DNA of 39,270 nt from Escherichia phage 285P. This document shows, one piece after another, positions 1-39,270 of the stretch. The translations under genes and the position numbers were made by a program. The notes beneath the pieces were generated by a model that ran no database searches, had not been told where the DNA came from, and was given only the letters and a program-made list of their open reading frames with translations. How positions within the stretch are numbered: position 1 is the stretch's first letter; the number at the start of each line of letters is the position of its first letter. Where the stretch lies: the sequence record NC_015249.1, one strand, 5' to 3'.

Positions 1-145
1 TGCTTATGTTTTCAGTGACAATAGGCTTCGTCCAAAGGGGAATCACTATCTTACTCTCTTTATCAGTCTCTGAGTAATGAGAGAGACAAGTAGAATCGAC
101 TGAGTGCCTATAGTGCCTTAAAGGTGGCTGATAGTCAATAGCCTT

Positions 146-168
146 TAATGCGACTCACTATTGAGAGA
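146..168 (+). promoter_or_regulatory. T7-type phage promoter, left-most (phiOL-like); TAATGCGACTCACTATTGAGAGA
   Basis: Seen in sequence: 17/23 core match to T7 consensus TAATACGACTCACTATAGGGAGA, located upstream of the host early promoters as phiOL is in T7. Confidence 0.55.
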
Positions 169-200
169 AATACTGCTAATGGTCATTCTCTCTTTATGTC

Positions 201-251
201 TACTATAAGAGACTATAAGACCACTTAAAGAGACTTTGAGATTCTTTAAGA
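201..251. repeat. left-end array of ~10-bp direct repeats (ACTATAAGAG x2, ACTTAAAGAG, ACTTTGAGAT, TCTTTAAGAT)
   Basis: Seen in sequence: five tandem decamer-like repeats just upstream of the first TTGACA promoter; analogous to the short repeats near T7 genome ends. Confidence 0.5.
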
Positions 252-258
252 TTGAGGG

Positions 259-288
259 TTGACATTGATAATAGCTTATGAGACTATA
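259..288 (+). promoter_or_regulatory. candidate host sigma70 early promoter (TTGACA, 17-bp spacer, GACTAT)
   Basis: Seen: consensus -35 TTGACA with a non-canonical -10; position matches the T7 A1/A2/A3 cluster to the right of phiOL. Confidence 0.4.
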
Positions 289-393
289 GCAACCGTTGAG
301 AGACACAACGCTACCAACTACTAGACAAGACCACGAGTTATCTAGTAAAGCTGAAGGGTCTCAAGTAGTCATCAACCAGACATACGAAAGTAG

Positions 394-422
394 TTGACTC
401 AACGAAAGCAATAACGTAGTAT
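394..422 (+). promoter_or_regulatory. candidate host sigma70 early promoter (TTGACT, 17 bp, TAGTAT)
   Basis: Seen: -35 TTGACT and -10 TAGTAT with 17-bp spacer. Confidence 0.5.
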
Positions 423-488
423 AGCAGTCGTCAACAACTGGTCGCCCTCTGAAACAACATGAGGTGTCACGGTGAGAAACAAAAGTAG

Positions 489-518
489 TTGACAAGTAGC
501 AACAACAAGATGTAAGAT
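489..518 (+). promoter_or_regulatory. candidate host sigma70 early promoter (TTGACA, 18 bp, TAAGAT), A2-like
   Basis: Seen: -35 TTGACA and -10 TAAGAT; TAAGAT is the -10 I recall for T7 A2. Confidence 0.5.
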
Positions 519-636
519 GTACGACATGCAGTAAGGGTGTAGGGATAGGAACCGAGAAACCTGCCCGTGACCCGCCAAGGATAAGGCACTAGCCGTGAGT
601 CGAATTCGGTCACTCATCGCATAAAAGAATAACAGG

Positions 637-665
637 TTGACAGTCTCCTTTAAAAACTGTAAGCT
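637..665 (+). promoter_or_regulatory. candidate host sigma70 early promoter (TTGACA, 17 bp, TAAGCT)
   Basis: Seen: consensus -35 with weak -10. Confidence 0.35.
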
Positions 666-741
666 GTACCGGAAACATACATAACGTTCTTGTGAAGTCC
701 CACACTGAAAGGGACTCGGTGCTAACAAACCTGCACTTAAA

Positions 742-859
742 GCTCTTTAACAATTTGGACAATAGCACTCTTGAGATGGCGGCACTAGCGATTAACTCAA
801 GGTGACTCGAAAGAGAAGCCTTTATGATAATCACTGTAACCAACATCGAGGCAATCATC
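742..859 (+). other. gene 0.3 leader region, T7 R0.3-like (CTCTTTAACAAT...AACTCAAGG...CCTTTATGATA)
   Basis: Mixed: strongly resembles my recollection of the T7 gene 0.3 leader/RNase III R0.3 region; not verified. Confidence 0.4.
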
Positions 860-1318
860 ATGATTCACACTAAAGAGCAAGCTAACGTTTTCTATGTACT
901 GGTAAGCGCATTCCGTTCTAACCTCGACGATGAGGTCAACATGAGTCGCCACCGCCACATGGTTAACAACCTGCGCAACGCACCGGGTCTTTATGGTAGC
1001 GTTGAGTCTACCGATTTAACTGGCTGTTACCGCGAAGCCATCTCAAGTGCACCAACTGAAGAGAAAACAATCCGTGTACGTTGTAAAGACAAGGCACAGG
1101 TTCTCAATGTCGCACGTCTGGCATGTAATGAGTGGGAACAAGATTGCGTACTGGTCTATAAGTCACAGACTCACACGGCTGGATTAGTGTACGCTAAAGG
1201 CATCGACGGGTACAAAGCTGAACGTCTGCACGGTAGCTTCCAGCGCATCCCTAAAGGTGCACCAATCCAAGGCTGCTTCACGGTTGACGAGTTCGGCAAA
1301 TACTGGCAGGTAGCATAA
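860..1318 (+). CDS. 0.3: S-adenosylmethionine lyase (T3 gene 0.3-type SAMase), anti-restriction
   Basis: 152 aa from internal Met of ORF 824-1318 (MIHTKEQANVFYVLVSAFRSNL...CFTVDEFGKYWQVA); length and sequence match my recollection of T3 SAMase; not acidic like T7 Ocr. GAGG RBS upstream. Confidence 0.75.
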   Translation: MIHTKEQANVFYVLVSAFRSNLDDEVNMSRHRHMVNNLRNAPGLYGSVESTDLTGCYREAISSAPTEEKTIRVRCKDKAQVLNVARLACNEWEQDCVLVYKSQTHTAGLVYAKGIDGYKAERLHGSFQRIPKGAPIQGCFTVDEFGKYWQVA

Positions 1319-1319
1319 C

Positions 1320-1517
1320 ATGGTCGCACTCTTTGTAATCACAATGTACGCTCTGATTGGGGCGTACTTCCTGAGAGACTTCAAGCGTGGTCTGGTTATA
1401 CACAAAGCTAACTTCTCGCACCTGAAGTATGGCTTTCTACCACGATTCACAGTCCGTGAACGCAACGGGCGCTTTAAGGCTAACAAGGTTGGTATCTTCT
1501 ATGTTGCAACACATTAA
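1320..1517 (+). CDS. small early protein with N-terminal hydrophobic helix (gene 0.4-0.6 region)
   Basis: 65-aa ORF starting 1 nt after the SAMase stop; N-terminal VALFVITMYALIGAYFL segment; no recognised homolog. Confidence 0.35.
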   Translation: MVALFVITMYALIGAYFLRDFKRGLVIHKANFSHLKYGFLPRFTVRERNGRFKANKVGIFYVATH

Positions 1518-1621
1518 ACGCAATGTCGGCTTCTACATGGTCTTCGTTGTGTGGCCTACGCTCTGTATTATCTTCATGAAATAACACTCTCACAATCTTC
1601 TCTCTTAAAGGACACAATCTA

Positions 1622-2719
1622 ATGAACTACACCGACATTCAGGCACGTCTGGCAATCATCAAGTCTCTCCCGATTAGCGAACTGGACGAGCGCCAGCCTC
1701 TTCTGGTTGCACTGGCTGCTGACATCGTGAACGGTGAAACGTGTGATGGTAACGACACCGATGGCTCGAACGGCTTGGAGTATCAGGACTGGTGGCACAC
1801 CTTGGGCGCACTCATGCGTGATGCAGGTTTCCACATGTTAGGCAATGGTCACTTCAGTGCGGCCTACTCGCACGAAATGTTACCGGGTCGAGTTATCAAG
1901 GTTGGCTTTAAGAAAGAGGATTCAGGCGCTGCATACACTGCATTCTGTAGGATGCACCAAGGTAGAGCGGGTATCCCTAACGTCTATCACGTAGCACGTC
2001 ATGCAGGTTGTTATACGGTTGTTCTTGACAAGCTGGTAGCATGTGACCGCGATAATTATGACCATGAGGTATACGCTGACCTCGCACGTTACTTTGTGGA
2101 GTCGGATTGCCATGACGCAAGCGACTTTGCACCGGGTGACTACGAGTTCATCGAGACCTGCAAAATGATTCGTGAGTTCTTCAAAGGGATTGCATCTTTC
2201 GACATGCACAGTGGGAACATTATGTTCTCTGAAGAGGGCACACCATACATCACTGACCCGGTTAGTTTCTCACATGACCGTGAACGTGAGGACGGTTTCC
2301 CTCTGGACCCTGAAGCACTGCTGGCTGAGGTCGAGGCTGTAGCGCAAGAACGCATGATTGAACGTTGCCGCAACCGCAAGGCCAAGTGTGACCCTAACGG
2401 CTCCTTTCAGGTTAACCGCAAGGCCGCAATGAAACGCCGCAAGCGTAACCGTAAGTTACGTGCTAAACATGCAGCGGAAGGAATGCACCAGTTTGTCAAA
2501 GGGCGGCTTGAGCGTAGAGCTATTGACCGAAATGAACGCCGTGCTGAGATGTTCATGGGGTCTGCATGGCATTACGCATGGTTGCATAATGGTAACGCAA
2601 CGTTCCGCAAGGTTGAACAAGTGAACGGCCTCAAGTGGCAACTAGGGGACCGCCTAGCAATCCAAGCGGGTCTGCCTCTGAACATTGACAAGTTACTTGA
2701 CGCACAACTGCAAGGCTGA
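1622..2719 (+). CDS. 0.7: gene 0.7 serine/threonine protein kinase / host transcription shut-off protein
   Basis: 365 aa; conserved blocks vs T7 gp0.7 (LGNGHFSAAYSH, VIKVGFKKEDSGAAYTAFCRM, DMHSGNIMFS, YITDPVSFS). Confidence 0.9.
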   Translation: MNYTDIQARLAIIKSLPISELDERQPLLVALAADIVNGETCDGNDTDGSNGLEYQDWWHTLGALMRDAGFHMLGNGHFSAAYSHEMLPGRVIKVGFKKEDSGAAYTAFCRMHQGRAGIPNVYHVARHAGCYTVVLDKLVACDRDNYDHEVYADLARYFVESDCHDASDFAPGDYEFIETCKMIREFFKGIASFDMHSGNIMFSEEGTPYITDPVSFSHDREREDGFPLDPEALLAEVEAVAQERMIERCRNRKAKCDPNGSFQVNRKAAMKRRKRNRKLRAKHAAEGMHQFVKGRLERRAIDRNERRAEMFMGSAWHYAWLHNGNATFRKVEQVNGLKWQLGDRLAIQAGLPLNIDKLLDAQLQG

Positions 2720-2733
2720 TAAGGTGTATCTTC

Positions 2734-2758
2734 AAGGTCGGCACTGACTGCTGGCCTT
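2734..2758 (+). promoter_or_regulatory. RNase III-type hairpin between 0.7 and gene 1 (R1-like)
   Basis: Seen: AAGGTCGGCAC/loop/TGCTGGCCTT forms a ~10-bp stem with G-U pairs; same position as T7 R1. Confidence 0.4.
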
Positions 2759-2792
2759 TATAGATAAACTTTCTTAACAACGTGAGGCAACA

Positions 2793-5444
2793 ATGACTAA
2801 CGTAATCAACGCACCAAAGAACGACTTCTCTGACATCGCTAACGCAATCATGCCATACAACATTCTGGCTGACCATTACGGCGCACAGCTTGCAGCTACG
2901 CAGTTACAGCTTGAGCACGAAGCGCACACTGAGGGTGAGAAGCGTTTTCTTAAGGCAATGGAACGTCAAATCAAAGCGGGTGAGTTCGGTGATAACGCAG
3001 TGGCTAAACCGCTCCTGTCATCTCTCGCACCGAAGTTTATCGAAGCGTGGAACACTTGGTTCACCGAGGTGGAAGCGAAGCGTGGCAAGCGTCCAGTAGC
3101 CTACAATCTGGTACAGAAGGTTGCACCTGAAGCGGCAGCTTTCATCACACTGAAGGTCACACTCGCTTGCTTGACGAAAGAAGAGTTCACCAACCTGCAA
3201 TCGGTCGCCACTAAGATTGGTCGCAGTATTGAGGATGAACTGCGTTTTGGTCGCATCCGTGACGAAGAAGCGAAGCACTTTAAGAACCACGTACAGGAGG
3301 CACTGAACAAGCGCGTTGGTATCGTCTACAAGAAAGCATTCATGCAAGCCGTAGAGGGCAAGATGCTTGATGCTGGTCAACTGCAAACCAAGTGGACTAC
3401 ATGGACACCTGAAGAATCAATTCACGTTGGTGTGCGCATGTTGGAACTGCTCATCGGGTCTACTGGTCTCGTTGAGTTACACCGCCCGTTCGCTGGTAAC
3501 GTTGAGAAGGATGGCGAGTACATCCAACTGACCGAACAATATGTAGACCTGCTGTCTAAACGTGCTGGTGCACTGGCTGCAATCGCTCCGATGTATCAGC
3601 CTTGCGTGGTCCCTCCGAAGCCTTGGACTTCTCCGGTTGGTGGTGGCTATTGGGCTGCTGGTCGCAAGCCTCTCTCTCTGGTTCGTACTGGTTCCAAGAA
3701 GGGACTTGAGCGTTACAACGATGTGTACATGCCTGAAGTTTACAAGGCCGTGAACATCGCACAGAATACTCCTTGGAAGATTAACAAGAAGGTTCTGGCA
3801 GTGGTCAACGAGATTGTGAACTGGAAGCATTGCCCGGTTGAAGATGTTCCTGCTCTGGAACGTGGTGAACTGCCTGTCAAACCTGAAGACATCGACACGA
3901 ACGAGGCATCTCTCAAAGCGTGGAAGAAAGCGGCCTCCGCAATCTACCGCAAAGAGAAGGCACGAGTGTCACGCCGCATGAGCATGGAGTTCATGTTAGG
4001 TCAGGCCAATAAGTTCGCACAGTTCAAAGCTATCTGGTTCCCAATGAACATGGACTGGCGCGGTCGTGTGTATGCTGTGCCGATGTTTAACCCGCAAGGC
4101 AACGACATGACCAAAGGCTTGCTGACGCTCGCTAAAGGTAAACCAATCGGTGTCGATGGGTACTACTGGCTGAAGATTCACGGTGCTAACACTGCTGGCG
4201 TGGACAAGGTGGACTTTGCAGAACGCATCAAGTTCATTGATGACAACCATGAGAACATCATGAGCGTAGCTGCTGACCCGATTGCTAACACTTGGTGGGC
4301 CGAGCAAGACTCTCCGTTCTGCTTCCTCGCGTTCTGCTTCGAGTATGCAGGTGTGCAACACCACGGGATGAACTACAACTGCTCTCTTCCGCTGGCGTTC
4401 GATGGTAGCTGCTCCGGTATTCAGCACTTCTCCGCGATGCTCCGTGATGAGATTGGTGGTCGTGCGGTTAACCTGCTGCCGAGCAAGGAAGTACAGGACA
4501 TCTACCGCATCGTTGCGGAACGTGTGAACGAAATACTGAACCAAGATGTTATCAACGGGACCGACAACGAAGTAGAGACCGTGACCAATAAGGACACCGG
4601 AGAAATCACTGAGAAGCTCAAGCTGGGAACTAAGGAACTGGCTGGTCAATGGTTAGCATACGGTGTTACTCGTAAGGTGACTAAGCGTTCCGTTATGACC
4701 TTGGCGTATGGTTCCAAAGAGTACGGCTTCCGTGACCAAGTGCTAGAGGATACCATTCAGCCAGCTATCGACGATGGCAAGGGCTTGATGTTCACTCAAC
4801 CGAACCAAGCGGCTGGCTACATGGCTAAACTGATTTGGAACGCGGTAACGGTGACAGTGGTCGCAGCGGTTGAAGCAATGAACTGGCTGAAGTCTGCGGC
4901 TAAACTTCTAGCTGCTGAAGTCAAGGACAAGAAGACCAAAGAGGTTCTCCGTAAGCGCTGTGCGGTACATTGGGTTACTCCTGATGGCTTCCCGGTCTGG
5001 CAGGAATACAAGAAGCCAGTACAGACCCGCTTGAACCTGATGTTCTTAGGCCAGATTCGTCTACAGCCTACCGTGAACACCAACAAGGATAGCGGGATTG
5101 ATGCTCGTAAACAGGAGTCAGGTATCGCACCTAACTTTGTTCACTCAATGGATGGTAGCCACCTGCGCATGACCGTGGTTCGCTCCAACGAGGTCTACGG
5201 TGTGGAATCGTTCGCACTGATTCACGACTCCTTTGGTACTATCCCTGCTGATGCTGGCAACCTGTTTAAAGCAGTGCGTGAAACGATGGTGAACACCTAT
5301 GAAGAGAACGATGTACTAGCAGACTTCTATGAGCAATTTGCTGACCAGTTGCACGAATCACAGCTTGACAAGATGCCTGAGATGCCAGCTAAAGGTTCTC
5401 TGGACCTGCAAGAAATCCTTAAGTCAGACTTTGCGTTTGCCTAA
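2793..5444 (+). CDS. 1: T7-type single-subunit DNA-dependent RNA polymerase
   Basis: 883 aa (same as T7 RNAP); long identical stretches to T7 gp1 as recalled (PMFQPCVVPPKPWT, DGSCSGIQHFSAMLRDE, HDSFGTIPADA, C-terminal FAFA). Confidence 0.97.
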   Translation: MTNVINAPKNDFSDIANAIMPYNILADHYGAQLAATQLQLEHEAHTEGEKRFLKAMERQIKAGEFGDNAVAKPLLSSLAPKFIEAWNTWFTEVEAKRGKRPVAYNLVQKVAPEAAAFITLKVTLACLTKEEFTNLQSVATKIGRSIEDELRFGRIRDEEAKHFKNHVQEALNKRVGIVYKKAFMQAVEGKMLDAGQLQTKWTTWTPEESIHVGVRMLELLIGSTGLVELHRPFAGNVEKDGEYIQLTEQYVDLLSKRAGALAAIAPMYQPCVVPPKPWTSPVGGGYWAAGRKPLSLVRTGSKKGLERYNDVYMPEVYKAVNIAQNTPWKINKKVLAVVNEIVNWKHCPVEDVPALERGELPVKPEDIDTNEASLKAWKKAASAIYRKEKARVSRRMSMEFMLGQANKFAQFKAIWFPMNMDWRGRVYAVPMFNPQGNDMTKGLLTLAKGKPIGVDGYYWLKIHGANTAGVDKVDFAERIKFIDDNHENIMSVAADPIANTWWAEQDSPFCFLAFCFEYAGVQHHGMNYNCSLPLAFDGSCSGIQHFSAMLRDEIGGRAVNLLPSKEVQDIYRIVAERVNEILNQDVINGTDNEVETVTNKDTGEITEKLKLGTKELAGQWLAYGVTRKVTKRSVMTLAYGSKEYGFRDQVLEDTIQPAIDDGKGLMFTQPNQAAGYMAKLIWNAVTVTVVAAVEAMNWLKSAAKLLAAEVKDKKTKEVLRKRCAVHWVTPDGFPVWQEYKKPVQTRLNLMFLGQIRLQPTVNTNKDSGIDARKQESGIAPNFVHSMDGSHLRMTVVRSNEVYGVESFALIHDSFGTIPADAGNLFKAVRETMVNTYEENDVLADFYEQFADQLHESQLDKMPEMPAKGSLDLQEILKSDFAFA

Positions 5445-5451
5445 CGGAATC

Positions 5452-5474
5452 TAATACGACTCACTATTGGGAGC
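5452..5474 (+). promoter_or_regulatory. T7-type promoter (phi1.1A-like) TAATACGACTCACTATTGGGAGC
   Basis: Seen: perfect -17..-2 match, T at -1; begins 8 nt after the RNAP stop. Confidence 0.8.
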
Positions 5475-5486
5475 CTTCGGGCTTCC

Positions 5487-5533
5487 TAAACTTTAAGATA
5501 CTTTAAGTTCTAACTTTAAGAGGAAACACAATC
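5487..5533. other. AT-rich segment with 3x CTTTAAG repeats; candidate primary replication origin region
   Basis: Seen: repeats at 5491, 5501, 5514. Inference from T7, where the primary origin is the AT-rich region just downstream of phi1.1A/B. Confidence 0.3.
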
Positions 5534-6091
5534 ATGTTTACTTTAATCACTTCAGTAGGCGCTCTCGTATCAACCATTCTTGCAGCAACATACTATAATC
5601 GTTCAAAGGTATTTCTCACTAAGCTAATCAAAGAAGAGAAGAACTCTCATGCACTCAAAGAGAGACTTGAAGATGGATGGCGAGATAAGCAGGAACTAGC
5701 TGGTCGAATCCGTACCTTAGAGTTCGAACAACAATATGACATGTCGAACCAACGAGAACTCATTGAGCGTCTACGCGCTGAGGCAGTGGAGTACCGCAAG
5801 GAACTTAAAGAGGCAAAGAGTACCATCCGTGAGTACACTCACAGTGACATCACGTCTATCAAGTTTACTGCTCACATCCCGGATGCTGGATGGAAGCGCA
5901 CTGAGTTCAAGCTAGGCATAGGGTCTTGTGGCAAAGAGGTTACGTGTTTACACTGGAAAGAACAGTCGGACCGCTATCTGCTGACACAGACGTGCACTGA
6001 TGGTGAGCGCAAAGAGTTCACCTATTATAAGAAAGACGTAGCTGGTCGCATTGAGATTGCACGTAAGGTCGCAGACAATACGACTCACTAA
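5534..6091 (+). CDS. hypothetical membrane-anchored coiled-coil protein (inserted between gene 1 and 1.1; possibly T3 gene 1.05-position)
   Basis: 185-aa ORF with AAGAGGA RBS; N-terminal TM-like helix (FTLITSVGALVSTILAATYY), charged heptad-like helical region, Cys-containing C-terminal domain. T7 has no gene here. Confidence 0.6.
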   Translation: MFTLITSVGALVSTILAATYYNRSKVFLTKLIKEEKNSHALKERLEDGWRDKQELAGRIRTLEFEQQYDMSNQRELIERLRAEAVEYRKELKEAKSTIREYTHSDITSIKFTAHIPDAGWKRTEFKLGIGSCGKEVTCLHWKEQSDRYLLTQTCTDGERKEFTYYKKDVAGRIEIARKVADNTTH

Positions 6092-6098
6092 TGGGAAA
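6076..6098 (+). promoter_or_regulatory. T7-type promoter (phi1.1B-like) CAATACGACTCACTAATGGGAAA
   Basis: Seen: overlaps the last codons of ORF 5534-6091; -2/-1 are AT. Confidence 0.7.
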
Positions 6099-6105
6099 CA
6101 CTGAA

Positions 6106-6149
6106 AGTTAAACTCAAGGTCATCTACATGGTGGCCTTCATGATTAACT
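6106..6149 (+). promoter_or_regulatory. conserved RNase III-type hairpin element, copy 1 (R1.1-like)
   Basis: Seen: AGTTAAACT-CAAGGTCATC-loop-GGTGGCCTT-CATGATTAACT; inner 9-bp stem, outer AGTTAA/TTAACT stem; near-identical copies at 6623 and 13599. Confidence 0.55.
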
Positions 6150-6179
6150 GTCATTAACTACACAGAAGGAAATAACATT

Positions 6180-6329
6180 ATGCGTACCAACTTTGAACCA
6201 ACCACTAAGCGCAACAACGTAATCAATGAACACGGTGCTGAATGGCAGGAACGTAAAGACCGCATGAAGAAACGCCACAAGACACAACGTGGCAACGCTG
6301 AGAAACGTAATTGGAAGGAGGCACTCTAA
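6180..6329 (+). CDS. 1.1: gene 1.1 small basic protein
   Basis: 49 aa (MRTNFEPTTKRNNVINEHGAEWQERKDRMKKRHKTQRGNAEKRNWKEAL); basic, resembles T7 gp1.1; stop overlaps the gene 1.2 ATG. Confidence 0.6.
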   Translation: MRTNFEPTTKRNNVINEHGAEWQERKDRMKKRHKTQRGNAEKRNWKEAL

Positions 6330-6601
6330 TGGGTCGCTTATACAGTGGTAACTTAATAGCATTCAAGGATGCCATCGCTAGACTTAAAGAAGACCACGAT
6401 GCAAATGTGGTCGTTGAGACTTATCGCTATGAGGACTTCGCACAGCGTCGGGTGGTAGCCGGAGAGACACTTCGAGTGACCTTGCGGAATGGCTTAATGC
6501 TGACCGCTAAGTGTTTCGAACAGTCAGACGAAGACGTTCGCTGTAATGCACAGACTGAATGGCTCCGTAAGGTTCACAGTGACCTGAAGCACTGGAAGTA
6601 A
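6329..6601 (+). CDS. 1.2: gene 1.2 protein (host dGTPase inhibitor homolog)
   Basis: 90 aa from MGRLYSGNLIAFK...; N- and C-terminal blocks (MGRLYSGNL, DEDV, HSDLKHWK) match T7 gp1.2 as recalled. Confidence 0.8.
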   Translation: MGRLYSGNLIAFKDAIARLKEDHDANVVVETYRYEDFAQRRVVAGETLRVTLRNGLMLTAKCFEQSDEDVRCNAQTEWLRKVHSDLKHWK

Positions 6602-6621
6602 TACGACTCACTATTGCGAAA
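6599..6621 (+). promoter_or_regulatory. T7-type promoter (phi1.3-like) TAATACGACTCACTATTGCGAAA
   Basis: Seen: overlaps the gene 1.2 stop; +2 is C (weaker initiation region). Confidence 0.65.
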
Positions 6622-6622
6622 G

Positions 6623-6666
6623 AGTTAAACTAAAGGTCATCTTAATGGTGGCCTTTGTGATTAACT
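6623..6666 (+). promoter_or_regulatory. conserved RNase III-type hairpin element, copy 2 (R1.3-like)
   Basis: Seen: AGTTAAACTAAAGGTCATCTTAATGGTGGCCTTTGTGATTAACT. Confidence 0.55.
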
Positions 6667-6702
6667 TTTGATTACTTAATAACCAACAATAGGAGTTCCA
6701 TC

Positions 6703-7734
6703 ATGGAAATCACATTCAAGACTAACCCTTTTAAAGCTGTATCCTACGTTGAGTCTGCCATTAAGAAAGCACTCGACAAAGCTGGCTACCTGATTGCTGA
6801 CACTAAGCATGATGGTGTGCGTGGTAACATCGTGGTTGATAATACGGCTGACTGCCTGTGGCTGTCCCGTGTCTCTAAGACCATCCCCGCGCTTGAGCAC
6901 CTTAATGGGTTCGACCAACGCTGGGCTAATGTTCTCAAAGATGACCGCTGGATTTTCCCTGATGGCTTCATGCTGGATGGTGAACTGATGGTCAAAGGCG
7001 TAGACTTCAACACAGGGTCTGGCCTACTGAGAACCAAGTGGCTCAAGAAGACAAACTGTGGATTTGATATTGGTGGAGTAGAGCCTCTCAAGGGGAGTAA
7101 AGTAGACTTCTGCTTAGACCCTAAGAAACTTAAGGTTGTCCTGTATGCCGCTATGCCGTATCACGATATGGTAGAAGGCAAAGAGTACGGCGTTATGTCC
7201 CTCCTGATGCAAGAGCATGTGCGTTCCCTCATTCCGGTTCTTAGCGAACACTTCCCGGAAATCACTTGGGAACTATCTGAGGCCAAAGAAGTCTACGATA
7301 TGGTAGAACTTCAGGAACTCTACGAGAAAGCCCGTGCCGATGGTCATGAAGGTCTGGTCGTCAAAGACCCGCTGGAAGTCTACAAGCGCGGGAAGAAGTC
7401 TGGCTGGTGGAAGATGAAGCCTGAGAATGAAGCTGATGGTGTCATCGTTGGACTCAATTGGGGTACTCCGGGTCTGGCTAATGAAGGTAAAGTGATTGGC
7501 TTTGAGGTTCTCTTGGAGTCCGGTCGTGTAGTCTCTGCCAACAACATTAGCCAAGCGTTGATGGATGAGTTTACTGCTGCCGTCAAACATGCTGAGTCTG
7601 TGGGTATGGGTATGCCTTACACTGGCTTCGCCTGTCAGGTTGCCTACATGGAGGAAACTCCTGATGGTTCTCTGCGTCACCCTTCGTTCGTTATGTTCCG
7701 TGGTACTGAAGATAACCCAACGGAGAAGATGTAA
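6703..7734 (+). CDS. 1.3: ATP-dependent DNA ligase
   Basis: 343 aa; KxDGxR adenylation motif (DTKHDGVRGN) and extensive identity to T7 ligase as recalled (GLVVKDP, KSGWWKMKPENEADG, EGKVIGFEVLLESGR, RHPSFVMFRGTEDNP). Confidence 0.95.
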   Translation: MEITFKTNPFKAVSYVESAIKKALDKAGYLIADTKHDGVRGNIVVDNTADCLWLSRVSKTIPALEHLNGFDQRWANVLKDDRWIFPDGFMLDGELMVKGVDFNTGSGLLRTKWLKKTNCGFDIGGVEPLKGSKVDFCLDPKKLKVVLYAAMPYHDMVEGKEYGVMSLLMQEHVRSLIPVLSEHFPEITWELSEAKEVYDMVELQELYEKARADGHEGLVVKDPLEVYKRGKKSGWWKMKPENEADGVIVGLNWGTPGLANEGKVIGFEVLLESGRVVSANNISQALMDEFTAAVKHAESVGMGMPYTGFACQVAYMEETPDGSLRHPSFVMFRGTEDNPTEKM

Positions 7735-7916
7735 TGATAATCTTTGACCAAGGCATTTGGAAGGTATGGCAACACCCACACTTACAGGTATTCCACATCC
7801 TGAAGTGGTCTGAGGGAGACGACCCAGCCTCTTATGGGCGCAAGTGGGATTACTTCACACAGAAAGAGTGTAGAAGCATATCCGAGGTAAAGGCATATCT
7901 TCACGCCAACATGTAG
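7734..7916 (+). CDS. hypothetical protein (gene 1.4/1.5 position)
   Basis: 60-aa ORF overlapping the ligase stop (TAATG); no recognised homolog. Confidence 0.4.
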   Translation: MIIFDQGIWKVWQHPHLQVFHILKWSEGDDPASYGRKWDYFTQKECRSISEVKAYLHANM

Positions 7917-7923
7917 TAACACT

Positions 7924-7958
7924 GGTCAGACTTTCGGGTCTGGCCTTTTCGTGTTTCT
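7924..7958 (+). terminator. intrinsic terminator, candidate early terminator TE for host RNAP
   Basis: Seen: GGTCAGAC-TTTCGG-GTCTGGCC 8-bp stem followed by TTTTCGTGTTTCT; T7 TE lies just after the ligase region. Confidence 0.6.
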
Positions 7959-7978
7959 ATTAGACTCACTATGGAGGA
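7957..7978 (+). promoter_or_regulatory. degenerate T7-type promoter-like element (CTATTAGACTCACTATGGAGGA)
   Basis: Seen: GACTCACTAT core but 1-nt short before GG and altered -17..-12; near-duplicate of the element at 8065. Confidence 0.35.
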
Positions 7979-7986
7979 ACAACCTC

Positions 7987-8067
7987 ATGCTATTTCTAAT
8001 TGCTGCTGCTGTCTTTGCCACGTTTGCCTTCGTTATCATTGACGACAACTGCTGGCCTGATTGCTAA
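7987..8067 (+). CDS. tiny hydrophobic peptide (26 aa, MLFLIAAAVFATFAFVIIDDNCWPDC)
   Basis: ATG 9 nt after a GGAGG; too short for the ORF track; hydrophobic. Confidence 0.25.
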   Translation: MLFLIAAAVFATFAFVIIDDNCWPDC

Positions 8068-8087
8068 TACGACTCACCTATGGAGGA
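8065..8087 (+). promoter_or_regulatory. T7-type promoter variant with 1-nt insertion (TAATACGACTCACCTATGGAGGA)
   Basis: Seen: perfect -17..-5 then CTATGG; GGAGG doubles as the RBS for the 8095 ATG. Confidence 0.45.
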
Positions 8088-8094
8088 AACACTT

Positions 8095-8358
8095 ATGTTA
8101 CGACTACACTTCAACAAATCAAACGGTATCTTTTCGGCTCGTGGTTCCGACCGCTCGACGGTTCTTGCCTCTGAGAAACATGCAGTCATTCCTAAAGTGC
8201 TTGGCTCGACCATTGAGTTAGCACCTCGTGTTCACGCTGTAATCACCACTGGCTTATATAAAGAAGCGACCACTGGCTCCCGGCCTTTCATTCCGGTTCT
8301 TGTCACCCGTTTCCCTAAAGTCCGTCTGGTCATTGCGCGTATCAAGGAGGTGTTCTAA
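8095..8358 (+). CDS. gene 1.6-like hypothetical protein
   Basis: 87 aa from the second Met of ORF 8080-8358 (the first Met lies inside the promoter); position after the ligase block matches T7 gene 1.6. Confidence 0.55.
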   Translation: MLRLHFNKSNGIFSARGSDRSTVLASEKHAVIPKVLGSTIELAPRVHAVITTGLYKEATTGSRPFIPVLVTRFPKVRLVIARIKEVF

Positions 8359-8669
8359 TGGTCTGTATGGCATGTTTAGAGAGTGATGACCGCTACCCAC
8401 ATACCTGTGAACCTGTAGCTAAACCACAAGATATAGAGGGTGTTCGGACTCCTAGCCACTATATGTTGTTTGACGACATTGAGGCTATCGAAGTGATTGC
8501 CCGGTCGATGACCCGTGAACAGTTCAAGGGGTACTGCTTAGGGAACATCCTTAAGTATCGCCTACGTGCTGGTAAGAAATCTGAACTAGCATTCTTAGAG
8601 AAGGACATGGCGAAAGCTGGGTTCTATGGTGAACTGTACGAGAAACACAAAGGTAAGTGCTATGCTTAA
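8358..8669 (+). CDS. 1.7: gene 1.7-like protein (short form of T7 nucleotide kinase gp1.7)
   Basis: 103 aa; CxxC...YPHTC and C-terminal SHYMLFDDIEAIEVIARSMT..FKGYC.GNILKYRLRAGKKSELA.LEKD match T7 gp1.7 as recalled, but ~90 internal residues of the T7 protein are absent. Confidence 0.7.
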   Translation: MVCMACLESDDRYPHTCEPVAKPQDIEGVRTPSHYMLFDDIEAIEVIARSMTREQFKGYCLGNILKYRLRAGKKSELAFLEKDMAKAGFYGELYEKHKGKCYA

Positions 8670-8763
8670 TGACATCTTATATTTCCTGCTAATTTGTGTT
8701 GGAATGGGTGCTTGCCTGTTCCTCATGTTTTGGGCTATAGAGGTGGAATATGGAAAAGCCTAG
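8662..8763 (+). CDS. tiny hydrophobic peptide (33 aa, [33 protein letters not shown])
   Basis: Overlaps the 1.7 stop in another frame; hydrophobic; weak RBS. Confidence 0.25.
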   Translation: MLNDILYFLLICVGMGACLFLMFWAIEVEYGKA

Positions 8764-8848
8764 CGAATGGTGTGAGCGTATGTTTGAAAAGACAGGCAAC
8801 ACCGATTACCTTGAATTATATAATCACTGGAAGGAGAGAGGACAATGA
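8750..8848 (+). CDS. small protein, gene 1.8 position (32 aa)
   Basis: GAGGTGG RBS 6 nt upstream; stop overlaps the gene 2 ATG (ATGA), suggesting coupling. Confidence 0.35.
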
Positions 8849-9036
8849 GCACTCTGAATAAAGGGTCACTGGTAAACGGTGACAAGAAGTTCTTCGCTAC
8901 GGTAGAAGGCCAAGGCCAATCGTTCGAAGTACCTGTGTTCGCTACGTCTCTTGAAGAGGCCAATGAGTTAGCTGAGTGGCAATACGTCCCTGCTGGCTTC
9001 GCTGTAACACGCATCCGTCCAGACCGTAAGGTTTAA
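8845..9036 (+). CDS. 2: gene 2 protein, host RNA polymerase inhibitor
   Basis: 63 aa; near-identical in pattern to T7 gp2 (KKF.ATVE....SFEVP......[21 protein letters not shown]). Confidence 0.85.
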
Positions 9037-9056
9037 TAGGACTCACTAATGGGAGA
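9034..9056 (+). promoter_or_regulatory. T7-type promoter (phi2.5-like) TAATAGGACTCACTAATGGGAGA
   Basis: Seen: overlaps the gene 2 stop; followed by a 5' stem-loop GGGAGA..TTTCCC. Confidence 0.7.
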
Positions 9057-9104
9057 CACTAACGTTTCCCACTTTTAACTTTCAGAAACTAAAGGAGAAT
9101 CATT

Positions 9105-9803
9105 ATGGCATTCGCAAAACGTAAAGTATTCACTTCCGCTCGTGGTGTTGCTGAACCTTACTGCTATCTGGCAAAGCCGGACTTCGGTAGTGGTGACTTC
9201 AAGAACGAACGTGGTGTCTACAAAGTATCACTGACTGTATCCAACGACGACCCTCGCTGTCAGAAGATGATTGACGAGATTGTCGAAGCCCATGAGACGG
9301 ACTACGCTGCTCGACTCGAAGAGTACGAAGCTAACCCGCCGAAAGTTGTCAAGGGTAAGAAACCGCTGAAGCCATATGTTGGCGACATGCCTTTCATGGA
9401 TAACGAAGATGGAACCACTACGTTCAACTTCAAGTGCTACGGCTCGTTCACTGACAAGAAGACTGGTGAGAACAAACCAATCGACTTGGCTATCGTGGAC
9501 TCCAAAGGTAAGCGCATCCGTGGTGAGCGTCCAGCTATCTCTGGTGGCTCTGAACTGAAGATTAAATACACTCTGTTCCCTTACGGTTGGTCTGCTGTAG
9601 CAGGTGCTTCCGTTAAGCTGCAACTGGATTCCGTGATGCTGATTAAGCTGGTCGAGTTCGGTGGTGGTGATGACGATTGGGGTGATGAAATCGAAGAAGA
9701 TGGGTACGAAGCCGATGAAGCACAGACCCGCAAGCCGCAAAACGACTCTGGCTGGAATGAAGAACCAGAAGAGGACGGTGAAGACGAAGACGGTGACTTC
9801 TAA
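9105..9803 (+). CDS. 2.5: single-stranded DNA-binding protein gp2.5
   Basis: 232 aa (T7 is 232); acidic C-terminal tail ending DGDF as in T7 gp2.5; many identical blocks. Confidence 0.95.
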   Translation: MAFAKRKVFTSARGVAEPYCYLAKPDFGSGDFKNERGVYKVSLTVSNDDPRCQKMIDEIVEAHETDYAARLEEYEANPPKVVKGKKPLKPYVGDMPFMDNEDGTTTFNFKCYGSFTDKKTGENKPIDLAIVDSKGKRIRGERPAISGGSELKIKYTLFPYGWSAVAGASVKLQLDSVMLIKLVEFGGGDDDWGDEIEEDGYEADEAQTRKPQNDSGWNEEPEEDGEDEDGDF

Positions 9804-10249
9804 TGGCTAAGGGTTATGCAGGTCGAGGCACTCGTGTGGGTGCCTTTCGCTCTGGCTTGGAGGATAAGGTAAGTAAGCAACTCGAAGGGAAGAACATTAA
9901 GTTCGACTACGAGCGCTGGCGTGTGCCATATGTTGTTCCTGCAAGCAACCATACCTATTGCCCGGACTTCCTGTTACCTAATGGCATCTTTGTGGAAACC
10001 AAAGGTCTGTGGGATAGTGACGACCGCAAGAAACACTTACTGATTCGTGAACAGTATCCTGAACTTGATGTGCGCATCGTGTTCTCTTCAAGCCGCTCCA
10101 AGCTGTACAAAGGGTCTCCTACCAGCTACGGTGAGTGGTGCGAGAAGCATGGCATTCTGTTTGCTGATAAATTAATTCCAGTTGATTGGCTGAAAGAGCC
10201 TTCTAAGGATGTTCCATTCGATAAATTTAAAGAGGTGAAGAAGAAATGA
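9803..10249 (+). CDS. 3: endonuclease I (Holliday junction resolvase)
   Basis: 148 aa; VGAFRSGLEDKVSKQLE, PASNHTY.PDFLLPNGIFVETKGLW, KGSPTSYGE match T7 gp3. Confidence 0.95.
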   Translation: MAKGYAGRGTRVGAFRSGLEDKVSKQLEGKNIKFDYERWRVPYVVPASNHTYCPDFLLPNGIFVETKGLWDSDDRKKHLLIREQYPELDVRIVFSSSRSKLYKGSPTSYGEWCEKHGILFADKLIPVDWLKEPSKDVPFDKFKEVKKK

Positions 10250-10701
10250 GTAAGGTACAATTCAAACCACGCGCTATGACAGAAGCAATCTTTGTCCACT
10301 GTAGCGCAACCAAGGCGTCCATGAATGTTGGACTGCGTGAAATCCGTCAGTGGCATAAAGAACAGGGCTGGCTTGATGTAGGCTACCACTTCATTATTCG
10401 CCGTGATGGTACAATCGAAGAAGGCCGTCCGGTCGATGTCGTTGGGTCTCACGTTAAGGACTGGAATAGTAAGTCGGTCGGTGTGTGCCTCGTTGGTGGT
10501 ATCGACGATAAGGGCAAACACGAAGCTAACTTTACGCCAGCACAGATGCACTCTCTTAAAGAGAAACTCGCAGACCTGCTGGACATGTATCCAGATGCAG
10601 AAGTAAAAGCGCACCACGATGTGGCACCTAAAGCGTGTCCGTCATTCAACTTGAGCCGCTGGCTGAAGACTGGTGAATTAGTAACTAGTGATTGGGGTTA
10701 A
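10246..10701 (+). CDS. 3.5: N-acetylmuramoyl-L-alanine amidase (T7 lysozyme; RNAP inhibitor)
   Basis: 151 aa; AIFVHCSATK, IRQWHKEQGWLDVGYHFII, GVCLVGGIDDKGK, AHH.VAPKACPSF match T7 gp3.5. Confidence 0.95.
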   Translation: MSKVQFKPRAMTEAIFVHCSATKASMNVGLREIRQWHKEQGWLDVGYHFIIRRDGTIEEGRPVDVVGSHVKDWNSKSVGVCLVGGIDDKGKHEANFTPAQMHSLKEKLADLLDMYPDAEVKAHHDVAPKACPSFNLSRWLKTGELVTSDWG

Positions 10702-10705
10702 TATT

Positions 10706-10798
10706 ATGATGATTATCCACGAGATGGGTCTGTACGATTTGATTTATCGCCTCGCGTTCATGCTGGCAATGGTCTACATTCTGACCCGCAAGGATTAA
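10706..10798 (+). CDS. tiny hydrophobic peptide (30 aa, MMIIHEMGLYDLIYRLAFMLAMVYILTRKD)
   Basis: Hand-translated; immediately after the amidase gene; end overlaps the next promoter. Confidence 0.25.
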   Translation: MMIIHEMGLYDLIYRLAFMLAMVYILTRKD

Positions 10799-10817
10799 TA
10801 GAACTCACTATGGGAGA
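10795..10817 (+). promoter_or_regulatory. T7-type promoter variant (phi3.8/phi4-like) TTAATAGAACTCACTATGGGAGA
   Basis: Seen: ACTCACTAT-GGGAGA with one base fewer than consensus; followed by 5' hairpin GGGAGA-GCCGAAAGGTT-TCTCCC. Confidence 0.55.
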
Positions 10818-10868
10818 GCCGAAAGGTTTCTCCCTTTGTTCGCTAAAATTGTATAAGGAGTAATCACT

Positions 10869-12820
<1,952 letters not shown>

Positions 12821-12822
12821 AT

Positions 12823-12845
12823 CAATACAACTCACTAATGGGACA
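12823..12845 (+). promoter_or_regulatory. T7-type promoter (phi4.3-like) CAATACAACTCACTAATGGGACA
   Basis: Seen: followed by 5' hairpin GGGACA..TGTTCCC. Confidence 0.65.
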
Positions 12846-12888
12846 GACACTCTGTTCCCACTTATCAATCCACTTAAGGAGAATCACA

Positions 12889-13101
12889 ATGTTTAAATTC
12901 ATCAACACTCTTGGTAAGCTGGTAGTTAAAATGTACTTCCGTGAAGCTAAACGTCTGAACGACAAGGCACGTAAGGATGCAGAACAGGCTCAACGCTTGG
13001 CGAAACGGGCACGTCTACTGTCTGAAGATGCAAGTGCTGGCGTTACGTCTGCTGCTAAGATTGCAGCGAAAGCAACCGACCTGAACAAGTTCTTCCTGTA
13101 A
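12889..13101 (+). CDS. 4.3: gene 4.3 protein
   Basis: 70 aa (MFKFINTLGKLVVKMYFREAKRLNDKARKDA...LNKFFL), resembles T7 gp4.3 as recalled (same length). Confidence 0.7.
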   Translation: MFKFINTLGKLVVKMYFREAKRLNDKARKDAEQAQRLAKRARLLSEDASAGVTSAAKIAAKATDLNKFFL

Positions 13102-13280
13102 TGGTTACGATAACCCTTGTGCTCACTCTGATAACTGTGAGCGGACAAACAATAAGTCAAGTCCCTATCACGGCACCAAAGGCTGAGGCATACGAGATAT
13201 GCGAACAGCAAGGGCGCTCGTGGTCTAAGGACTTGATGAAGAACGGCAGGGTTTTCACTGCCAACTACAACTGTATCTAA
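13101..13280 (+). CDS. small ORF with N-terminal hydrophobic segment and two Cys (59 aa)
   Basis: Hand-translated (MVTITLVLTLITVSGQTISQ...CEQQGRS...NYNCI); start overlaps the 4.3 stop (TAATG); no obvious SD. Confidence 0.3.
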   Translation: MVTITLVLTLITVSGQTISQVPITAPKAEAYEICEQQGRSWSKDLMKNGRVFTANYNCI

Positions 13281-13294
13281 TAGGAGTACATAAC

Positions 13295-13597
13295 ATGGCT
13301 ATTAAATTCCCCGGCAACACAATCCGTCTGTCTGACACCATCGACCAGTATGCTCGTCGAGTGCACATCAACGTTCGCAATGGCAAGGTAACTCTGGTCT
13401 ACCGTTGGAAAGACCACAAGTCCACCAAGGCTCACACACAGCGTGTGACTCTGGATGATACACAGGCAGGTCGTCTGCTGGCTTCCGTTGCTGTAGCTGC
13501 TACCGTGGCTGTAGGTGAAGACAATGTTCGTCAGGTTCTGCTGGGTAAGACCGTGGAGTCTGAGGGAAACATGCTTGCGGACAAGTGTGAAGAGTAA
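13295..13597 (+). CDS. hypothetical protein (gene 4.5 position)
   Basis: 100-aa ORF with AGGAG RBS; no firm homolog recalled. Confidence 0.6.
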   Translation: MAIKFPGNTIRLSDTIDQYARRVHINVRNGKVTLVYRWKDHKSTKAHTQRVTLDDTQAGRLLASVAVAATVAVGEDNVRQVLLGKTVESEGNMLADKCEE

Positions 13598-13598
13598 G

Positions 13599-13643
13599 AG
13601 TTAAACTAAAGGTCATCTTAACGGGTGGCCTTCGTGATTAACT
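13599..13643 (+). promoter_or_regulatory. conserved RNase III-type hairpin element, copy 3 (R4.7-like)
   Basis: Seen: AGTTAAACTAAAGGTCATCTTAACGGGTGGCCTTCGTGATTAACT. Confidence 0.55.
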
Positions 13644-13655
13644 TTTGTATGAAAT

Positions 13656-13678
13656 CTATTCAACTCACTAATGGGAGA
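13656..13678 (+). promoter_or_regulatory. T7-type promoter (phi4.7-like) CTATTCAACTCACTAATGGGAGA
   Basis: Seen: good -10..+6, weaker upstream half. Confidence 0.55.
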
Positions 13679-13686
13679 ACAACACT

Positions 13687-14088
13687 ATGCGTAATCGTAA
13701 TGTAATCGAAGCTGAAATCGCTAAACTGGAAGCTGAACTGGCAGACATCAAGGAATACGAATGTGCTCGTGACTCCGCTGTCCACATCCTGAAGAACTTA
13801 GGGTGGACTCGTGTTCGCGGTAAGTGGGTGCAACCAGTGAATCGTCCTGACCTGAAGGTATTCGATAAGGACACCATGACCCACATTAAGGCTGGTGACT
13901 TCTGCACATCAACTGAGACATCCTCTCTATGGTACGTGCGCACGGTCGCTGGCAACATCTGCTGGTGCTCACGAGTGTCCCGCATTGCTCCTAATGGAAC
14001 CTTAGTGACCAGCAACAACGTTGGAATCAAAGCTGAGAACCTGAAGGTAATCAACGTGAAAGACTATATGGGATACACCCATCGTTAA
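13687..14088 (+). CDS. hypothetical protein (gene 4.7 position)
   Basis: 133-aa ORF directly after the R4.7-like element and promoter; T7 gp4.7 is of similar size. Confidence 0.65.
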   Translation: MRNRNVIEAEIAKLEAELADIKEYECARDSAVHILKNLGWTRVRGKWVQPVNRPDLKVFDKDTMTHIKAGDFCTSTETSSLWYVRTVAGNICWCSRVSRIAPNGTLVTSNNVGIKAENLKVINVKDYMGYTHR

Positions 14089-14107
14089 ACTTTAAGGAGT
14101 AAACACA

Positions 14108-16222
14108 ATGTTACTATCCGACATCGAAACAAACGGGTTGCTGCACAACGTTAGTCAATTTCACTGTGCGGTGACTTACGACTACACAACTGACCAGTAC
14201 ATCCGTTATCGACCTGATGACTTTGGGGCATACATTGATGCTCTCGAAGCCGAGGTTGCTCGTGGTGGTCTCATTGTGTTCCATAACGGTCACAAGTATG
14301 ACATCCCGGTAATCGAGCTGCTCGCCAAGAAACTGTTAGGCCGCGACGTTAAGTTCCCGAAAGAGAACGTACTGGATACCCTCGTGATGTCCCGCTTGAT
14401 TTACTCTAACATCAAAGACACCGATGCTGGTCTGCTACGTTCTGGCAAGCTGCCGGGTAAACGTTTTGGTTCCCACGCTCTGGAGGCTTGGGGTTATCGC
14501 TTAGGCGAAATGAAGGGTGAGTACAAGGACGACTTCAAGGCTTCACTGGCTGAGTCTGGTGAAGAATATGTTGATGGTATGGAATGGCTCCTGTTCAACG
14601 AAGACATGATGGAATATAACGTTCAAGACGTTGTAGTCACCAAGGCTCTCTTCGAGAAACTTTGTAGCAACACATTCTATTTCCCTAACGAGACACCTGC
14701 TGGAAGCACAGAAGCAGACCGTTTCTGGAATGGTAGCCTTGAGGCTGTTAAACTGGAACATGATGCTGCATGGTTGTTAGCTAAGATGGAACGTAATGGT
14801 TTCCCGATTGACATTAAGTCTCTTGAGAACCTGTACGCAGAACTCGCTGGTAGACGTGGTGAGCTACTCGTAGAGTTAACCAATACGTTTGGCTCATGGT
14901 ACTCCGCTAAGGGCGGTACTGAAGCATTCAGACACCCTCGTACCGGAAAGCCGCTCACTAAGTATCCTCGTGTTAAGTACCCGAAACAGGGTGGCATCTT
15001 TAAGAAGCCTAAGAACAAGAAGCAACGTGAGGGATTAGAGCCGTGCGAGTTGGATACCCGCGATTACGTTGAGGGTGCTCCGTATACTCCGGTTGAGCAC
15101 GTTGTGTTTAACCCTGCTAGTCGTGACCACATCACTCGTGTGCTTACCAAAGCTGGCTGGGTGCCCGTTGAGTTCACTCCTAGTGGTGCACCAAAGGTAG
15201 ACGATGAGGTATTGGAACACGTTAAGGTAGACGACCCGGATGCACAGCGTTGCATTGAGTTGATTAAAGAATACCTTATGATTCAGAAACGTATCGGTCA
15301 GGTTGCTGAAGGTGATAACGGCTGGCTCCGTATGATTGGAGATGATGGTCGTATTCACGGAAGCGTTAACCCGAACGGTGCGGTAACTGGTCGTGCAACT
15401 CATAGTTTCCCTAACGTGGCACAGGTGCCTTCCATCCGTGCTGCATATGGTGAACCTTGCCGTGCTGCTTTCGGTGCCGAGCACAACATGAAAGACGGTA
15501 AGCCAGACCCTTGGATTCAAGTTGGTGTGGATGCGTCCGGCCTTGAGCTACGATGCTTGGGCCACTTCATGTATCGTTATGATGAGGGTGAGTACGTTGA
15601 GACTATCCTCACTGGTGACATCCATACGAAGAACCAATTGGCTGCGGGTCTACCAACTCGTGACAACGCTAAGACGTTTATCTATGGGTTCCTCTATGGT
15701 GCTGGCGCTGCGAAGATAGGACAGATTGTTGGTGGTACTGCCGAAGACGGTAAGCGACTCATAAAGAACTTCCTTGAGCAAACTCCGGCTATCGCTGCGT
15801 TACGTGAAGCAATCACAGGCACACTCGTCAAGGACTCTAAGTGGGTTGGCGGTGAACAGAAAGTAACTTGGAAACGCCGTTGGGTTCGAGGCTTGGATGG
15901 TCGTAAAGTCCACGTCCGTAGTCCTCACGCTGCGTTGAACACCTTGTTGCAGTCTGCTGGTGCACTTATTTGTAAACTGTGGATTGTCGAGACTGAACGT
16001 CTGTTACTGGAAGCTGGCCTTAAGCATGGCTGGGATGGTGACTTTGCGTACATGGCTTGGGTCCACGACGAGATTCAGGTAGCTGCGCGTACACAAGAGA
16101 TTGCCGATAAGATTGTCGAGTTGGCACAGCAAGCGATGCGCAATGTGGGAGACCACTTTAACTTTAGATGTCAGTTAGATACCGAAGGTAAGACTGGCGC
16201 AAACTGGAAAGATTGTCACTAA
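14108..16222 (+). CDS. 5: DNA polymerase (family A, with 3'-5' exonuclease domain)
   Basis: 704 aa (T7 gp5 is 704); long identical stretches to T7 gp5 as recalled (LIVFHNGHKYD, GSVNPNGAVTGRATH, DASGLELRC, RDNAKTFIYGFLYGAG, HDEIQV). Confidence 0.97.
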   Translation: MLLSDIETNGLLHNVSQFHCAVTYDYTTDQYIRYRPDDFGAYIDALEAEVARGGLIVFHNGHKYDIPVIELLAKKLLGRDVKFPKENVLDTLVMSRLIYSNIKDTDAGLLRSGKLPGKRFGSHALEAWGYRLGEMKGEYKDDFKASLAESGEEYVDGMEWLLFNEDMMEYNVQDVVVTKALFEKLCSNTFYFPNETPAGSTEADRFWNGSLEAVKLEHDAAWLLAKMERNGFPIDIKSLENLYAELAGRRGELLVELTNTFGSWYSAKGGTEAFRHPRTGKPLTKYPRVKYPKQGGIFKKPKNKKQREGLEPCELDTRDYVEGAPYTPVEHVVFNPASRDHITRVLTKAGWVPVEFTPSGAPKVDDEVLEHVKVDDPDAQRCIELIKEYLMIQKRIGQVAEGDNGWLRMIGDDGRIHGSVNPNGAVTGRATHSFPNVAQVPSIRAAYGEPCRAAFGAEHNMKDGKPDPWIQVGVDASGLELRCLGHFMYRYDEGEYVETILTGDIHTKNQLAAGLPTRDNAKTFIYGFLYGAGAAKIGQIVGGTAEDGKRLIKNFLEQTPAIAALREAITGTLVKDSKWVGGEQKVTWKRRWVRGLDGRKVHVRSPHAALNTLLQSAGALICKLWIVETERLLLEAGLKHGWDGDFAYMAWVHDEIQVAARTQEIADKIVELAQQAMRNVGDHFNFRCQLDTEGKTGANWKDCH

Positions 16223-16239
16223 TACAGGAGACACATATC

Positions 16240-16524
16240 ATGGCTATTACTAAACGTTTTAAAGTATCATTTGAAGTTACCGCTGTAATCAACTCTGAGA
16301 TGGAGAAAGGCTTCACCGAGGAACTGGTTCATTTGGCTAAGAAGGCTGCGGCAGGTGAGAAGATTAGTCCTCGTGACCGTGAACTTCTGGTACAAGCGCT
16401 GACCCATGGTGTCGAGGGTGCTATCTCCTTTGCCGCCAAACAGGGTATGCGAGAGTTCATTCGTACCGAGTTACCAGAAGATGGTCTGAAGGTTTCTCCA
16501 GCAACTATCCGTGAGGTGAAGTAA
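16240..16524 (+). CDS. 5.5: gene 5.5 protein (H-NS-binding protein homolog)
   Basis: 94 aa from MAITKRFKVSFEVTA...SPATIREVK; matches the T7 gp5.5 pattern. Confidence 0.75.
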   Translation: MAITKRFKVSFEVTAVINSEMEKGFTEELVHLAKKAAAGEKISPRDRELLVQALTHGVEGAISFAAKQGMREFIRTELPEDGLKVSPATIREVK

Positions 16525-16733
16525 TGGGTGAATATCTTCGTGTACTGGCGGCTATCAAAAGCTGCCCTAAGACCTTTCAGTCGAACTATGTGCGCAACAA
16601 TGCGTCACTGGTGGCTGAGGCTGCGAGTCGAGGTCATATCTCTTGCCTATCAGTCGATGGGCGTAATGCTGGCGCTTGGGAAGTAACGGGCGCTGGTGTC
16701 CGATTCCTGAAGAAGATGGGAGGTTGCGTATGA
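16524..16733 (+). CDS. 5.7: gene 5.7 protein
   Basis: 69 aa; near-identical to T7 gp5.7 as recalled (LRVLAAIKSCPKTFQSNYVRNNASLVAEAASRGHISCL). Confidence 0.85.
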   Translation: MGEYLRVLAAIKSCPKTFQSNYVRNNASLVAEAASRGHISCLSVDGRNAGAWEVTGAGVRFLKKMGGCV

Positions 16734-17644
16734 GCGCAATTACACTGAAGGAGTTCTATGAGTTACGCCAAGGTAAATCCGATAAGGGTGTCTTGGTCAT
16801 GGATGGTGACTGGCTGGTATTCCAAGCGATGGCAGCAAGTGAAGTCGAGACCGATTGGGGCGATGATTGCTGGACATTAGAGTGCGACCACGGGAAAGCG
16901 TGGAACATTCTGGTTGACTCCATTAAGTCCTATGCGAGCCGCAAGAAGGCTTGGCGTGATGCACCTATCGTATTGGCCTTCACCGACTCTGTGAACTGGC
17001 GTAAGGAATTAGTCGACCCAACCTATAAGGAGAACCGTAAGGCATCCCGTAAGCCTGTAGGCTACCGTGCGTTTGTCGAGCGTGTTCAAGCCTGTGAGGA
17101 CTGGACGTCTATCCTTGAGGACCGACTTGAGGGTGATGACGTAATGGGAATCATTGGGTCTGGTGCTAAACATTTTGGTTTCAAGAAGGCTGTACTGGTC
17201 TCCTGTGATAAGGACTTTAAGACCATCCCTGATTGTGACTTCTTGTGGTGCACGACTGGTAACATCTTGACTCAAGACCAGACGACTGCCGACTACTGGC
17301 ACATCTATCAGACCATCAAAGGTGACTTGACAGATGGCTATGGTGGCATTCCGGGCTGGGGAGAGACTACCGCTGAGTGGCTGGAGAACCCGTATGCCTT
17401 TGAACAGGTTGAGAAAACTTTCAAGTCTGGTGCTCGTAAGGGACAGACAGTTCTCGAATGGAAAAAGGTTGACATGGGTGAGCGAACCCTATGGGAAGCC
17501 ATTGTGACACTTGGTGCAAAAGCTGGGATGACCGAAGAGGAAATCATTAAGCAAGGCCAGATGGCTCGCATACTTCGATTCGAAGAGTACAACTTTATCG
17601 ACAAGGAGATTTACCTATGGTCGCCGGAACAGTTGCGTTCGTAA
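16730..17644 (+). CDS. 6: 5'-3' exonuclease gp6
   Basis: 304 aa from MSAITLKEFYELRQ; GVLVMDGDWLVFQAM, PIVLAFTDSVNWRKELVDP, DFLWCTTGNILTQ, KQGQMARILRF match T7 gp6; ATGA overlap with 5.7. Confidence 0.95.
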   Translation: MSAITLKEFYELRQGKSDKGVLVMDGDWLVFQAMAASEVETDWGDDCWTLECDHGKAWNILVDSIKSYASRKKAWRDAPIVLAFTDSVNWRKELVDPTYKENRKASRKPVGYRAFVERVQACEDWTSILEDRLEGDDVMGIIGSGAKHFGFKKAVLVSCDKDFKTIPDCDFLWCTTGNILTQDQTTADYWHIYQTIKGDLTDGYGGIPGWGETTAEWLENPYAFEQVEKTFKSGARKGQTVLEWKKVDMGERTLWEAIVTLGAKAGMTEEEIIKQGQMARILRFEEYNFIDKEIYLWSPEQLRS

Positions 17645-17703
17645 TGTTCGCAATCGTAGCCTTCGCTATGGTGTGGGCTGCATTTATAGCTAAGAGTGTG
17701 TAA
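17644..17703 (+). CDS. tiny hydrophobic peptide (19 aa; gene 6.3 position)
   Basis: MFAIVAFAMVWAAFIAKSV; TAATG overlap with the gene 6 stop. Confidence 0.25.
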   Translation: MFAIVAFAMVWAAFIAKSV

Positions 17704-17731
17704 CTCTAGGCATTCTTCTCGACAGTGAAAT

Positions 17732-17754
17732 CAATACGACTCACTATTGAGAGG
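17732..17754 (+). promoter_or_regulatory. T7-type promoter (phi6.5-like) CAATACGACTCACTATTGAGAGG
   Basis: Seen in sequence. Confidence 0.7.
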
Positions 17755-17805
17755 GGTGCCTATATGATACCTACTTTAAGTTTAACTTTAAGGAGAACAT
17801 TAATT

Positions 17806-18051
17806 ATGTTAACCCCTATCAAGAAGTATATGGAGAACCCACAAGATATTCCTAACGTTCCTCGTGCAACTATGGAGTACCTACAGGTTCAATACAATGC
17901 TGGATATGCTATTCAGTCAGGACTAATCAACCGATTGAAACAGGCTGGATGGTCTGAAAGCTACATCGCTGGGTTCCTCGCGGGTCTCAACTATGCGTCT
18001 CAAACTCTGGACGACATGGAGGCAATCCGTAAGGAACAGGCTGAGTCCTAA
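17806..18051 (+). CDS. 6.5: gene 6.5 protein
   Basis: 81 aa from MLTPIKKYMENPQDIPNVPRATMEYLQV; matches T7 gp6.5 N-terminus as recalled. Confidence 0.75.
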   Translation: MLTPIKKYMENPQDIPNVPRATMEYLQVQYNAGYAIQSGLINRLKQAGWSESYIAGFLAGLNYASQTLDDMEAIRKEQAES

Positions 18052-18066
18052 TCGTATGGAGGTCTT

Positions 18067-18342
18067 ATGTGCTTTTCACCAAAGATTAAGACACCTAAAG
18101 TAAAGACTGAATCCATCCGAGCTATCGACCCTGCTCCACTGACTGAGGAACCGAAAGGTATTCTCTTTGGTGGCGAAGAGGACAACGATAGCGGAACCTC
18201 TTCTGAGGTGCCAACGGGTGGCAAGAAGTCCCTGAAGGTGAAACTGGATGACTCCGTTGAGAAGTCCAAGAAGGCAGACTCCGATGCTGCCAAGAAGAAG
18301 TCCAAATCTGGTATCCGTACCAGTGTCTTTAAGAAGAAATAA
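18067..18342 (+). CDS. 6.7: gene 6.7 virion protein
   Basis: 91 aa starting MCFSPKIKTPK as in T7 gp6.7. Confidence 0.85.
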   Translation: MCFSPKIKTPKVKTESIRAIDPAPLTEEPKGILFGGEEDNDSGTSSEVPTGGKKSLKVKLDDSVEKSKKADSDAAKKKSKSGIRTSVFKKK

Positions 18343-18356
18343 TTAGGAGGTGTATC

Positions 18357-18725
18357 ATGGGTTGGGGTAAAAAGATTCGCAAATCAGTTAAGAAGACTAT
18401 CAAGAAAGTAACTAAGCCAGTCGAGAAGATTGTCAAGGAAACTGGTAAGGCAGTCGAGAAGGTCGGGAAGGAAGCTGGCAAAGTCGTTGGTGGCGTTGCT
18501 GGTGCACTTGCTGGTGGTGGTAAGCCCGATGTACAGGTAGTTGAACAAGCTGCTCCTGTAGCTGCTCCGGCTCCTGCTGCTGCACAGATTATCGAGCCAC
18601 CGAGTAAAGACGATGTGGACACCGATGATGATGCACAGACCGAATCTGGTAAGAAGAAAGCTCGTGCTGGTGGTAAGAAATCACTGAGTGTCGCTCGTAG
18701 TTCTGGCGGTGGTCTTAATATCTAA
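18357..18725 (+). CDS. 7.3: gene 7.3 virion/tail-associated protein
   Basis: 122 aa; Lys-rich N-terminus and C-terminal ESGKKKARAGGKKSLSVARSSGGGLNI match T7 gp7.3. Confidence 0.85.
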   Translation: MGWGKKIRKSVKKTIKKVTKPVEKIVKETGKAVEKVGKEAGKVVGGVAGALAGGGKPDVQVVEQAAPVAAPAPAAAQIIEPPSKDDVDTDDDAQTESGKKKARAGGKKSLSVARSSGGGLNI

Positions 18726-18739
18726 CAAGGAGGCGCTAA

Positions 18740-20347
18740 ATGGCAAGCTCACAGAAACGTGAAGGCTTCGCTGAGAATGGTGCCAAGGCGGTGTATGACG
18801 CATTGAAGAACGACCGGAACTCCTATGAGACCCGGGCGGAAAACTGTGCGAAGTACACCATCCCTTCGTTGTTCCCTAAAGACTCCGACAACGCCTCTAC
18901 TGATTATACCACTCCGTGGCAAGCAGTTGGCGCTCGTGGCTTGAACAACTTGGCCTCTAAGCTCATGCTCGCTCTGTTCCCTATGCAGACGTGGATGAAG
19001 CTGACCATCTCTGAGTTCGAAGCGAAACAATTGGTTGCACAGCCAGCCGAACTAGCGAAGGTCGAAGAGGGTCTCTCAATGGTCGAGCGTATCTTGATGA
19101 ACTACATCGAGTCAAACTCCTACCGTGTGACTCTCTTTGAGACCCTCAAGCAGTTGGTCGTTGCAGGTAACGCTCTGCTCTACATTCCTGAACCGGAAGG
19201 TACTTACAATCCCATGAAGTTATACCGCCTGTCTTCTTATGTTGTCCAACGAGACGCATTCGGCACGGTACTACAGATTGTGACCTTGGATAAGACTGCC
19301 TATGCAGCACTACCAGAAGACGTAAGAAACTCTATGGACTCCGGTCAGGAACATAAAGGCGACGAAATGATTGATGTGTACACGCACATTTATCTTGACG
19401 AAGAATCTGGTGAGTACCTGAAGTACGAAGAGATTGATGGTGTTGAAGTCGATGGTACAGATGCTTCTTATCCGGTGGACGCTTGTCCTTATATCCCGGT
19501 TCGCATGGTACGCATTGATGGAGAATCATATGGTCGTTCTTACTGTGAGGAATACTTAGGTGACTTACGGTCCCTTGAGAACCTCCAAGAAGCTATCGTT
19601 AAGATGTCAATGATTAGTGCTAAAGTTATTGGCTTGGTTAACCCGGCTGGTATCACACAGGTTCGTCGTTTGACCAAAGCACAGACTGGTGACTTCGTGT
19701 CTGGTCGTCCAGAAGACATCTCGTTCCTTCAGCTTGAAAAGGCCGCAGACTTCTCTGTAGCGAAAGCTGTGAGTGAACAGATTGAGGGCCGACTGTCCTA
19801 TGCCTTTATGTTGAACTCCGCTGTGCAACGCACTGGTGAGCGTGTGACTGCCGAAGAGATTCGATATGTTGCATCTGAACTCGAAGATACCCTTGGTGGT
19901 GTCTATTCGATTCTCTCACAGGAACTTCAGTTGCCAATGGTTCGTGTCCTGCTGAAGCAACTTCAAGCGACCAATCAGATTCCTGAGCTACCGAAAGAGG
20001 CCGTTGAGCCTACTATCAGTACCGGGATGGAAGCATTGGGTCGTGGTCAAGACCTCGATAAGCTGGAGCGTTGTATTGCTGCTTGGTCTGCTCTTGCTCC
20101 TATGCAGAATGACCCGGACATCAACATTGCGACCATTAAGTTGCGCATTGCGAACGCTATCGGCATCGACACTTCTGGTATCCTCAAGACACCTGAAGAG
20201 AAACAACAGGAGATGGCTGAGGCTGCTCAAGGCACTGCACTGGAGAACGCTGCTGCATCTGCTGGTGCTGGTGCTGGTGCACTTGCCACTGCAAGCCCTG
20301 AGAACATGCAAGCGGCTGCTGAACAGGCTGGAATGGTTCCAAATTAA
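18740..20347 (+). CDS. 8: portal (head-to-tail connector) protein
   Basis: 535 aa (T7 gp8 is 536); position and size. Confidence 0.95.
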   Translation: MASSQKREGFAENGAKAVYDALKNDRNSYETRAENCAKYTIPSLFPKDSDNASTDYTTPWQAVGARGLNNLASKLMLALFPMQTWMKLTISEFEAKQLVAQPAELAKVEEGLSMVERILMNYIESNSYRVTLFETLKQLVVAGNALLYIPEPEGTYNPMKLYRLSSYVVQRDAFGTVLQIVTLDKTAYAALPEDVRNSMDSGQEHKGDEMIDVYTHIYLDEESGEYLKYEEIDGVEVDGTDASYPVDACPYIPVRMVRIDGESYGRSYCEEYLGDLRSLENLQEAIVKMSMISAKVIGLVNPAGITQVRRLTKAQTGDFVSGRPEDISFLQLEKAADFSVAKAVSEQIEGRLSYAFMLNSAVQRTGERVTAEEIRYVASELEDTLGGVYSILSQELQLPMVRVLLKQLQATNQIPELPKEAVEPTISTGMEALGRGQDLDKLERCIAAWSALAPMQNDPDINIATIKLRIANAIGIDTSGILKTPEEKQQEMAEAAQGTALENAAASAGAGAGALATASPENMQAAAEQAGMVPN

Positions 20348-20367
20348 TACGACTCACTAATGGGAGA
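20345..20367 (+). promoter_or_regulatory. T7-type promoter (phi9-like) TAATACGACTCACTAATGGGAGA
   Basis: Seen: overlaps the portal stop; followed by 5' hairpin GGGAG..CTCCC. Confidence 0.8.
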
Positions 20368-20423
20368 GACAATACGTCCTCCCTTTGAGTTCAACTTTAT
20401 GAAATCTAAAGGAGATAACAATT

Positions 20424-21335
20424 ATGGCTGGTGAATCTAACGCTGACGTATACGCATCTTTTGGTGTGAACTCTGCGGTTGTCGGTGGGTCTACTCCTAC
20501 TGACCACGAACAGGCTATGCTTGAACTCGACGTTGCTGCCCGTGATGGTGATGACGCAATCGAGTTAGTAAGTAACGATGACCCGTATGGTAATCCAGAC
20601 CCGTTCGGTGAAGAAGACGAAGACCGCACTGAGATTCGTATCTCCACTGATGGTGAACCTGAAGTAACCGAAGAAGGTGAAATCGACTATGAAGGAACCG
20701 AAGATGAAGGCTCCGAAGAGTTTGAACCAGTTGGTGACGTTCCAGATGAACTGAACGAAGCCTCAAGTCAACTCGAAGAGCACGAAGCTGGTTTCGAAGA
20801 GATGGTCAATCAGGCTGCTGAACGTGGTCTGTCTGAAGAAACCATCGTGCGTATCCAACAGGAATACGGAGAGGACGGTCTGTCTGAAGAGTCTTACGAA
20901 GAGTTAGCCAAAGCTGGTTACTCCAAGTCGTTTGTTGACTCCTACATCCGTGGTCAGGAAGCACTGGTAGAACAGTATGTTCAGTCCGTTATGGAGTACG
21001 CTGGCGGTGAAGCACAGTTCCAAGCAATCTACAATCACCTCGAAGTGTCCAACCCGGATGCTGCCGAGTCTCTGATTAGTGCCTTGGAGAATCGTGACCT
21101 CGCAACAGTTAAGGCTATCGTTAATCTCGCTGGTGCAAGCCGTGCGAAGACTTTCGGTAAACCTGCTGCCCGTAGTATCTCTAAACGTGCCGTCCCTGCT
21201 GCACCTGTACGCACCAAACAGTCTGGCTTTGAGTCACAGGCTGAGATGATTGCTGCAATGTCCGACCCTCGCTATCGTCACGACAGTAAGTTCCGTGCGG
21301 AAGTTGAGCGCAAGATGATGTACAGTCAGTTCTAA
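20424..21335 (+). CDS. 9: capsid assembly scaffolding protein
   Basis: 303 aa, highly acidic, between portal and major capsid genes. Confidence 0.9.
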   Translation: MAGESNADVYASFGVNSAVVGGSTPTDHEQAMLELDVAARDGDDAIELVSNDDPYGNPDPFGEEDEDRTEIRISTDGEPEVTEEGEIDYEGTEDEGSEEFEPVGDVPDELNEASSQLEEHEAGFEEMVNQAAERGLSEETIVRIQQEYGEDGLSEESYEELAKAGYSKSFVDSYIRGQEALVEQYVQSVMEYAGGEAQFQAIYNHLEVSNPDAAESLISALENRDLATVKAIVNLAGASRAKTFGKPAARSISKRAVPAAPVRTKQSGFESQAEMIAAMSDPRYRHDSKFRAEVERKMMYSQF

Positions 21336-21338
21336 AAT

Positions 21339-21361
21339 TAATACGACTCACTATTGGGAGA
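21339..21361 (+). promoter_or_regulatory. T7-type promoter (phi10-like) TAATACGACTCACTATTGGGAGA
   Basis: Seen: only the -1 A to T difference from T7 consensus; 5' hairpin GGGAGAGACATTACGTTCTCCC follows. Confidence 0.85.
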
Positions 21362-21463
21362 GACATTACGTTCTCCCACTTTGAGTGATACACAATGAGA
21401 ACCAACTCGTTTCAAGTAGTACCTCACACATTTAAACTTTAAATTAACAGAAGGAGATTCAAC

Positions 21464-22507
21464 ATGGCTAAGATGAATGGTGGTCAGCAAATTGGTAAAG
21501 ACCAAGGTAAAGGTATGTCTGCTGGTGATAAACTGGCTCTGTTCCTGAAAGTGTTCGGTGGTGAAGTTCTGACCGCGTTTACTCGTACCTCTGTTACCAT
21601 GAACAAACACCTCGTGCGTTCCATTCAGTCCGGTAAGTCCGCGCAGTTCCCTGTGCTGGGTCGTACCAAAGCTGCTTACCTGCAACCGGGTGAGAACCTC
21701 GATGACAAACGTAAAGACATGAAGCACACTGAGCGTACCATTAACATTGATGGTCTGCTGACTGCTGACGTTCTGATTTACGACATCGAAGACGCAATGA
21801 ACCACTATGACGTGCGCTCCGAGTATACCGCACAGTTGGGTGAATCTCTTGCGATGGCTGCTGATGGCGCGGTTCTGGCTGAAATGGCTAAACTGTGTAA
21901 CCTGCCGTCTGCGTCTGATGAGAACATCGCTGGTCTCGGTAAGGCTCATGTACTGGAAGTTGGCAAGCAGTCTGAGCTTCGGGGAGACCAAGTTAAGCTG
22001 GGTCAGGCTATTATCGCACAGTTAACTCTGGCTCGTGCCAAGCTGACTGGCAACTATGTTCCGTCTGCTGACCGTGTGTTCTACACCACTCCAGACAACT
22101 ACTCTGCTATTCTGGCTGCTCTGATGCCTAACGCTGCAAACTATCAGGCTCTGATTGACCCGTCTACTGGCTCTATCCGCAACGTTATGGGCTTCGAAGT
22201 TATTGAGGTTCCGCATCTGACTGCTGGTGGTGCTGGCGAAGACCGTCCAGAAGAGGGTGCAAATCCGACTGGTCAGAAACATGCGTTCCCTGAGACTTCC
22301 TCTGGTGACACCCGTGTTGCTCTGGACAACGTTGTCGGTCTGTTCAATCACCGCTCTGCCGTTGGTACTGTTAAGCTGAAAGATATGGCACTGGAACGTG
22401 CTCGTCGAGCTAACTTCCAAGCAGACCAGATTATCGCTAAGTACGCTATGGGTCACGGTGGTCTGCGCCCTGAAGCATGTGGTGCGCTGGTTTTCAACAA
22501 GGCTTAA
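21464..22507 (+). CDS. 10A: major capsid protein 10A
   Basis: 347 aa; N-terminus MAKMNGGQQIGKDQGKG parallels the T7 gp10 N-terminus; extensive identity. Confidence 0.97.
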   Translation: MAKMNGGQQIGKDQGKGMSAGDKLALFLKVFGGEVLTAFTRTSVTMNKHLVRSIQSGKSAQFPVLGRTKAAYLQPGENLDDKRKDMKHTERTINIDGLLTADVLIYDIEDAMNHYDVRSEYTAQLGESLAMAADGAVLAEMAKLCNLPSASDENIAGLGKAHVLEVGKQSELRGDQVKLGQAIIAQLTLARAKLTGNYVPSADRVFYTTPDNYSAILAALMPNAANYQALIDPSTGSIRNVMGFEVIEVPHLTAGGAGEDRPEEGANPTGQKHAFPETSSGDTRVALDNVVGLFNHRSAVGTVKLKDMALERARRANFQADQIIAKYAMGHGGLRPEACGALVFNKA

Positions 22508-22641
22508 CTTCTCGCAAACTCGTAGGGGACACTGAGTCCCTTACTGAAGTTGAGCAAGAGCTAACGCCACAACAGAAAGCTGCCCGTACCCGTGCGGCAA
22601 ACAAGGCTCGAAAGGAAGCTGAGTTAGCTGCTACTGAATGA
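21464..22641 (+). CDS. 10B: minor capsid protein 10B via programmed -1 frameshift at GGTTTTC (22489-22495)
   Basis: Seen: slippery heptamer 4 codons before the 10A stop; -1 frame stays open for ~49 codons (…TEVEQELTPQQKAARTRAANKARKEAELAATE) to TGA at 22639-22641. Confidence 0.55.
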
Positions 22642-22651
22642 TAACTATATG

Positions 22652-22696
22652 AAACCCCTTGGGTGCCTTCACGGGTGCTTGAGGGGTTTTTTCGCT
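22652..22696 (+). terminator. T-phi-like terminator for phage RNAP (AACCCCTTGGG...GAGGGGTTTTTTCG)
   Basis: Seen: GC stem followed by T6; same position (after gene 10) and near-identical ends to T7 T-phi. Confidence 0.8.
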
Positions 22697-22712
22697 ACAA
22701 GGAGACACACTT

Positions 22713-23303
22713 ATGCGTTCCTATGAAACAACCCTAGAGACAGGTGAAGAGTTGGCTGCTGTCAATGACATCTTGGCCTCTATCGGTGAACCACCAGTAT
22801 CTACTCTGGAGGGTGACTCTAACGCCGATGTTGCCAACGCCCGTCGAGTTCTCAATAAGATTAACCGACAGATTCAGTCTAAGGGCTGGACGTTCAACAT
22901 TGAGGAAGGTCAACAGTTGGTCCCCGATGTGTTCAACGGATTGATTCCCTATATGTCTGACTACCTGTCCGTACTGTCTGAAGGAGGCGCGACCGCTTAC
23001 GTTAACCGTGGTGGTTACGTCTATGACCGGACTACAGGAACCGATGTGTTCCAGAACCCTATCACTGTGACCATCATTAAACTGAGAGAGTTCTACGAGA
23101 TGCCTGAATGCTTCCGCTTCTGGATTGTAACTAAAGCTGCCCGTCAGTTTAACAACAGGTTCTTCGGTGCACCTGAGATTGACGCTGTGTTGGCTGAAGA
23201 AGAACAGGAAGCGAAGATGCAGTGTCACGAGTATGAACTGGACTTCGGTAACTTCAACATGCTTGATGGTGATGCCTTCACTGGTGGTCTGCTGTCTCGT
23301 TAA
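22713..23303 (+). CDS. 11: tail tubular protein A
   Basis: 196 aa (T7 gp11 is 196); position. Confidence 0.9.
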
Positions 23304-23322
23304 TAACTTAAGGAGGTCTCTA

Positions 23323-25710
23323 ATGGCTCTTATTTCACAATCCGTCAAGAACCTGAAGGGCGGTATCAGTCAACAGCCGAACATCTTAAGGTTCCCCGAA
23401 CAGGGTTCCGAACAGATTAACGGTTGGTCTTCGGAGACTGAGGGTCTTCAGAAGCGTCCACCTTTTGTCTTCACTAAGACCATTGGAGACCAGAATGCCC
23501 TTGGTGCCAAACCTCTCGTTCACCTAATCAACCGCGATAGTGTCGAACAGTATTACGTAGTGTTTACCGGACAGGGTATTCGTGTGTTCGACCTCAATGG
23601 TAAAGAGTATGCTGTGAAGGGTGACTTGTCCTACGTGAAGGTAGGGAACCCACGAGATGACTTAAGGATGGTCACTGTGGCTGACTATACGTTTATCGTA
23701 AACCGTAACATGGTGGTACGCGCTGACACTGCCCCTCTGTATGACCTTAAGGAGAATGGGGACTGCTTGATTAACGTCCGTGGCGGTCAGTATGGTCGTA
23801 CATTGGCATTCACTATCAACGGTGTACGTATCGCATACAAGATTCACAACGGTGTTGGTGATGGTGCTGAACAGGCTGTACAGGAGACAGACGCACAGTG
23901 GCTAGTTAAGAAACTTGCTGGCCTCGCCCGTGCTCATGGTTCCTTTAAGGACTGGAAGTTCAACGAAGGGCCGGGGTTCATCCATGTGATTGCTCCGGGT
24001 AACAGCCAGATTAACTCACTGTCCACTGAAGATGGCTACGCCAACCAGTTGATGAACGCAGTGATGCACACCAGCCAGTCATTCAGTAAGTTGCCTCTTG
24101 AGGCTCCTAATGGGTACACAGTGAAGATTGTAGGTGACACCTCTAAGACTTCCGACCAGTTCTACGTTCAGTACGACAACGTGAAGAAGGTATGGAAAGA
24201 GGTGGCTGGTTGGGGCGTACAGAAGGGACTCAATGGTGGCACGATGCCTCATGCTCTTGTGCGTCAGTCTGATGGTTCATTCCAGATGCAAGCCCTTCCG
24301 TGGTCACAGCGTACCTGTGGCGACATGGACACTAACCCTACTCCGTCTATTGTTGACCAGTCGATTAACGATGTGTTCTTCTTTCGTAACCGCTTAGGGT
24401 TCCTCGCTGGTGAGAACATTGTAATGTCCCGTACATCAAAGTATTTCTCACTGTTCCCTGCGTCCGTGGCTAACCTGTCCGACGATGACCCAATTGACGT
24501 GGCTGTGTCCCATAACCGAATCTCTATCCTGAAGTACGCTGTACCGTTCTCCGAAGAGTTGCTCCTATGGTCAGACCAAGCACAGTTCGTGTTGTCTGCT
24601 CAAGGTATCCTCTCACCGAAGTCAGTAGAGTTGAACCTCACGACCGAGTTCGATGTGTCAGACCGAGCGAGACCTTTTGGCGTTGGGCGTGGTGTGTACT
24701 TTGCGTCACCTCGTGCTTCCTATACGTCACTTAACCGTTACTATGCGGTACAGGATGTTAGCTCCGTGAAGTCTGCTGAGGATATGAGTGCTCACGTTCC
24801 AAGTTACATTCCGAACGGTGTGTTCTCCATTCGTGGCTCCGGTACTGAGAACTTTATCTCCGTGCTCTCTGCGAACGCTCCGAGTAAAATCTTCCTGTAC
24901 AAATTCCTGTACCTCAACGAAGAGATTGCTCAACAGTCGTGGTCACATTGGGAACTTGGAAGTAACGTAACGGTTCTGGCTTGTGACTCTATCGGCTCAA
25001 CGATGTACCTTGTGTTGCGCAACCAGTCCCACACTTGGATGTGCCGAGCACACTTTACGAAGAACTCCATTGACTTCAACGATGAACCATATCGGCTGTA
25101 CATCGACAACAAGATAAAGTATGTGATTCCTAAAGGTGCCTACAACGATGACACTTACACTACCACTGTGAAGCCTGTAGACATCTATGGGATGAAATAT
25201 TGGACTGGTAGGTTCTACATTGTGGCCTCTGATGGTCTGGTCTCGTGGTTCGACCCTCCGCGTGGTGGTTGGCCTAATGGTGTCCCTGTGCTGTCAATGA
25301 GTGGGGACCGTGAGGGTGAGACAATCTACGTTGGCTTGGCTATAAACTTCCGTTATGTGTTCTCTAAGTTCCTCATTAAGAAGACTGCTGATGATGGCTC
25401 GACAGCTACCGAGGACATTGGGCGCTTGCAATTACGCCGAGCGTGGGTGAACTATGAGGACTCTGGTGCATTCACTGTAGAAGTGGAGAACACCTCTCGA
25501 CTGTTCAGCTATGACATGGCGGGTGCTCGCTTGGGTTCCAATGCGTTACGCTCTGGTGGGCTTAATGTTGGTACTGGTCAGTTCCGCTTCCCGGTCGCTG
25601 GCAACGCACAGTTGAATGAAGTACGTATTATCTCTGACCATACTACGCCACTGAACGTTATTGGTTGTGGCTGGGAGGGTAACTACCTGCGTCGTTCTTC
25701 TGGTATCTAA
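23323..25710 (+). CDS. 12: tail tubular protein B
   Basis: 795 aa from MALISQSVKNLKGGISQQP (the ORF track start at 23167 is an upstream extension overlapping gene 11); AGGAGG RBS; strong identity to T7 gp12. Confidence 0.95.
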   Translation: MALISQSVKNLKGGISQQPNILRFPEQGSEQINGWSSETEGLQKRPPFVFTKTIGDQNALGAKPLVHLINRDSVEQYYVVFTGQGIRVFDLNGKEYAVKGDLSYVKVGNPRDDLRMVTVADYTFIVNRNMVVRADTAPLYDLKENGDCLINVRGGQYGRTLAFTINGVRIAYKIHNGVGDGAEQAVQETDAQWLVKKLAGLARAHGSFKDWKFNEGPGFIHVIAPGNSQINSLSTEDGYANQLMNAVMHTSQSFSKLPLEAPNGYTVKIVGDTSKTSDQFYVQYDNVKKVWKEVAGWGVQKGLNGGTMPHALVRQSDGSFQMQALPWSQRTCGDMDTNPTPSIVDQSINDVFFFRNRLGFLAGENIVMSRTSKYFSLFPASVANLSDDDPIDVAVSHNRISILKYAVPFSEELLLWSDQAQFVLSAQGILSPKSVELNLTTEFDVSDRARPFGVGRGVYFASPRASYTSLNRYYAVQDVSSVKSAEDMSAHVPSYIPNGVFSIRGSGTENFISVLSANAPSKIFLYKFLYLNEEIAQQSWSHWELGSNVTVLACDSIGSTMYLVLRNQSHTWMCRAHFTKNSIDFNDEPYRLYIDNKIKYVIPKGAYNDDTYTTTVKPVDIYGMKYWTGRFYIVASDGLVSWFDPPRGGWPNGVPVLSMSGDREGETIYVGLAINFRYVFSKFLIKKTADDGSTATEDIGRLQLRRAWVNYEDSGAFTVEVENTSRLFSYDMAGARLGSNALRSGGLNVGTGQFRFPVAGNAQLNEVRIISDHTTPLNVIGCGWEGNYLRRSSGI

Positions 25711-25738
25711 CCGTAAACACCCCGACTCATTTAGTGAA

Positions 25739-25761
25739 CAATACGACTCACTATTGGGAAG
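25739..25761 (+). promoter_or_regulatory. T7-type promoter (phi13-like) CAATACGACTCACTATTGGGAAG
   Basis: Seen in sequence. Confidence 0.8.
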
Positions 25762-25789
25762 GGGTTTTATACTATAGGAGAGAAACTCT

Positions 25790-26203
25790 ATGTTAATAAT
25801 CAGACCTACCAAAGAATCAGACTTCGAGAGATTCACACCGTCACCTGAAGACATAGCTGAGGCAAAAGCCTATGGCATTGAACCTTCATTTCCACCAGCC
25901 TCTGAGTGTGTCACTATGTCTCTTCATGGGATGCCTGTGGCTATTGGTGGTAACTGTGGAGACCAAGTGTGGTTCGTAACGTCTGCCCGTGTGTGGAAAC
26001 TGAGCATGAAGACACGAAGAGAGTTCCGCAAGCTCATTCTAGAGTACCGCGATACGATGCTAAAACAGTATCCAATAATCTGGAACTATGTCTGGATAGG
26101 CAATAAGTCCCACATTAGGTTCTTGAAGTCTATCGGCGCAGTATTCCACAATGAGTTTACTGGTGACAGTAATCAATTCCAACTATTCACAATAGGAGGT
26201 TAA
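25790..26203 (+). CDS. 13: internal virion protein A (gene 13 position)
   Basis: 137 aa between tail tube B and gp14; T7 gp13 is 138 aa. Confidence 0.8.
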   Translation: MLIIRPTKESDFERFTPSPEDIAEAKAYGIEPSFPPASECVTMSLHGMPVAIGGNCGDQVWFVTSARVWKLSMKTRREFRKLILEYRDTMLKQYPIIWNYVWIGNKSHIRFLKSIGAVFHNEFTGDSNQFQLFTIGG

Positions 26204-26205
26204 CT

Positions 26206-26811
26206 ATGTGCTGGATGGCTGCAATCCCTATCGCTATGCAAGGCGCTTCCATGATTATGGGAGGTATGCAGGGTGAACAGGCAAAGGCCGCACAGATTGA
26301 CCAAGGTCGTCGTCAAAGTATGCAGATGCTGAAGGAGATGAACTACAACGAAGCTAACCTTAAGTTAGAATCTCGTGACCTCATTGACTCCACCGTGCAA
26401 GAGATGACCCAATCGAATATGAACCGTGTGAGAAACATGGGGACTATCCGCGCGGCAATCGGTGAAGGGATGCTTGAAGGTAACTCTATGGAACGTGTAA
26501 CCCGCGTTACCGAGGGTGACTTCCTTCGAGAGTCTCAAGGTCTCACTGAGAACTACCAACGTGACTATAGTGTCATCTTAGGGAAGCGTTTAGCTAACCA
26601 CGAGAACACAGTGAGTCAGATTAAAGAAATCAACAACTCTGAGCCACGGCTTAAAGGCAAGCTGGAACAAATTATCGACCCATTAGGCTTAGGCTTAACG
26701 AAGCTGGTTGATGTTGCAACTGCTGGTAGTCCTCTAACCAATAAGTTAGGTAAGAAGGCTGCTGCTAAGGTCAAGGCTTCAGATGCCAAGTCAACAGGCC
26801 AAGGTAAATAA
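26206..26811 (+). CDS. 14: internal virion (ejection) protein B
   Basis: 201 aa; N-terminus MCWMAAIPIA and R.AIGE.MLEG.SM.R..RVTEG match T7 gp14. Confidence 0.9.
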   Translation: MCWMAAIPIAMQGASMIMGGMQGEQAKAAQIDQGRRQSMQMLKEMNYNEANLKLESRDLIDSTVQEMTQSNMNRVRNMGTIRAAIGEGMLEGNSMERVTRVTEGDFLRESQGLTENYQRDYSVILGKRLANHENTVSQIKEINNSEPRLKGKLEQIIDPLGLGLTKLVDVATAGSPLTNKLGKKAAAKVKASDAKSTGQGK

Positions 26812-26825
26812 AGGAGGTACAGTTT

Positions 26826-29105
26826 ATGAGTAAGTTAGCTCAAGCATTGGGTAGCATGAACGCTCCGACTACCAGTCGTCTGCGTGGCACTGGTCGTATG
26901 GAAGTTAAGGCCGCAACAGTATATGAAGACCCTAAGTATGCCGAGAAGTCAAAGCTGATTGGCACTGTGGGTAAACTTGCTGAGATGGGCGCAGATGCTT
27001 ACATGAAGTATGACCAGTATCAGAAGGATAAAGCAGACGAACGCTCAAACGAGATTATTCGTAAGCTGACTCCTGAACAACGCCGAGAGGCCATTAAGAA
27101 TGGAACCCTGTTATATCAGGACGACCCATACGCAATGGAAGCACTTAAGGTGAAGACTGGTCGTAACGCCGCGTATCTCGTTGATGACGAGGTGGCGCAG
27201 AAGGTCAAGAACGGTGAGTTCCGTACTCGTCAAGAGATGGAAGAGTTTCGTCATAGCCGACTACAGGAAGCCGCTAAGAACTATGCGGAACAGTTTGGTA
27301 TCGACGAGACCGATGAGCATTACCAGAAGGGATTCAACTCTGACATCACCGAGCGTAACATTGCTCTCTATGGTGCTCATGATAACTTCCTGAGTGACCA
27401 AGCTAAGAAGGGTGCTGTCATCAACAGCCGCGTAGAGTTGAACTCTGTGTTGAACGACCCGGACACTCTGCGTTCTCCTTATGCTGGTGAGTTCTTTGAG
27501 AACTACTTCAGTGCCGGATTGACTACAGGAAGTATCCCTAGTGATGACCAAGCGTTCACCATGATTAGCCAAGGTCTCTCTGACGTGGTTAACCGTGAGG
27601 GCGGTGGTCAGTTCCTGCAACAGATTGAGAACCGAAAGGTAAAACTGCATGGCAAGGAGACTACCTTCAAGGAACTGATGGGTGCCGAACAGTGGAATAA
27701 CTTGATGGTCAAGGCTCAACACAATGAGTTCCAGTTGAATGCCAAGAAGACCGAGGCATTCCAACTCAATGTGAACTCTGCGTTGAACCAAGAGAACGTG
27801 AACACTGGATGGGAACAGCTACAATCCATCAAGGCAGAACTGGATACACTGCAACCGGGCGAAGAGATGACACCTGAACGTCAGGCTCTAATCAACGCAC
27901 AGACGCAGATGCAGGACCGCATGAAGCGAGAGACTGCCGAGTTAGCCAAGCAGATGGATAAGCAACAGAAGTCAATGAACAAGATGAACGTCATTGATGC
28001 ACAGTTCCAGAAGCGACTCAACGGTGAATATGTGTCTACTGCGTATGGCGATATGCCAACCAATGAGAACACTGGCGAGTTCACCCATAGTGACATGGTT
28101 AACTATGCGAACAAGAAGTTAGCCGACATTGACGCTATGGACATCCCTGCTGAACAGAAGGACCGAATGAAGCTGGACTACCTCAAGGCTGACTCTGAGA
28201 AGGGTGCTTTCCGTACTGCGGTTGGTGAACTTATTGGGGACGCTGAGAAGGAGTGGACGTCCGCTGTGATTAACGGGAAGATGCCAGAAGATGGTGGAGT
28301 GGCACTTAATGCTCTTCGTCGTGTTCGTAATGCTGACCCTGAGTTATTCGCTGCACTCTATCCTGATAAAGCCGAGATGTTCCTCACGATGGACATGATG
28401 GACAACCAAGGGATTGACCCACAAATCCTGCTGGATGCAGATAAGGCTCGACAGTCTCTTACCAAAGAGATGCAGTACGAGGATGACAAGGCTTGGGCTT
28501 CGCTGAAGAACAACTCCGAGTCTCCCGAACTGTCCCGTATGCCAGCCACCTTGGACGCTGGTGCTCGTAAGATTTATGACTCTGTGAAGTACCGTACTGG
28601 CAATGCTGATATGGCAATGCAACAGGTCGATAAGTATCTCAAAGAGAACACAACGACTCTCACTGGTGATGGTGTTGATGGTGATACCATCGGTGTCTTA
28701 ACGAGAAACTCCCTGCGTGTGACCGATGACCCGAACTCTTGGAAACAAGGTAAGGACATCATCGACCAAGCCGCTAAGAAACTCGCTGAGACGAACCCTT
28801 GGGTTACTAACAAGCAACTCACTGTGTTCGAGCGTGGTGACTCTATCTACCTGATGGACACTACCGGACAGGTTAACGTAAGGTACGACAAGCAGTTGCT
28901 CTCTAAGATGTACCAAGAGAATCAGGCCAAGTTGGATGCGGAAGCACGAGACAAGGCACTCAAAGATGCCAACAAGCGAACCCTGCATACACGAGCTATG
29001 AACCGTAAGCGCGAACGTGAAGCCAAGAAACCTAAGCGTTCTGGTAGCATGTACGACTCGGTGAGTGGTAAAGGTATTCTGGACACGCTGACTGGTAAAG
29101 ACTAA
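26826..29105 (+). CDS. 15: internal virion (ejection/core) protein C
   Basis: 759 aa (T7 gp15 is 747); position. Confidence 0.9.
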   Translation: MSKLAQALGSMNAPTTSRLRGTGRMEVKAATVYEDPKYAEKSKLIGTVGKLAEMGADAYMKYDQYQKDKADERSNEIIRKLTPEQRREAIKNGTLLYQDDPYAMEALKVKTGRNAAYLVDDEVAQKVKNGEFRTRQEMEEFRHSRLQEAAKNYAEQFGIDETDEHYQKGFNSDITERNIALYGAHDNFLSDQAKKGAVINSRVELNSVLNDPDTLRSPYAGEFFENYFSAGLTTGSIPSDDQAFTMISQGLSDVVNREGGGQFLQQIENRKVKLHGKETTFKELMGAEQWNNLMVKAQHNEFQLNAKKTEAFQLNVNSALNQENVNTGWEQLQSIKAELDTLQPGEEMTPERQALINAQTQMQDRMKRETAELAKQMDKQQKSMNKMNVIDAQFQKRLNGEYVSTAYGDMPTNENTGEFTHSDMVNYANKKLADIDAMDIPAEQKDRMKLDYLKADSEKGAFRTAVGELIGDAEKEWTSAVINGKMPEDGGVALNALRRVRNADPELFAALYPDKAEMFLTMDMMDNQGIDPQILLDADKARQSLTKEMQYEDDKAWASLKNNSESPELSRMPATLDAGARKIYDSVKYRTGNADMAMQQVDKYLKENTTTLTGDGVDGDTIGVLTRNSLRVTDDPNSWKQGKDIIDQAAKKLAETNPWVTNKQLTVFERGDSIYLMDTTGQVNVRYDKQLLSKMYQENQAKLDAEARDKALKDANKRTLHTRAMNRKREREAKKPKRSGSMYDSVSGKGILDTLTGKD

Positions 29106-29128
29106 CAGACCACGATAGGAGGTTTCAA

Positions 29129-32100
29129 GTGGATAAGTATAACCCGAACGAACCGCATGAATATGATGCGTTATTTCAACAAGCCGCTGACACACATGGA
29201 GTCTCCTATGGCCTTCTTCGGAAGGTCGGTTGGGTAGAGTCCCGCTTTAAACCTACGGCTCAATCACCAACAGGGCCGAGAGGTGTCATGCAGTTCACTA
29301 AGGCAACTGGTCAGGCTTATGGTCTCCAGAACGATGAGGACTTCACTGACCCGGCTAAGTCCATTGATGCAGGTGCTCGTTACCTTGCAGACCTCGTTAA
29401 GAAGTACAATGGTGACGAACTGAAAGCTGCCCTAGCGTACAACCAAGGTGAAGGCCGTAATGGTAAGCCTCAACTGGAAGCCTACGATTCTGGTAACTTT
29501 GCCAGCATTGGGGATGAAGGCCGTAACTATCTGCGTTCACTTCTGGATGTCGCTAAGTCACCTAAGAGTGGGGACATCGAGTCATTCGGTGGTATCACCC
29601 CAAAGGGTAAAGGGATTCCGTTTGATGCTGCGATGAGTGGTATCGGGAAGAAAGGAAAGGTAACAACTGAACTCCCTGAGTCTCACTCAATGTCCTTTCA
29701 AGGTAAAGAACAGGCCACTCCCAATCAGCCGTTCGGTAAAGACTATTGGGAAGCCAAAGGAACTACACTCGACGAAGCTAATGAGCGTTCAACCTTCTTC
29801 GGATTTGGAAATGCTGCTGAAGCAGAACTCTCCAACTCAACATTGGGTGTGGCCTTCCGTGCTGGTAAGCGTGATAATGGTTTCGATGTTGTTACTGACG
29901 TATTACAACCGACACGGTTCAACAGCCACATTTGGTCGCCTGAAGAACTCGAAAGGATTCGCAACGAAGTGAAGAACCCTGCGTATATGAACGTAGTGCT
30001 TGGAGGTTCCTCTGAGAATCTGGATGAACTCATCAAGTTAGCCAATGAGAACTTCGAGTTGGACTCTAAGGCTGCTGATGCTGGTCTTGGTGCCAAACTG
30101 TCTGCTGGCCTTATTGGTGCTGGTGTGGACCCTCTGACCTACGTTCCAATCGCTGGGACTGCGGCTAAGGGATTCAAACTGGTAAACAAGGCGCTGATTG
30201 TAGGTGCACAGGCAGGTGCTCTCAACGTTGCCTCTGAAGGTCTGCGTACATCGGTTGCTGGTGGTGATGCTCACTATGCCGAAGCTGCCCTTGCTGGTAT
30301 GCTGTTCGCAGGTGGACTGACTGCTATTGCTGACGGTGTTGCCGCAGGTCTCCGTAAGTCCGGTGCTGAACAGATTGAGAACCCATTCGCTGCTGCACAG
30401 ATGCGCTTTGAGGCTCGTGAGACTGCACGTAACACTGGCGGTTATGACGCAAGCCGTATGCCTCCAAGTGAAGACCGAGTGTTCTCACAGCACAATGGCG
30501 TTGAGTATGCACCTCTTGAAACTGAACCGGGTGCTGTAGTGTTGCGTGATGGTTCCATTATCAGTGACACAAACTTGGCTAACCCGATGACAGCCAAAGA
30601 GTTCGCAGAAGTAGACCCTGAACGTGCTGCGTGGGGCTTGCCTATGCGTGGATTGAGTGAAATCGGCTTGAGGACTTTACGTTCTGAACATGCTGAAATC
30701 CGTGGTCTCGCTAAGGACTTAGTGCGTTCACCTACAGGGATGGAGTCTGGCTCACATGGTAAGTTCGGTGCTACCGCATCTGACATCAAAGAGCGACTGC
30801 ACAGTACCAACCAGCGAACCTACAATGACCTCTACGCTGCAATGAAGAAAGCAATGGCTGACCCTGAGTGGTCCGTGGGTATGTTCAAGCGTGGTGCTCA
30901 AGGTGCCCGTCAGGAAATCTATCGTCGTGCTGCTATCGCTATTGAGCGTCCAGAACTTCAAGCCAACTTAACGAAGGCTGAGCGTAAGGTGATGGACATC
31001 ATGAAGGAACACTTCGACCTCAAGCGTGAGATGATGGAGAACCCTGCGATGTTTGGTAACAAGGCAACTTCAATCTTCCCTAACAGTCGTCACAAGGGTA
31101 CTTACGTTCCTCATGTGTACTCACGGGAAGCCAAGCAGTTGTACTCACAGGCTCTTGGTGGCTCTGACGGTTTACAGGAAGCTATCGCTGCAAGCTGGAT
31201 GACATCTTATCGTGCACGTACAGAAGTTAAGGCTCGTGTTGATGAGCACTTAGCGGAGACCTTGGGTATCGACCCTAAAGCTGTTACCGAAGAGATGGTG
31301 ATGAAACATGCCAGCGACAAGGCCTATGGTATTGCGAAGACTGATGAGTTCAACTCTTCAAGTGTCATTGACGACAACATTGAGGGTCTCGTAGGGATTG
31401 AGAACAACTCGTTCCTTGAAGCCCGTAACCTGTTCGACTCTGACATGCCAGTCACTTTACCGAATGGACAACAGTTCTCCGTGAATGACCTCCGAGACTT
31501 CGATATGAAGCATGTGATGCCAGCATATGACCGCCGTGTTGATGGTGATATTGCTATCATGGGTGGTACAGGAAAGACGACTGCTGAACTCAAGGATTCC
31601 ATTATGGCTCTCGATAAGAAGTCTGAAGGTAAAGGCACAATGAAAGGTGAAGTGGAAGCACTCAAGGATACCGTTAAGATTCTCACAGGCCGTGCTCGAC
31701 GCAATCAGGATACTATGGGTGACACTATGGTCCGCGCTATGTCCGATATGTCCTTCTTTACGAAGAACGCATATATGGGCTTGCAGAACCTAACTGAAAT
31801 CTCTGGTCTCTTGGCGAAAGGTAACACCCGTGCGATGCTTCATGGCATTCCAGCTCTGCGTGACCTAGCATTCAGCAACAAGCCAGTGTCCGGTAAGGAA
31901 CTTAAGGAACTACACTCTATGGTGTTCGGTAAAGAGTTTGATGACTTAATCAGACCGACACGTCAGGACATCATTCAGCGACTCCGTGAATCTACGGATA
32001 CACCTGATGTTGCCGCTAAGGTTGTTGGTACGGTTAAGCACACCACTCAAGAGTTGGCTGCTCGCTCTCCGTTCACTAAGTTCCTCAATGGTACTTCCAA

Positions 32101-33076
32101 CTACATTCTGGACATGGCCCGTCAAGGTGTCATGGGGGATGTGGTAACTCACGCCATTACTGGTAAGGGTGCCAACAAGTGGATTAAAGGTGACATGCTG
32201 AAATCTGCGAGTATCTCTAAGGAACAATGGGAAGGCATTCAGAACCTCATCCGCGAGAACGTCACTCAAGGCGCTGACGGCAAGTACACCTTCAAGGACA
32301 AGCGCAAGCTGGCTAATGACCCACGAGCTATGGACCTGTGGCGACTGGCTGATAAGGTAGCTGATGAAACCATGCTGAGACCACACAAGGTGTCCTTACA
32401 GGATTCCCATGCGTTCGGGGCAACCGCTAAGTTGGTCCTTCAGTTTAAGTCATTCGTAATCAAGTCGATGAACTCTAAGTTTATCAGAAGTAGACACGAG
32501 ATGGCACACAACCACCGCGCTATGGACATGGCACTAACCTATGCTATCTCTGGTGGTATCGCTGGCTCCTACTATGTGGCACAGGCCCACTTGAAGGCCG
32601 CTGGTCTTCCTAAAGAGCAACAGAAGGATTACCTGAAGAAAGCTCTTGACCCTAAGATGATTGCCTACGCTGCTGCGTCCCGAAGTTCACACCTTGGGTC
32701 GCCTCTGAGTATCGCAAACTTCGCTATGGGTGCTGCTGGTTATGACCAAGGTCTCATGGTCCGCTCTACGATTCTCCCGAAAGGTGAGGACAAGCGGGAA
32801 CGGAACAAGGCGGTAACTTCTCGTGACATGAGTGACTCCATTATGGGTGCATTGGGTGAACAGATTCCTGCTCTTGGGTTAGCTGGGGCAACCTTTGCTG
32901 CTGGTCGAAATGCTTATGGTGTCCTTACGGCTCCTAATAAAGTGACCGAGCGTGAGATGATGACTGGCCTAATGAATGCTCATCGTGAGATGGTTCCGAA
33001 TGACCCTATCACTCAACAGATGCTCATTAAGTTCTATGAGGCCAACGGTGTTCACCTGAAGTCCGACAAGAAGTAA
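29129..33076 (+). CDS. 16: internal virion protein D with N-terminal lytic transglycosylase domain
   Basis: 1315 aa (T7 gp16 is 1318); N-terminus MDKYNPNEP...GVSYGLLRKVGWVESRF.PTA.S.TGP.G.MQFTKAT matches T7 gp16; GTG start 6 nt after AGGAGG. Confidence 0.95.
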   Translation: MDKYNPNEPHEYDALFQQAADTHGVSYGLLRKVGWVESRFKPTAQSPTGPRGVMQFTKATGQAYGLQNDEDFTDPAKSIDAGARYLADLVKKYNGDELKAALAYNQGEGRNGKPQLEAYDSGNFASIGDEGRNYLRSLLDVAKSPKSGDIESFGGITPKGKGIPFDAAMSGIGKKGKVTTELPESHSMSFQGKEQATPNQPFGKDYWEAKGTTLDEANERSTFFGFGNAAEAELSNSTLGVAFRAGKRDNGFDVVTDVLQPTRFNSHIWSPEELERIRNEVKNPAYMNVVLGGSSENLDELIKLANENFELDSKAADAGLGAKLSAGLIGAGVDPLTYVPIAGTAAKGFKLVNKALIVGAQAGALNVASEGLRTSVAGGDAHYAEAALAGMLFAGGLTAIADGVAAGLRKSGAEQIENPFAAAQMRFEARETARNTGGYDASRMPPSEDRVFSQHNGVEYAPLETEPGAVVLRDGSIISDTNLANPMTAKEFAEVDPERAAWGLPMRGLSEIGLRTLRSEHAEIRGLAKDLVRSPTGMESGSHGKFGATASDIKERLHSTNQRTYNDLYAAMKKAMADPEWSVGMFKRGAQGARQEIYRRAAIAIERPELQANLTKAERKVMDIMKEHFDLKREMMENPAMFGNKATSIFPNSRHKGTYVPHVYSREAKQLYSQALGGSDGLQEAIAASWMTSYRARTEVKARVDEHLAETLGIDPKAVTEEMVMKHASDKAYGIAKTDEFNSSSVIDDNIEGLVGIENNSFLEARNLFDSDMPVTLPNGQQFSVNDLRDFDMKHVMPAYDRRVDGDIAIMGGTGKTTAELKDSIMALDKKSEGKGTMKGEVEALKDTVKILTGRARRNQDTMGDTMVRAMSDMSFFTKNAYMGLQNLTEISGLLAKGNTRAMLHGIPALRDLAFSNKPVSGKELKELHSMVFGKEFDDLIRPTRQDIIQRLRESTDTPDVAAKVVGTVKHTTQELAARSPFTKFLNGTSNYILDMARQGVMGDVVTHAITGKGANKWIKGDMLKSASISKEQWEGIQNLIRENVTQGADGKYTFKDKRKLANDPRAMDLWRLADKVADETMLRPHKVSLQDSHAFGATAKLVLQFKSFVIKSMNSKFIRSRHEMAHNHRAMDMALTYAISGGIAGSYYVAQAHLKAAGLPKEQQKDYLKKALDPKMIAYAAASRSSHLGSPLSIANFAMGAAGYDQGLMVRSTILPKGEDKRERNKAVTSRDMSDSIMGALGEQIPALGLAGATFAAGRNAYGVLTAPNKVTEREMMTGLMNAHREMVPNDPITQQMLIKFYEANGVHLKSDKK

Positions 33077-33077
33077 T

Positions 33078-33100
33078 CAATACGACTCACTATTGGGAAG
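33078..33100 (+). promoter_or_regulatory. T7-type promoter (phi17-like) CAATACGACTCACTATTGGGAAG
   Basis: Seen: overlaps the gene 16 stop; 5' hairpin GGGAAGG..CTTCCC follows. Confidence 0.8.
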
Positions 33101-33147
33101 GCTAACACAGCTTCCCTTTATTATACCTAACCGAAAGGAGGCTACAG

Positions 33148-35079
33148 ATGGCTAACAAAATTTCCACTGTGCGTACTTACCCACTTAATGGTGCCGTGAA
33201 CTTTACAATCACCTTTGAGTATCTGGCCCGTAAGTTCGTGCAAGTAACCCTAATTGGTAAAGACCGTAAGGAACTGGTTCTCAATCAGGACTACCGATTT
33301 ACCTCTAAGACGCAAATCACAACCTCTCGTACTTGGACTGCCGCAGATGGCTACCAGATGATTGAGATTCGTCGATTCACTTCAGCTACTGACCGTCTGG
33401 TTGACTTTGCTGATGGCTCTATCCTTCGTGCATATGACCTGAACATCTCACAGATTCAGACTCTGCACGTTGCTGAGGAAGCACGAGACCTCACTGCTGA
33501 TACTATTGGTGTCAACAACGATGGTCACTTAGATGCCCGTGGTCGTAAGATTGTGAACCTTGCGTTCGCTACCAATGACTATGATGCTGTTCCTCTGAAG
33601 CAGGTTAAGGAGCGTGAGTCCTCCGCGTGGAATGCTGTTACTAAGGCAAACGAACACGCCGACCGTTCTAATCGAGAGGCTAATCGTTCTCGTGATGAGG
33701 CTAACCGTGCTCAACGTGAAGCTGACCGTGCAACTCAACAAGCAGGTATCTCTACGGCACAAGCGGTTGAGTCCAAGAAGCAAGCTGACCGTTCCAACTC
33801 TGAGGCCAACCGTGCTAAAGGATATGCTGATAGTATGACCGCAAGTGTCGCTGAGGCCAAGAAGCAAGCTGACCGTTCTAACTCTGAGGCCAATCGTGCT
33901 CGTGATGAGGCCAATCGTGCTGCCGGAGAAGTGACTAAAGCTGCTGCTGAGGTTGCCAAGGCTGCTGCACATGTTGAGACCGCTAAGGGACATGCTGACC
34001 GAGCCAACACTGAGGCAAACCGCTCTAAGAGTGAGGCTGACCGTGCTAAGTCTGAGGCCGACAAGTTGGGTAATATGAATGACCTAGCGGGAACCATTGA
34101 GAGCATTGGGAGTAACGGCAAGGATATTAACTTCAAGGGTGGCGTGAATGGGAATACAATGCTTGCTAAGGATTCTATCCATGCTGGGGTACAACCAAAC
34201 ACAGCGTTCCTAAATGATAACACGCTACGCCTTCGCAACAGAGACCACAAAGAGCGCGCTTGGGACATCTTTGTTTGGGGCAACAATACAGGACGTGGGA
34301 ATGTGTTGGAGTTTGGGTCTAATTATGGTAAAGGGTATGGGATGTACTTGCAGTTTGGTGGGGCTGATTCTCAAGACGCACACCTGCAAATTAATGGCTC
34401 GCTTACCACGAAGACTAACTTTAATGCAGACGGTTCAATCGACGCAAGGGGTGTTTTACAGACTCGCTCACAGAACCTGCTGATGATTAACTCTGCTCGT
34501 CGGCATATTCAAATGAAAACAAGCGATTCCTACACTGACGGTTATCTCTACAAAGACCCCGGTGCTGGGGCTTGGCGATTCAACTTTGGTCAGGCAGCTA
34601 ACAGGGAATATTCTTTTGACTCGAATGGTACTCTATCATCTAGCTCCGGGTGGAACATCCCGCCAGATGGGAACCTGTACATCAAAAAGTACAACCTGTA
34701 TATTGATGCGTGGGTGAACAAACGACTAGTGGAACATGCCTACAATAAGACTGAGACTAACAACCTAGTCAATGGACGATTAACTCAAGCGCAAGCTGAC
34801 GGTCGATACATTCGTAAGAATGCTGGCTGGGCTGAGGTGTGGAAAGGTTCCGCTGGTGGTGGGGTATCCGTAGGTCTCTCTCAAGATGTCCGCTGGAGAA
34901 CCATCTGGATTCAAACACGAGGTCGTTGGAACCCGGTTGAGATTGGGGACAACGGGGCTTACTACATCTCATCACATGGTGGGTGGTTGACCTTCACAAT
35001 CTCCAACAATGGGCGTACATTCCGTAACGATGGAGACAGGGCTTCTGTTCCTACTCGTATCCTTGTACGTAACGACTAA
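33148..35079 (+). CDS. 17: tail fiber protein
   Basis: 643 aa; N-terminal ~150 aa and C-terminal ~80 aa match T7 gp17 (553 aa) as recalled; central region expanded with AxRSNxEANRA-type repeats. Confidence 0.95.
   Translation: MANKISTVRTYPLNGAVNFTITFEYLARKFVQVTLIGKDRKELVLNQDYRFTSKTQITTSRTWTAADGYQMIEIRRFTSATDRLVDFADGSILRAYDLNISQIQTLHVAEEARDLTADTIGVNNDGHLDARGRKIVNLAFATNDYDAVPLKQVKERESSAWNAVTKANEHADRSNREANRSRDEANRAQREADRATQQAGISTAQAVESKKQADRSNSEANRAKGYADSMTASVAEAKKQADRSNSEANRARDEANRAAGEVTKAAAEVAKAAAHVETAKGHADRANTEANRSKSEADRAKSEADKLGNMNDLAGTIESIGSNGKDINFKGGVNGNTMLAKDSIHAGVQPNTAFLNDNTLRLRNRDHKERAWDIFVWGNNTGRGNVLEFGSNYGKGYGMYLQFGGADSQDAHLQINGSLTTKTNFNADGSIDARGVLQTRSQNLLMINSARRHIQMKTSDSYTDGYLYKDPGAGAWRFNFGQAANREYSFDSNGTLSSSSGWNIPPDGNLYIKKYNLYIDAWVNKRLVEHAYNKTETNNLVNGRLTQAQADGRYIRKNAGWAEVWKGSAGGGVSVGLSQDVRWRTIWIQTRGRWNPVEIGDNGAYYISSHGGWLTFTISNNGRTFRNDGDRASVPTRILVRND
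33650..34070 (+). repeat. imperfect tandem repeats inside the tail-fiber shaft (84-nt period; 42-bp near-identical units at 33775-33816 and 33859-33900)
   Basis: Seen: AAGAAGCAAGCTGACCGTTC(C/T)AACTCTGAGGCCAA(C/T)CGTGCT twice plus degenerate copies; encodes (KKQ)ADRSNSEANRA repeats. Confidence 0.75.
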
Positions 35080-35126
35080 TGGACAACATATAGACCACGG
35101 ATGGTCTCAACAATAAGGAGGACACA

Positions 35127-35333
35127 ATGTTGTCTTTAGATTTTAACAACGAGGTAGTGAAGGCTGCTCCGATTGTAGGGACAGGTGTAGCCGATGGCGC
35201 TGCCCGTCTGTTCTTCGGACTGTCCCTTAACGAGTGGTTCTATGTAGCCGCAATTGCCTACACAGTGGCTCAAATTGGTGCCAAGGTAGTCGATGTGATT
35301 ATCAAATGGAAGAAGGAGGGCAAAGATGTCTAA
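35127..35333 (+). CDS. 17.5: holin (class II)
   Basis: 68 aa; near-identical to T7 gp17.5 as recalled (MLSLDFNNE..KAAPIVGTGVAD..ARLFFGLSLNEWFYVAAIAYTV.QIGAKVVD). Confidence 0.9.
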   Translation: MLSLDFNNEVVKAAPIVGTGVADGAARLFFGLSLNEWFYVAAIAYTVAQIGAKVVDVIIKWKKEGKDV

Positions 35334-35595
35334 CGATAAATCATTAATCCAATTCCTTGAGATGCTGGATACTGAGATGGCTCAACGTATGCTGAAAGAC
35401 CTTCAGGATGACGAGAAGCGCACACCTCAACTTTATAACGCTATCGGGAAACTGCTTGAACGCCATAAGTTCCAAGTCTCCAAGTTACAGCCAGACCGTA
35501 ACATCCTTGGTGGACTGGCAGATGGACTCGAAGAGTACCAGAACATGGTAGGTGCCGATGGTCTCACTGAGGATGAGAAGTACACGCTTAACTGA
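35326..35595 (+). CDS. 18: terminase small subunit
   Basis: 89 aa; KSLI.FLEMLDT.MAQRML.DL.D.E.R.PQLYNAI.KLLERHKFQ match T7 gp18. Confidence 0.9.
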   Translation: MSNDKSLIQFLEMLDTEMAQRMLKDLQDDEKRTPQLYNAIGKLLERHKFQVSKLQPDRNILGGLADGLEEYQNMVGADGLTEDEKYTLN

Positions 35596-35606
35596 TGGTA
35601 ATACTC

Positions 35607-35633
35607 AAGGCCCACTACATCTAGTGGTCTTTA
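35607..35633 (+). promoter_or_regulatory. hairpin AAGGCCCACTA-CATC-TAGTGGTCTTT (possible RNase III/processing site, R18.5 position)
   Basis: Seen: 6-bp perfect stem with AAGG...CTTT flanks reminiscent of the conserved element. Confidence 0.3.
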
Positions 35634-35694
35634 TGAATTATCAACACAACTCACGGTGACGCTACGTGAAATCTGAAAATACAGGAGGGTAGTT

Positions 35695-36138
35695 ATGCTC
35701 AAGAATTTAAAGAGCTACGCCATCGCTGCGGCTTTTGTCTTGGGGATGACCCTTGCGTACAACCACGGCTATGACAAGGCTAACACTAAATGGGAACAGG
35801 AGGTGCACAATGAGTACGTCAAGCAAACTGAGGCGACTGCGAATAAACAGGCTGCTATCAACGAAATCTCACGACAATACCAAGAAGACCTTGCGGCGCT
35901 GGAAGGCAGCACTGATAGGGTCATTAATGATTTGCGTAACGATGGTAAGCGCTTGCGCGTCAAACTATCAGCCACCTCACGAGAACTCCAAGCTAACGGT
36001 GGATGCCTCGCTGATGGTCGAGCCGAACTTGACGAAGAGTTTAGTAAGCGTCTTATCGGAGTAACTCAAAGAGGGGATGCGTGGATTAAGGCGCTCCAAA
36101 ATACAATAACTGAAATGCAATCTAAGAAGGAGAAATAA
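35695..36138 (+). CDS. 18.5: Rz-like i-spanin
   Basis: 147 aa; N-terminal TM then coiled-coil; contains embedded +1 lipoprotein ORF. Confidence 0.9.
   Translation: MLKNLKSYAIAAAFVLGMTLAYNHGYDKANTKWEQEVHNEYVKQTEATANKQAAINEISRQYQEDLAALEGSTDRVINDLRNDGKRLRVKLSATSRELQANGGCLADGRAELDEEFSKRLIGVTQRGDAWIKALQNTITEMQSKKEK
35810..36064 (+). CDS. 18.7: Rz1-like o-spanin (lipoprotein), embedded in Rz in +1 frame
   Basis: 84 aa from Met preceded by GGAGG; lipobox-like MVSAC; C-terminal SLMVEPNLT matches T7 gp18.7. Confidence 0.8.
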   Translation: MSTSSKLRRLRINRLLSTKSHDNTKKTLRRWKAALIGSLMICVTMVSACASNYQPPHENSKLTVDASLMVEPNLTKSLVSVLSE

Positions 36139-36139
36139 T

Positions 36140-36697
36140 ATGGCTACTACAAACTCAAGAACCCGCACACTCTGGACCATCAATGGTCGCTCGCCAGACA
36201 GTCGTGATGTGTATGACCTAAACAATATTGGTATTCGTGTTGGGCGTATCGACATCCCAGCTTCGGAGATGGTTAAGGTTGAGGGCTACTCTAAGGTTGA
36301 ATACGTTATCCAACTGAGTGATGGCACCACTGAGCAACATGCTACGTTCGAGACCCTTATGTCCACTTGGGGTGGCTCCGTCGAGTCTAAACCGGGTAGC
36401 GGGTTCATGACGGTGTTCCTGAATGAGCAAAGCACTGAGCGACTCGGTATGGTTCGAATCGACGTATACAAAGAGTGGACTGGTGCTGACCCTGAACCTG
36501 AAGGTGGTATGGCTTCCTTAGTTAGTGCAACGCTTTCTGCGTCTGATAGTGAATTTGGCACACAGTTCGTGGATAGCGAAGGGAAGAGCGCTTCCGTTAT
36601 GTTCCAACCTAGTAACATCGACGGGGCTGTATCCAAGACCGACACTATCAAGGCTCTTGAGAAGCGCATCGCTGCCTTAGAGAAACCTGCCGAGTAA
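36140..36697 (+). CDS. hypothetical protein inserted between Rz/Rz1 and large terminase
   Basis: 185-aa ORF with AAGGAG RBS 9 nt upstream; no TM; C-terminal amphipathic helix (TIKALEKRIAALEKPAE). T7 has gene 19 directly after 18.5. Confidence 0.6.
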   Translation: MATTNSRTRTLWTINGRSPDSRDVYDLNNIGIRVGRIDIPASEMVKVEGYSKVEYVIQLSDGTTEQHATFETLMSTWGGSVESKPGSGFMTVFLNEQSTERLGMVRIDVYKEWTGADPEPEGGMASLVSATLSASDSEFGTQFVDSEGKSASVMFQPSNIDGAVSKTDTIKALEKRIAALEKPAE

Positions 36698-36712
36698 CAA
36701 TAGGAGGCCACA

Positions 36713-38470
36713 ATGTCTACTCAAGCAAACAAGAATGCGCTCATCGTGGCGCAACTTAAGGGTGACTTCGTGGCCTTCCTGTTCGTCTTATGGAAGGCTC
36801 TGAACTTACCTAAACCAACCAAGTGTCAGATTGATATGGCACGTACACTCGCTAATGGCGACCACAAGAAGTTTATCCTTCAGGCGTTCCGTGGTATCGG
36901 CAAGTCCTTTATCACCTGTGCGTTCGTCGTGTGGGTCTTATGGCGTGACCCTCAACTCAAGGTGCTCATCGTGTCTGCCTCTAAGGAACGTGCTGATGCT
37001 AACTCCATCTTCATCAAGAACATCATCGACCTGCTGCCATTCCTCTCTGAGTTGAAACCTCGACCGGGACAGCGTGACTCTGTGATTAGCTTCGACGTTG
37101 GCTTGGCGAAACCCGACCACTCACCTTCTGTGAAGTCTGTGGGTATCACTGGTCAGTTGACTGGTAGTCGTGCTGACATCATTATCGCAGATGACGTTGA
37201 GGTTCCCGGCAACAGTTCTACAAGCTCTGCTCGTGAGAAGCTCTGGACGTTGGTAACTGAGTTCGCTGCATTACTTAAGCCGCTGCCTACCTCTCGTGTT
37301 ATCTACCTTGGCACACCTCAAACTGAGATGACGCTCTACAAGGAACTTGAGGATAACAAAGGGTACAGCACAGTAATCTGGCCAGCACAGTATCCTCGCA
37401 ATGATGCTGAGGCTCTCTACTATGGGGACCGCTTGGCTCCGATGCTTAAGACTGAATACGATGAAGGCTTCGAGTTACTTCGTGGTCAACCTACTGACCC
37501 TGTTCGATTCGACATGGATGACCTCCGTGAACGTGAACTCGAATATGGTAAAGCTGGCTACACTCTTCAGTTCATGCTCAACCCGAACCTTAGTGATGCC
37601 GAGAAGTACCCGCTACGACTCCGTGACGCTATCGTGTGCGCTGTGGACCCTGAACGTGCCCCATTGTCTTACCAGTGGTTGCCGAACCGTCAGAACCGCA
37701 ATGAGGAACTCCCTAACGTTGGTCTGAAGGGTGATGACATCCATGCGTTCCATACGTGCTCTTCTCGTACCGCTGAGTATCAGTCTAAGATTCTGGTCAT
37801 TGACCCAAGTGGTCGCGGTAAGGATGAGACCGGGTATGCAGTCCTCTACTCACTGAACGGTTACATCTACCTGATGGAAGTCGGAGGGTTCCGTGGTGGC
37901 TACGATGATGCTACCTTAGAGAAGCTCGCTAAGAAGGCCAAGCAGTGGAAGGTACAGACAGTCGTCCATGAGTCCAACTTCGGTGACGGTATGTTCGGTA
38001 AGATTTTCTCTCCGATTCTCCTGAAGCACCATAAGTGTGCCTTAGAGGAAATCCGTGCTAAGGGCATGAAGGAGATGAGAATCTGCGATACTATCGAACC
38101 GTTGATGGGTGCGCACAAGCTGGTCATTCGTGATGAGGTTATCCGTGAGGACTACCAGACTGCTCGTGACCTTGATGGGAAACATGATGTTCGATATAGT
38201 GCGTTCTATCAGATGACCCGTATGACTCGTGAGCGCGGCGCTGTGGCACATGATGACCGCATTGATGCTATCGCATTGGGTATCGAGTTCCTTCGTGAAG
38301 GGATGCTTGTGGACAGCCGTGTAGGTGAAGAAGAGATGACTCTTGAGTTCCTTGAACACCACATGGAGAAACAGACCATTGGTGGTGATGCTATCCATAG
38401 CTACGATGTTGGTGGCGTGGACATCTACTATGAGGACGATGGAGACTCTAGCTGCTTCATTGAGTGGTAA
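36713..38470 (+). CDS. 19: terminase large subunit (DNA maturase B)
   Basis: 585 aa (T7 gp19 is 586); near-identity over long stretches as recalled ([56 protein letters not shown]). Confidence 0.97.
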
Positions 38471-38559
38471 TATAGATAAGTATGCGGGAAAGGTGCATAG
38501 GTAAGCACTTAGTACCGCTACGTTACCATTAAGTAACTTACTGATATACATGAAGAAAT

Positions 38560-38582
38560 TAATACGACTCACTATTGGGAAG
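38560..38582 (+). promoter_or_regulatory. T7-type promoter (phiOR-like) TAATACGACTCACTATTGGGAAG
   Basis: Seen in sequence; rightmost promoter. Confidence 0.8.
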
Positions 38583-38738
38583 GGCACCCTAAGACAACTT
38601 AAAGACACTTATAGACTGCATATGCAAAGTGCATACTTAGTGACTACTCTTAGAGACCCTTACAGTGAGGGATGATAGTAATAGTAATTACATCCCCACT
38701 ATCAGTGTAACCATCAAGTATAACAAGGAGGACGCTCT

Positions 38739-38834
38739 ATGCGCTTACTATCCGTGCTCAAGACACTGGCAACGCATCGAGTGACCTACAAATTTTCTCG
38801 CTGTACTTGCTGCTTCCATTGGTCTCGCATCTAG
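38739..38834 (+). CDS. small Cys-rich ORF (31 aa; gene 19.5 position)
   Basis: AAGGAGG RBS 7 nt upstream; MRLLSVLKTLATHRVTYKFSRCTCCFHWSRI. Confidence 0.3.
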   Translation: MRLLSVLKTLATHRVTYKFSRCTCCFHWSRI

Positions 38835-38984
38835 TGCTGAACACATCGGTGAACTGGAGACTCTGCTTTGTTCTCTACTCACTTGTGTTCCATAGACTGC
38901 TCATTGGCGCTTAGTGCGCTCTTAGTGATTATGGTCGATATACATCTTCCCTATAATCACTGTAAGAAGTCAACTGTAAGAGTA

Positions 38985-39225
38985 ACCCTTATGTACCCTC
39001 TATGGTCTACAGGGTCTCTTATGGTCTCACCTTATGATAGAGCCTCTGTGGTTAACCTTATGAGACTTGATGTACCCCCTTTAAGAATCCTACAGAAAAA
39101 TCTGAGAGGGTATCTCATAGTTCATACAAAGTGTTTCCCCCCTATGGCCTCCTTCAGTTCACCCAAAGAGTCGGCCCCTTATGGTAACTTATGGTTTACG
39201 TGAAGTCAATCCTTATGTGAGACAT
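38985..39225. repeat. right-end array of dispersed short direct repeats (C)CTTATG(G/A), at least 7 copies
   Basis: Seen: CTTATG at ~38988, 39018, 39030, 39056, 39177, 39188, 39213; typical of T7-family regions adjacent to the terminal repeat. Confidence 0.5.
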
Positions 39226-39270
39226 TGGGTTAACTCTAGGTGTTACCACTAGATATGGTGCTTAGTGATA

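Follow-up and report, generated by a model that had tools for sequence, protein, structure and literature searches.

The 59-codon open reading frame (ORF) lying between genes 4.3 and 4.5 of Escherichia phage 285P is almost certainly a genuine protein-coding gene, and its product is a member of an already deposited, uncharacterized protein family. We analyzed the ORF within a DNA stretch of 39,270 nucleotides (sequence record NC_015249.1), referred to here as the window. The window represents the genome of a T7-like phage from the BA14 group (genus Berlinvirus), and its positions 12850 to 13650 share 99% identity with Enterobacter phage PZJ0206 and 94% identity with BA14. The gene is, moreover, very likely optional and horizontally exchanged. 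As a whole, we somewhat favor an explanation in which it is a mobile accessory coding sequence, translationally coupled to gene 4.3, whose product is cytoplasmic and binds a host or defense factor.

The ORF, its family and its expression

Read directly from the sequence, the ORF extends on the plus strand from an ATG start to a TAA stop (positions 13101 to 13280) and comprises 59 codons, in exact agreement with the translation given in an earlier, sequence-only reading of this DNA; AEAYEICEQQGR is an example peptide of the product. Its two cysteine codons, which that reading had also noted, were located at 13200-13202 (C34) and 13272-13274 (C58). The upstream cistron is gene 4.3 (12889-13101, plus strand; 70 aa), identified by matches to Pfam PF17565 (DUF5471; E 1.3e-21) and PHROG 1950 (E 1.5e-31). 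Direct reading likewise confirmed that its TAA stop codon (13099-13101) overlaps the ATG of the ORF (13101-13103) in a plus-strand TAATG motif (13099-13103). The downstream cistron is gene 4.5 (13295-13597, plus strand; 100 aa; PF17574, E 3.7e-29; PHROG 2254), whose product falls into the Pfam TA_inhibitor family of T7 Gp4.5, a Lon/toxin-antitoxin inhibitor family. The GGAG Shine-Dalgarno motif of gene 4.5 (13283-13286, plus strand) forms the right-hand junction of the cassette, which reads TAA-TA-GGAGT.

A length of 59 codons has no significance by itself, since the ORF list of the window contains many chance ORFs; it is conservation, together with the codon-position pattern of substitutions, that places this ORF beyond chance. 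The product matches the profile of PHROG 6794 with an E value of 1.9e-25, residues 1 to 59 aligning with positions 1 to 60 of 62. Identical proteins are found in GenBank (ACF15749.1, ACV32494.1, AGY36919.1 and AWY04262.1); the identical protein is annotated in phages BA14, FE44, S523 and PZJ0206, and a variant differing in one residue is annotated in BSP161. The BA14 entry (AS7_0023, ACF15749.1, "unknown product") represents the same gene, with an identical amino acid sequence in the same slot between genes 4.3 and 4.5. Annotation has skipped the gene in SPLA4, SEqdws-315, pO103 and others; pipelines that annotate nothing shorter than 60 aa overlook the ORF, and the annotation is missing from roughly one in three close relatives. 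The gene call is nevertheless of minor importance, the ORF being already present in GenBank and in PHROGs as a hypothetical protein.

Homologues were detected in 75 phage records by tblastn, and a profile search of 5.8 billion proteins returned 11 clusters at 90% identity, every one of them 59 to 62 aa long. At 40 to 70% identity, homologues occur in Przondovirus, in Kayfunavirus and in Slopekvirinae-like phages, and 14 residues are invariant (M1, T3, L6, L8, T9, L10, G15, I18, V21, C34, G38, W41, A54 and C58). Among them, the hypothetical proteins of 59 to 60 aa from Przondovirus (vB_Kp1, kpssk3) and Kayfunavirus (vB_EcoP_F, Vec13), with 49 to 57% identity, resemble the product of the window in length, Met1, both cysteines and the N-terminal motif; they differ in that their genes have their own Shine-Dalgarno motif, no TAATG overlap and no hairpin. 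An exhaustive, filter-free HMMER search of 1.84 billion representatives found nothing outside the family except P0005, a metagenomic protein of 437 aa that matched the ORF with an E value of 1e-7. We treated P0005 as a spurious homologue, the match being probably spurious because its score sums six weak stretches. This odd protein consists of about seven near-identical tandem repeats of 62 to 63 residues (…YPVTQMYTDSYTVCDGESW…).

Substitutions in the ORF follow the pattern of a constrained protein. Values of dN/dS between pairs of alleles were mostly 0.03 to 0.15, with a maximum of 0.47, and pN/pS was 0.10 to 0.24 in frame 1, compared to values above 1, with 3 to 10 stop codons, in frames 2 and 3. 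All 9 of the 9 Berlinvirus-type alleles checked base by base were intact. Conservation of the frame across relatives, which had been put forward as a check on the ORF, was thus confirmed in every relative examined, including the alleles at 40 to 70% identity. We also considered and rejected an antisense ORF of 73 aa (12990-13211) and the remaining frames: there, substitutions are mostly nonsynonymous and relatives carry stop codons. No family covering the 59-aa ORF was found in Pfam, in NCBIfam or in the defense-protein library PADLOC. A literature search with the family's accession numbers, PHROG identifier and peptide strings found no paper, and a comparative study of PYps50T phages does not treat the locus.

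The ORF apparently shares its transcription with its neighbors. A plus-strand match to the phage RNA polymerase promoter motif TACAACTCACTAATGGGA, equivalent to phi4.3, lies at 12826-12843; the window contains 12 such matches, against 0.04 expected by chance, and BA14 has a promoter phi4.3 annotated at the homologous place. The next phage promoter downstream is at 13659-13676 (phi4.7). Given these two promoter positions, gene 4.3, the 59-aa ORF and gene 4.5 make up one transcription unit. Between gene 4.3 and the ORF, neither a promoter nor a terminator was found by phage promoter matching or by a plus-strand scan for sigma-70 promoters and terminators. As a separate observation, a strong hairpin (-19 kcal/mol) is present at 13595-13647, between the stop codon of gene 4.5 and the phi4.7 promoter (13659-13676), the position of the R4.7 RNase III site in T7.

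No Shine-Dalgarno motif was found upstream of the ATG of the window ORF, and translation therefore probably starts by termination-reinitiation coupling to gene 4.3. BA14 has TGATG where the window has TAATG. In the other lineages, AAGGAG or GAGG is found 4 to 9 nt 5' of the same Met1, which fixes the start codon of the ORF. We envisage that phage RNA polymerase starting at phi4.3 would produce one middle-gene mRNA carrying gene 4.3, the 59-aa ORF and gene 4.5, and that ribosomes terminating on gene 4.3 would probably restart at the overlapping TAATG. There is strong support for the earlier proposal of a real small coding sequence coupled to gene 4.3, the coupling itself being a probable reading of the nucleotide sequence.

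Location and fold of the product

We consider it fairly likely that the product is a cytoplasmic globular protein rather than an exported one. The earlier reading had suggested a small exported or membrane peptide from the hydrophobic N terminus and the cysteine pair. This part of it is not supported: the hydrophobic run is short, no Lys or Arg precedes it, and the N terminus is conserved and predicted to form a beta-hairpin. In the alternative, which we regard as unlikely, the N terminus would serve as a Sec signal peptide or anchor the protein in the membrane. Either a mature peptide of 44 residues (cut after V-S-G15) or the anchored protein would then act in the envelope, with a C34-C58 disulfide, and could take part in processes such as superinfection exclusion or modification of the envelope.

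Several features would fit such an exported product. Residues 1 to 26 are uncharged, and residues 2 to 13 are strongly hydrophobic (mean Kyte-Doolittle value of 1.9 to 2.5), so that a hydrophobic h-region of the ~7 to 15 residues expected for Sec export is present. The best 19-residue hydropathy mean of the window allele, 1.60, would be a borderline value for a membrane segment. Gly15 does not vary, and only the small or neutral residues V, A, G, S and T occur at position 13, which is compatible with the -3 and -1 positions of a signal peptidase site. A periplasmic disulfide would also be the easier explanation of the invariant cysteine pair, and AlphaFold confidence was not uniform between models.

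However, the positively charged n-region of Sec signals was absent from all alleles read: none of the 15 has a Lys or Arg N-terminal to the hydrophobic run, and 12 of them, including 8 of the 9 A2 sequences, have neither residue anywhere in positions 1 to 26. The run itself covers about 12 residues, contains the invariant Thr3 and Thr9, and shows a period-2 alternation of hydrophobic residues with Thr, Val or Ile, as in a beta-strand. Hydropathy over 19 residues was 1.1 to 1.5 in most alleles (full span, 1.13 to 1.61), under the usual transmembrane threshold of a mean Kyte-Doolittle value of ~1.6 over ~19 residues. The mature part of a protein usually evolves more slowly than its signal peptide; here, pairwise identity was 69% in the N-terminal 25 columns versus 45% elsewhere. 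Finally, in both AlphaFold runs the predicted structure of residues 2 to 25 was a beta-hairpin and not a helix, with pLDDT at least as high as in the rest of the model.

The N-terminal beta-hairpin is reproducible in the predicted models, and the C-terminal half is uncertain. The best model of the first AlphaFold run (5 sequences; pLDDT 91) has strands at residues 2-12 and 15-25, a helix at 27-47 and a strand at 51-58; the other 4 of its 5 models reached a pLDDT of 51 to 63. The second run (11 sequences; pLDDT 77) gave the same N-terminal hairpin, a helix at 27-36 and two C-terminal strands, and the two runs differ over residues 37 to 58. For the homologues from vB_Kp168 and Vec13, independent models in BFVD superimposed on the model of the first run with TM scores of 0.98 and 0.88, respectively. 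The product would then be a compact alpha/beta protein of 59 residues, probably cytoplasmic, in which the hydrophobic N terminus is the first strand of a beta-hairpin packed on a helix. The gene may serve as a worked example that a hydrophobic N terminus and two cysteines need not mean a secreted protein, since here the pattern of conservation and the predicted fold indicate a buried beta-strand instead.

Searches of the PDB by fold with both models yielded nothing significant (best E values of 0.13 to 0.17, to generic beta/alpha fragments), and searches by sequence profile gave insignificant matches only, such as a fimbrial protein with an E value of 0.55. A 58-aa hypothetical protein of Sinorhizobium phage phiM12 (S5M7I8) has a similar predicted fold (TM 0.68; Foldseek E 3e-3), with a sequence similarity between this phage group and the ORF that is below significance (33% over 55 aa; E about 1). 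The fold neighbors are other uncharacterized phage proteins of ~60 aa with a beta-beta-alpha-beta arrangement, and they carry no functional information. Separately, we observed a gene 4.2-like ORF (DUF5480/PHROG 5140) at 12398-12820 on the plus strand, which is out of frame with gene 4 and overlaps its 3' end. Read from its first ATG, a putative start codon, it has an N terminus that resembles a signal or lipoprotein sequence much more closely than the N terminus of the 59-aa ORF does.

Exchange among phages and possible function

The ORF is absent from most relatives, where its place is a clean, gene-sized gap. Empty sites were found in PYps50T and A7 (Berlinvirus), in Kpn30-P2 and K30 (Przondovirus) and in K1F (Kayfunavirus); only 38 Przondovirus-type records span the ORF, most Przondoviruses being without the gene. 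At the junction, PYps50T and A7 read CTGTAAGGAGTAACATAACATGG, where the window has CTGTA, the ORF and then TAGGAGTACATAACATGG. The reading of these ORF-less relatives thus defines a clean indel of ~181 bp at the TAAGGAGT motif.

Between the window and L017, amino acid identity was 54 to 56% in the flanking genes and 90% in the ORF; between Kp1 and kpssk3, conversely, it was 93 to 99% in the flanks and 40% in the ORF, and the kpssk3 ORF shares 71% amino acid identity with the Kayfunavirus allele. The position of the gene varies as well. In Kayfunavirus it does not occupy the 4.3/4.5 junction but a slot directly 5' of gene 4, and metagenomic contigs related to Slopekvirinae phage PAS7 carry 63 to 68%-identical alleles in early small-gene arrays. 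These alleles (L019:2501-2680 and L020:2501-2689) lie outside Studiervirinae, among uncharacterized small genes and near a Phage_pRha gene.

Two copies of TAAGGAGTTCTTCTAA bracket the ORF in Kp1-type phages (L008:1140-1365 in vB_Kp1), as do two copies of TTAAGGAGTGACCAATG in vB_EcoP_F (L003:1140-1360), while the matching empty sites (L014/L016:~495-515 and L015:~595-615) contain a single copy of each repeat. These direct repeats of 16 to 17 bp are the target's own stretch, from the stop/Shine-Dalgarno to the ATG; they flank the Przondovirus and Kayfunavirus copies, whereas the window copy is without them. A transposon or homing origin of the repeats was considered and rejected, since they duplicate target sequence and the insert brings no enzyme: no transposase, recombinase or homing nuclease domain was found, and the insert consists of the 59-aa ORF alone.

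The junction sequences rather suggest the insertion of a single gene, or its precise loss, by microhomology at TAAGGAGT and the ATG. Joining at the TAAGGAGT motif on the right-hand side and at the ATG on the left would yield the repeats and leave both genes translatable, and the flanking repeats would equally favor the precise loss of the gene. The gene would thus be dispensable and mobile, its alleles passing between phage lineages independently of their flanks and landing at gene junctions via recombination at the stop/Shine-Dalgarno (TAAGGAGT) and ATG punctuation. In this it illustrates the shuffling of single genes among T7-like phages. It resembles phage morons in being an optional single gene between conserved neighbors, with a patchy distribution and horizontal exchange. 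Classical temperate-phage morons carry their own promoter and terminator; the gene in the window, in contrast, has neither and would borrow the transcription of its host operon and, here, also its translation.

As to function, we tentatively propose, by analogy and as a possibility that falls somewhat short of probable, that the product is a binder of a host or defense factor. Many small T7 class I/II proteins act by binding and blocking host proteins; besides Gp4.5, small host-directed proteins of T7 include Gp2, Gp5.7 and Gp0.4. The Lon inhibitor Gp4.5 is comparable to the 59-aa product in size class and in sharing a middle-gene transcription unit with it. None of Gp4.5, Gp2, Gp5.7 and Gp0.4 shows sequence similarity or significant fold similarity to the product, and the analogy is one of action, not of membership. 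The proposal rests on the Gp4.5-family neighbor in the operon and on a gene that is optional and mobile and yet under strong purifying selection; the product of such a dispensable gene without enzymatic motifs would be expected to act by binding, probably blocking the host or host-defense protein that it binds. T7 gp4.3 and gp4.5 have been reported to counter a RADAR system (preprint 10.1101/2024.10.10.617714).

Alternatively, the gene might be a selfish or neutral passenger, spread by easy recombination at ribosome-binding-site junctions and of no host-directed benefit. The patchy distribution, the exchange uncoupled from the flanks and the target-derived repeats, which would also make loss easy, all agree with this. 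Strong purifying selection across alleles at 40 to 70% identity would, however, be unexpected for a neutral gene; moreover, the length is constant at 59 to 62 aa, 14 columns are invariant, and no recombinase or nuclease is encoded that could drive its own spread. We judge a mere passenger improbable.

The preferred reading of a host- or defense-directed binder can also be extended, at a distinctly lower level of confidence. In this rather doubtful extension, the gene would be a free-moving single-gene counter-defense or host-takeover cassette of Autographiviridae that hops between intercistronic junctions (4.3/4.5, upstream of gene 4, and the Slopekvirinae early arrays) by microhomology at the universal TAAGGAGT...ATG punctuation. 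It would duplicate the ribosome-binding site of its target, so that cassette and downstream gene both stay translated, and the compact protein it encodes, rich in beta-structure, would act as an inhibitor of a host factor not yet known as a phage target. Being optional, under strong purifying selection, exchanged apart from its flanks and found at ribosome-binding-site junctions between target-derived repeats, the gene is a reasonable candidate for phage counter-defense or host-takeover screens.

Two further points of gene content were noted in relatives. In pO103 (L007:~170-600), the gap between gene 4 and gene 4.3 contains an extra HNH-type endonuclease-like frame (...HTCDNPLCCNPSHL...), which the window is without, and BA14 has an annotated "2.8" gene between genes 4.7 and 5.

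The inverted repeat within the ORF

The ORF contains a perfect 6-bp GCTCAC/GTGAGC inverted repeat with a 10-nt loop (13121-13126 and 13137-13142), exactly as previously described. It spans 13121-13142 on the plus strand, within codons 7 to 14, and is probably incidental. The earlier reading had raised the possibility that an RNA hairpin might be the functional element instead of a coding sequence, and had named as its test an interrupted frame with a conserved repeat. We found the opposite, a conserved frame without conservation of the hairpin, and the hairpin as a replacement for the coding sequence is thereby refuted.

More broadly, the GCUCAC-N10-GUGAGC hairpin could be a processing, pausing or translational signal, with the ORF incidental to it, or an additional, lineage-specific control of the start that has no Shine-Dalgarno motif; we consider this very improbable. 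In its favor, the hairpin has a minimum free energy of -10.2 kcal/mol (z score of -2.7 against shuffles) and is kept at this place by all Berlinvirus-type alleles, with a shifted and stronger register (-13 to -14 kcal/mol) in pO103 and L017. Perfect short inverted repeats are, furthermore, depleted ~2.5-fold genome-wide, and this stem is one of only 37. On the other hand, equal or better folding was observed for 23% of all 46-nt windows of this genome and for 13% of random sequences that recode this peptide synonymously, which places its stability within the genomic background. The structure is confined to Berlinvirus-type alleles: those of Przondovirus, Kayfunavirus, YSYH and the Slopekvirinae-like phages have no comparable hairpin (best folds of 0 to -6.8 kcal/mol) and keep the protein, encoding the same peptide motif with other codons. 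The hairpin starts 20 nt into the ORF and leaves the start codon uncovered, no Rfam match was found in 12600-13900, and the substitution pattern in the ORF frame is of the protein type.

The comparison with L017 also revealed an uneven distribution of differences along the ORF. Nucleotides 1 to 41 (window 13101-13141, L017:1501-1541) are identical, and the following 139 nt differ at 23 positions (16%), a distribution with a P value of about 0.004 under a uniform rate. L017 is a phage from metagenomic data, and in the flanking genes its identity to the window is only about 55%. The 41-nt identity and the shifted hairpins of pO103 and L017 may reflect a recombination breakpoint or, alternatively, a lineage-specific constraint on a 5' end without a Shine-Dalgarno motif.

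Across the whole window (1-39270), perfect inverted repeats with loops of 3 to 12 nt were strongly depleted relative to dinucleotide-preserving shuffles: 267 were observed versus 383 +/- 20 for stems of 5 bp, 37 versus 94 +/- 10 for stems of 6 bp, and 5 versus 21.5 +/- 5.4 for stems of 7 bp. The region 13121-13450 holds a cluster of 3 of the 37 six-base-pair repeats.

Follow-up and report, generated by a model that had tools for sequence, protein, structure and literature searches.

A conserved, covarying hairpin in the capsid gene leader of T7-like phages and its apparently incidental upstream ORF

Why does the major capsid gene of a T7-like phage begin behind a leader of 108 nt, and does the short ORF within that leader matter for expression of the most abundant late protein? 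The question arises from an initial annotation of the phage genome analyzed here (39,270 nt, referred to as "the window"). That annotation described the gene 10 leader as unusually long relative to the ~63 nt of the T7 leader, and listed within it a 5' hairpin, an ATG-initiated 15-codon upstream ORF (uORF) and an AT-rich, enhancer-like ribosome-binding site (RBS). Each of these parts is where the annotation placed it, but most of the interpretation does not hold: the length is normal for relatives of this phage, and the uORF looks accidental. The phage is T7-like and belongs to the genus Berlinvirus; positions 21250-21560, which include the leader, are 97-98% identical to Escherichia phage CarlSpitteler. 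The features of the leader and its surroundings are as follows.

21339-21361, + strand: phi10-type phage RNA polymerase promoter, from -17 to +6; the 23-mer TAATACGACTCACTATTGGGAGA, with the +1 G at 21356
21356-21377, + strand: 5'-terminal transcript hairpin, GGGAGAG/UUCUCCC with an 8-nt loop; predicted at -8.9 kcal/mol
21382-21426, + strand: element B, a conserved 45-nt irregular stem-loop recognized by covariation, covariance model and conservation
21395-21442, + strand: 15-codon uORF encoding the peptide MRTNSFQVVPHTFKL; ATG at 21395, within the apical stem of element B, and TAA at 21440-21442
21427-21450, + strand: A/U-rich unstructured spacer, unpaired in the minimum free energy (MFE) structure; holds the epsilon-like TAAACTTTA at 21433-21441
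21451-21466, + strand: gene 10 RBS, consisting of the Shine-Dalgarno sequence (SD) AAGGAG at 21451-21456, the 7-nt spacer ATTCAAC and the ATG
21464-22507, + strand: gene 10A ORF, major capsid protein, 347 aa

The start of the transcript is well defined. Gene 9, encoding the scaffold, ends at 21335, and the promoter core, TAATACGACTCACTATT, occupies 21339-21355, such that the transcript begins with the G at 21356. A 23-mer promoter pattern matches the window at 11 places with up to three mismatches, all of them on the + strand, where no match is expected by chance. The only zero-mismatch match to the promoter's own 23-mer in the window is 21339-21361 itself. The homologous site is labelled phi10 in the Yepe2, Kvp1, FE44 and ETEP21B records. 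With the gene 10 ATG at 21464, the leader spans 21356-21463, which confirms the length of 108 nt given in the initial annotation, and the predicted 5' hairpin that the annotation listed sits at the very start of the transcript. No G+C-rich hairpin followed by a U run, as in an intrinsic or class I T7 RNA polymerase terminator, was found in 21300-21470, and ARAGORN found no tRNA-like gene.

The gene downstream of the leader is a typical gene 10. The first 120 aa of gene 10A are 79-89% identical to the gp10 N-termini of T7, T3, K11, Vi06, fPS-59 and L057. Near the 3' end of the gene, a T7-type slippery heptamer, GGTTTTC, is present at 22489-22495, and a -1 frame ORF extends to 22641, past the end of 10A at 22507. 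This 10A/10B frameshift arrangement is conserved, with 10B annotated in Kvp1 and FE44. Just after 10B, at 22653-22695, there is a Tphi-like terminator hairpin, CCCCTTGGGTGCCTTCACGGGTGCTTGAGGGG, followed by TTTTTT; the Tphi-like site was scored at 22666-22685.

Is 108 nt a long leader for a phage of this type? We assembled 86 distinct gene 10 upstream regions from annotated phage records, IMG/VR and metagenomes, and the promoter could be placed in 79 of them. Sampling of relatives by capsid similarity covered the 80 closest, down to ~83% capsid identity, and a scan of metagenomes gave at least eight T7-like loci, one of which is a new variant (L331). The length given for the T7 leader in the initial annotation proved correct: it is 63 nt, with +1 at 22904 and the ATG at 22967 of the T7 genome. 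Leaders that carry element B are 103-218 nt long (72 distinct sequences), and those that lack it are 58-171 nt long (7 distinct sequences, with the T7 group at 63-68 nt). For example, Berlinvirus leaders are 103-113 nt, the T3 leader is 141 nt, and the K11 leader is 210 nt. Thus, the description "unusually long" is true only by comparison with T7. The window leader is at the short end of its own group, and it is T7 that is the outlier. The extra leader length in PP74, JSS2, T3 and K11 consists of insertions within the 5'-terminal hairpin, and its closing stem, GGGAG...CUCCC, is retained despite these insertions.

What of the uORF? The reading frame exists as described, and its ATG is the only one in the leader. 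However, such a frame is easily obtained by chance: shuffling the leader yields an ATG in 84% of cases and an ATG-initiated ORF of at least 15 codons in 44%. The uORF also has no accessible, usable RBS, since the SD duplex is weak and the AUG is paired. The best anti-SD duplex upstream of the uORF is -2.2 kcal/mol versus -8.8 kcal/mol for gene 10, and the stem bases that overlap the uORF AUG (21396-21398) are unpaired with a probability of ~0.02 in the ensemble versus 0.75 for the gene 10 AUG.

Comparison with relatives shows no conserved length, frame, stop or peptide. In CarlSpitteler, the nearest relative, a 1-nt deletion in the A/T-rich spacer changes the uORF from 15 codons to 26. Across 78 distinct leaders, the frame ranges from 1 to more than 40 codons and encodes 30 different peptide strings; its stop falls anywhere from -81 to +30 relative to the gene 10 ATG, in all three frames, and in a few leaders the uORF continues in frame into gene 10. 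Of these leaders, 68 have ATG at the start position and 8, those of the T3 group, have TTG; L057 has ATT there, and Vi06 has TCT. The uORF of AP10-like phages is reduced to ATG-TGA. Hence, among relatives whose leaders are as long, the uORF is missing or unconserved, which is the outcome that the initial annotation had itself named as counting against the idea.

Only the first ~10 codons of the frame are conserved (M[RS][TI][NT]SFQVVP), and they are conserved because they spell the hairpin of element B. Indeed, the uORF AUG is bases 2-4 of the apical 5' arm of that hairpin (AAUGAG). Where the start codon has been lost, in Vi06 and L057, the loss is always accompanied by compensating changes on the paired strand, so selection appears to act on the pairing and not on the codon. 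The 15-codon uORF looks like an incidental reading frame. The same frame, extended upstream into the promoter, has been annotated as a hypothetical protein in some GenBank records, K30 ("gene 9.4") and phi1_066008 among them; the annotated frames include L010 at 394-522 (K30, AEH41047.1) and L011 at 344-448 (XCO36554.1). Such calls are probably spurious, and element B would explain why they turn up sporadically between genes 9 and 10.

Element B thus becomes the part of the leader that calls for explanation. Its components in the window are as follows.

21382-21393 with 21416-21426, + strand: lower stem of ~9 pairs, with a bulged A
21394-21399, + strand: apical 5' arm, AAUGAG
21400-21405, + strand: loop, AACCAA; UAUCAC or UACCAA in relatives
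21406-21411, + strand: apical 3' arm, CUCGUU, completing a 6-bp apical stem
21412-21415, + strand: 4-nt 3' bulge, UCAA; UUAA or UAAA in relatives

Two alignments were used to assess whether the two sides of B change together: A3, made with MAFFT from 19 distinct cores, and A4, fitted to the model from 21 cores. In A3, 90.2% of cells pair, versus 22-50% when the partners are slid. In A4, 92.1% of cells pair and the same nine pairs show double changes; the range for slid partners over both alignments is 22-57%. Double, compensatory changes are found in 9 of the 15 pairs of B, and not one of 500 shuffles of A3 reached any of the observed covariation measures. MAFFT misplaced a "GA" insertion in Berlin and the indels of L115 and L331, making the A3 counts conservative; the model-fitted A4 alignment leans towards structure.

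The apical stem is 100% paired in every sequence, despite extensive change on both sides. The variants are the following.

AAUGAG/CUCGUU in Berlin and Przondo leaders
AUUGAG/CUCGAU in T3
AAUUAG/CUAGUU in L057
AUCUAG/CUAGAU in Vi06
AAUGUG/CACGUU in AP10

One-sided changes in the apical stem that keep pairing are also found: U.G has become U-A in L075, and C-G has become U.G in CHRF_10027. The lower stem follows the same rule. GAG/CUC is replaced by GGU/ACC in T3 and Vi06, the stem is a perfect AGUUAC/GUAACU in K11 and L057, and in the AP10 group it is wholly different (GUAUUUCGU/GUGAAGUAC) yet still complementary. L331 has matched insertions on both strands of the lower stem. On the other strand, the U.G wobbles would turn into C.A mismatches, which places the fold on the sense RNA.

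Conservation of B stands out from that of its surroundings. B has a normalized edit distance of 0.14, compared with 0.49 in the 5' hairpin segment and 0.41 in the spacer, so its divergence is 3-4 times lower than that of the leader segments on either side. Of the 10 invariant columns, 6 are unpaired loop or bulge positions (A23, C25 and A26; U34, A36 and A37 of A3). Only ~5-6 independent lineages, all fairly closely related, supply the compensatory changes, and the invariance of the unpaired bases could partly reflect shallow divergence. Element B is an RNA structure of the sense transcript that is under purifying selection and occurs once per genome, always between the phi10 start and the gene 10 RBS. 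It has the compensatory base pairs and the fixed genomic context that are used in Rfam-style definitions of an RNA family.

B alone is thermodynamically unremarkable (-8.5 kcal/mol; z = -1.18 versus shuffles), and whole-leader folding is no better than that of shuffled leaders (z = -0.40). The RNAalifold consensus recovers only the apical stem of B. Among the single-sequence MFE folds of 72 leaders, 64 contain the apical stem and 59 the lower stem.

How widespread is element B? A 50-nt BLAST query matched 601 of 50,697 phage records, in one place each and usually with no annotated feature beneath. The block is nearly identical in Berlinvirus, Helsettvirus (fPS-59), Przondovirus (K11, K30 and KP32-like phages) and Teetrevirus (T3 and SM9-3Y), and B is also found in Teseptimavirus phages of the Vi06 group, Yersinia phage AP10 and uncultured relatives. 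The covariance model did not find B in T7-type, PP81-like or SRT7-like leaders, or in three other leader types. BLAST found no similarity to B in any of 5,426 complete E. coli genomes, so at the level that BLAST can see, B does not mimic a host sequence. With the covariance model, the copy in the window reaches 68 bits, and neither the window nor the Yepe2 genome has a second one. The runner-up, at 17.6 bits (E = 0.08), is a weak match at 20383-20411 on the - strand, at the gene 8/9 junction near promoter phi9, which we judged to be a chance match. A degenerate-pattern scan of IMG/VR gave further matches in L025, L042/L086 and L052; these fall within coding regions (ORFs) of phages unrelated to this one and were rejected as chance, and the apparently flipped stem of L025 was accordingly left out.

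Element B appears to be an undescribed conserved hairpin; it is well supported, and it is of a kind that is already known, namely a cis-acting 5' UTR structure. Rfam 15 gave no match at gathering score in the whole window, and only chance-level matches (E of at least 1.2) in 21250-21560. The curated T3, K11, Yepe2 and Kvp1 records have no annotated feature between the promoter and gene 10. The searchable literature, which did not extend to the older T3 gene 10 papers or the T3/phiYeO3-12 genome papers, contained no description of B, of an RNase III site or of a uORF in T3- or T7-like gene 10 leaders.

Leaders that lack B have features of their own. The T7 leader has UCUAGAA right after its 5' hairpin, which is identical to the 5' arm and first loop bases of the Vi06 B (AUCUAGAACC). 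This could be a deletion scar, although a 7-mer match is not significant. Two T7-like lineages without B, L118 and L166, have a different, G+C-rich hairpin at the equivalent place (GGUCC-ACGAAC-GGACC and GGCCC-ACGUUAC-GGGCU), followed by AACUCAA(A)CUUAA. In addition, the long Przondovirus leaders contain a second conserved module, AGCTTGGCAACGATAGGCCCGTTTGGTCAGCGTAATGACTAA, between B and the RBS: it is found at 1900-1950 in L018 (K11), in L010 (K30) and in L012 (Kp_Pokalde_002), and also in L167, which lacks B. The module is absent from the window.

The remaining parts of the leader differ greatly in how far they are conserved. Of 72 related leaders, 60 fold with their 5' end in a hairpin that precedes B, and the interior of that hairpin is hypervariable, at 24-97 nt. 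The window and 59-64 of 72 relatives are predicted to have a layout of two hairpins, one at the 5' end and a second upstream of the RBS. The A/U-rich spacer is highly variable in both sequence and length among relatives (17-113 nt). Within the spacer, the AT-rich, enhancer-like stretch proposed in the initial annotation is present: TAAACTTTA agrees at 8 of 9 positions with UUAACUUUA, the epsilon enhancer of the T7 gene 10 leader. However, this epsilon-like motif (UAAACUUUA), located 9 nt from the SD, is not kept in close relatives. The SD-to-ATG block of gene 10, by contrast with the spacer, has only 4 variants among 72 leaders. Its RBS is annotated as such in ETEP21B and Kp_Pokalde_002, and is open in the predicted fold. 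The exact 17-mer RBS, AGGAGATTCAACATGGC, is also found before ~40 unrelated ORFs with "MA..." starts in unrelated viral contigs from IMG/VR (L180-L221), which suggests a recurrent strong RBS design and not homology.

What is the function of this leader, and of B within it? We lean towards the view that it is an ordinary modular gene 10 leader, made of a 5' hairpin, B, an A/U-rich spacer and a strong SD, in which the uORF is incidental and B acts in cis. Specifically, B would act in cis on the capsid mRNA as a recognition hairpin for a trans-acting RNA-binding protein of the host or the phage, and a protein bound at B would tune the stability or translation of the most abundant late mRNA. The stems covary around loop and bulge bases that do not change, and the hairpin has only marginal stability, making recognition the most likely of the roles that we considered; we put forward a protein-recognition hairpin that may tune capsid mRNA stability or translation as a tentative proposal, somewhat less likely than not. 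The role would be modulatory and not essential, given that T7 and several other lineages lack B; indeed, T7 grows well without it. A more specific version, in which B is an operator-like hairpin for one particular host or phage protein, possibly an autogenous late product, that sets the translation rate or the lifetime of the capsid mRNA, seems to us unlikely. Pairing of the B loop with a distant site was also considered, and no covarying long-range partner was found for complements of AACCAAC (window and T3) or UAUCACC (K11).

Several other explanations need to be weighed against a recognition hairpin. B may be a passive structural module of a stabilizing 5' UTR like that of ompA, with no specific partner, in which two hairpins keep the A/U-rich RBS from mispairing and shield the leader from RNase E. 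The prediction of the two-hairpin layout in nearly all relatives, the openness of the RBS and the dispensability of B in T7-type phages are all consistent with a passive module, but this leaves unexplained why invariant loop and bulge bases sit beside covarying stems and why B is far more conserved than the equally structural 5' hairpin, and B is only weakly stable. We regard a passive role as possible, though on the unlikely side. A processing role, with B as an endoribonuclease site ("R10", for RNase III or another enzyme) that splits gene 9 read-through from the gene 10 message or trims the leader, would fit the position of several T7 RNase III sites in leaders just downstream of phage promoters, as well as the general form of B, which has a lower stem, an asymmetric 3' bulge and an upper stem. 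Nevertheless, B lacks both the ACUCAAGG...CCUUUAUGAU consensus and a long upper stem (it has 6 bp and is A/U-rich), the covariance model of B sees no similarity to the RNase III-type sites of the window, and the curated records of T3, K11, Yepe2 and Kvp1 mark nothing between the promoter and gene 10, all of which makes a processing site improbable.

Could the uORF be functional after all, with initiation at the AUG at 21395 opening the leader or feeding the gene 10 RBS, or with the peptide itself being active? Some use of translation is compatible with retention of ATG or TTG in 76 of 78 distinct leaders, and the geometry would allow coupling in certain phages: the ORF of the most frequent Przondovirus leader stops 8 nt inside gene 10, and that of T3 stops at a UAA that overlaps the SD. 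T3 also has an SD-like AGGUGA 4 nt upstream of the ORF. The frame is also annotated as a protein in some records. Against this, the AUG is paired and its SD weak; the ATG is lost with stem compensation in Vi06 (TCT) and L057 (ATT) and is followed at once by TGA in AP10-like phages; there are 30 different peptide strings, with stops scattered over all frames and some fusions to gene 10; a 1-nt indel between phages that are 98% identical rewrites the C-terminus; and shuffling often gives ORFs as long. We consider a functional uORF quite improbable, more so than a processing site. Least probable of all is conservation at the DNA level, for example as an inverted repeat to which a protein binds, as a secondary origin of replication or as a recombination block. 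Symmetrical change is also possible in inverted repeats that dimers bind, and in T7, secondary origins occur together with phage promoters that have AT-rich DNA downstream. However, the conserved U.G and G.U pairs would be mismatched in a DNA palindrome, as they would on the antisense strand, an asymmetric 4-nt bulge and a bulged A are conserved, and the flanking leader DNA is hypervariable.

What are the implications of B for the phages that carry it? The long leader and its uORF are ordinary, and there is little case for a regulatory story built on the uORF. The interest of the locus lies instead in the sharply conserved, covarying 45-nt hairpin. It belongs to the 5' UTR of the gene that ~600 sequenced T7-like phages express most strongly, among them T3, K11, the therapeutic Klebsiella phages of Przondovirus and the Berlinvirus groups of Yersinia and E. 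coli, whereas T7, Rfam and the genome annotations examined all lack it. B offers a testable handle on post-transcriptional control of capsid synthesis, and it is relevant both to the use of T3 or K11 gene 10 leaders in expression systems and to the engineering of such phages. If the operator reading were true, there would be a layer of post-transcriptional control over the capsid protein in T3-, K11- and Berlin-type phages, one that would have gone unnoticed because the model phage, T7, has lost B.

How does this leader compare with better-known systems? One of these is the T7 gene 10 leader, g10-L, used in pET vectors. The window leader has the same class of promoter, a 5'-terminal hairpin of the GGGAGA...UCUCCC type and an AAGGAG SD at the same distance of 7-8 nt from the ATG, and its A/U-rich stretch matches epsilon at 8 of 9 positions. 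It does not share the length of ~63 nt: g10-L is 63 nt and has no B, whereas here, a 45-nt conserved hairpin and a spacer are intercalated to give 108 nt. In addition, the T7 epsilon is immediately upstream of the SD; the epsilon-like motif of the window lies 9 nt from it and is not conserved among close relatives. Work from the Belasco laboratory reportedly established that the ompA 5' UTR stabilizer consists of a 5'-terminal hairpin, hp1, and a second hairpin, hp2, before the RBS. The layout predicted here is the same, with a 5' hairpin, a single-stranded segment, a second hairpin and an A/U-rich segment with the RBS, but the two leaders have no sequence relationship, and the loop and bulge bases of B are invariant, which suggests specific recognition.

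The RNase III hairpins of T7 have the same irregular form as B, in which a lower and an upper stem are separated by bases left unpaired asymmetrically on the 3' side, and they too are found in leaders downstream of phage promoters. Ten T7 RNase III sites all share ACUCAAGG...CCUUUAU^GAU and an upper stem of 9-10 bp that is G+C-rich; the cleavage positions of R0.3, R1.1, R1.3, R6.5 and the others all fall in this motif. Two hairpins in the window, at ~799-860 and ~6116-6175, carry the T7 RNase III consensus (ACUCAAGG...CCUUUAUGAU / CCUUCAUGAU) where R0.3-like and R1.3-like sites are expected. B differs from these hairpins in both sequence and architecture, since it is without the consensus and its apical stem is A/U-rich and 6 bp long instead of G+C-rich and 9-10 bp long. 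A further comparison is with translational operators of phages, such as that of MS2. The MS2 coat-protein operator has a bulged A, a conserved loop and an AUG in the hairpin. B likewise is a small hairpin with a bulged A, invariant loop positions, a covarying stem and an embedded AUG, and it precedes a heavily expressed late gene. B has no sequence similarity to such operators, however, and the AUG embedded in B is not the start of the regulated gene; instead, B sits 38-130 nt upstream of the gene 10 SD.

Follow-up and report, generated by a model that had tools for sequence, protein, structure and literature searches.

A programmed -1 ribosomal frameshift very probably yields minor capsid protein 10B in Escherichia phage 285P

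Results

The gene 10 region of 285P

The window considered here, a stretch of 39,270 nt (NC_015249.1), is the Berlinvirus genome of Escherichia phage 285P, a T7-like phage. Of the whole genomes in the phage collection, that of Enterobacter phage PZJ0206 is the nearest (96.5% identity), not that of Kluyvera phage Kvp1. All features described below lie on the + strand. Gene 10A (21464..22507) encodes in the zero frame a major capsid protein of 347 aa (~37.1 kDa), which matches Pfam PF21703 (Gp10A-like) over residues 61-343 (E = 4.9e-107) and, in the PDB, the T7-type capsid chains 7y23 (E = 1e-173) and 2xvr (E = 3e-166). Gene 10 is driven by the phi10 phage RNA polymerase promoter at 21339..21361 (TAATACGACTCACTATTGGGAGA), a 23-mer that aligns with phi10 of T7 and has identical copies annotated as 'Kvp1 promoter phi10A' in Kvp1 and 'phi10' in BA14.

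The heptamer G GTT TTC occupies 22489..22495, close to the end of the gene and in register with it (G|GTT|TTC), its two complete codons being those of Val343 and Phe344. After TTC come AAC AAG GCT and then the 10A stop codon, TAA, at 22505-22507. An earlier note on this DNA had pointed to the heptamer as the site of a -1 shift and to an open -1 frame beyond it, and both are present: translation from 22489 gives 50 sense codons (GFQQGLTSRKLVGDTESLTEVEQELTPQQKAARTRAANKARKEAELAATE), ending at TGA (22639-22641). Since the -1 frame across gene 10A contains 35 stops in 346 codons, we estimate the probability of a 50-codon open run arising by chance at P ~0.005. A shift at the heptamer would add 48 residues, encoded at 22495..22641 (48 codons, QQGLTSRK...AELAATE, plus TGA), giving a full 10B of 392 aa (~42.0 kDa) from join(21464..22495, 22495..22641).

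The same heptamer in the same register is found in T7, Kvp1, FE44, Yepe2 and nasanit, and a review gives the shift site of T7 gene 10 as G_GU U_UUC (PMC5009743). G GUU UUC is an imperfect instance of the X XXY YYZ pattern, one in which re-pairing of the P-site tRNA is partial. The number of GGTTTTC sequences in the window (2, as against 5.2 expected) is unremarkable, and the second copy, at 13250, is probably there by chance.

Immediately after the extension lies the T-phi-like terminator that the earlier note had described, a G+C-rich 18-bp hairpin (22651-22690) plus a T-run, occupying 22651..22692. Its arms, AACCCCTTGGG and CTTGAGGGGTTTTTT, align with T7 T-phi, and a role in termination is predicted for it; a terminator is annotated at the equivalent place in Kvp1, BA14, FE44 and Yepe2.

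Peptides from the virions of Kvp1

In Kvp1, the sequence corresponding to 22430-22712 is nucleotide-identical to that of 285P apart from a single base in the loop of the terminator, so that the two phages share heptamer, 48-residue extension, stop and terminator. Their 10A proteins are ~98% identical. They differ in that Kvp1 has a phi11 promoter between the terminator and gene 11, which 285P lacks. For the same sequence, the Kvp1 record says that '10B ... results from ribosomal frameshifting', and the FE44 and T7 records say likewise.

The earlier note had looked to mass spectrometry of virions for peptides across the shift junction. Such data were published in 2008 for Kvp1: SDS-PAGE combined with MALDI MS/MS found in virions a 43.6 kDa band that gave peptides specific to the -1 tail (Lingohr et al., PMC2579914), at m/z 2244.123, 2372.219 and 2692.310. 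The tryptic masses that we computed for the predicted 10B of 285P agree with all three values within 0.002 Da. The first two correspond to LVGDTESLTEVEQELTPQQK ([M+H]+ 2244.124) and KLVGDTESLTEVEQELTPQQK (2372.219), while the third fits the junction peptide YAMGHGGLRPEACGALVFQQGLTSR (...GALVF|QQGLTSR), for which 2692.308 was computed with carbamidomethyl-Cys and oxidised Met. An alternative junction, ...ALGFQQ..., would give 2577.245 unmodified, 2634.266 with carbamidomethyl-Cys, or ~2650.26 (calculated by hand) with one oxidised Met in addition, none of which fits 2692.310.

The tail of 10B

Among 25 distinct tails, including that of T7, the core motif is invariant and the linker that precedes it is unconserved. 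The 16 codons of the core, LTPxQKAARTRAANKA, vary at the third position in 16/16, at the first in 6/16 and at the second in 1/16, a pattern that shows selection on the -1 frame at the level of protein. The tails of 285P and T7 are 51% identical over 47 residues by BLASTP (E = 3e-12). The earlier note had thought the extension different from that of T7. This is true of the linker of ~22 residues; from LTP on, the core LTPxQKAARTRAANKA(RKEAELAA) is common to both phages.

The note had also called the tail helix-prone, which prediction supports: given an alignment of tails, AlphaFold2 places a helix at tail residues 27-49, with a mean pLDDT of 92 over residues 31-40, and models the preceding linker with low confidence. 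The tail of 10B is thus predicted to consist of a flexible or disordered linker followed by a conserved basic helix with the motif LTPQQKAARTRAANKARKEAELAA. No Pfam family matched the 285P tail, and a protein-database search with it gave 19 tiny ORFs from T7-like contigs, with no domain information. The PDB gave weak matches to the termini of unrelated recombinant proteins. These say nothing about function and are presumably read-through of vectors, since the 3' end of T7 gene 10, together with T-phi, is part of pET vectors. The 16 residues of the helix motif, which are strictly conserved and lie at the capsid surface, recur outside capsid genes.

At the same -1 position, relatives may carry quite different tails: a Big_2 Ig-like domain, an unassigned domain of ~90 aa or an extension of >400 aa. 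The idea, also from the earlier note, that the C-terminus of the minor capsid protein is a variable surface module holds for the family; between 285P and T7 only the linker has diverged.

Slip sites and extensions in relatives

Among 47 distinct gene-10 3' ends, a long -1 extension accompanies the slippery GTT-TTY in 27/28 cases and other Val/Ile-Phe codons in 5/19 (Fisher p = 4e-7, uncorrected for phylogeny). Three of these five exceptions have ACAAAG a few codons downstream, as CACAAAG (L063, L065) or TACAAAG (L077). The +1 frame is short in nearly all cases. The tail of 285P is itself reached in relatives from several apparent slip sites: G GTT TTT; G GTT TTA AAA AAG; G GTA AAG; and A AAG adjoining the stop. 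In BA14, a run of seven A occupies the position equivalent to the slip site of 285P. That the same tail follows such different sites argues that its expression by shifting is maintained.

The tail does not persist everywhere. A nonsense codon shortens it in Yep-phi and a 1-nt insertion does so in Yepe2, so that on some hosts at least these phages can apparently do without it. The earlier note would have counted it against frameshifting if close relatives had stops in the -1 frame; these two cases provide such stops in part, but they fit a dispensable tail rather than a lack of frameshifting.

A hairpin beside the shift site

Beginning 6 nt past the heptamer, the minimum free energy fold contains a two-tier hairpin at 22502..22555 (z = -3.56), a candidate 3' stimulator of the frameshift. 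Its basal stem, formed by 22502-22511 with 22546-22555, has the 10A stop (22505-22507) inside; its upper stem, formed by 22522-22530 with 22536-22544, closes a 5-nt loop. An internal loop of 10 nt separates the tiers. The same architecture recurs in fPS-86 and JJY1, with the stems rewritten. Over an alignment that represents ~3-5 independent lineages, 98.2% of cells are paired (30-53% in slid registers) and 9/19 pairs have changed on both sides. RNAalifold independently recovers both helices.

The architecture is clear in relatives of the L014/L021/L081 type but not in most relatives with Big_2 tails, not all of which show an equivalent hairpin, and we do not propose it as a general feature of gene-10 frameshift sites. 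Analogous basal stems surround the 10A stop in the T7 group and also in L103 and L107, although the combined T7/Berlinvirus stem was built with arms chosen separately from the fold predicted for each group and is to that extent a biased construction. A covariance model of the Berlinvirus hairpin (R1) placed the T7-group sites correctly but weakly (E = 0.04-4), and the comparison is accordingly confined to the basal stem, with no claim of homology for the whole structure. Rfam gave no match at gathering score anywhere in the window and none at E <= 5 within 22400-22720. The annotated records of relatives and the literature examined, a search that did not take in the 1991 papers by Condron, contain no description of the hairpin.

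Discussion

How 10B would be made

The observations are very well accounted for by a programmed -1 ribosomal frameshift on G GUU UUC within 10A that yields minor capsid protein 10B, and we consider this reading highly probable. Ribosomes translating 10A would sometimes slip back by one base at the heptamer, the P-site tRNA-Val and the A-site tRNA-Phe re-pairing to GGU UUU. After Phe344, reading would resume at CAA... in the -1 frame, bypassing the 10A stop four codons on, and the 48 residues added before the TGA at 22639 would give 10B, a minor subunit of the capsid. The hairpin at 22502-22555 might pause the ribosome over the heptamer and stimulate the slip, possibly jointly with the distal terminator. 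We infer that 285P itself makes 10B. The efficiency of the shift in T7 is ~10% (PMC1635266), and that in 285P may be of the same order.

Could the tail instead be a separate small gene, read without any frameshift from the ATG at 22477 (a 54-aa ORF, 22477-22641)? It is annotated as a separate small CDS in nasanit ('head protein'), Yepe2 ('gp10B') and fPS-86 ('hypothetical protein'), and in the protein database the tail is present only as ORFs of 48-69 aa. However, the ATG has no preceding Shine-Dalgarno sequence and is missing in T7 and in several Berlinvirus relatives that keep the tail (GCAGTAGG, GCTGCTGG). Moreover, the Kvp1 mass of 2692.31 is that expected of a peptide running from 10A residues 327-344 into the tail, and the band that contained it ran at 43.6 kDa, not at the ~6 kDa of a free small protein (PMC2579914). 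A separate gene is scarcely credible. Almost as hard to believe is that the shift occurs at the level of RNA (transcriptional slippage, reviewed in PMC5009743), the phage RNA polymerase slipping on the T-run and some mRNAs, one base short or long, then being translated normally. Polymerases of the T7 type do slip on homopolymer runs, the site offers TTTT, and the seven-A run of BA14 at the equivalent place is suggestive of such a process. The runs known to cause appreciable transcriptional slippage, however, are far longer than four T. Also, the register of the heptamer is G|GTT|TTC throughout and the GTT Val codon goes with the tail, a dependence on register that fits tRNA re-pairing, and a conserved hairpin at a spacing of 6 nt likewise fits a ribosomal mechanism.

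It is a little easier to imagine, but still most improbable, that what is conserved past the 10A stop is RNA alone, whether as 3' UTR structure, as terminator or for the stability of the mRNA, the -1 frame being incidental and the extension functionless. The region 22489-22695 is indeed structured (z = -3.5), the part that encodes the linker seems to be held mainly as RNA, its stems kept while the peptide changes, and the truncated tails of Yep-phi and Yepe2 are what one might expect of a functionless extension. Against this, the pattern of variation in the 16 core codons is that of translated sequence and the peptide they encode does not vary between T7 and Berlinvirus; several different apparent slip sites lead into that peptide; and 10B protein is present in the virions of Kvp1 (PMC2579914). 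Ribosomal frameshifting remains much the best reading of the site.

Comparison with other frameshift sites

The -1 frameshift between 10A and 10B of T7 is an old acquaintance, reportedly described by Dunn and Studier in 1983 and by Condron, Atkins and Gesteland in 1991. As the earlier note had recognised, the arrangement in 285P mirrors it. In T7 the heptamer is likewise G GUU UUC, set in the same register five codons before the 10A stop. The capsid protein, the tail core LTPxQ(K/E)AARTRAANKARKEAELAA and the T-phi terminator are homologous, and an analogous basal stem, beginning 5 nt after the heptamer, encloses the 10A stop of T7. The two phages differ in the linker, which in 285P is shorter and unrelated in sequence (48 residues are added in all, as against 53 in T7); in the inner part of the hairpin, a simple two-tier stem-loop in 285P and a predicted branched fold in T7; and in the spacing between the shift site and the CCCC of the terminator, ~160 nt in 285P, where the CCCC lies at 22655-22658, and >200 nt in T7.

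In T3 and phiYeO3-12, as in 285P, the homologous capsid gene has a -1 frameshift close to its end, and the minor capsid protein that results is extended at its C-terminus, on the surface. Their slip site, however, is C CCA AAG (Lys codons), and their tail is a Big_2 Ig-like domain (PF02368, E = 8e-16) in place of the short basic helix of 285P, a contrast already drawn in the literature between the tails of T3 and T7 (PMC5009743). The dnaX gene of E. coli resembles 285P in its general layout, with a stable stem-loop ~6 nt past a slippery heptamer, and BA14, a close relative of 285P, bears a heptamer of the dnaX type, A AAA AAG, at the slip position. In contrast to dnaX, 285P has G GUU UUC as its heptamer and no visible Shine-Dalgarno-like stimulator upstream, and its shifted product is the longer one, where that of dnaX is the shorter. 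The sequences of the two sites are unrelated, and that of 285P matches no Rfam family.

Is the hairpin a stimulator?

The spacing of the hairpin makes it plausible that it acts as a local stimulator in 285P. That a two-tier hairpin starting 5-6 nt past the heptamer is a real local stimulator of gene-10 frameshifting across phages of the T7 type is more doubtful, and we put it forward as a tentative suggestion only. Experiments with T7 have implicated not a local hairpin but a distant CCCC, in the terminator >200 nt downstream (reviewed in PMC5009743), and because those data point to a distant element, a stimulatory role for 22502-22555 may be wrong or partial. In search of a partner for the CCCC, G-runs were found downstream of the shift site in many relatives, but not in all and at no fixed place, and no pairing was supported. 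The authors who described Kvp1 put the shift at 'TTTTCA', saw 'no typical slippage site' and sought a pseudoknot at the terminator (PMC2579914); the hairpin beside the shift site does not figure in their account.

Implications

Since the 10A/10B frameshift of T7-like phages was already known, the existence of 10B is nothing new. For annotation, the join given above is the correct gene model for 10B, and it bears on many deposited relatives, in which the tail is listed as a free-standing protein of ~50 aa called 'head protein', 'capsid and scaffold protein' or 'hypothetical protein'. Beyond this, the region offers two modest leads: the conserved hairpin beside the shift site and the strictly conserved helix motif of 16 residues. 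If the hairpin is indeed a stimulator, then the linker of 10B would be constrained mainly as RNA and less as peptide, and a local element would be added to the unexplained long-range effect of the terminator reported for T7.

The gene 10 region and its shift site

With 39,270 bases, the window covers nearly the full genome of a T7-like podophage, genus Berlinvirus (Studiervirinae). The first 25 kb is 96.5% identical to Enterobacter phage PZJ0206 over 96% of the query and 93-95% identical to BSP161, PhiV-1, nasanit, and BA14, and in the region of gene 10 its identity to nasanit, vB_SEqdws-315, PZJ0206, CarlSpitteler, BSP161, S523, and Kvp1 is 96-99.5%. The ORF of gene 10A (21464-22507, 347 aa) encodes a T7-type major capsid protein, matching Pfam PF21703 (E = 4.9e-107) and solved T7-type capsid chains (E = 1e-173). 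Those chains are themselves of 10A length (345-347 aa), and their alignments to the longer product 10B stop at residue 345. The leader of gene 10 is longer by about 67 nt in nasanit and BA14, through an insertion right after the phi10 promoter (window position 21375-21376) that neither the window nor Kvp1 nor T7 has.

The slippery heptamer GGTTTTC occupies 22489-22495 and is read as G GTT TTC, after which the zero frame continues AAC AAG GCT TAA. From 22489 the -1 frame reads GFQQGLTSRKLVGDTESLTEVEQELTPQQKAARTRAANKARKEAELAATE up to the TGA at 22639-22641, and a strong hairpin with a T-run at 22651-22692 aligns with T-phi, the T7 terminator at the end of gene 10. Re-reading the sequence bore out every coordinate of the earlier note, as well as its peptide, and its main interpretation, a programmed -1 frameshift giving 10B, is correct: the 10A/10B arrangement is already known and has been shown experimentally for the identical sequence in phage Kvp1.

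The heptamer occurs twice in the window where 5.2 occurrences are expected, a count that by itself is uninformative. The -1 frame of gene 10A contains 35 stops in 346 codons, and from that density the chance of 50 open codons is estimated at about 0.005. The sole other GGTTTTC (13250-13256) is also in the register G GTT TTC, 8 codons upstream of the stop of a 59-aa ORF (13101-13280) between genes 4.3 and 4.5, and the -1 frame is stop-free from there into the ATG of gene 4.5 (the next ORF, 13295-13597). As a second shift site it is probably a product of chance, since a 1-nt insertion in the spacer of BA14 breaks the frame link to gene 4.5. In Kvp1 a phi11 promoter is annotated between the terminator and gene 11 (L001 1700-1722), where the window has just a short spacer containing a ribosome-binding site (22693-22712).

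Protein evidence from an identical sequence

Over 22430-22712 the window and Kluyvera phage Kvp1 differ at a single base, located in the loop of the terminator, and the Kvp1 record carries the annotation "10B ... results from ribosomal frameshifting". Virions of Kvp1 show a 43.6 kDa band above gp10, and its tryptic digest yielded three peptides specific to the shift product (m/z 2244.123, 2372.219, and 2692.310; residues 327-372) (PMC2579914). For 10B of the window, the computed [M+H]+ is 2244.124 for residues 353-372, 2372.219 for residues 352-372, and, with Cys carbamidomethylated and Met oxidised, 2692.308 for residues 327-351, YAMGHGGLRPEACGALVFQQGLTSR. This third peptide crosses the junction and fits Val-Phe/Gln, that is, a shift after UUC has been decoded. 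A junction reading ...ALGFQQ... would give 2577.245, 2634.266, or (by hand, with oxidised Met) about 2650.26, none of which fits. Since the Kvp1 stretch is identical and its junction peptide reported, the virion mass spectrometry that had been proposed as a check was in fact done earlier on the same sequence (PMC2579914). The Kvp1 authors saw no typical slippery site and considered a possible pseudoknot 144 bp downstream, a location that is that of the terminator; their paper makes no mention of a hairpin next to the shift site (PMC2579914).

Translation of the tail in T7 and other relatives

The heptamer and register of T7 are identical to those of the window. Its gene 10 site was named G_GU U_UUC in a 2016 review of recoding (PMC5009743), and about 10% of translations shift (PMC1635266). 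The extension had been thought unlike that of T7; this holds for its first ~22 residues, the linker, but not from LTP onward, where the tail reads LTPQQKAARTRAANKARKEAELAATE in the window and LTPAQEAARTRAANKARKEAELAAATAEQ in T7, nearly the same. From a 20-sequence alignment of the tail, AlphaFold2 predicts a single helix at tail residues 27-49 (mean pLDDT 92 over residues 31-40), preceded by a linker of low confidence. Pfam has no family over the tail. The tail end (AANKARKEAELAA...) weakly matches PDB entries (e.g., 8rcx_A, 4pg4_A, and 6kus_A), in most cases at the very C-terminus of an unrelated recombinant protein. The matches probably stem from read-through into the vector, because pET vectors contain this part of T7 gene 10 together with T-phi.

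Eighty related loci were taken from viral contigs and 75 analysed. The +1 frame is closed 7-70 nt from the 10A stop in nearly all of the 75, and in the loci with a slippery site the -1 frame always remains open, over 125-278 nt. Among 47 distinct gene-10 3' ends with Val/Ile-Phe at the shift position, a long -1 extension accompanies slippery GTT-TTY in 27 of 28 cases and non-slippery synonymous codons (GTC, GTG, ATC) in 5 of 19 (Fisher p = 4e-7, without phylogenetic correction). In three of those five, ACAAAG follows within a few codons (CACAAAG in L063 and L065, TACAAAG in L077). In other relatives the same tail is entered from other apparent slip sites: G GTT TTT in ETEP21B (L087 170-176), G GTT TTA AAA AAG, containing the dnaX-type heptamer A AAA AAG, in BA14 (L002 1556-1575), G GTA AAG in L103, and A AAG immediately before the stop in L134. 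That shift-prone sites are swapped while the tail is kept argues that frameshift expression itself is maintained.

Could the tail be conserved purely at the level of RNA? This may well apply to the part encoding the linker, but it is excluded for the 16-codon core, LTPxQKAARTRAANKA, since in a codon alignment of 25 distinct T7-type tails the third position varies in 16/16 codons and the second in 1/16. First positions vary in 6/16, several of the changes being synonymous changes of Leu or Arg. Judged by its codons, the core bears the signature of purifying selection on the -1-frame protein. Another reading takes the tail as a separate small gene starting from the ATG at 22477, and several records annotate it so; however, no ribosome-binding site precedes that ATG, T7 and several Berlinviruses have the tail but not the ATG, and a peptide across the junction exists (Kvp1; PMC2579914). 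Transcriptional slippage at the site is unlikely, as the run is of four T only and slippage would leave the register and the codon dependence unexplained. Many GenBank and metagenome calls present homologues of 22477-22641 as free-standing ORFs of 48-69 aa, labelled "head protein", "capsid and scaffold protein", or "hypothetical protein" and not joined to gene 10.

A conserved hairpin beside the shift site

The RNA downstream of the heptamer is predicted to fold into a two-tier hairpin, with a spacer of 6 nt between the two (z = -3.56 vs shuffles). A basal stem of 10 bp (22502-22511 with 22546-22555) holds the 10A stop UAA in its 5' arm, and an internal loop of 10 nt separates it from an upper stem of 9 bp with a 5-nt loop (22522-22530 with 22536-22544). 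Yersinia phage fPS-86 (Helsettvirus, ~81% identity here) and Pectobacterium phage JJY1 (~68% identity) are predicted to share this geometry, with compensatory changes in the basal stem and an upper stem wholly rewritten (GUAGGGGAC/GUCCCUUAC in the window, GGGGCUGAC/GUUGGCUCC in fPS-86, and GGGGUCACC/GGUGGCCUC in JJY1). Over 12 distinct sequences, 98.2% of cells pair, vs 30-53% in slid registers, and 9/19 pairs are changed on both sides, values that 0/500 shuffles reached. RNAalifold recovered both helices unaided. L103 and L107 have the same plan, with the 3' arm in Leu-Thr-Pro codons and the upper stem capped by UUCG.

An analogous basal stem, GGAGUAAUGC(U) with (A)GUGUUACUUC, is predicted in the T7 group; it starts 5 nt after the heptamer and encloses UAA. 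When the basal arms of the two groups are aligned, both sides differ in 8/11 pairs and pairing holds in 91.7% of cells, figures biased by construction, as the alignment was built on the folds predicted for each group separately. Most relatives with Big_2 tails show no evident equivalent of the hairpin, and Rfam has no matching family in the whole window or in 22400-22720.

The 3' stimulators of -1 frameshifting usually stand 5-9 nt from the slippery site as a stable helix. By this spacing, the sole basis of the functional claim, the hairpin at 22502-22555 is a candidate 3' frameshift stimulator. In T7, CCCC in the terminator >200 nt downstream is involved, with an unexplained effect (PMC5009743); no conserved partner for it was found among the relatives' sequences. 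The conserved hairpin is the sole element here that might be new, and it is a lead rather than a finding in itself.

Variation of the tail

The tail is apparently dispensable in some lineages. In Yep-phi (L010 ~2285-2292) a G-to-T change produces TAG in the -1 frame, truncating the tail, and also disrupts one pair of the basal stem. In Yepe2 (L005 1492-1617) a 1-nt insertion ends the tail after RTRAANKGS, and the 10A stop is changed from TAA to CAA, making 10A six codons longer. Both phages with truncated tails infect Yersinia pestis. Between the stop of 10B and the terminator, PYps50T (L091 332-496) has an extra 54-codon ORF that brings a Shine-Dalgarno sequence of its own, found also in matches H58 and H59 (Y. 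pestis AKS phages) and absent from the window.

The motif (L)(T/S)PxQ(K/R)AARTRAANKA appears as well in small ORFs without capsid similarity on metagenome contigs (L123, L125, L130, L137, L141, L142, L144, and L147). The search pattern specified AARTRAANKA only, and the preceding LTPxQK is present nonetheless; that it accompanies AARTRAANKA, unsearched, outside capsid genes suggests a widespread short basic-helix motif.

The idea of the capsid C-terminus as a variable module was borne out at the level of the family, where other domains occupy the same -1 position: Big_2 Ig-like domains in other T7-like phages (PF02368, E = 8e-16 to 3e-19) and a domain of ~90 residues without assignment in further relatives. 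The contrast of T3 (Ig-like) with T7 (not Ig-like) is already in a review (PMC5009743). In L053 (1233-2462) and L067, from one T7-like lineage, G GTT TTT is followed by a -1 frame open for >400 codons, past the end of the locus, which encodes first Big_2 and then ~320 residues that match nothing in Pfam at E <= 0.01; as a capsid extension it would be very large.

What the first reader, a model, noticed from the sequence alone, without database searches (positions are those of the whole stretch)
33600..34100. Tail fiber with expanded repetitive coiled-coil shaft between conserved tail-attachment and receptor-binding ends
The gp17 homolog is 643 aa, against 553 aa for T7 as I recall. Its N-terminal ~150 aa and C-terminal ~80 aa align with T7, while the centre carries imperfect 28-aa (84-nt) repeats of the type KKQADRSNSEANRA(R/K)..., including two 42-bp near-identical DNA units. 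Repeat expansion could lengthen the fiber shaft, and the repeats are a likely site of recombination or slippage. The T7-like C-terminal tip suggests a rough-LPS type receptor, though the host cannot be determined from this.
Basis: partly seen in the sequence, partly recalled or inferred. Interest (0 to 1): 0.45.

Follow-up and report, generated by a model that had tools for sequence, protein, structure and literature searches.

The report
Known T7-like phage tail fibre gene
This is the already deposited and experimentally used tail-fibre gene (gp17) of coliphage 285P, an ordinary Berlinvirus-type fibre whose helical shaft is six heptads longer than T7's and whose conserved shaft DNA has served as a crossover point for swapping the outer half of the fibre.

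Summary
The ORF 33148..35079 (+) encodes 643 aa, identical to gp17 of Escherichia phage 285P. The contig on record is 39,270 bp, the same length as the window.

Three points need correction:
- **Repeat period.** It is 7 aa (24 unbroken heptads, aa 150-317), not 28 aa.
- **Extra length.** Only 42 of the 90 extra residues lie in the shaft. Another 22 lie in the middle beta region and 27 in the linker before the tip.
- **Copy number.** It does not vary: all 27 homologue clusters and 12 phage genes with this shaft type have the same shaft length. The B/C duplication is old and orthologous across phages.

Recombination is real but homologous, not slippage. The gene is a three-part mosaic, with one crossover inside the shaft at 33972-33975. 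The linker and tip (34663-35079) are at most 83.5% identical in DNA to any record in the phage collection.

Published work on close relatives already describes the longer fibre, the coiled coil, the repeats near the break and dependence on LPS core. This is ordinary and already known.

The parts
33078..33100 (+). Phage RNA-polymerase promoter-like site (phi17) just after the gene 16 stop codon
   Evidence: The sequence CAATACGACTCACTATTGGGAAG matches 19 of 23 bases of the T7 promoter consensus, which I quote from memory. Promoters are annotated at the same offset, 2 nt after the gene 16 stop, in ETEP21B, BA14, FE44 and Yepe2.
33135..33141 (+). Ribosome-binding site AAGGAGG, 6 nt upstream of the ATG
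   Evidence: Read directly from the sequence.
33148..35079 (+). Gene 17, tail fibre protein, 643 aa, identical to gp17 of Escherichia phage 285P
   Evidence: ORF. Exact match to YP_004300576.1. PHROG 4242 tail fibre, full-length match, E 3.4e-237.
33148..33594 (+). N-terminal tail-attachment domain, aa 1-149
   Evidence: Pfam PF03906, E 9.1e-49. 70% identical to T7. Foldseek matches the T7 proximal half-fibre structures 8DSP and 7EY9.
33595..34095 (+). Alpha-helical coiled-coil shaft, aa 150-316: 24 unbroken heptads with an Ala/Val ('a') and Ala/Ser ('d') core
   Evidence: Heptad layout. AlphaFold2 predicts a single helix over aa 151-316. The shaft is 42 aa longer than T7's between shared anchors.
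33775..33816 (+). 42-bp unit B, encoding KKQADRSNSEANRA (aa 210-223)
   Evidence: 40/42 identical to unit C. It is the least diverse stretch of the shaft among 13 phages.
33859..33900 (+). 42-bp unit C, encoding KKQADRSNSEANRA (aa 238-251)
   Evidence: This unit is diverged (25-32/42 against unit B) in PYps50T, Yepe2 and Sekstaphage-1.
33972..33975 (+). Inferred homologous-recombination junction inside the shaft, at aa 275/276, the border of blocks C and D
   Evidence: Informative sites switch from nasanit-like (gene nt 24-825) to PZJ0206-like (gene nt 828-1515). Sliding-window identities agree.
34054..34080 (+). Conserved end-of-shaft motif EADKLGNMN, aa 303-311; the probable hinge and the usual module boundary
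   Evidence: A300, E303, K306, L307 and N311 are invariant in 48 aligned fibres. The motif is present in 103 of 120 homologues. Megablast similarity to the BA14-type genes ends at gene nt ~935. T7's hinge maps between residues 250 and 280 (bioRxiv 10.1101/2025.10.22.683886).
34096..34662 (+). Variable beta-rich middle module, aa 317-505, corresponding to the T7 distal shaft and pyramid region
   Evidence: AlphaFold2 predicts beta strands. 98% identical to PZJ0206 but 10-32% to BA14, ETEP21B, CarlSpitteler, Yepe2 and Sekstaphage-1, and 16% to T7. BLASTP against T7 is not significant.
34663..34824 (+). Linker, aa 506-559, 27 residues longer than in T7
   Evidence: Anchor motifs. Two short helices predicted at aa 519-530 and 534-538, at low confidence. 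A 27-aa insertion in the helical linker is reported for the Sxt1 fibre (PMC11680406).
34825..35076 (+). Tip domain, aa 560-643, a beta sandwich: the predicted receptor-binding tip
   Evidence: pLDDT above 90. phmmer match to T7 structure 4A0T, E 2.3e-23. Foldseek match to 4A0T, E 1.9e-12. 51% identical to the T7 tip, 94% to PYps50T's. DNA of linker plus tip is at most 83.5% identical to any record in the phage collection.

Best explanation
The region encodes the proximal shaft of the lateral tail fibre gp17 of a Berlinvirus-genus, T7-like coliphage. The protein is identical to gp17 of phage 285P.

**How it works.**
- aa 1-149 dock the fibre on the tail.
- aa 150-316 of each chain form one long helix with an unbroken 7-residue repeat and a small-residue (Ala/Ser/Val) core. 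By analogy with T7, three such helices form a parallel trimeric coiled-coil rod of about 24-25 nm, roughly 6 nm (six heptads) longer than T7's.
- The invariant EADKLGNMN motif ends the rod at the hinge.
- A variable beta-rich module, a lengthened linker and a T7-like tip follow. The tip binds sugars of the LPS core of E. coli.

**Where the DNA repeats come from.** They are the nucleotide footprint of the heptad pattern plus old internal duplications of multi-heptad blocks. Their copy number is fixed.

**What the repeats do in evolution.** The conserved rod DNA gives co-infecting relatives a stretch of homology for crossing over, so the distal half of the fibre can be exchanged as a cassette. 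This gene itself is a three-part mosaic, with one crossover inside the rod.

**Shown:** homology, heptad pattern, predicted helix, length partition, constant length among relatives, mosaic break-points.
**Inferred:** trimer, physical length, hinge, receptor.
For: - **Identity.** Exact match to 285P gp17.
- **Family.** PF03906, T7 gp17 matches at both ends, PHROG 4242 over the full length, Foldseek hits to T7 fibre structures.
- **Shaft.** 24 heptads with Ala, Val or Leu at 22 of 24 'a' positions and small residues at 'd'; spectral power 5.18 against a shuffle maximum of 1.71. AlphaFold2 predicts a helix over aa 151-316.
- **Length.** +42 aa in the rod against T7, out of +90 in total.
- **Family-wide rod lengths.** The anchor-to-anchor distance falls into classes of 130 (T7 and T3, n=31), 137, 156 and 172 (this one, n=27), among others. 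68 of 103 homologues differ from T7 by a multiple of 7.
- **Stability.** No length variation within the 172 class.
- **Mosaic.** Gene nt 1-825 is 97-98% identical to nasanit and ETEP21B; nt 828-1515 is mostly 97-100% identical to PZJ0206 (about 90% around gene nt 1080-1210); the rest is at most 83.5% identical to anything in the phage collection.
- **Literature.** The T7 proximal region is a dynamic triple-helical coiled coil with a hinge (bioRxiv 10.1101/2025.10.22.683886). ETEP21B's fibre has a four-domain AlphaFold2-multimer model and depends on waaC (PMC11267873). The Berlinvirus-type fibre of Sxt1 is described as extended (PMC11680406). Recombinant 285P Gp17 binds E. coli (PMC9202026).
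Against: - The trimeric state and the rod length are not measured for this protein, and the model is a monomer with mean pLDDT 66 and pTM 0.25.
- An Ala/Ser core is unusually small for a stable coiled coil.
- The direction of change (growth here or loss in T7) cannot be decided without a rooted tree. Rod identity to T7 is only 22%, so where the 42 residues sit inside the rod is uncertain.
- The 'parents' of the mosaic are only the nearest available relatives, not the true donors.
- Pfam's pyramid and tip models, which hit T7, do not hit this protein.
- 35 of 103 homologues differ from T7's rod length by something other than a multiple of 7.
Confidence: 0.85

Rival explanations
1. The repeats form an actively unstable tract. 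Slippage or unequal crossing-over between the near-identical 42-bp units adds or removes 28-aa blocks, which tunes fibre length within populations in the manner of a contingency locus.
For: Two units 84 nt apart are 40/42 identical. Rod length differs between classes across the wider family. Phage contingency loci have been reported for T2 and T4 (bioRxiv 10.1101/2025.10.21.683753, seen in the list but not read).
Against: - Rod length is identical in all 27 clusters and 12 phage genes of this class, although the sequences have diverged to 63-96% identity.
- All full-length members of the protein's own cluster are 643 aa, and one of these sequences was seen on 36 contigs.
- The B and C copies carry copy-specific synonymous differences shared across phages, so they are old orthologous copies.
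- There are only two near-identical copies and they are not adjacent. Tandem Repeats Finder finds no 84-nt array.
Confidence: 0.05
2. The length difference from T7 reflects deletions in the T7/T3 lineage rather than expansion here. The long rod would be ancestral, and the internal similarity of the blocks would come only from convergent heptad constraints.
For: T7's class is the shortest of all 16 rod-length classes. The heptad-permutation test gives only weak support for block structure above the heptad (p about 0.05-0.06). T7's rod is also heptad-periodic, with a different motif.
Against: Blocks A-D share 10-17 of 24 residues and up to 56 of 72 nucleotides, including the 40/42 unit. That is hard to obtain without duplication or gene conversion at some stage. 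Polarity remains undetermined.
Confidence: 0.25
3. The apparent mosaic comes from uneven selective constraint along the gene, not from recombination.
For: Conservation does vary along the rod.
Against: - Informative sites switch sharply. Nearly all are nasanit-like up to gene nt 825. From nt 828 to nt 1515 there are about 130 PZJ0206-like sites with only four exceptions.
- The nearest relative changes with the segment: nasanit and ETEP21B, then PZJ0206, then none.
- The flanking genes are patchworks of the same kind.
Confidence: 0.03
4. The long antisense and alternative-frame ORFs over the repeat block (33529..33993 -, 33735..34286 -, 33614..33838 +) are real overlapping genes.
For: ORFs of 154, 183 and 74 aa are listed. 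Stop-free antisense stretches occur over the rod in all relatives.
Against: - Their boundaries and lengths (80-203 codons) are not conserved among relatives, as expected from a codon-composition effect of the repeated GCN-GAC-CGT-type codons.
- Established knowledge of T7-like phages is that all genes are transcribed from one strand; the gene 17 neighbours read here are on the + strand.
- The + frame has homologues over its full length.
Confidence: 0.01

Closest known systems
Bacteriophage T7 gp17 tail fibre (PDB 4A0T/4A0U for the C-terminal part; 7BOZ, 7EY9 and 8DSP for the N-terminal part)
   Same: Same gene position (between gene 16 and the gene 17.5 holin). Same N-terminal PF03906 domain (70% identity). 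Heptad-repeat proximal rod ending in the EADKL motif. Beta-rich distal shaft and a homologous tip (51% identity; phmmer E 1e-21; Foldseek E 1.9e-12).
   Different: - 90 aa longer: +42 in the rod, +22 in the middle region, +27 in the linker.
- Rod sequence only 22% identical, with an A-[DN]-R-[SA]-x-x-E motif instead of T7's F-R-N-E-A-E-x type.
- The middle region has no significant sequence similarity to T7.
- Pfam PF20744 and PF12604 hit T7 but not this protein.
Berlinvirus-type gp17 fibres already described: ETEP21B-TF (PMC11267873), the Sxt1 lateral tail fibre (PMC11680406), PYps50T and BSP161 (PMC8762354), JeanTinguely/Bas64 and CarlSpitteler/Bas68 (PMC8594841)
   Same: The rod has identical length and 88-97% identity. 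The end-of-rod motif and the linker insertion are the same, and the tip is 81-94% identical. The literature already reports the four-domain architecture, the 'extended' fibre, the repeats close to the break at about aa 320, and dependence on LPS core.
   Different: The combination of segments differs: a nasanit/ETEP21B-like 5' part, a PZJ0206-like middle module, and a linker-plus-tip allele at most 83.5% identical in DNA to any phage in the collection.
Gp17 of Escherichia phage 285P (YP_004300576.1; Xu et al. 2014, Virus Genes 48:528, cited in PMC8762354 and PMC9202026)
   Same: Identical sequence over all 643 residues. The contig on record is 39,270 bp, the length of the window. The recombinant protein binds E. 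coli (PMC9202026).
   Different: None found.
Modular exchange at conserved segments of phage tail-fibre genes (a general principle known for T-even and lambdoid fibres; from my own knowledge)
   Same: A conserved proximal segment supplies the homology for swapping the distal receptor-binding parts.
   Different: Here the conserved segment is a heptad-repeat coiled coil, and the most variable module is the middle region rather than the extreme tip.

Membership tests
T7-type lateral tail fibre gp17 (Studiervirinae) | N-terminal Phage_T7_tail domain (PF03906) that attaches the fibre to the tail | tested here: met
   E 9.1e-49 over aa 1-154, above the curated cut-off. 70% identity to T7.
T7-type lateral tail fibre gp17 (Studiervirinae) | Gene lies between gene 16 (internal virion protein with transglycosylase) and gene 17.5 (holin), behind a phage promoter | tested here: met
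   The neighbouring ORFs have the same order as the annotated loci of PZJ0206, BA14 and ETEP21B. A promoter-like site lies at 33078-33100.
T7-type lateral tail fibre gp17 (Studiervirinae) | Proximal alpha-helical coiled-coil rod ending at a hinge | tested here: met
   24 unbroken heptads. Predicted helix over aa 151-316. Conserved EADKL motif. Oligomeric state not tested.
T7-type lateral tail fibre gp17 (Studiervirinae) | C-terminal tip domain homologous to T7 gp17 residues 465-553 | tested here: met
   phmmer E 1.2e-21 for aa 543-643 against T7 452-553. Foldseek match to 4A0T, E 1.9e-12. pLDDT above 90.
T7-type lateral tail fibre gp17 (Studiervirinae) | Pfam pyramid (PF20744, gp37_trimer) and tip (PF12604, gp37_C) models | tested here: not met
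   T7 gp17 hits both models (E 2.5e-40 and 1.2e-13). The C-terminal 327 aa of this protein gives no Pfam hit at E up to 10. The Pfam models are narrower than the homology seen in pairwise and fold comparisons.
T7-type lateral tail fibre gp17 (Studiervirinae) | Homotrimer, six fibres per virion | not testable with these tools
   Only monomer prediction is available here. An AlphaFold2-multimer trimer model is published for ETEP21B, whose rod is 96% identical (PMC11267873).
T7-type lateral tail fibre gp17 (Studiervirinae) | Binds LPS core of the host | not testable with these tools
   From the literature only. 285P Gp17 binds about 60% of E. coli strains tested (PMC9202026). ETEP21B and the BASEL relatives depend on waaC or waaG (PMC11267873, PMC8594841).
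Berlinvirus-type long gp17 (PHROG 4242) | Full-length collinear match, including the 172-residue anchor-to-anchor rod | tested here: met
   PHROG 4242: aa 1-642 against profile positions 1-627 of 628, E 3.4e-237. Rod class 172 is shared with 27 clusters.
Hypervariable or contingency-type tandem repeat tract | Adjacent near-perfect repeat units whose number varies among close relatives | tested here: not met
   No 84-nt tandem array. Only two near-identical units, and they are not adjacent. No length variation in 27 clusters, 12 phage genes or the cluster's own members.
YadA-like coiled stalk of trimeric autotransporter adhesins (PF05662) | Match to the PF05662 stalk motif | tested here: not met
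   No hit for this protein at E up to 0.1. T7 gp17 gives only a sub-threshold hit (21.6 bits against a cut-off of 28.4). Some homologues carry the domain.

The most novel reading that the evidence does not exclude
The rod may act as a calibrated spacer. Across Studiervirinae the distance between two invariant anchors falls into discrete classes (130, 137, 144, 165 and 172 residues all differ by whole heptads). That could match fibre reach to the thickness of the host's surface layer or to the docking of the fibre on the capsid. The conserved rod DNA, with an unusual trough of synonymous diversity at 33769-33810, could be a preferred landing site for recombination that swaps distal fibre halves. 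Neither idea has been tested, and both are partly anticipated in the literature (PMC11680406, PMC8762354).
Probability: 0.25. Interest if true: 0.35.

Novelty: already known. Interest (0 to 1): 0.12.

Why it matters
The practical value is small. The analysis corrects the picture of where the extra length of Berlinvirus-type fibres sits: 47% in the rod, the rest in the middle module and the linker. It shows that the repeats are a stable heptad scaffold rather than an unstable tract. It also maps a concrete crossover inside the rod. For fibre engineering, two junctions look natural for grafting distal modules: the rod (aa 150-316), in particular the EADKLGNMN motif, and the PPDGNLYIKKY stretch. 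For host prediction, the middle module and the tip assort independently, so neither alone identifies the host.

Tried and rejected
- **Tandem Repeats Finder** found only a 21-nt, 2.9-copy array at 33998-34058 and no 84-nt array.
- **Heptad-permutation test** for block structure above the heptad was marginal (51-59 of 1000 permutations reached the observed value). The 42/28/42 block description is therefore descriptive, not strongly proven.
- **Placing the 42 extra rod residues against T7** was abandoned. Rod identity is 22% and MAFFT's gaps are not trustworthy, so only the anchor-to-anchor total is reported.
- **Pfam on the C-terminal half** gave nothing. BLASTP of the middle region against T7 was not significant (E 0.14).
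- **Rfam on the whole window** gave no family at gathering threshold.
- **Antisense and alternative-frame ORFs over the rod** were rejected because their boundaries are not conserved.
- **The 625-aa PYPS50 protein** looked like a length variant. It differs from PYps50T only after residue 545, which looks like a C-terminal frameshift and leaves the rod unchanged.
- **The AlphaFold2 monomer** has low overall confidence (pLDDT 66, pTM 0.25). Only the secondary structure and the tip were used.
- **Not run:** the metagenome and genome-contig scans and the representative-protein search, because the identity of the protein was settled.
Full report
**What is there.** The finding lies inside one ORF, 33148..35079 on the + strand, 643 aa. 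It follows the 1315-aa gene 16 homologue and precedes a 68-aa holin-like ORF. A T7-type promoter-like site (33078-33100) and an AAGGAGG ribosome-binding site lie upstream. The whole window is a Berlinvirus-genus (Studiervirinae) genome. Its nearest record in the phage collection is Enterobacter phage PZJ0206, at 94-96.5% nucleotide identity. An exact look-up shows that the protein is identical to gp17 of Escherichia phage 285P (YP_004300576.1). The contig on record is 39,270 bp, the length of the window.

**Check of the observation.**
- T7 gp17 is 553 aa.
- Pfam finds the T7 tail-fibre N-terminal domain in aa 1-154, E 9e-49.
- phmmer against solved structures aligns T7 gp17 with aa 1-187, weakly with aa 217-339, and with aa 543-643 (T7 452-553, E 1.2e-21).
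- The two 42-bp units lie at 33775-33816 and 33859-33900 and are 40/42 identical.

These facts are right. The period is not 28 aa. Written in sevens, the sequence from aa 150 to aa 317 is 24 unbroken heptads. Position 'a' holds Ala, Val or Leu in 22 of 24 heptads, and position 'd' holds Ala, Ser, Val, Met or Leu throughout. Arg is common at 'c' and Glu at 'g'. The 3.5-residue spectral power is 5.18, against a maximum of 1.71 in 2000 shuffles. Self-identity is 0.21-0.54 at every multiple of 7 aa and 0.08 elsewhere, and the 28-aa offset is unremarkable. Four related blocks begin at aa 164, 206, 234 and 276, a spacing of 42/28/42. Support for this higher-order structure beyond the heptad is marginal.

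**Structure.** An AlphaFold2 monomer built from a 48-sequence alignment has mean pLDDT 66. It gives:
- one continuous helix over aa 151-316;
- beta strands over aa 317 to about 500;
- two short low-confidence helices at aa 519-538;
- a beta sandwich over aa 560-642 with pLDDT above 90.

Foldseek's best hits are the T7 gp17 C-terminal crystal structure (4A0T, E 1.9e-12, 215 aligned columns) and the T7 N-terminal cryo-EM structures. In T7 the proximal region has been imaged as a dynamic triple-helical coiled coil that ends at a hinge between residues 250 and 280 (bioRxiv 10.1101/2025.10.22.683886). That hinge position corresponds to the EADKL motif.

**Where the extra 90 residues are.** I used motifs shared with T7 as anchors.

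| Segment | Difference from T7 (aa) |
|---|---|
| N-terminal domain | -1 |
| Rod, RGRxIVN to EADKL | +42 (exactly six heptads) |
| Just after the rod | +2 |
| Middle beta region | +22 |
| Middle region to linker helix | -1 |
| Linker before the tip | +27 |
| Tip | -1 |

So 47% of the extra length is in the repeat block. At 0.148 nm per residue (the textbook rise of a coiled coil), 42 residues add about 6 nm to a rod of about 24-25 nm. This length is inferred, not measured. The 27-aa linker insertion and the 'extended' fibre are already reported for the Berlinvirus-type fibre of phage Sxt1 (PMC11680406).

**Is the repeat number variable?** No.
- In an alignment of 15 phage gp17 proteins, the rod has no indel among the 13 carrying this rod type, including JeanTinguely (Teseptimavirus) and Sekstaphage-1 (Teetrevirus). 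Total lengths of 569-674 aa differ only distal to the rod.
- Among 120 homologue clusters, the anchor-to-anchor distance falls into classes: 130 (T7 and T3, n=31), 137 (8), 149 (6), 156 (15), 172 (this class, n=27), 201 (2) and rarer values. All 27 members of the 172 class share that length although their rod identity to the window ranges from 63% to 96%.
- All full-length members of the protein's own 90% cluster are 643 aa, and one of these sequences was seen on 36 contigs.
- The B/C near-identity (37-40 of 42) is present in 10 of 13 phages, with copy-specific synonymous differences shared between phages. In PYps50T, Yepe2 and Sekstaphage-1, unit C is diverged (25-32 of 42). The duplication is therefore old and its copies are orthologous.

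Across the family, 68 of 103 rods differ from T7's by whole heptads. Rod length has thus changed over long time scales, mostly in heptad steps.

**Recombination.** The gene is a mosaic.
- Gene nt 1-825 is 97-98% identical to phages nasanit and ETEP21B but about 89% to PZJ0206.
- Gene nt 828-1515 is mostly 97-100% identical to PZJ0206, dipping to about 90% around gene nt 1080-1210. Its identity to nasanit falls from about 90% to 57% along this stretch.
- The last 417 nt (linker plus tip, 34663-35079) are at most 83.5% identical to any of 50,697 phage records. The flanks downstream are again 92-99% PZJ0206-like.

Sites that distinguish nasanit from PZJ0206 switch between gene nt 825 and 828, which is window 33972-33975 and aa 275/276. 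This is inside the rod, at the border of blocks C and D. A second junction lies near 34662-34675, at the conserved PPDGNLYIKKY stretch.

Protein identities by segment show independent assortment.

| Segment | Nearest relatives | T7 |
|---|---|---|
| N-terminal domain, aa 1-149 | nasanit, ETEP21B 100% | 70% |
| Rod, aa 150-316 | nasanit 97% | 22% |
| Middle module, aa 317-505 | PZJ0206 98%; 10-32% to BA14, ETEP21B, CarlSpitteler, Yepe2, Sekstaphage-1 | 16% |
| Tip, aa 560-643 | PYps50T 94% | 51% |

Most relatives lose similarity at gene nt ~935, about aa 312, at the EADKLGNMN motif. Hammerl et al. already noted repeats close to this transition in PYps50T against Yep-phi and suggested that they caused the break (PMC8762354).

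**Receptor and host.**
[quoted passage not shown] The homology percentages quoted in that paper match mine (PMC9202026).
- ETEP21B (tip 88% identical) plates 3 logs lower on a waaC mutant, yet infects many strains that carry O-antigen (PMC11267873).

An LPS-core receptor is thus well supported by homology. Restriction to rough strains is not supported.

**Other strands and frames.** Long antisense ORFs overlap the rod. Their boundaries vary from 80 to 203 codons among relatives, and T7-like phages are known to transcribe one strand only. They are a codon-composition effect. Rfam finds nothing in the window.

**Verdict.** This is a correctly spotted but ordinary feature: the coiled-coil shaft of a known, deposited and experimentally used tail-fibre protein. 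The longer fibre, the coiled coil, the repeats near the module break and the LPS-core dependence are all in the literature for close relatives. What this analysis adds is modest. It gives the exact partition of the extra length, shows that the repeat number is fixed, describes the heptad-stepped rod-length classes across the family, and maps a crossover inside the rod.

Noticed in passing
window 33769-33810 (unit B of the rod, aa 208-221): Among 13 phage gene 17 sequences this 42-nt stretch is the least diverse part of the rod. Nucleotide diversity is 0.034 against 0.129 overall, and at third codon positions 0.071 against 0.28. It stays at 40/42 or better even in Yepe2, whose rod is only 79% identical. 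No explanation was tested; selection on the nucleic acid, gene conversion with unit C and a recombination hot spot are all possible.
   Followed up: partly
window 26500-37000: The whole late region is a patchwork. The nearest relative alternates among nasanit, PZJ0206 and ETEP21B every 0.5-2 kb. For example, 31000-31450 in gene 16 is 70-75% identical to PZJ0206 but 93-94% to the other two.
   Followed up: partly
window 34663-35079: The linker and tip of gene 17 are at most 83.5% identical in DNA to any record in the phage collection, although the DNA on either side is 92-100% PZJ0206-like. This is a replaced tip patch whose donor is not in the collection. At protein level the tip is 94% identical to PYps50T's.
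   Followed up: partly
L005 (Escherichia phage JeanTinguely, Teseptimavirus), gene 17: Its N-terminal domain is T7-like (74% identical to the window), but its rod is Berlinvirus-type (92%) and has the same length. This implies another exchange junction at the border between the N-terminal domain and the rod, about aa 130-150.
   Followed up: no
protein cluster of the window's gp17: The 90%-identity cluster also holds five JGI/IMG fragments of 41-56 aa. Three are named 'mannose/fructose-specific PTS component IIA' and two 'hypothetical protein'. They are probably short Ala-rich fragments that were mis-named or mis-clustered. They are not evidence about function.
   Followed up: no
homologues P0037, P0059, P0096 (Kvp1-type) and P0043, P0044: Some family members interrupt the heptad rod with a non-helical-looking insert containing the motif (D/G)GEYSAKH(W/Y). 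This may account for rod-length classes that are not multiples of seven.
   Followed up: no
window 33078-33100: A promoter-like site, CAATACGACTCACTATTGGGAAG, begins 2 nt after the gene 16 stop codon. This is the position where phi17 promoters are annotated in ETEP21B, BA14, FE44 and Yepe2.
   Followed up: partly
homologue P0129 (Yersinia phage PYPS50 gp17, 625 aa): It is identical to PYps50T's protein up to residue 545 and unrelated after that, which looks like a C-terminal frameshift in that record. It is not a rod-length variant.
   Followed up: yes

Follow-up and report, generated by a model that had tools for sequence, protein, structure and literature searches.

The interval studied lies near the right end of the window (the whole stretch of 39,270 nt that was analysed), which according to its sequence is Berlinvirus and thus T7-like (Autographiviridae, Studiervirinae). 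The closest relatives of its last 870 nt were the Berlinvirus genomes PZJ0206, FE44, P694, BA14 and Kvp1 (93-97% identity). Gene 19, encoding the large terminase, ends at 38470 and is followed by a promoter element of the phage RNA polymerase type, TAATACGACTCACTATTGGGAAG (see Table 1); the equivalent element is annotated as phiOR in BA14 and Yepe2 and as phi19.2 in Kvp1, so that the term "phiOR-like promoter" of the original prediction was right. By analogy with T7 promoters, the phiOR transcript would start at G38577, and the interval 38583-38738 is, as read from the letters, the non-coding 5' leader between phiOR and gene 19.5.

Table 1. Features of the phiOR-gene 19.5 region and their positions in the window
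Feature	Position	Strand	Basis or details
phiOR-type phage RNA polymerase promoter TAATACGACTCACTATTGGGAAG	38560..38582	+	sequence; one of ten promoter cores in the window
CTTANNGAC-type short-repeat array	38589..38663	+	starts of exact copies: 38598, 38608, 38636, 38649; degenerate copies: 38589, 38659
TGCATA/TATGCA cluster TGCATATGCAAAGTGCATA	38617..38635	.	palindrome and inverted repeat
Leader stem-loop	38664..38700	+	folding, uniqueness in the window, recurrence in relatives
Spacer and gene 19.5 ribosome-binding site	38701..38738	+	AAGGAGG at 38725-38731, 7 nt before ATG 38739
Gene 19.5 homologue	38739..38895	+	one extra T in the run 38793-38796

The full leader (169 nt) is richer in A+T than the genome (59% versus 51%, with 67-70% in 30-nt windows across the hairpin) and, taken as a whole, folded with a z-score of −0.80 against shuffled sequences, i.e. 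without an excess of structure. The description as a structured leader could thus not be upheld for the entire 169 nt; one real hairpin and a motif cluster remain of it, and each of these two motifs is present at the site where it had been placed. Three parts were near-invariant among Berlin-type phages: the promoter, the initial 50 nt of the leader and the block from the Shine-Dalgarno sequence to the ATG, the last being the best-conserved part of the leader after the promoter. No sigma-70 promoter-like site was found in the leader.

The small Cys-rich ORF that had been noted behind the leader is, as the letters stand, a frameshifted copy of gene 19.5. As written, this 31-codon ORF stops at 38834: the T-run is TTTT in the window versus TTT in 28 relatives, and the downstream frame encodes the conserved 19.5 C-terminus LAVLAASIGLASSAEHIGELETLLCSLLTCVP and ends, once the frame is restored, at TAG 38893-38895.

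The sole ORF across the leader (GTG 38665..38784, 39 codons) spans the hairpin and is annotated as "19.2" in Kvp1; the presence of this frame and its annotation are what speaks for a small protein gp19.2 encoded by the region. The frame is, however, disrupted by one-base indels that lead to stops after 14-19 codons in the leaders L006, L013, L014 and L023, L012 and L024 lack the context of the GTG start, and the sequence is rewritten by the inverted loop of the phage RN5i1 (see below); in total, start or frame is lost in 6 of 13 distinct Berlin-type leaders, and no Shine-Dalgarno sequence was found for the ORF. A protein-coding "19.2" was rejected since neither its start codon nor its frame is conserved, and we give it next to no credence; the leader is non-coding, as originally predicted. 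For annotation, this means that the "19.2" ORF should not be called a gene and that the 31-codon "19.5" of the window is to be treated as a frameshifted copy.

Short repeats in the 5' half of the leader

The inverted/direct repeat of the original prediction is present as TGCATATGCAAAGTGCATA, which contains the 10-bp palindrome TGCATATGCA (38617-38626) and the inverted repeat TATGCA-AAG-TGCATA (38621-38626/38630-38635), with TGCATA in two direct copies. The motif TGCATA/TATGCA was counted 19 times in the 39,270 nt; four of these copies lie between 38494 and 38635 and form the densest cluster of the window, and the motifs cluster on both sides of phiOR. The fold of TGCATATGCAAAGTGCATA was inconspicuous both as RNA (−7.3 kcal/mol, z −1.3, 24 of 200 shuffles at least as stable) and as DNA (z −1.1). 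The equivalent site of T7 reads TGCATA-AAG-TATGCA; T3 has direct ATGCA repeats only, the BA14 copy contains a mismatch, and no such motif is present in the L029 group (T7-like phages with a deviating leader, see below). As a structure, the TGCATA inverted repeat was rejected for its non-significant fold and its absence or alteration in T3, BA14 and the L029 group, and the palindrome, which is partly conserved, is weakly supported. A further inverted repeat of this kind, TATGCG-N7-TGCATA (38481-38499, z −3.0), lies after the gene 19 stop codon and has counterparts in T7, T3, L026 and L027.

The surrounding sequence is an array of short repeats of the CTTANNGAC type: this motif occurs 12 times in the window versus 4.4 expected, 4 of the 12 copies being located in the leader, on the + strand and within 60 nt. 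The 13-bp unit CTTAGTGACTACT (38636-38648) is present in one copy here and forms a variable-number tandem repeat in relatives, with 8.7 copies in phage Berlin and intermediate numbers in Yepe2 and an AKS isolate; Yersinia pestis phages differ in its copy number, and the repeat might be of use as a marker for typing. Like the AT-rich regions that follow the replication promoters of T7 (phi1.1A/B of the primary origin, phiOL and phiOR), the leader is located 3' of phiOR, and the periodic, approximately 10-bp CTTAAAG/CTTTAAG repeats of its 5' half are also found 3' of the phiOL-like (146-250) and phi1.1-like (5452-5520) promoters of the window. In contrast to the leader, these two regions contain no comparable hairpin. 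Genome-wide, the heptamers CTTTAAG and CTTAAAG amount to 15 and 10 copies versus 2.5 expected; the repeats are a general trait of promoter-proximal leaders in this genome and not specific to the site.

The leader stem-loop and its recurrence in relatives

The stem-loop is built around the core helix GGGATG/CATCCC (38669-38674/38691-38696), to which an outer helix AGTG/CACT (38664-38667/38697-38700) is joined, with A38668 bulged between the two. Within the 16-nt loop between the core arms, ATAGTAATAGTAATTA, which consists of (ATAGTA)x2 and ATTA, an inner helix TAGT/ATTA of four pairs (one of them G.U) can form, leaving A38675 unpaired beneath it and an apical loop AATAGTA of 7 nt (38680-38686). 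The stem and the direct repeat in the loop had been correctly recognised in the original prediction; its outermost "GA...C" is unpaired (A.C), and the real structure is larger by the outer helix and the four inner pairs. RNA folding, which had been proposed as a check, yielded a hairpin of 14 bp with −14.6 kcal/mol and a z-score of −4.34, none of 200 shuffles being as good; as DNA, the stem-loop reached −7.8 kcal/mol and a z-score of −4.0, and it is thus more stable than shuffled sequence in both forms. The pattern GGGATG-N6-24-CATCCC occurs once in the window versus 0.03 expected. Perfect 6-bp stems with loops of 7-22 nt are common, with 90 cases in the window (approximately 1 per 440 nt); among these 90, the leader hairpin is the only one that combines at least 3 GC pairs with a loop of at least 75% A+T.

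Loci around homologues of gp19/gp19.5 were taken from IMG/VR and metagenomes, and T7, T3 and phiYeO3-12 were added; the comparison comprised 123 loci with a 19.5 homologue, corresponding to 74 distinct leaders in 27 sequence clusters. A lack of conservation had been named, together with a lack of transcript ends, as the finding that would speak against the original prediction; the stem-loop was found to be kept in Berlin-, T7- and T3-type and in more distant phages, and in the majority of the 74 distinct leaders it is located 19-45 nt before the start of 19.5. Single hairpins were unremarkable when compared with shuffles of their own 63-nt window (p about 0.02-0.2); combined over the 27 clusters, p was 2e-4 for the stem score and 1e-5 for the folding energy. 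RNA folds of the hairpins of T7 (39329-39354, six pairs 39329-39334/39349-39354), L029, L100 and L056 gave z-scores of −2.1 to −2.7. A convincing hairpin was absent in eight clusters (L025, L105, L124, L126, L136, L138, L051 and L058); in L105, the 19.5 homologue directly follows a homing-endonuclease ORF, without leader or hairpin.

The leaders displayed 11 distinct, complementary arm pairs. GGGATG/CATCCC represents the Berlin-type arms, and GGGATGG(T)/(A)CCATCC(C/T) is another variant; GGTGAT/ATCACC is shared by T7, T3 and relatives with no more than 53-55% identity in the C-terminal region of gp19, GGTTGT/ACAACC belongs to a T7-like group with an otherwise unrelated leader, and GAGGGT/ACCCTC, GGAGGG/CCCTCC and GGTGGT/ACCACC are further pairs. 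The hairpin is likewise present in the L029 group, the leader of which is otherwise unrelated in sequence to that of T7. The loop ranges from 7 to 22 nt, is AT-rich in the enterobacterial phages and gives way to a further short helix capped by a tetraloop in some distant relatives. Among Berlin-type phages, the hairpin is the most sequence-variable region of the leader and its pairing is retained; the base after CATCCC is C or T, C giving a G-C pair in the outer helix and T an additional A-T pair that extends the core. Within a clade, the hairpin keeps a nearly constant distance to the start codon (Berlin 41-44 nt, T7 33-35, T3 31-32, L029 group 19-20), in contrast to its distance from the promoter, which is free: in Yersinia phages, the 13-bp repeat adds up to approximately 100 nt.

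Salmonella phage RN5i1 carries the loop of its close relatives in exactly inverted form (reverse complement, 16/16 positions), the arms being unchanged. This resembles the minute inversions at hairpins in non-coding chloroplast DNA, in which small loops between short inverted repeats are inverted; in contrast to these, it is one case in 81 Berlinvirus records, and it informs on the mode of DNA mutation rather than on function. The records gave no sign of a regular flip-flop of the loop, the inverted orientation being encountered in this one only. The stem-loop tolerates changes in the length, the sequence and even the orientation of its loop.

Pairs were counted with our own script in a register anchored on the best stem of each lineage, i.e. 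fitted to the structure. In this register, 98% of the pairing cells were complementary versus 66% with shuffled partners (0/500), the covariation score was 0.81 versus 0.24, and three stem positions each displayed A-T, T-A and G-C. A sequence-only alignment (MAFFT) lined up the motif GGTG(A/G)TTAT instead and shifted the register of the stems between clades, and strict position-by-position homology of the stem pairs is uncertain. A covariance model built from the T7/T3-type hairpins performed well on T7/T3-type sites; its matches in Berlin-type phages reached no better than E of about 1-3, fell on both strands and were best on the repeat after gene 19.5 (see below). The structure exists, is thermodynamically unusual within the phage and, in the stem-anchored register, appears to have been kept in many relatives through changes in both arms; such changes with retained complementarity would point to selection for pairing and not for sequence.

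Quasi-palindromes can homogenise their arms via template switching, and the stem-loop might be one that has no function of its own and persists by descent and local bias (G-rich followed by C-rich arms of low complexity) in a tolerant non-coding spacer, its arms kept alike by occasional templated mutations. The stem of each lineage alone is within chance (p 0.02-0.2), 6-bp stems with 7-22 nt loops are frequent in the genome, arms of low complexity together with register shifts make true covariation hard to prove, and some lineages are devoid of the hairpin. Against this stand the recurrence at the same place over 27 clusters (combined p 1e-5 to 2e-4), the complementarity of all 11 arm pairs (shuffled partners pair in 66% of cells), the hairpin in the L029-group leader that is unrelated to the T7 leader, and a fold that is a clear outlier in the window (z −4.3). 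We consider the absence of function unlikely.

Transcript signals and the inverted repeat after gene 19.5

In T7, mRNAs are cut by RNase III at hairpins and terminated at the hairpin T-phi. By analogy with these intergenic stem-loops in transcripts, the leader element might be a 3'-end or processing signal (a phage or host terminator, or an RNase III site), as had originally been suggested. The sequence directly after the stem is CACTATCAGTG, without a U-run, and a terminator scan of 38300-39270 yielded no site; an intrinsic or class I (T-phi-like) terminator was rejected because a U-run behind a GC-rich stem is absent, and gene 19.5 with its strong Shine-Dalgarno sequence follows 28 nt downstream. 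In T7, the downstream gene is well expressed. In the RNase III sites of T7, the RNA is typically double-stranded over roughly two helical turns (approximately 20 bp), in most cases with an internal loop. The leader hairpin resembles the T7 sites R0.3 to R18.5 in being an intergenic hairpin of polycistronic T7-type transcripts, but it is much shorter and lacks the internal-loop architecture: its helix measures 14 bp in the window, where two single-base bulges interrupt it, and 6-10 bp in the hairpins of T7, T3 and the L029 group. Furthermore, no RNase III site is annotated at the leader position in the records of T7, T3 and phiYeO3-12. A processing site of this type was thus rejected, and a 3'-end or processing signal of any of these kinds appears very unlikely. 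A search of 38000-39270 against Rfam 15 (E<=10) returned only a spurious snoRNA match at 38254-38315 (14.5 bits versus a gathering threshold of 46). An operator for a dimeric DNA-binding protein was likewise rejected in view of the variable spacing of the arms (7-22 nt) and the inverted loop of RN5i1.

The original prediction had also considered a packaging-related structure. T7 concatemer processing reportedly involves a "hairpin end" (Chung, Nardone and Hinkle 1990), and a non-essential element "m" adjoins 19.5. The strongest inverted repeat of T7 is located at 39568-39608, 30 nt after the 19.5 stop codon and approximately 190 bp to the left of the terminal repeat; it probably corresponds to the published "hairpin end". 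Berlin-type phages contain a counterpart after gene 19.5, AGTGATTAT-N20-ATAATCACT (38924-38961 in the window), 28-32 nt behind the stop codon, with a compensatory change in PYPS50 (AGTGATAAT/ATTATCACT), and in T7, T3 and L108 a three-segment hairpin is kept at this site with compensatory changes. The leader hairpin shares with the "hairpin end" and "m" the nature of a non-coding inverted repeat of the right end, situated between phiOR and the terminal repeat, and arms that begin with a similar G-rich motif; it is, however, a separate, smaller element upstream of 19.5. Its identity with the concatemer-processing hairpin or element m was rejected, since it lies upstream of 19.5 and the repeat at 38924-38961 fits; the packaging idea, in the sense of such an identity, did not hold, the best-fitting strong repeat being the one behind the gene. 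In a search of the open literature, neither coordinates of the T7 hairpin nor a structure of the leader between phiOR and 19.5 were found (the 1990 work of Chung and Hinkle and the T3 pac-site papers were outside its scope).

The two repeats resemble each other to a limited extent. The model of the T7/T3 leader hairpins gave its top score in the window on the post-19.5 repeat (14.7 bits, E about 0.8), and direct comparisons of leader and post-19.5 repeats resulted in short alignments that were barely significant (p 0.04-0.27). An exchange of positions, suggested by the pattern AGGGAT.../...ATCCCT that is common to the Berlin leader hairpin and the post-19.5 hairpin of T7, was not borne out, the alignments being short and weak (p 0.01-0.28).

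These observations bear on the possibility that the leader stem-loop is a DNA-level inverted repeat of the right-end replication/packaging region. It would serve the secondary origin at phiOR or the processing of concatemers, acting in the strand displaced by transcription from phiOR or in the lagging-strand template and perhaps in concert with the post-19.5 repeat. In T7, phiOR is a promoter linked to a secondary origin, and the hairpin is positioned directly downstream of it, with equal stability on both strands. All 11 arm types are rich in G/T/A on the 5' side (G39 T17 A9 C1) and in C/A/T on the 3' side (C38 A18 T10 G0), which together with the motif GGTG(A/G)TTAT common to the clades hints at sequence-specific recognition. 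A second repeat with similar arms is conserved after 19.5 in Berlin-type phages, T7, T3 and L108, and the exact loop inversion of RN5i1 shows that the arms interact in DNA at least occasionally. On the other hand, a stem of 6 bp around a loop of 14-16 nt has little stability as DNA (T7 −3.3 kcal/mol, T3 −3.9, window −7.8) and is a poor candidate for a cruciform, a single one of the 81 Berlinvirus records has the loop inverted and gives no sign of regular flipping, the likeness of the two repeats is short and barely significant, and the hairpin contains neither a primase site (GTC) nor another known origin motif. Insertions near the genome ends of T7 were moreover mostly tolerated (PMC11482910). 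Taken together, we regard a DNA-level role as doubtful, though to be reckoned with.

A more specific and improbable variant would be that the leader and post-19.5 repeats form a related pair with G-rich/C-rich arms bracketing 19.5 in T7-like phages, which acts in single-stranded DNA during phiOR replication or terminal-repeat duplication; the RN5i1 inversion would then be the footprint of fold-back (hairpin-primed) synthesis. If this were true, a second, unrecognised cis element would be added to T7 concatemer processing.

A possible RNA element in the gene 19.5 leader

We favour the interpretation, to which we assign a tentative probability of roughly 0.4, that the stem-loop is a cis-acting RNA element in the 5' UTR of gene 19.5 on the phiOR transcript; it would act as RNA rather than as DNA, with an effect on the stability or the translation of the 19.5 mRNA. 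According to this model, the stem-loop would be carried by phiOR transcripts and by read-through transcripts from gene 19 and would represent a local RNA module whose action depends on the helix and not on the loop. As a barrier or insulator, the helix might stabilise the downstream 19.5 mRNA and hold the ribosome-binding site in a defined context. The position in the transcribed leader, 28 nt ahead of the Shine-Dalgarno sequence of gene 19.5, the clade-fixed distance to the latter and the tolerance of changes in loop length, sequence and orientation speak for an action at the RNA level, as do the DNA folding energies, which are about half of the RNA energies (in T7 and T3 the low values given above). 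Late in infection with wild-type T7, no phage transcript is more abundant than the 19.5 RNA (PMC6938266); such abundance is compatible with a stabilised RNA, but is no evidence for a role of the hairpin in it.

Other comparisons did not favour the transcribed strand. Among 37 variants, the mean folding energies of the two strands were −10.3 and −10.7 kcal/mol (Wilcoxon p 0.2, i.e. no difference), and G.U pairs were not in excess on the transcribed sense (26/410 versus 36/420 on the other). The T7 insertion screen, in which most intergenic sites of the genome ends were non-essential (PMC11482910), was also counted against an RNA role. A particular form of RNA action, an anti-Shine-Dalgarno switch, was considered: the C-rich 3' arm, which resembles the 3' end of 16S rRNA in T7-type phages, would mask the Shine-Dalgarno sequence unless held by the 5' arm. 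When the 5' arm was mutated in silico, the predicted accessibility of the Shine-Dalgarno sequence fell in no more than 4 of 19 lineages (mean from 0.30 to 0.24), and the switch, not being generally supported, was rejected.

As an RNA element of the kind proposed, the stem-loop would have parallels in the stabilising or insulating hairpins of bacterial and phage 5' UTRs, such as those of the ompA 5' UTR and the 5' stem-loop of the T7 phi10 leader: it, too, is a short stable helix upstream of a strong ribosome-binding site, here in a highly expressed phage transcript, and the helix is conserved with a freely varying loop. In contrast to these, the leader hairpin is situated 88 nt from the predicted 5' end and not at the end itself; in consequence, classical protection of the 5' end would come into effect only after an upstream cut. 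The leader stem-loop belongs to a familiar class of elements and is itself unannotated in all records that were inspected.

With phiOR, gene 19.5, the terminal repeat and the repeat arrays, T7-like genomes have at their right end the cis signals that are least understood in a very well-studied phage, and the duplication of the terminal repeat, the role of phiOR and the purpose of gp19.5 are among the puzzles of this end. The leader hairpin offers a small, defined target of six base pairs by which a role in 19.5 expression could be probed against one in replication or packaging.

The leader hairpin and its loop

The hairpin arms in the leader upstream of gene 19.5 were found to be strongly biased in composition. 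The set examined comprised 31 distinct variants (window 38669-38696 and the corresponding loci of relatives); among the 11 arm types, the 5' arm was nearly free of C (G39 T17 A9 C1) and the 3' arm was without any G (C38 A18 T10 G0). Across these arm types A-T, T-A and G-C pairs interchange, and the flip from G-C to C-G never occurs. The 3' arm of the T7/T3-type hairpin, AUCACC(U), is identical to the 3' end of 16S rRNA; neither the base bias of the arms nor this match was explained by any model tried. In Salmonella phage vB_STy-RN5i1 the loop (TAATTACTATTACCAT) is the exact reverse complement of the loop ATGGTAATAGTAATTA in two relatives (loci L013 and L019), the arms being unchanged; among 81 Berlinvirus records this orientation is restricted to RN5i1.

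Directly 3' of the hairpin, the 14-mer CTATCAGTGTAACC is identical at 13 of 14 positions to T7 CTATCAGTGTCACC (p about 0.01, local alignment), which in T7 has the post-19.5 hairpin on one side and the terminal repeat on the other.

Repeated motifs around the phage promoters

The 13-bp leader unit CTTAGTGACTACT is a variable-number tandem repeat: the window contains one copy (and one degenerate copy), an AKS Yersinia pestis phage approximately 3, Yepe2 approximately 6 and phage Berlin 8.7, and the 17 distinct Berlin-type leaders range from 176 to 307 nt in length. Periodic repeats of about 10 bp (CTATAAGA/CTTAAAG/CTTTAAG) follow the phiOL-like promoter at the left end (TTAATGCGACTCACTATTGAGAGA), the phi1.1-like promoter after gene 1 and the phiOR promoter; in the window, CTTTAAG is present 15 times and CTTAAAG 10 times (expected: about 2.5 each).

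A cluster of TATGCA/TGCATA sites flanks phiOR on both sides (4 of the 19 genome copies inside 140 nt), and the hexamer ATGCAT has zero copies across the entire window. Immediately 3' of the gene 19 stop, the window carries the inverted repeat TATGC(G)-N7-TGCATA, the counterparts after gene 19 being TATGCA-N7-TGCATA in T7 and TTATGCA-N7-TGCATAA in T3. In several relatives gene 19 is separated from the phiOR promoter by an inserted HNH homing-endonuclease gene; at locus L105 the endonuclease ORF extends to the ribosome-binding site of 19.5, and promoter, leader and hairpin are all absent.

Coordinates of features around phiOR and gene 19.5 (L-numbers: loci of relatives around gp19/gp19.5)
Feature	Window	Relatives
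Inverted hairpin loop	38675-38690	L006 629-644 (RN5i1)
13-bp tandem repeat	38636-38648	L004 577-689 (phage Berlin); L005, L007
TATGCA/TGCATA sites	38481-38499, 38617-38635	L009 235-255; L010 154-172
Promoter-proximal ~10-bp repeats	146-250, 5452-5520, 38589-38663	
HNH endonuclease insertions between gene 19 and phiOR or 19.5		L018, L020, L025, L029-group, L105
14-mer 3' of leader hairpin	38699-38712	T7 39688-39701 (L009 789-802)
Gene 19.5 with additional T	38739-38895	
T-run in gene 19.5	38793-38796	
Post-19.5 inverted repeat	38924-38961	T7 39568-39608 (L009 669-709); L010, L108

Gene 19.5 and the inverted repeat behind it

The 31-codon ORF, described as "Cys-rich" in the original prediction, is gene 19.5 with one additional T: its T-run reads TTTT in the window versus TTT in 28 relatives, and the +1 frame past this run leads into the conserved gene 19.5 C-terminus LAVLAASIGLASSAEHIGELETLLCSLLTCVP (stop at 38893-38895). 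Either the homopolymer was misread in sequencing, or the extra T is a mutation that inactivated the gene recently.

The 19.5 stop is followed, at a distance of 28-32 nt, by a second inverted repeat that is conserved. It reads AGTGATTAT-N20-ATAATCACT in the window, with a conserved spacer (GGTCGATAT..., including TGGTC); PYPS50 exhibits a compensatory change (AGTGATAAT/ATTATCACT), and the arms differ at loci L025 and L109. At this offset from 19.5, T7, T3 and locus L108 possess a hairpin made up of three segments, in which compensatory changes are seen. We regard the T7 concatemer-processing hairpin or element "m" as the probable identity of the post-19.5 inverted repeat.

What the first reader, a model, noticed from the sequence alone, without database searches (positions are those of the whole stretch)
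38985..39270. Right-end array of (C)CTTATG(G/A) short repeats; window ends inside the terminal region
At least seven copies of the heptamer occur in the last ~280 bp, plus CTTAGTG repeats at 38909, 38920 and 39260. T7-family genomes carry analogous short-repeat arrays just inside the direct terminal repeats, where they are implicated in concatemer processing and packaging. The first and last ~60 bp of the window are not identical, so only one terminal-repeat copy at most is present; the assembly probably collapsed or trimmed the terminal repeat.
Basis: partly seen in the sequence, partly recalled or inferred. Interest (0 to 1): 0.35.

Follow-up and report, generated by a model that had tools for sequence, protein, structure and literature searches.

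The report
Truncated T7-type terminal repeat with short repeats
The cluster of CTTATG repeats is real, but it is the ordinary, already described short-repeat region around the terminal repeat of a T7-family (Berlinvirus) phage, and the window breaks off inside that repeat.

Summary
Seven exact CTTATG copies, all on the + strand, lie at 38988-39217, against 0.11 expected (P about 4e-11; 0 of 5000 shuffles reach 7). The window is a Berlinvirus genome, 95% identical to Enterobacter phage PZJ0206.

Alignment with relatives whose ends are annotated (Kvp1, BA14, FE44) puts the start of the ~194-bp direct terminal repeat (TR) at window 39113 (TCTCATAG...). Four copies (38987-39062) therefore lie just before the TR, and three exact copies plus one degenerate copy lie inside it.

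The window ends 158 nt into the TR. About 37 nt of TR are missing, including the conserved right boundary GTCCCT|ATCTGT. About 100 nt of the copy-richest array after the TR are also missing; its last copy is at window 2-8. No second TR copy is present.

T7 and T3 have the same layout with CCTAAAG in place of CCTTATG, and other Studiervirinae lineages use other CCTNNNG cores.

A conserved hairpin at 38924-38961 shows compensatory changes and sits 171 nt left of the TR start, as in T7 (190 nt) and T3 (184 nt).

What the heptamers themselves do is not established. This is a known kind of feature and of low interest.

The parts
38560..38582 (+). Phage RNA polymerase promoter phiOR (TAATACGACTCACTATTGGGAAG). 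It drives transcription rightward through gene 19.5, the repeat array and the terminal repeat.
   Evidence: Sequence. It aligns with the promoters annotated in FE44 (39118-39140), BA14 (phiOR) and Kvp1.
38924..38961 (+). Conserved inverted repeat or hairpin (arms AGTGATTAT / ATAATCACT, 20-nt loop), centred 171 nt left of the TR start. The CTTAGTG copy at 38921 overlaps its left arm.
   Evidence: I6; DNA fold z = -3.96, 0 of 200 shuffles as stable. FE44 and PYPS50 carry a compensatory T/A swap in both arms. T7 and T3 have a 19-nt imperfect inverted repeat 190 and 184 nt left of their TR start, with four compensatory positions between them.
38987..39062 (+). Short-repeat array just left of the TR, the counterpart of the array on the right side of T7. 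It holds CCTTATG at 38987, 39030 and 39056, TCTTATG at 39017, and degenerate copies CTCTATG at 38998 and TCTGTGG at 39045.
   Evidence: The copies at 38987, 39030 and 39056 are kept in 10-11 of 11 relatives. The copy at 39017 is TCTTAGG in 10 of 11.
39096..39112 (+). Conserved sequence just outside the left TR boundary (AAAAATCTGAGAGGGTA). It is followed by TCTCATAG, the first bases of the mature genome in relatives.
   Evidence: The same motif is AAAAATCTGAGTGACTA|TCTCACAG in T7. The pattern is found in 39 Studiervirinae contigs. TR starts are annotated in FE44, BA14 and Kvp1.
39113..39270 (+). First 158 nt of the ~194-nt direct terminal repeat, present as a single truncated copy. It contains CCCTATG at 39140, CCTTATG at 39177, ACTTATG at 39187, CCTTATG at 39211 and CTTAGTG at 39261.
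   Evidence: Alignments. The TR right boundary GTCCCT|ATCTGT is absent from the window.
1..30 (+). Tail of the array that follows the TR at the left genome end. The last copy, GCTTATG at 2-8, corresponds to GTGCCTTATGTTT in S523 and P483. Relatives place this point 240-315 nt from their physical left end.
146..168 (+). Phage promoter phiOL (TAATGCGACTCACTATTGAGAGA), a landmark of the left end.
   Evidence: Sequence. It aligns with the phiOL annotated in BA14 (alignments).

Best explanation
The region is the right-hand part of the concatemer-junction (genome-end) region of a T7-type phage of genus Berlinvirus. From left to right it contains the phiOR promoter, gene 19.5, a conserved hairpin, four CCTTATG-type repeats, the left cleavage boundary (...GGGTA|TCTCATAG at 39112/39113), and the first 158 nt of the ~194-nt direct terminal repeat with four more copies. 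The sequence breaks off there. The last ~37 nt of the TR, the conserved boundary and RNA-polymerase pause motif GTCCCT|ATCTGTAA, and ~100 nt of the densest array after the TR are missing, as is the second TR copy. The true virion DNA is therefore about 39.6 kb.

How it works is inferred from T7 and T3. Replication yields head-to-tail concatemers with one TR per junction. Transcription from phiOR runs through the array and TR and pauses just past the TR. Terminase (gp18/gp19) is recruited there. Cuts are made at the two TR boundaries, and the TR is duplicated by DNA synthesis so that each packaged genome carries it at both ends.

The equally oriented heptamers most likely act as reiterated, low-information sites that mark or shape this region for a DNA-binding component of that machinery. 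That last step is inferred, not shown.
For: Identity and position:
- The last 871 nt are 94-97% identical to the right ends of Berlinvirus genomes, and 25 kb of the window is 95.2% identical to PZJ0206.
- TRs of 193-194 nt are annotated in FE44, BA14 and Kvp1. [quoted passage not shown]
- Alignments place the TR start at 39113 and show what is missing.

Architecture shared with the family:
- T7 has 13 CCTAAAG and T3 has 9 around their TRs, with the same boundary motifs.
- In 39 Studiervirinae loci the heptamers sit before, inside and mostly after the TR, and the dominant repeat has essentially no minus-strand copies.

Signs of selection:
- Heptamer columns are somewhat better conserved than the spacers (0.93 vs 0.86, P = 0.008).
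- The hairpin shows compensatory changes.

Literature:
- DTRs are generated at fixed positions by extension synthesis, and assemblers open such genomes at arbitrary points (PMC5557969).
- DTRs are often deleted by short-read assemblers (PMC10438801).
- Plasmids with a T7 origin, pac site and terminal repeat are packaged (PMC13236587 citing Chung and Hinkle 1990).
Against: - No reads or virion DNA are available, so the physical ends of this particular phage are inferred by homology only.
- No experiment known to me assigns a function to the heptamers.
- Copy number and position vary among close relatives, through 12-34-nt indels and a 24-nt unit repeated four times in FE44.
- The copy at 39018 is TCTTAGG in 10 of 11 relatives.
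- T3 and T7 share CCTAAAG yet package their own DNA preferentially (Yamagishi 1985 as cited). The heptamer core therefore cannot be what sets T3-versus-T7 packaging specificity.
- Heptamer class tracks gp18 and gp19 identity alike, so no reader protein can be singled out.
Confidence: 0.85

Rival explanations
1. The heptamers are functionless by-products of slippage, unequal exchange or gene conversion in a non-coding end region. Only the TR boundaries, the hairpin and the pause site matter.
For: Copy number and spacing differ among relatives that are 94-97% identical, and there are tandem duplications of 24-nt units and 12-34-nt indels. T and G interchange at position 6 (CCTTATG / CCTTAGG). 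I could not read the primary papers, and none of the papers I could read reports a function for the heptamers.
Against: The same layout, with essentially no minus-strand copies, persists across genera even though the core has changed. Spacing in T7 is a regular 13 nt. Heptamer columns are better conserved than spacers.
Confidence: 0.2
2. The repeats reflect a protein-coding gene. The 111-codon ORF at 38868-39203 spans the array and is annotated in BA14 and FE44.
For: The ORF is open in the window, BA14, FE44 and P694, and it matches phrog_24929, a family of unknown function.
Against: The frame is broken or much shortened in 7 of 12 relatives; in Kvp1 the longest open stretch is 17 codons. The heptamers fall in all three frames. 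The ORF runs across the physical genome end at 39113. A PHROG of unknown function only shows that others called the same ORF.
Confidence: 0.04
3. The window's own ends are the true physical ends: this phage lacks a T7-type terminal repeat or has it elsewhere.
For: None beyond the fact that the contig stops there.
Against: Neither end of the window coincides with a conserved boundary. The conserved left boundary lies inside the window at 39112/39113, and the universal right boundary GTCCCT|ATCTGT is missing. Assemblies of close relatives that run across the junction contain 110-150 nt between the window's last and first bases.
Confidence: 0.02
4. The cluster is a chance or compositional effect.
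For: CTTATG is somewhat over-represented on the + strand genome-wide (22 + versus 2 -).
Against: P is about 4e-11 against the rest of the window and 0 of 5000 local shuffles reach 7. The copies are conserved in relatives.
Confidence: 0.01

Closest known systems
Bacteriophage T7 terminal repetition (160 bp) with its flanking short-repeat arrays. From memory, Dunn and Studier 1983 described them and they are usually called SRL and SRR.
   Same: The order of elements is the same: phiOR, gene 19.5, an inverted repeat about 170-190 nt left of the TR, heptamer copies, AAAAATCTGAG-N4-TA|TCTCA, a TR holding more copies, then (in relatives of the window) GTCCCT|ATCTGT and the densest array. All copies are on the + strand.
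   Different: The core is CCTTATG instead of CCTAAAG. The TR is ~194 nt instead of 160. Spacing is less regular than T7's 13-nt period. The window holds only the part up to 158 nt into the TR.
Berlinvirus genomes with annotated ends: Kluyvera phage Kvp1 (FJ194439), Escherichia phage BA14 (EU734171), Erwinia phage FE44 (KF700371); also Enterobacter phage PZJ0206 (MT625440)
   Same: They are 94-97% identical over the last 871 nt. They share the same heptamer copies at the same places, the same hairpin and the same TR start.
   Different: Those records carry the complete 193-194-nt TR at both ends, or the complete junction. The window lacks about 137 nt of the junction and the second TR copy. The window has TCTTATG at 39017 where most have TCTTAGG, and it has a frameshifted gene 19.5.
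Reiterated terminase-binding sites next to the cut site in other phages, such as lambda cosB R sites and SPP1 pacL/pacR. This is a works-like comparison made from memory.
   Same: Several short, equally oriented repeats flank the site where terminase cuts concatemers.
   Different: Nothing here or in the papers I could read shows that T7-type gp18 or gp19 binds the heptamers. In T7 recruitment also involves paused RNA polymerase. This is an analogy, not membership.

Membership tests
T7-group (Studiervirinae) concatemer-junction / direct-terminal-repeat region | Lies at the right genome end, downstream of terminase gene 19, promoter phiOR and gene 19.5 | tested here: met
   gp19 is at 36713-38470, phiOR at 38560-38582 and the gene 19.5 start at 38739. 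The order matches the annotations of FE44, BA14 and Kvp1.
T7-group (Studiervirinae) concatemer-junction / direct-terminal-repeat region | Conserved left boundary AAAAATCTGAG-N4-TA|TCTCA(Y)AG | tested here: met
   Found at window 39096-39120. The same motif is present in T7 and in 39 viral contigs, and T3 has a near-identical variant.
T7-group (Studiervirinae) concatemer-junction / direct-terminal-repeat region | Conserved right boundary and pause motif GTCCCT|ATCTGT at the end of the TR | tested here: not met
   Absent from the window even with 2 mismatches allowed. It is present in nearly all relatives that have enough sequence. The window stops ~37 nt before where it should be, so the failure reflects truncation, not a different design.
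T7-group (Studiervirinae) concatemer-junction / direct-terminal-repeat region | The same sequence is present at both ends of the genome (direct terminal repeat) | tested here: not met
   The first and last 600 nt share only 8-11-nt chance matches. The record holds one partial copy.
T7-group (Studiervirinae) concatemer-junction / direct-terminal-repeat region | The physical ends of virion DNA coincide with the TR boundaries | not testable with these tools
   This needs reads or virion DNA. It was shown for the relative Kvp1 by primer walking (PMC2579914).
T7-type short-repeat arrays around the TR | Many copies of one CCTNNNG-type heptamer, all in one orientation, before, inside and after the TR | tested here: met
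   Four copies lie before the TR and four inside it, all on the + strand. Only the last copy of the array after the TR is in the window, at 2-8. The same pattern is seen in T7, T3 and other lineages.
Tandem repeat / minisatellite | Head-to-tail copies of one unit | tested here: not met
   Tandem Repeats Finder finds nothing in 38700-39270. Spacings range from 10 to 84 nt.
Known structured RNA families (Rfam) | A match to a curated covariance model | tested here: not met
   No match with E up to 1 in 38300-39270.

The most novel reading that the evidence does not exclude
The heptamer core appears to have been replaced in concert in all zones of the junction between lineages. T7 and T3 use CCTAAAG, Berlinvirus uses CCTTATG, and other lineages use CCTAATG, CCTAAGG, CCTGAGG or CCTTTGG. 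In two Berlinviruses (P483 and A7) the copies inside the TR are replaced by four or five exact DnaA-box 9-mers. This would fit arrays that act as reiterated binding sites for a sequence-specific protein, of the phage (for example the 89-aa small terminase gp18) or of the host, that marks the concatemer junction and co-evolves with it. No such protein has been identified, as far as I know.
Probability: 0.2. Interest if true: 0.45.

Novelty: already known. Interest (0 to 1): 0.15.

Why it matters
The main value is for annotation. It shows that this 39,270-nt sequence is not a complete virion genome. The physical left end should be at window 39113. About 137 nt of the junction and a second ~194-nt repeat copy are missing. 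The record should be re-opened at TCTCATAG and completed from reads. Biologically it adds one more example of a long-known but functionally unexplained feature of T7-like phages. The comparison across lineages (same layout, different heptamer core) is a cheap natural experiment for anyone who wants to test what the repeats do.

Tried and rejected
- **Tandem-repeat search:** nothing found, so the copies are dispersed.
- **Rfam scan of 38300-39270:** no match.
- **Terminator and promoter scan:** no terminator. One weak leftward sigma-70-like site was found, fewer than the 2.3 expected by chance.
- **Exact-pattern searches for the same phage in other collections:** the aim was to recover the missing junction. 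Viral contigs gave no hit, and two metagenome scans gave no hit.
- **Link between heptamer class and small or large terminase:** every CCTTATG locus has gp18 at least 95% and gp19 at least 94% identical to the window, and all others are at most 81%. The signal cannot be separated from shared ancestry, and no discordant mosaic was found.
- **T7 primase recognition sites ((G/T)GGTC):** 4 observed against 1.3 expected, P = 0.05. Not convincing.
- **Coding explanation:** the ORF across the array is not conserved.
- **Literature:** full-text searches for CCTAAAG or CCTTATG and for descriptions of the short repeats found nothing relevant. The primary papers (Chung and Hinkle 1990; Pajunen 2001; Garcia 2003; Casjens and Gilcrease 2009) are not held. 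Statements about them therefore rest on my memory or on citations in other papers.

Full report
**1. The observation**

The last ~290 nt of the window contain seven exact CTTATG hexamers, at 38988, 39018, 39031, 39057, 39178, 39188 and 39212. All are on the + strand. Five of them are the heptamer CCTTATG. One mismatch adds CCCTATG at 39140, and there is no copy on the minus strand.

The rest of the window predicts 0.11 copies in a stretch of this size (Poisson P = 4e-11). No other 291-nt window has more than three. None of 5000 dinucleotide-preserving shuffles of the region reaches seven.

The copies are dispersed, with spacings of 30, 13, 26, 84, 37, 10 and 24 nt. They are not tandem, and Tandem Repeats Finder reports nothing.

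Four of the seven + strand copies in the window lie in the last 671 nt (P = 3e-7). The first and last 600 nt share only 8-11-nt matches.

**2. What the window is**

The last 871 nt match the right ends of Berlinvirus genomes (Autographiviridae, Studiervirinae) at 94-97% identity. A 25-kb stretch is 95.2% identical to Enterobacter phage PZJ0206.

The region has the standard landmarks:
- the large terminase gp19 at 36713-38470 and the small terminase gp18 at 35326-35595;
- the phage promoter phiOR at 38560-38582, aligned with the promoters annotated in FE44, BA14 and Kvp1;
- gene 19.5, starting at 38739.

**3. Where the genome ends are**

FE44, BA14 and Kvp1 carry annotated direct terminal repeats (TR) of 193-194 nt at both ends. 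[quoted passage not shown] BA14 also annotates the concatemer junction CTATCTGT at the right edge of the TR.

Aligning the window's end and start with these ends shows the following:
- The TR of the relatives begins TCTCATAGTTCATA. This is window 39113, preceded by the conserved AAAAATCTGAGAGGGTA.
- Window 39113-39270 is the first 158 nt of the TR.
- In PZJ0206 the sequence continues CCTTATGACCACTATATGTAGTCCTCTCTGTGTCCCT|ATCTGTAAGTGACC..., followed by about 100 nt holding four to six further CCTTATG copies.
- Window position 1 (TGCTTATGTTTTCAGTGA) aligns with the last copy of that array, GTGCCTTATGTTTATCAGTGA in S523 and P483. In relatives whose records start at or near the left end (five of those listed) this point lies 240-315 nt from that end.

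The conserved TR right boundary is not in the window, even with two mismatches allowed. The window therefore holds one incomplete TR copy. It lacks about 137 nt of the junction (range about 110-210 nt among relatives) and the second TR copy. The virion DNA should be about 39.6 kb, in line with relatives of 39.4-39.9 kb.

Why the contig breaks just there cannot be decided without reads. Assemblers are known to open DTR genomes at arbitrary points and to delete DTRs (PMC5557969; PMC10438801). Some relatives have tandemly duplicated 24-nt units in the missing stretch, which could break a short-read assembly.

**4. The array in its family context**

I rebuilt the T7 junction from NC_001604. It reads ...AAAAATCTGAGTGACTA|TCTCACAGTG...(160-nt TR)...CTCTGTGTCCCT|ATCTGTTACAG. 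It has 13 exact CCTAAAG heptamers before, inside and after the TR. Those after the TR are spaced a regular 13 nt apart. T3 has nine CCTAAAG in the same layout.

A scan of viral contigs for the left-boundary motif gave 39 loci. In them the dominant heptamer is specific to the lineage: CCTAAAG, CCTTATG, CCTAATG, CCTAAGG, CCTTTGG, CCTGAGG or CCTATGG. In the 16 distinct junctions with enough sequence, the dominant repeat has no minus-strand copy in 15 and one in the other (L049, where the dominant 7-mer is not a CCTNNNG repeat). The copies sit before, inside and most numerously after the TR. The right boundary GTCCCT|ATCTGT is nearly universal. The window's array is thus the Berlinvirus version of a feature common to the subfamily.

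My recollection, which I could not check in the library, is that Dunn and Studier (1983) described these arrays in T7 and that they are usually called SRL and SRR.

**5. Signs of selection**

Among 11 Berlinvirus relatives, heptamer columns are somewhat better conserved than the other columns of 38980-39270 (0.93 vs 0.86; Mann-Whitney P = 0.008). Without the two phages whose TR interior is replaced, the figures are 0.96 vs 0.90 (P = 0.016). This is modest evidence, because columns and sequences are not independent.

The copies at 38987, 39030 and 39056 are nearly invariant. The copy at 39017 is TCTTAGG in 10 of 11 relatives, so T and G interchange at position 6.

The 111-codon ORF that spans the array (38868-39203) is annotated in BA14 and FE44 and matches phrog_24929. 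Its frame is broken or much shortened in 7 of 12 genomes. The heptamers fall in all three frames and the ORF crosses the physical genome end. I treat it as non-coding.

**6. A neighbouring conserved hairpin**

One is GCGC-TTAGT-GCGC at 38907-38920. The stronger one has arms AGTGATTAT (38924-38932) and ATAATCACT (38953-38961). As single-stranded DNA the stretch folds with z = -3.96, and none of 200 shuffles is as stable.

The 49-nt stretch is almost invariant among relatives. FE44 and PYPS50 carry a T-to-A change in one arm matched by A-to-T in the other.

T7 (39568-39608) and T3 have a 19-nt imperfect inverted repeat at the equivalent place, with four positions changed on both sides between them. 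The centre lies 190 nt (T7), 184 nt (T3) and 171 nt (window) left of the TR start.

From memory, Chung, Nardone and Hinkle (1990; listed in the references seen) described a hairpin end on T7 concatemers to the left of the junction. They proposed that it primes synthesis that duplicates the TR. The position fits, but I could not read the paper. The four upstream heptamer copies lie exactly between this hairpin and the TR.

**7. How it most likely works**

Shown here: the region is homologous to the T7-type junction, and the conserved boundaries and the hairpin are in place.

Taken from the literature for T7 and T3:
- Concatemers carry one TR per junction, and the second copy is made by extension synthesis at fixed positions (PMC5557969; PMC10438801).
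- A plasmid with a T7 origin, pac site and terminal repeat is packaged (PMC13236587 citing Chung and Hinkle 1990).

Inferred: in this phage, transcripts from phiOR (38560) cross the array and the TR and pause at the ATCTGTAA that is missing from the window. Terminase then cuts at 39112/39113 and after ...GTCCCT.

The role of the heptamers is the weakest step. Their strict polarity, their persistence across genera despite changes of core, and the regular spacing in T7 suggest reiterated sites for a DNA-binding component or a structural role. Against a role in specificity, T3 and T7 share CCTAAAG yet prefer their own DNA. Copy number also drifts among close relatives. My attempt to tie heptamer class to gp18 or gp19 was uninformative, because both follow phylogeny.

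**8. Comparison, novelty and verdict**

The finding is a member of a known kind and is nearly identical to published genomes. Two membership features fail: the right boundary and the second TR copy. Both fail because the record is truncated, not because the design differs.

The practical consequence concerns annotation: the genome should start at window 39113 and be completed from reads. Interest is low (0.15).

The most novel reading still open is that the arrays are binding sites for a sequence-specific protein that co-evolves with them. The concerted core changes hint at this, as does the replacement of the copies inside the TR by DnaA-box 9-mers in P483 and A7. I put this at about 0.2.

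Noticed in passing
window 38739-38914: Gene 19.5 looks frameshifted. The window reads AAATTTTCTCG where all aligned relatives read AAATTTCTCG. The ORF from 38739 therefore stops after 31 codons and matches only positions 1-19 of the 51-position gp19.5 family phrog_2193. C-runs at 39075-39079 and 39135-39140 also differ in length from relatives. Either homopolymer sequencing errors or real variation could explain this.
   Followed up: partly
L009 1284-1386 (Escherichia phage P483, KP090453) and L019 (Shigella phage A7): In these two Berlinviruses the interior of the terminal repeat is replaced by an array of TGTGGATAA. The window has its CCTTATG-type copies at this place. P483 has five exact copies and A7 four, all in one orientation (the window's + strand). 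TGTGGATAA is the reverse complement of the DnaA-box consensus TTATCCACA. The window has no such 9-mer.
   Followed up: partly
window 202-253: A second short-repeat array with a 10-nt period (ACTATAAGAG / ACTTAAAGAG / TCTTTAAGAT) lies just downstream of promoter phiOL. It may be the counterpart of the much longer repeat_region annotated at 408-540 in Yersinia phage Berlin (GACTACTTAGAG units); that correspondence was not aligned.
   Followed up: partly
window 36140-36697: A 185-aa ORF lies between the Rz-like gene 18.5 and terminase gene 19, where, as I recall, T7 has no gene. It matches phrog_20446 (unknown function) over its full length (E = 1e-128).
   Followed up: partly
L007 / L008 (Enterobacter phage PZJ0206, MT625440): The two ends of this 40,526-nt record are identical over roughly 460 nt, reaching from inside the TR to beyond phiOL. 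This is far more than the ~194-nt TR of the group and looks like an assembly overlap rather than the true terminal repeat.
   Followed up: no
window 39181-39209, minus strand: There is a weak leftward sigma-70-like promoter match (TTGACT-17-TACCAT, 9 of 12) inside the TR. T3 and T7 have an annotated leftward E. coli promoter A0 in this general area. The single match is fewer than the 2.3 expected by chance.
   Followed up: no
whole window: CTTATG shows a strong strand bias genome-wide: 22 copies on the + strand against 2 on the minus strand. Even outside the terminal region the split is 15 to 2.
   Followed up: no
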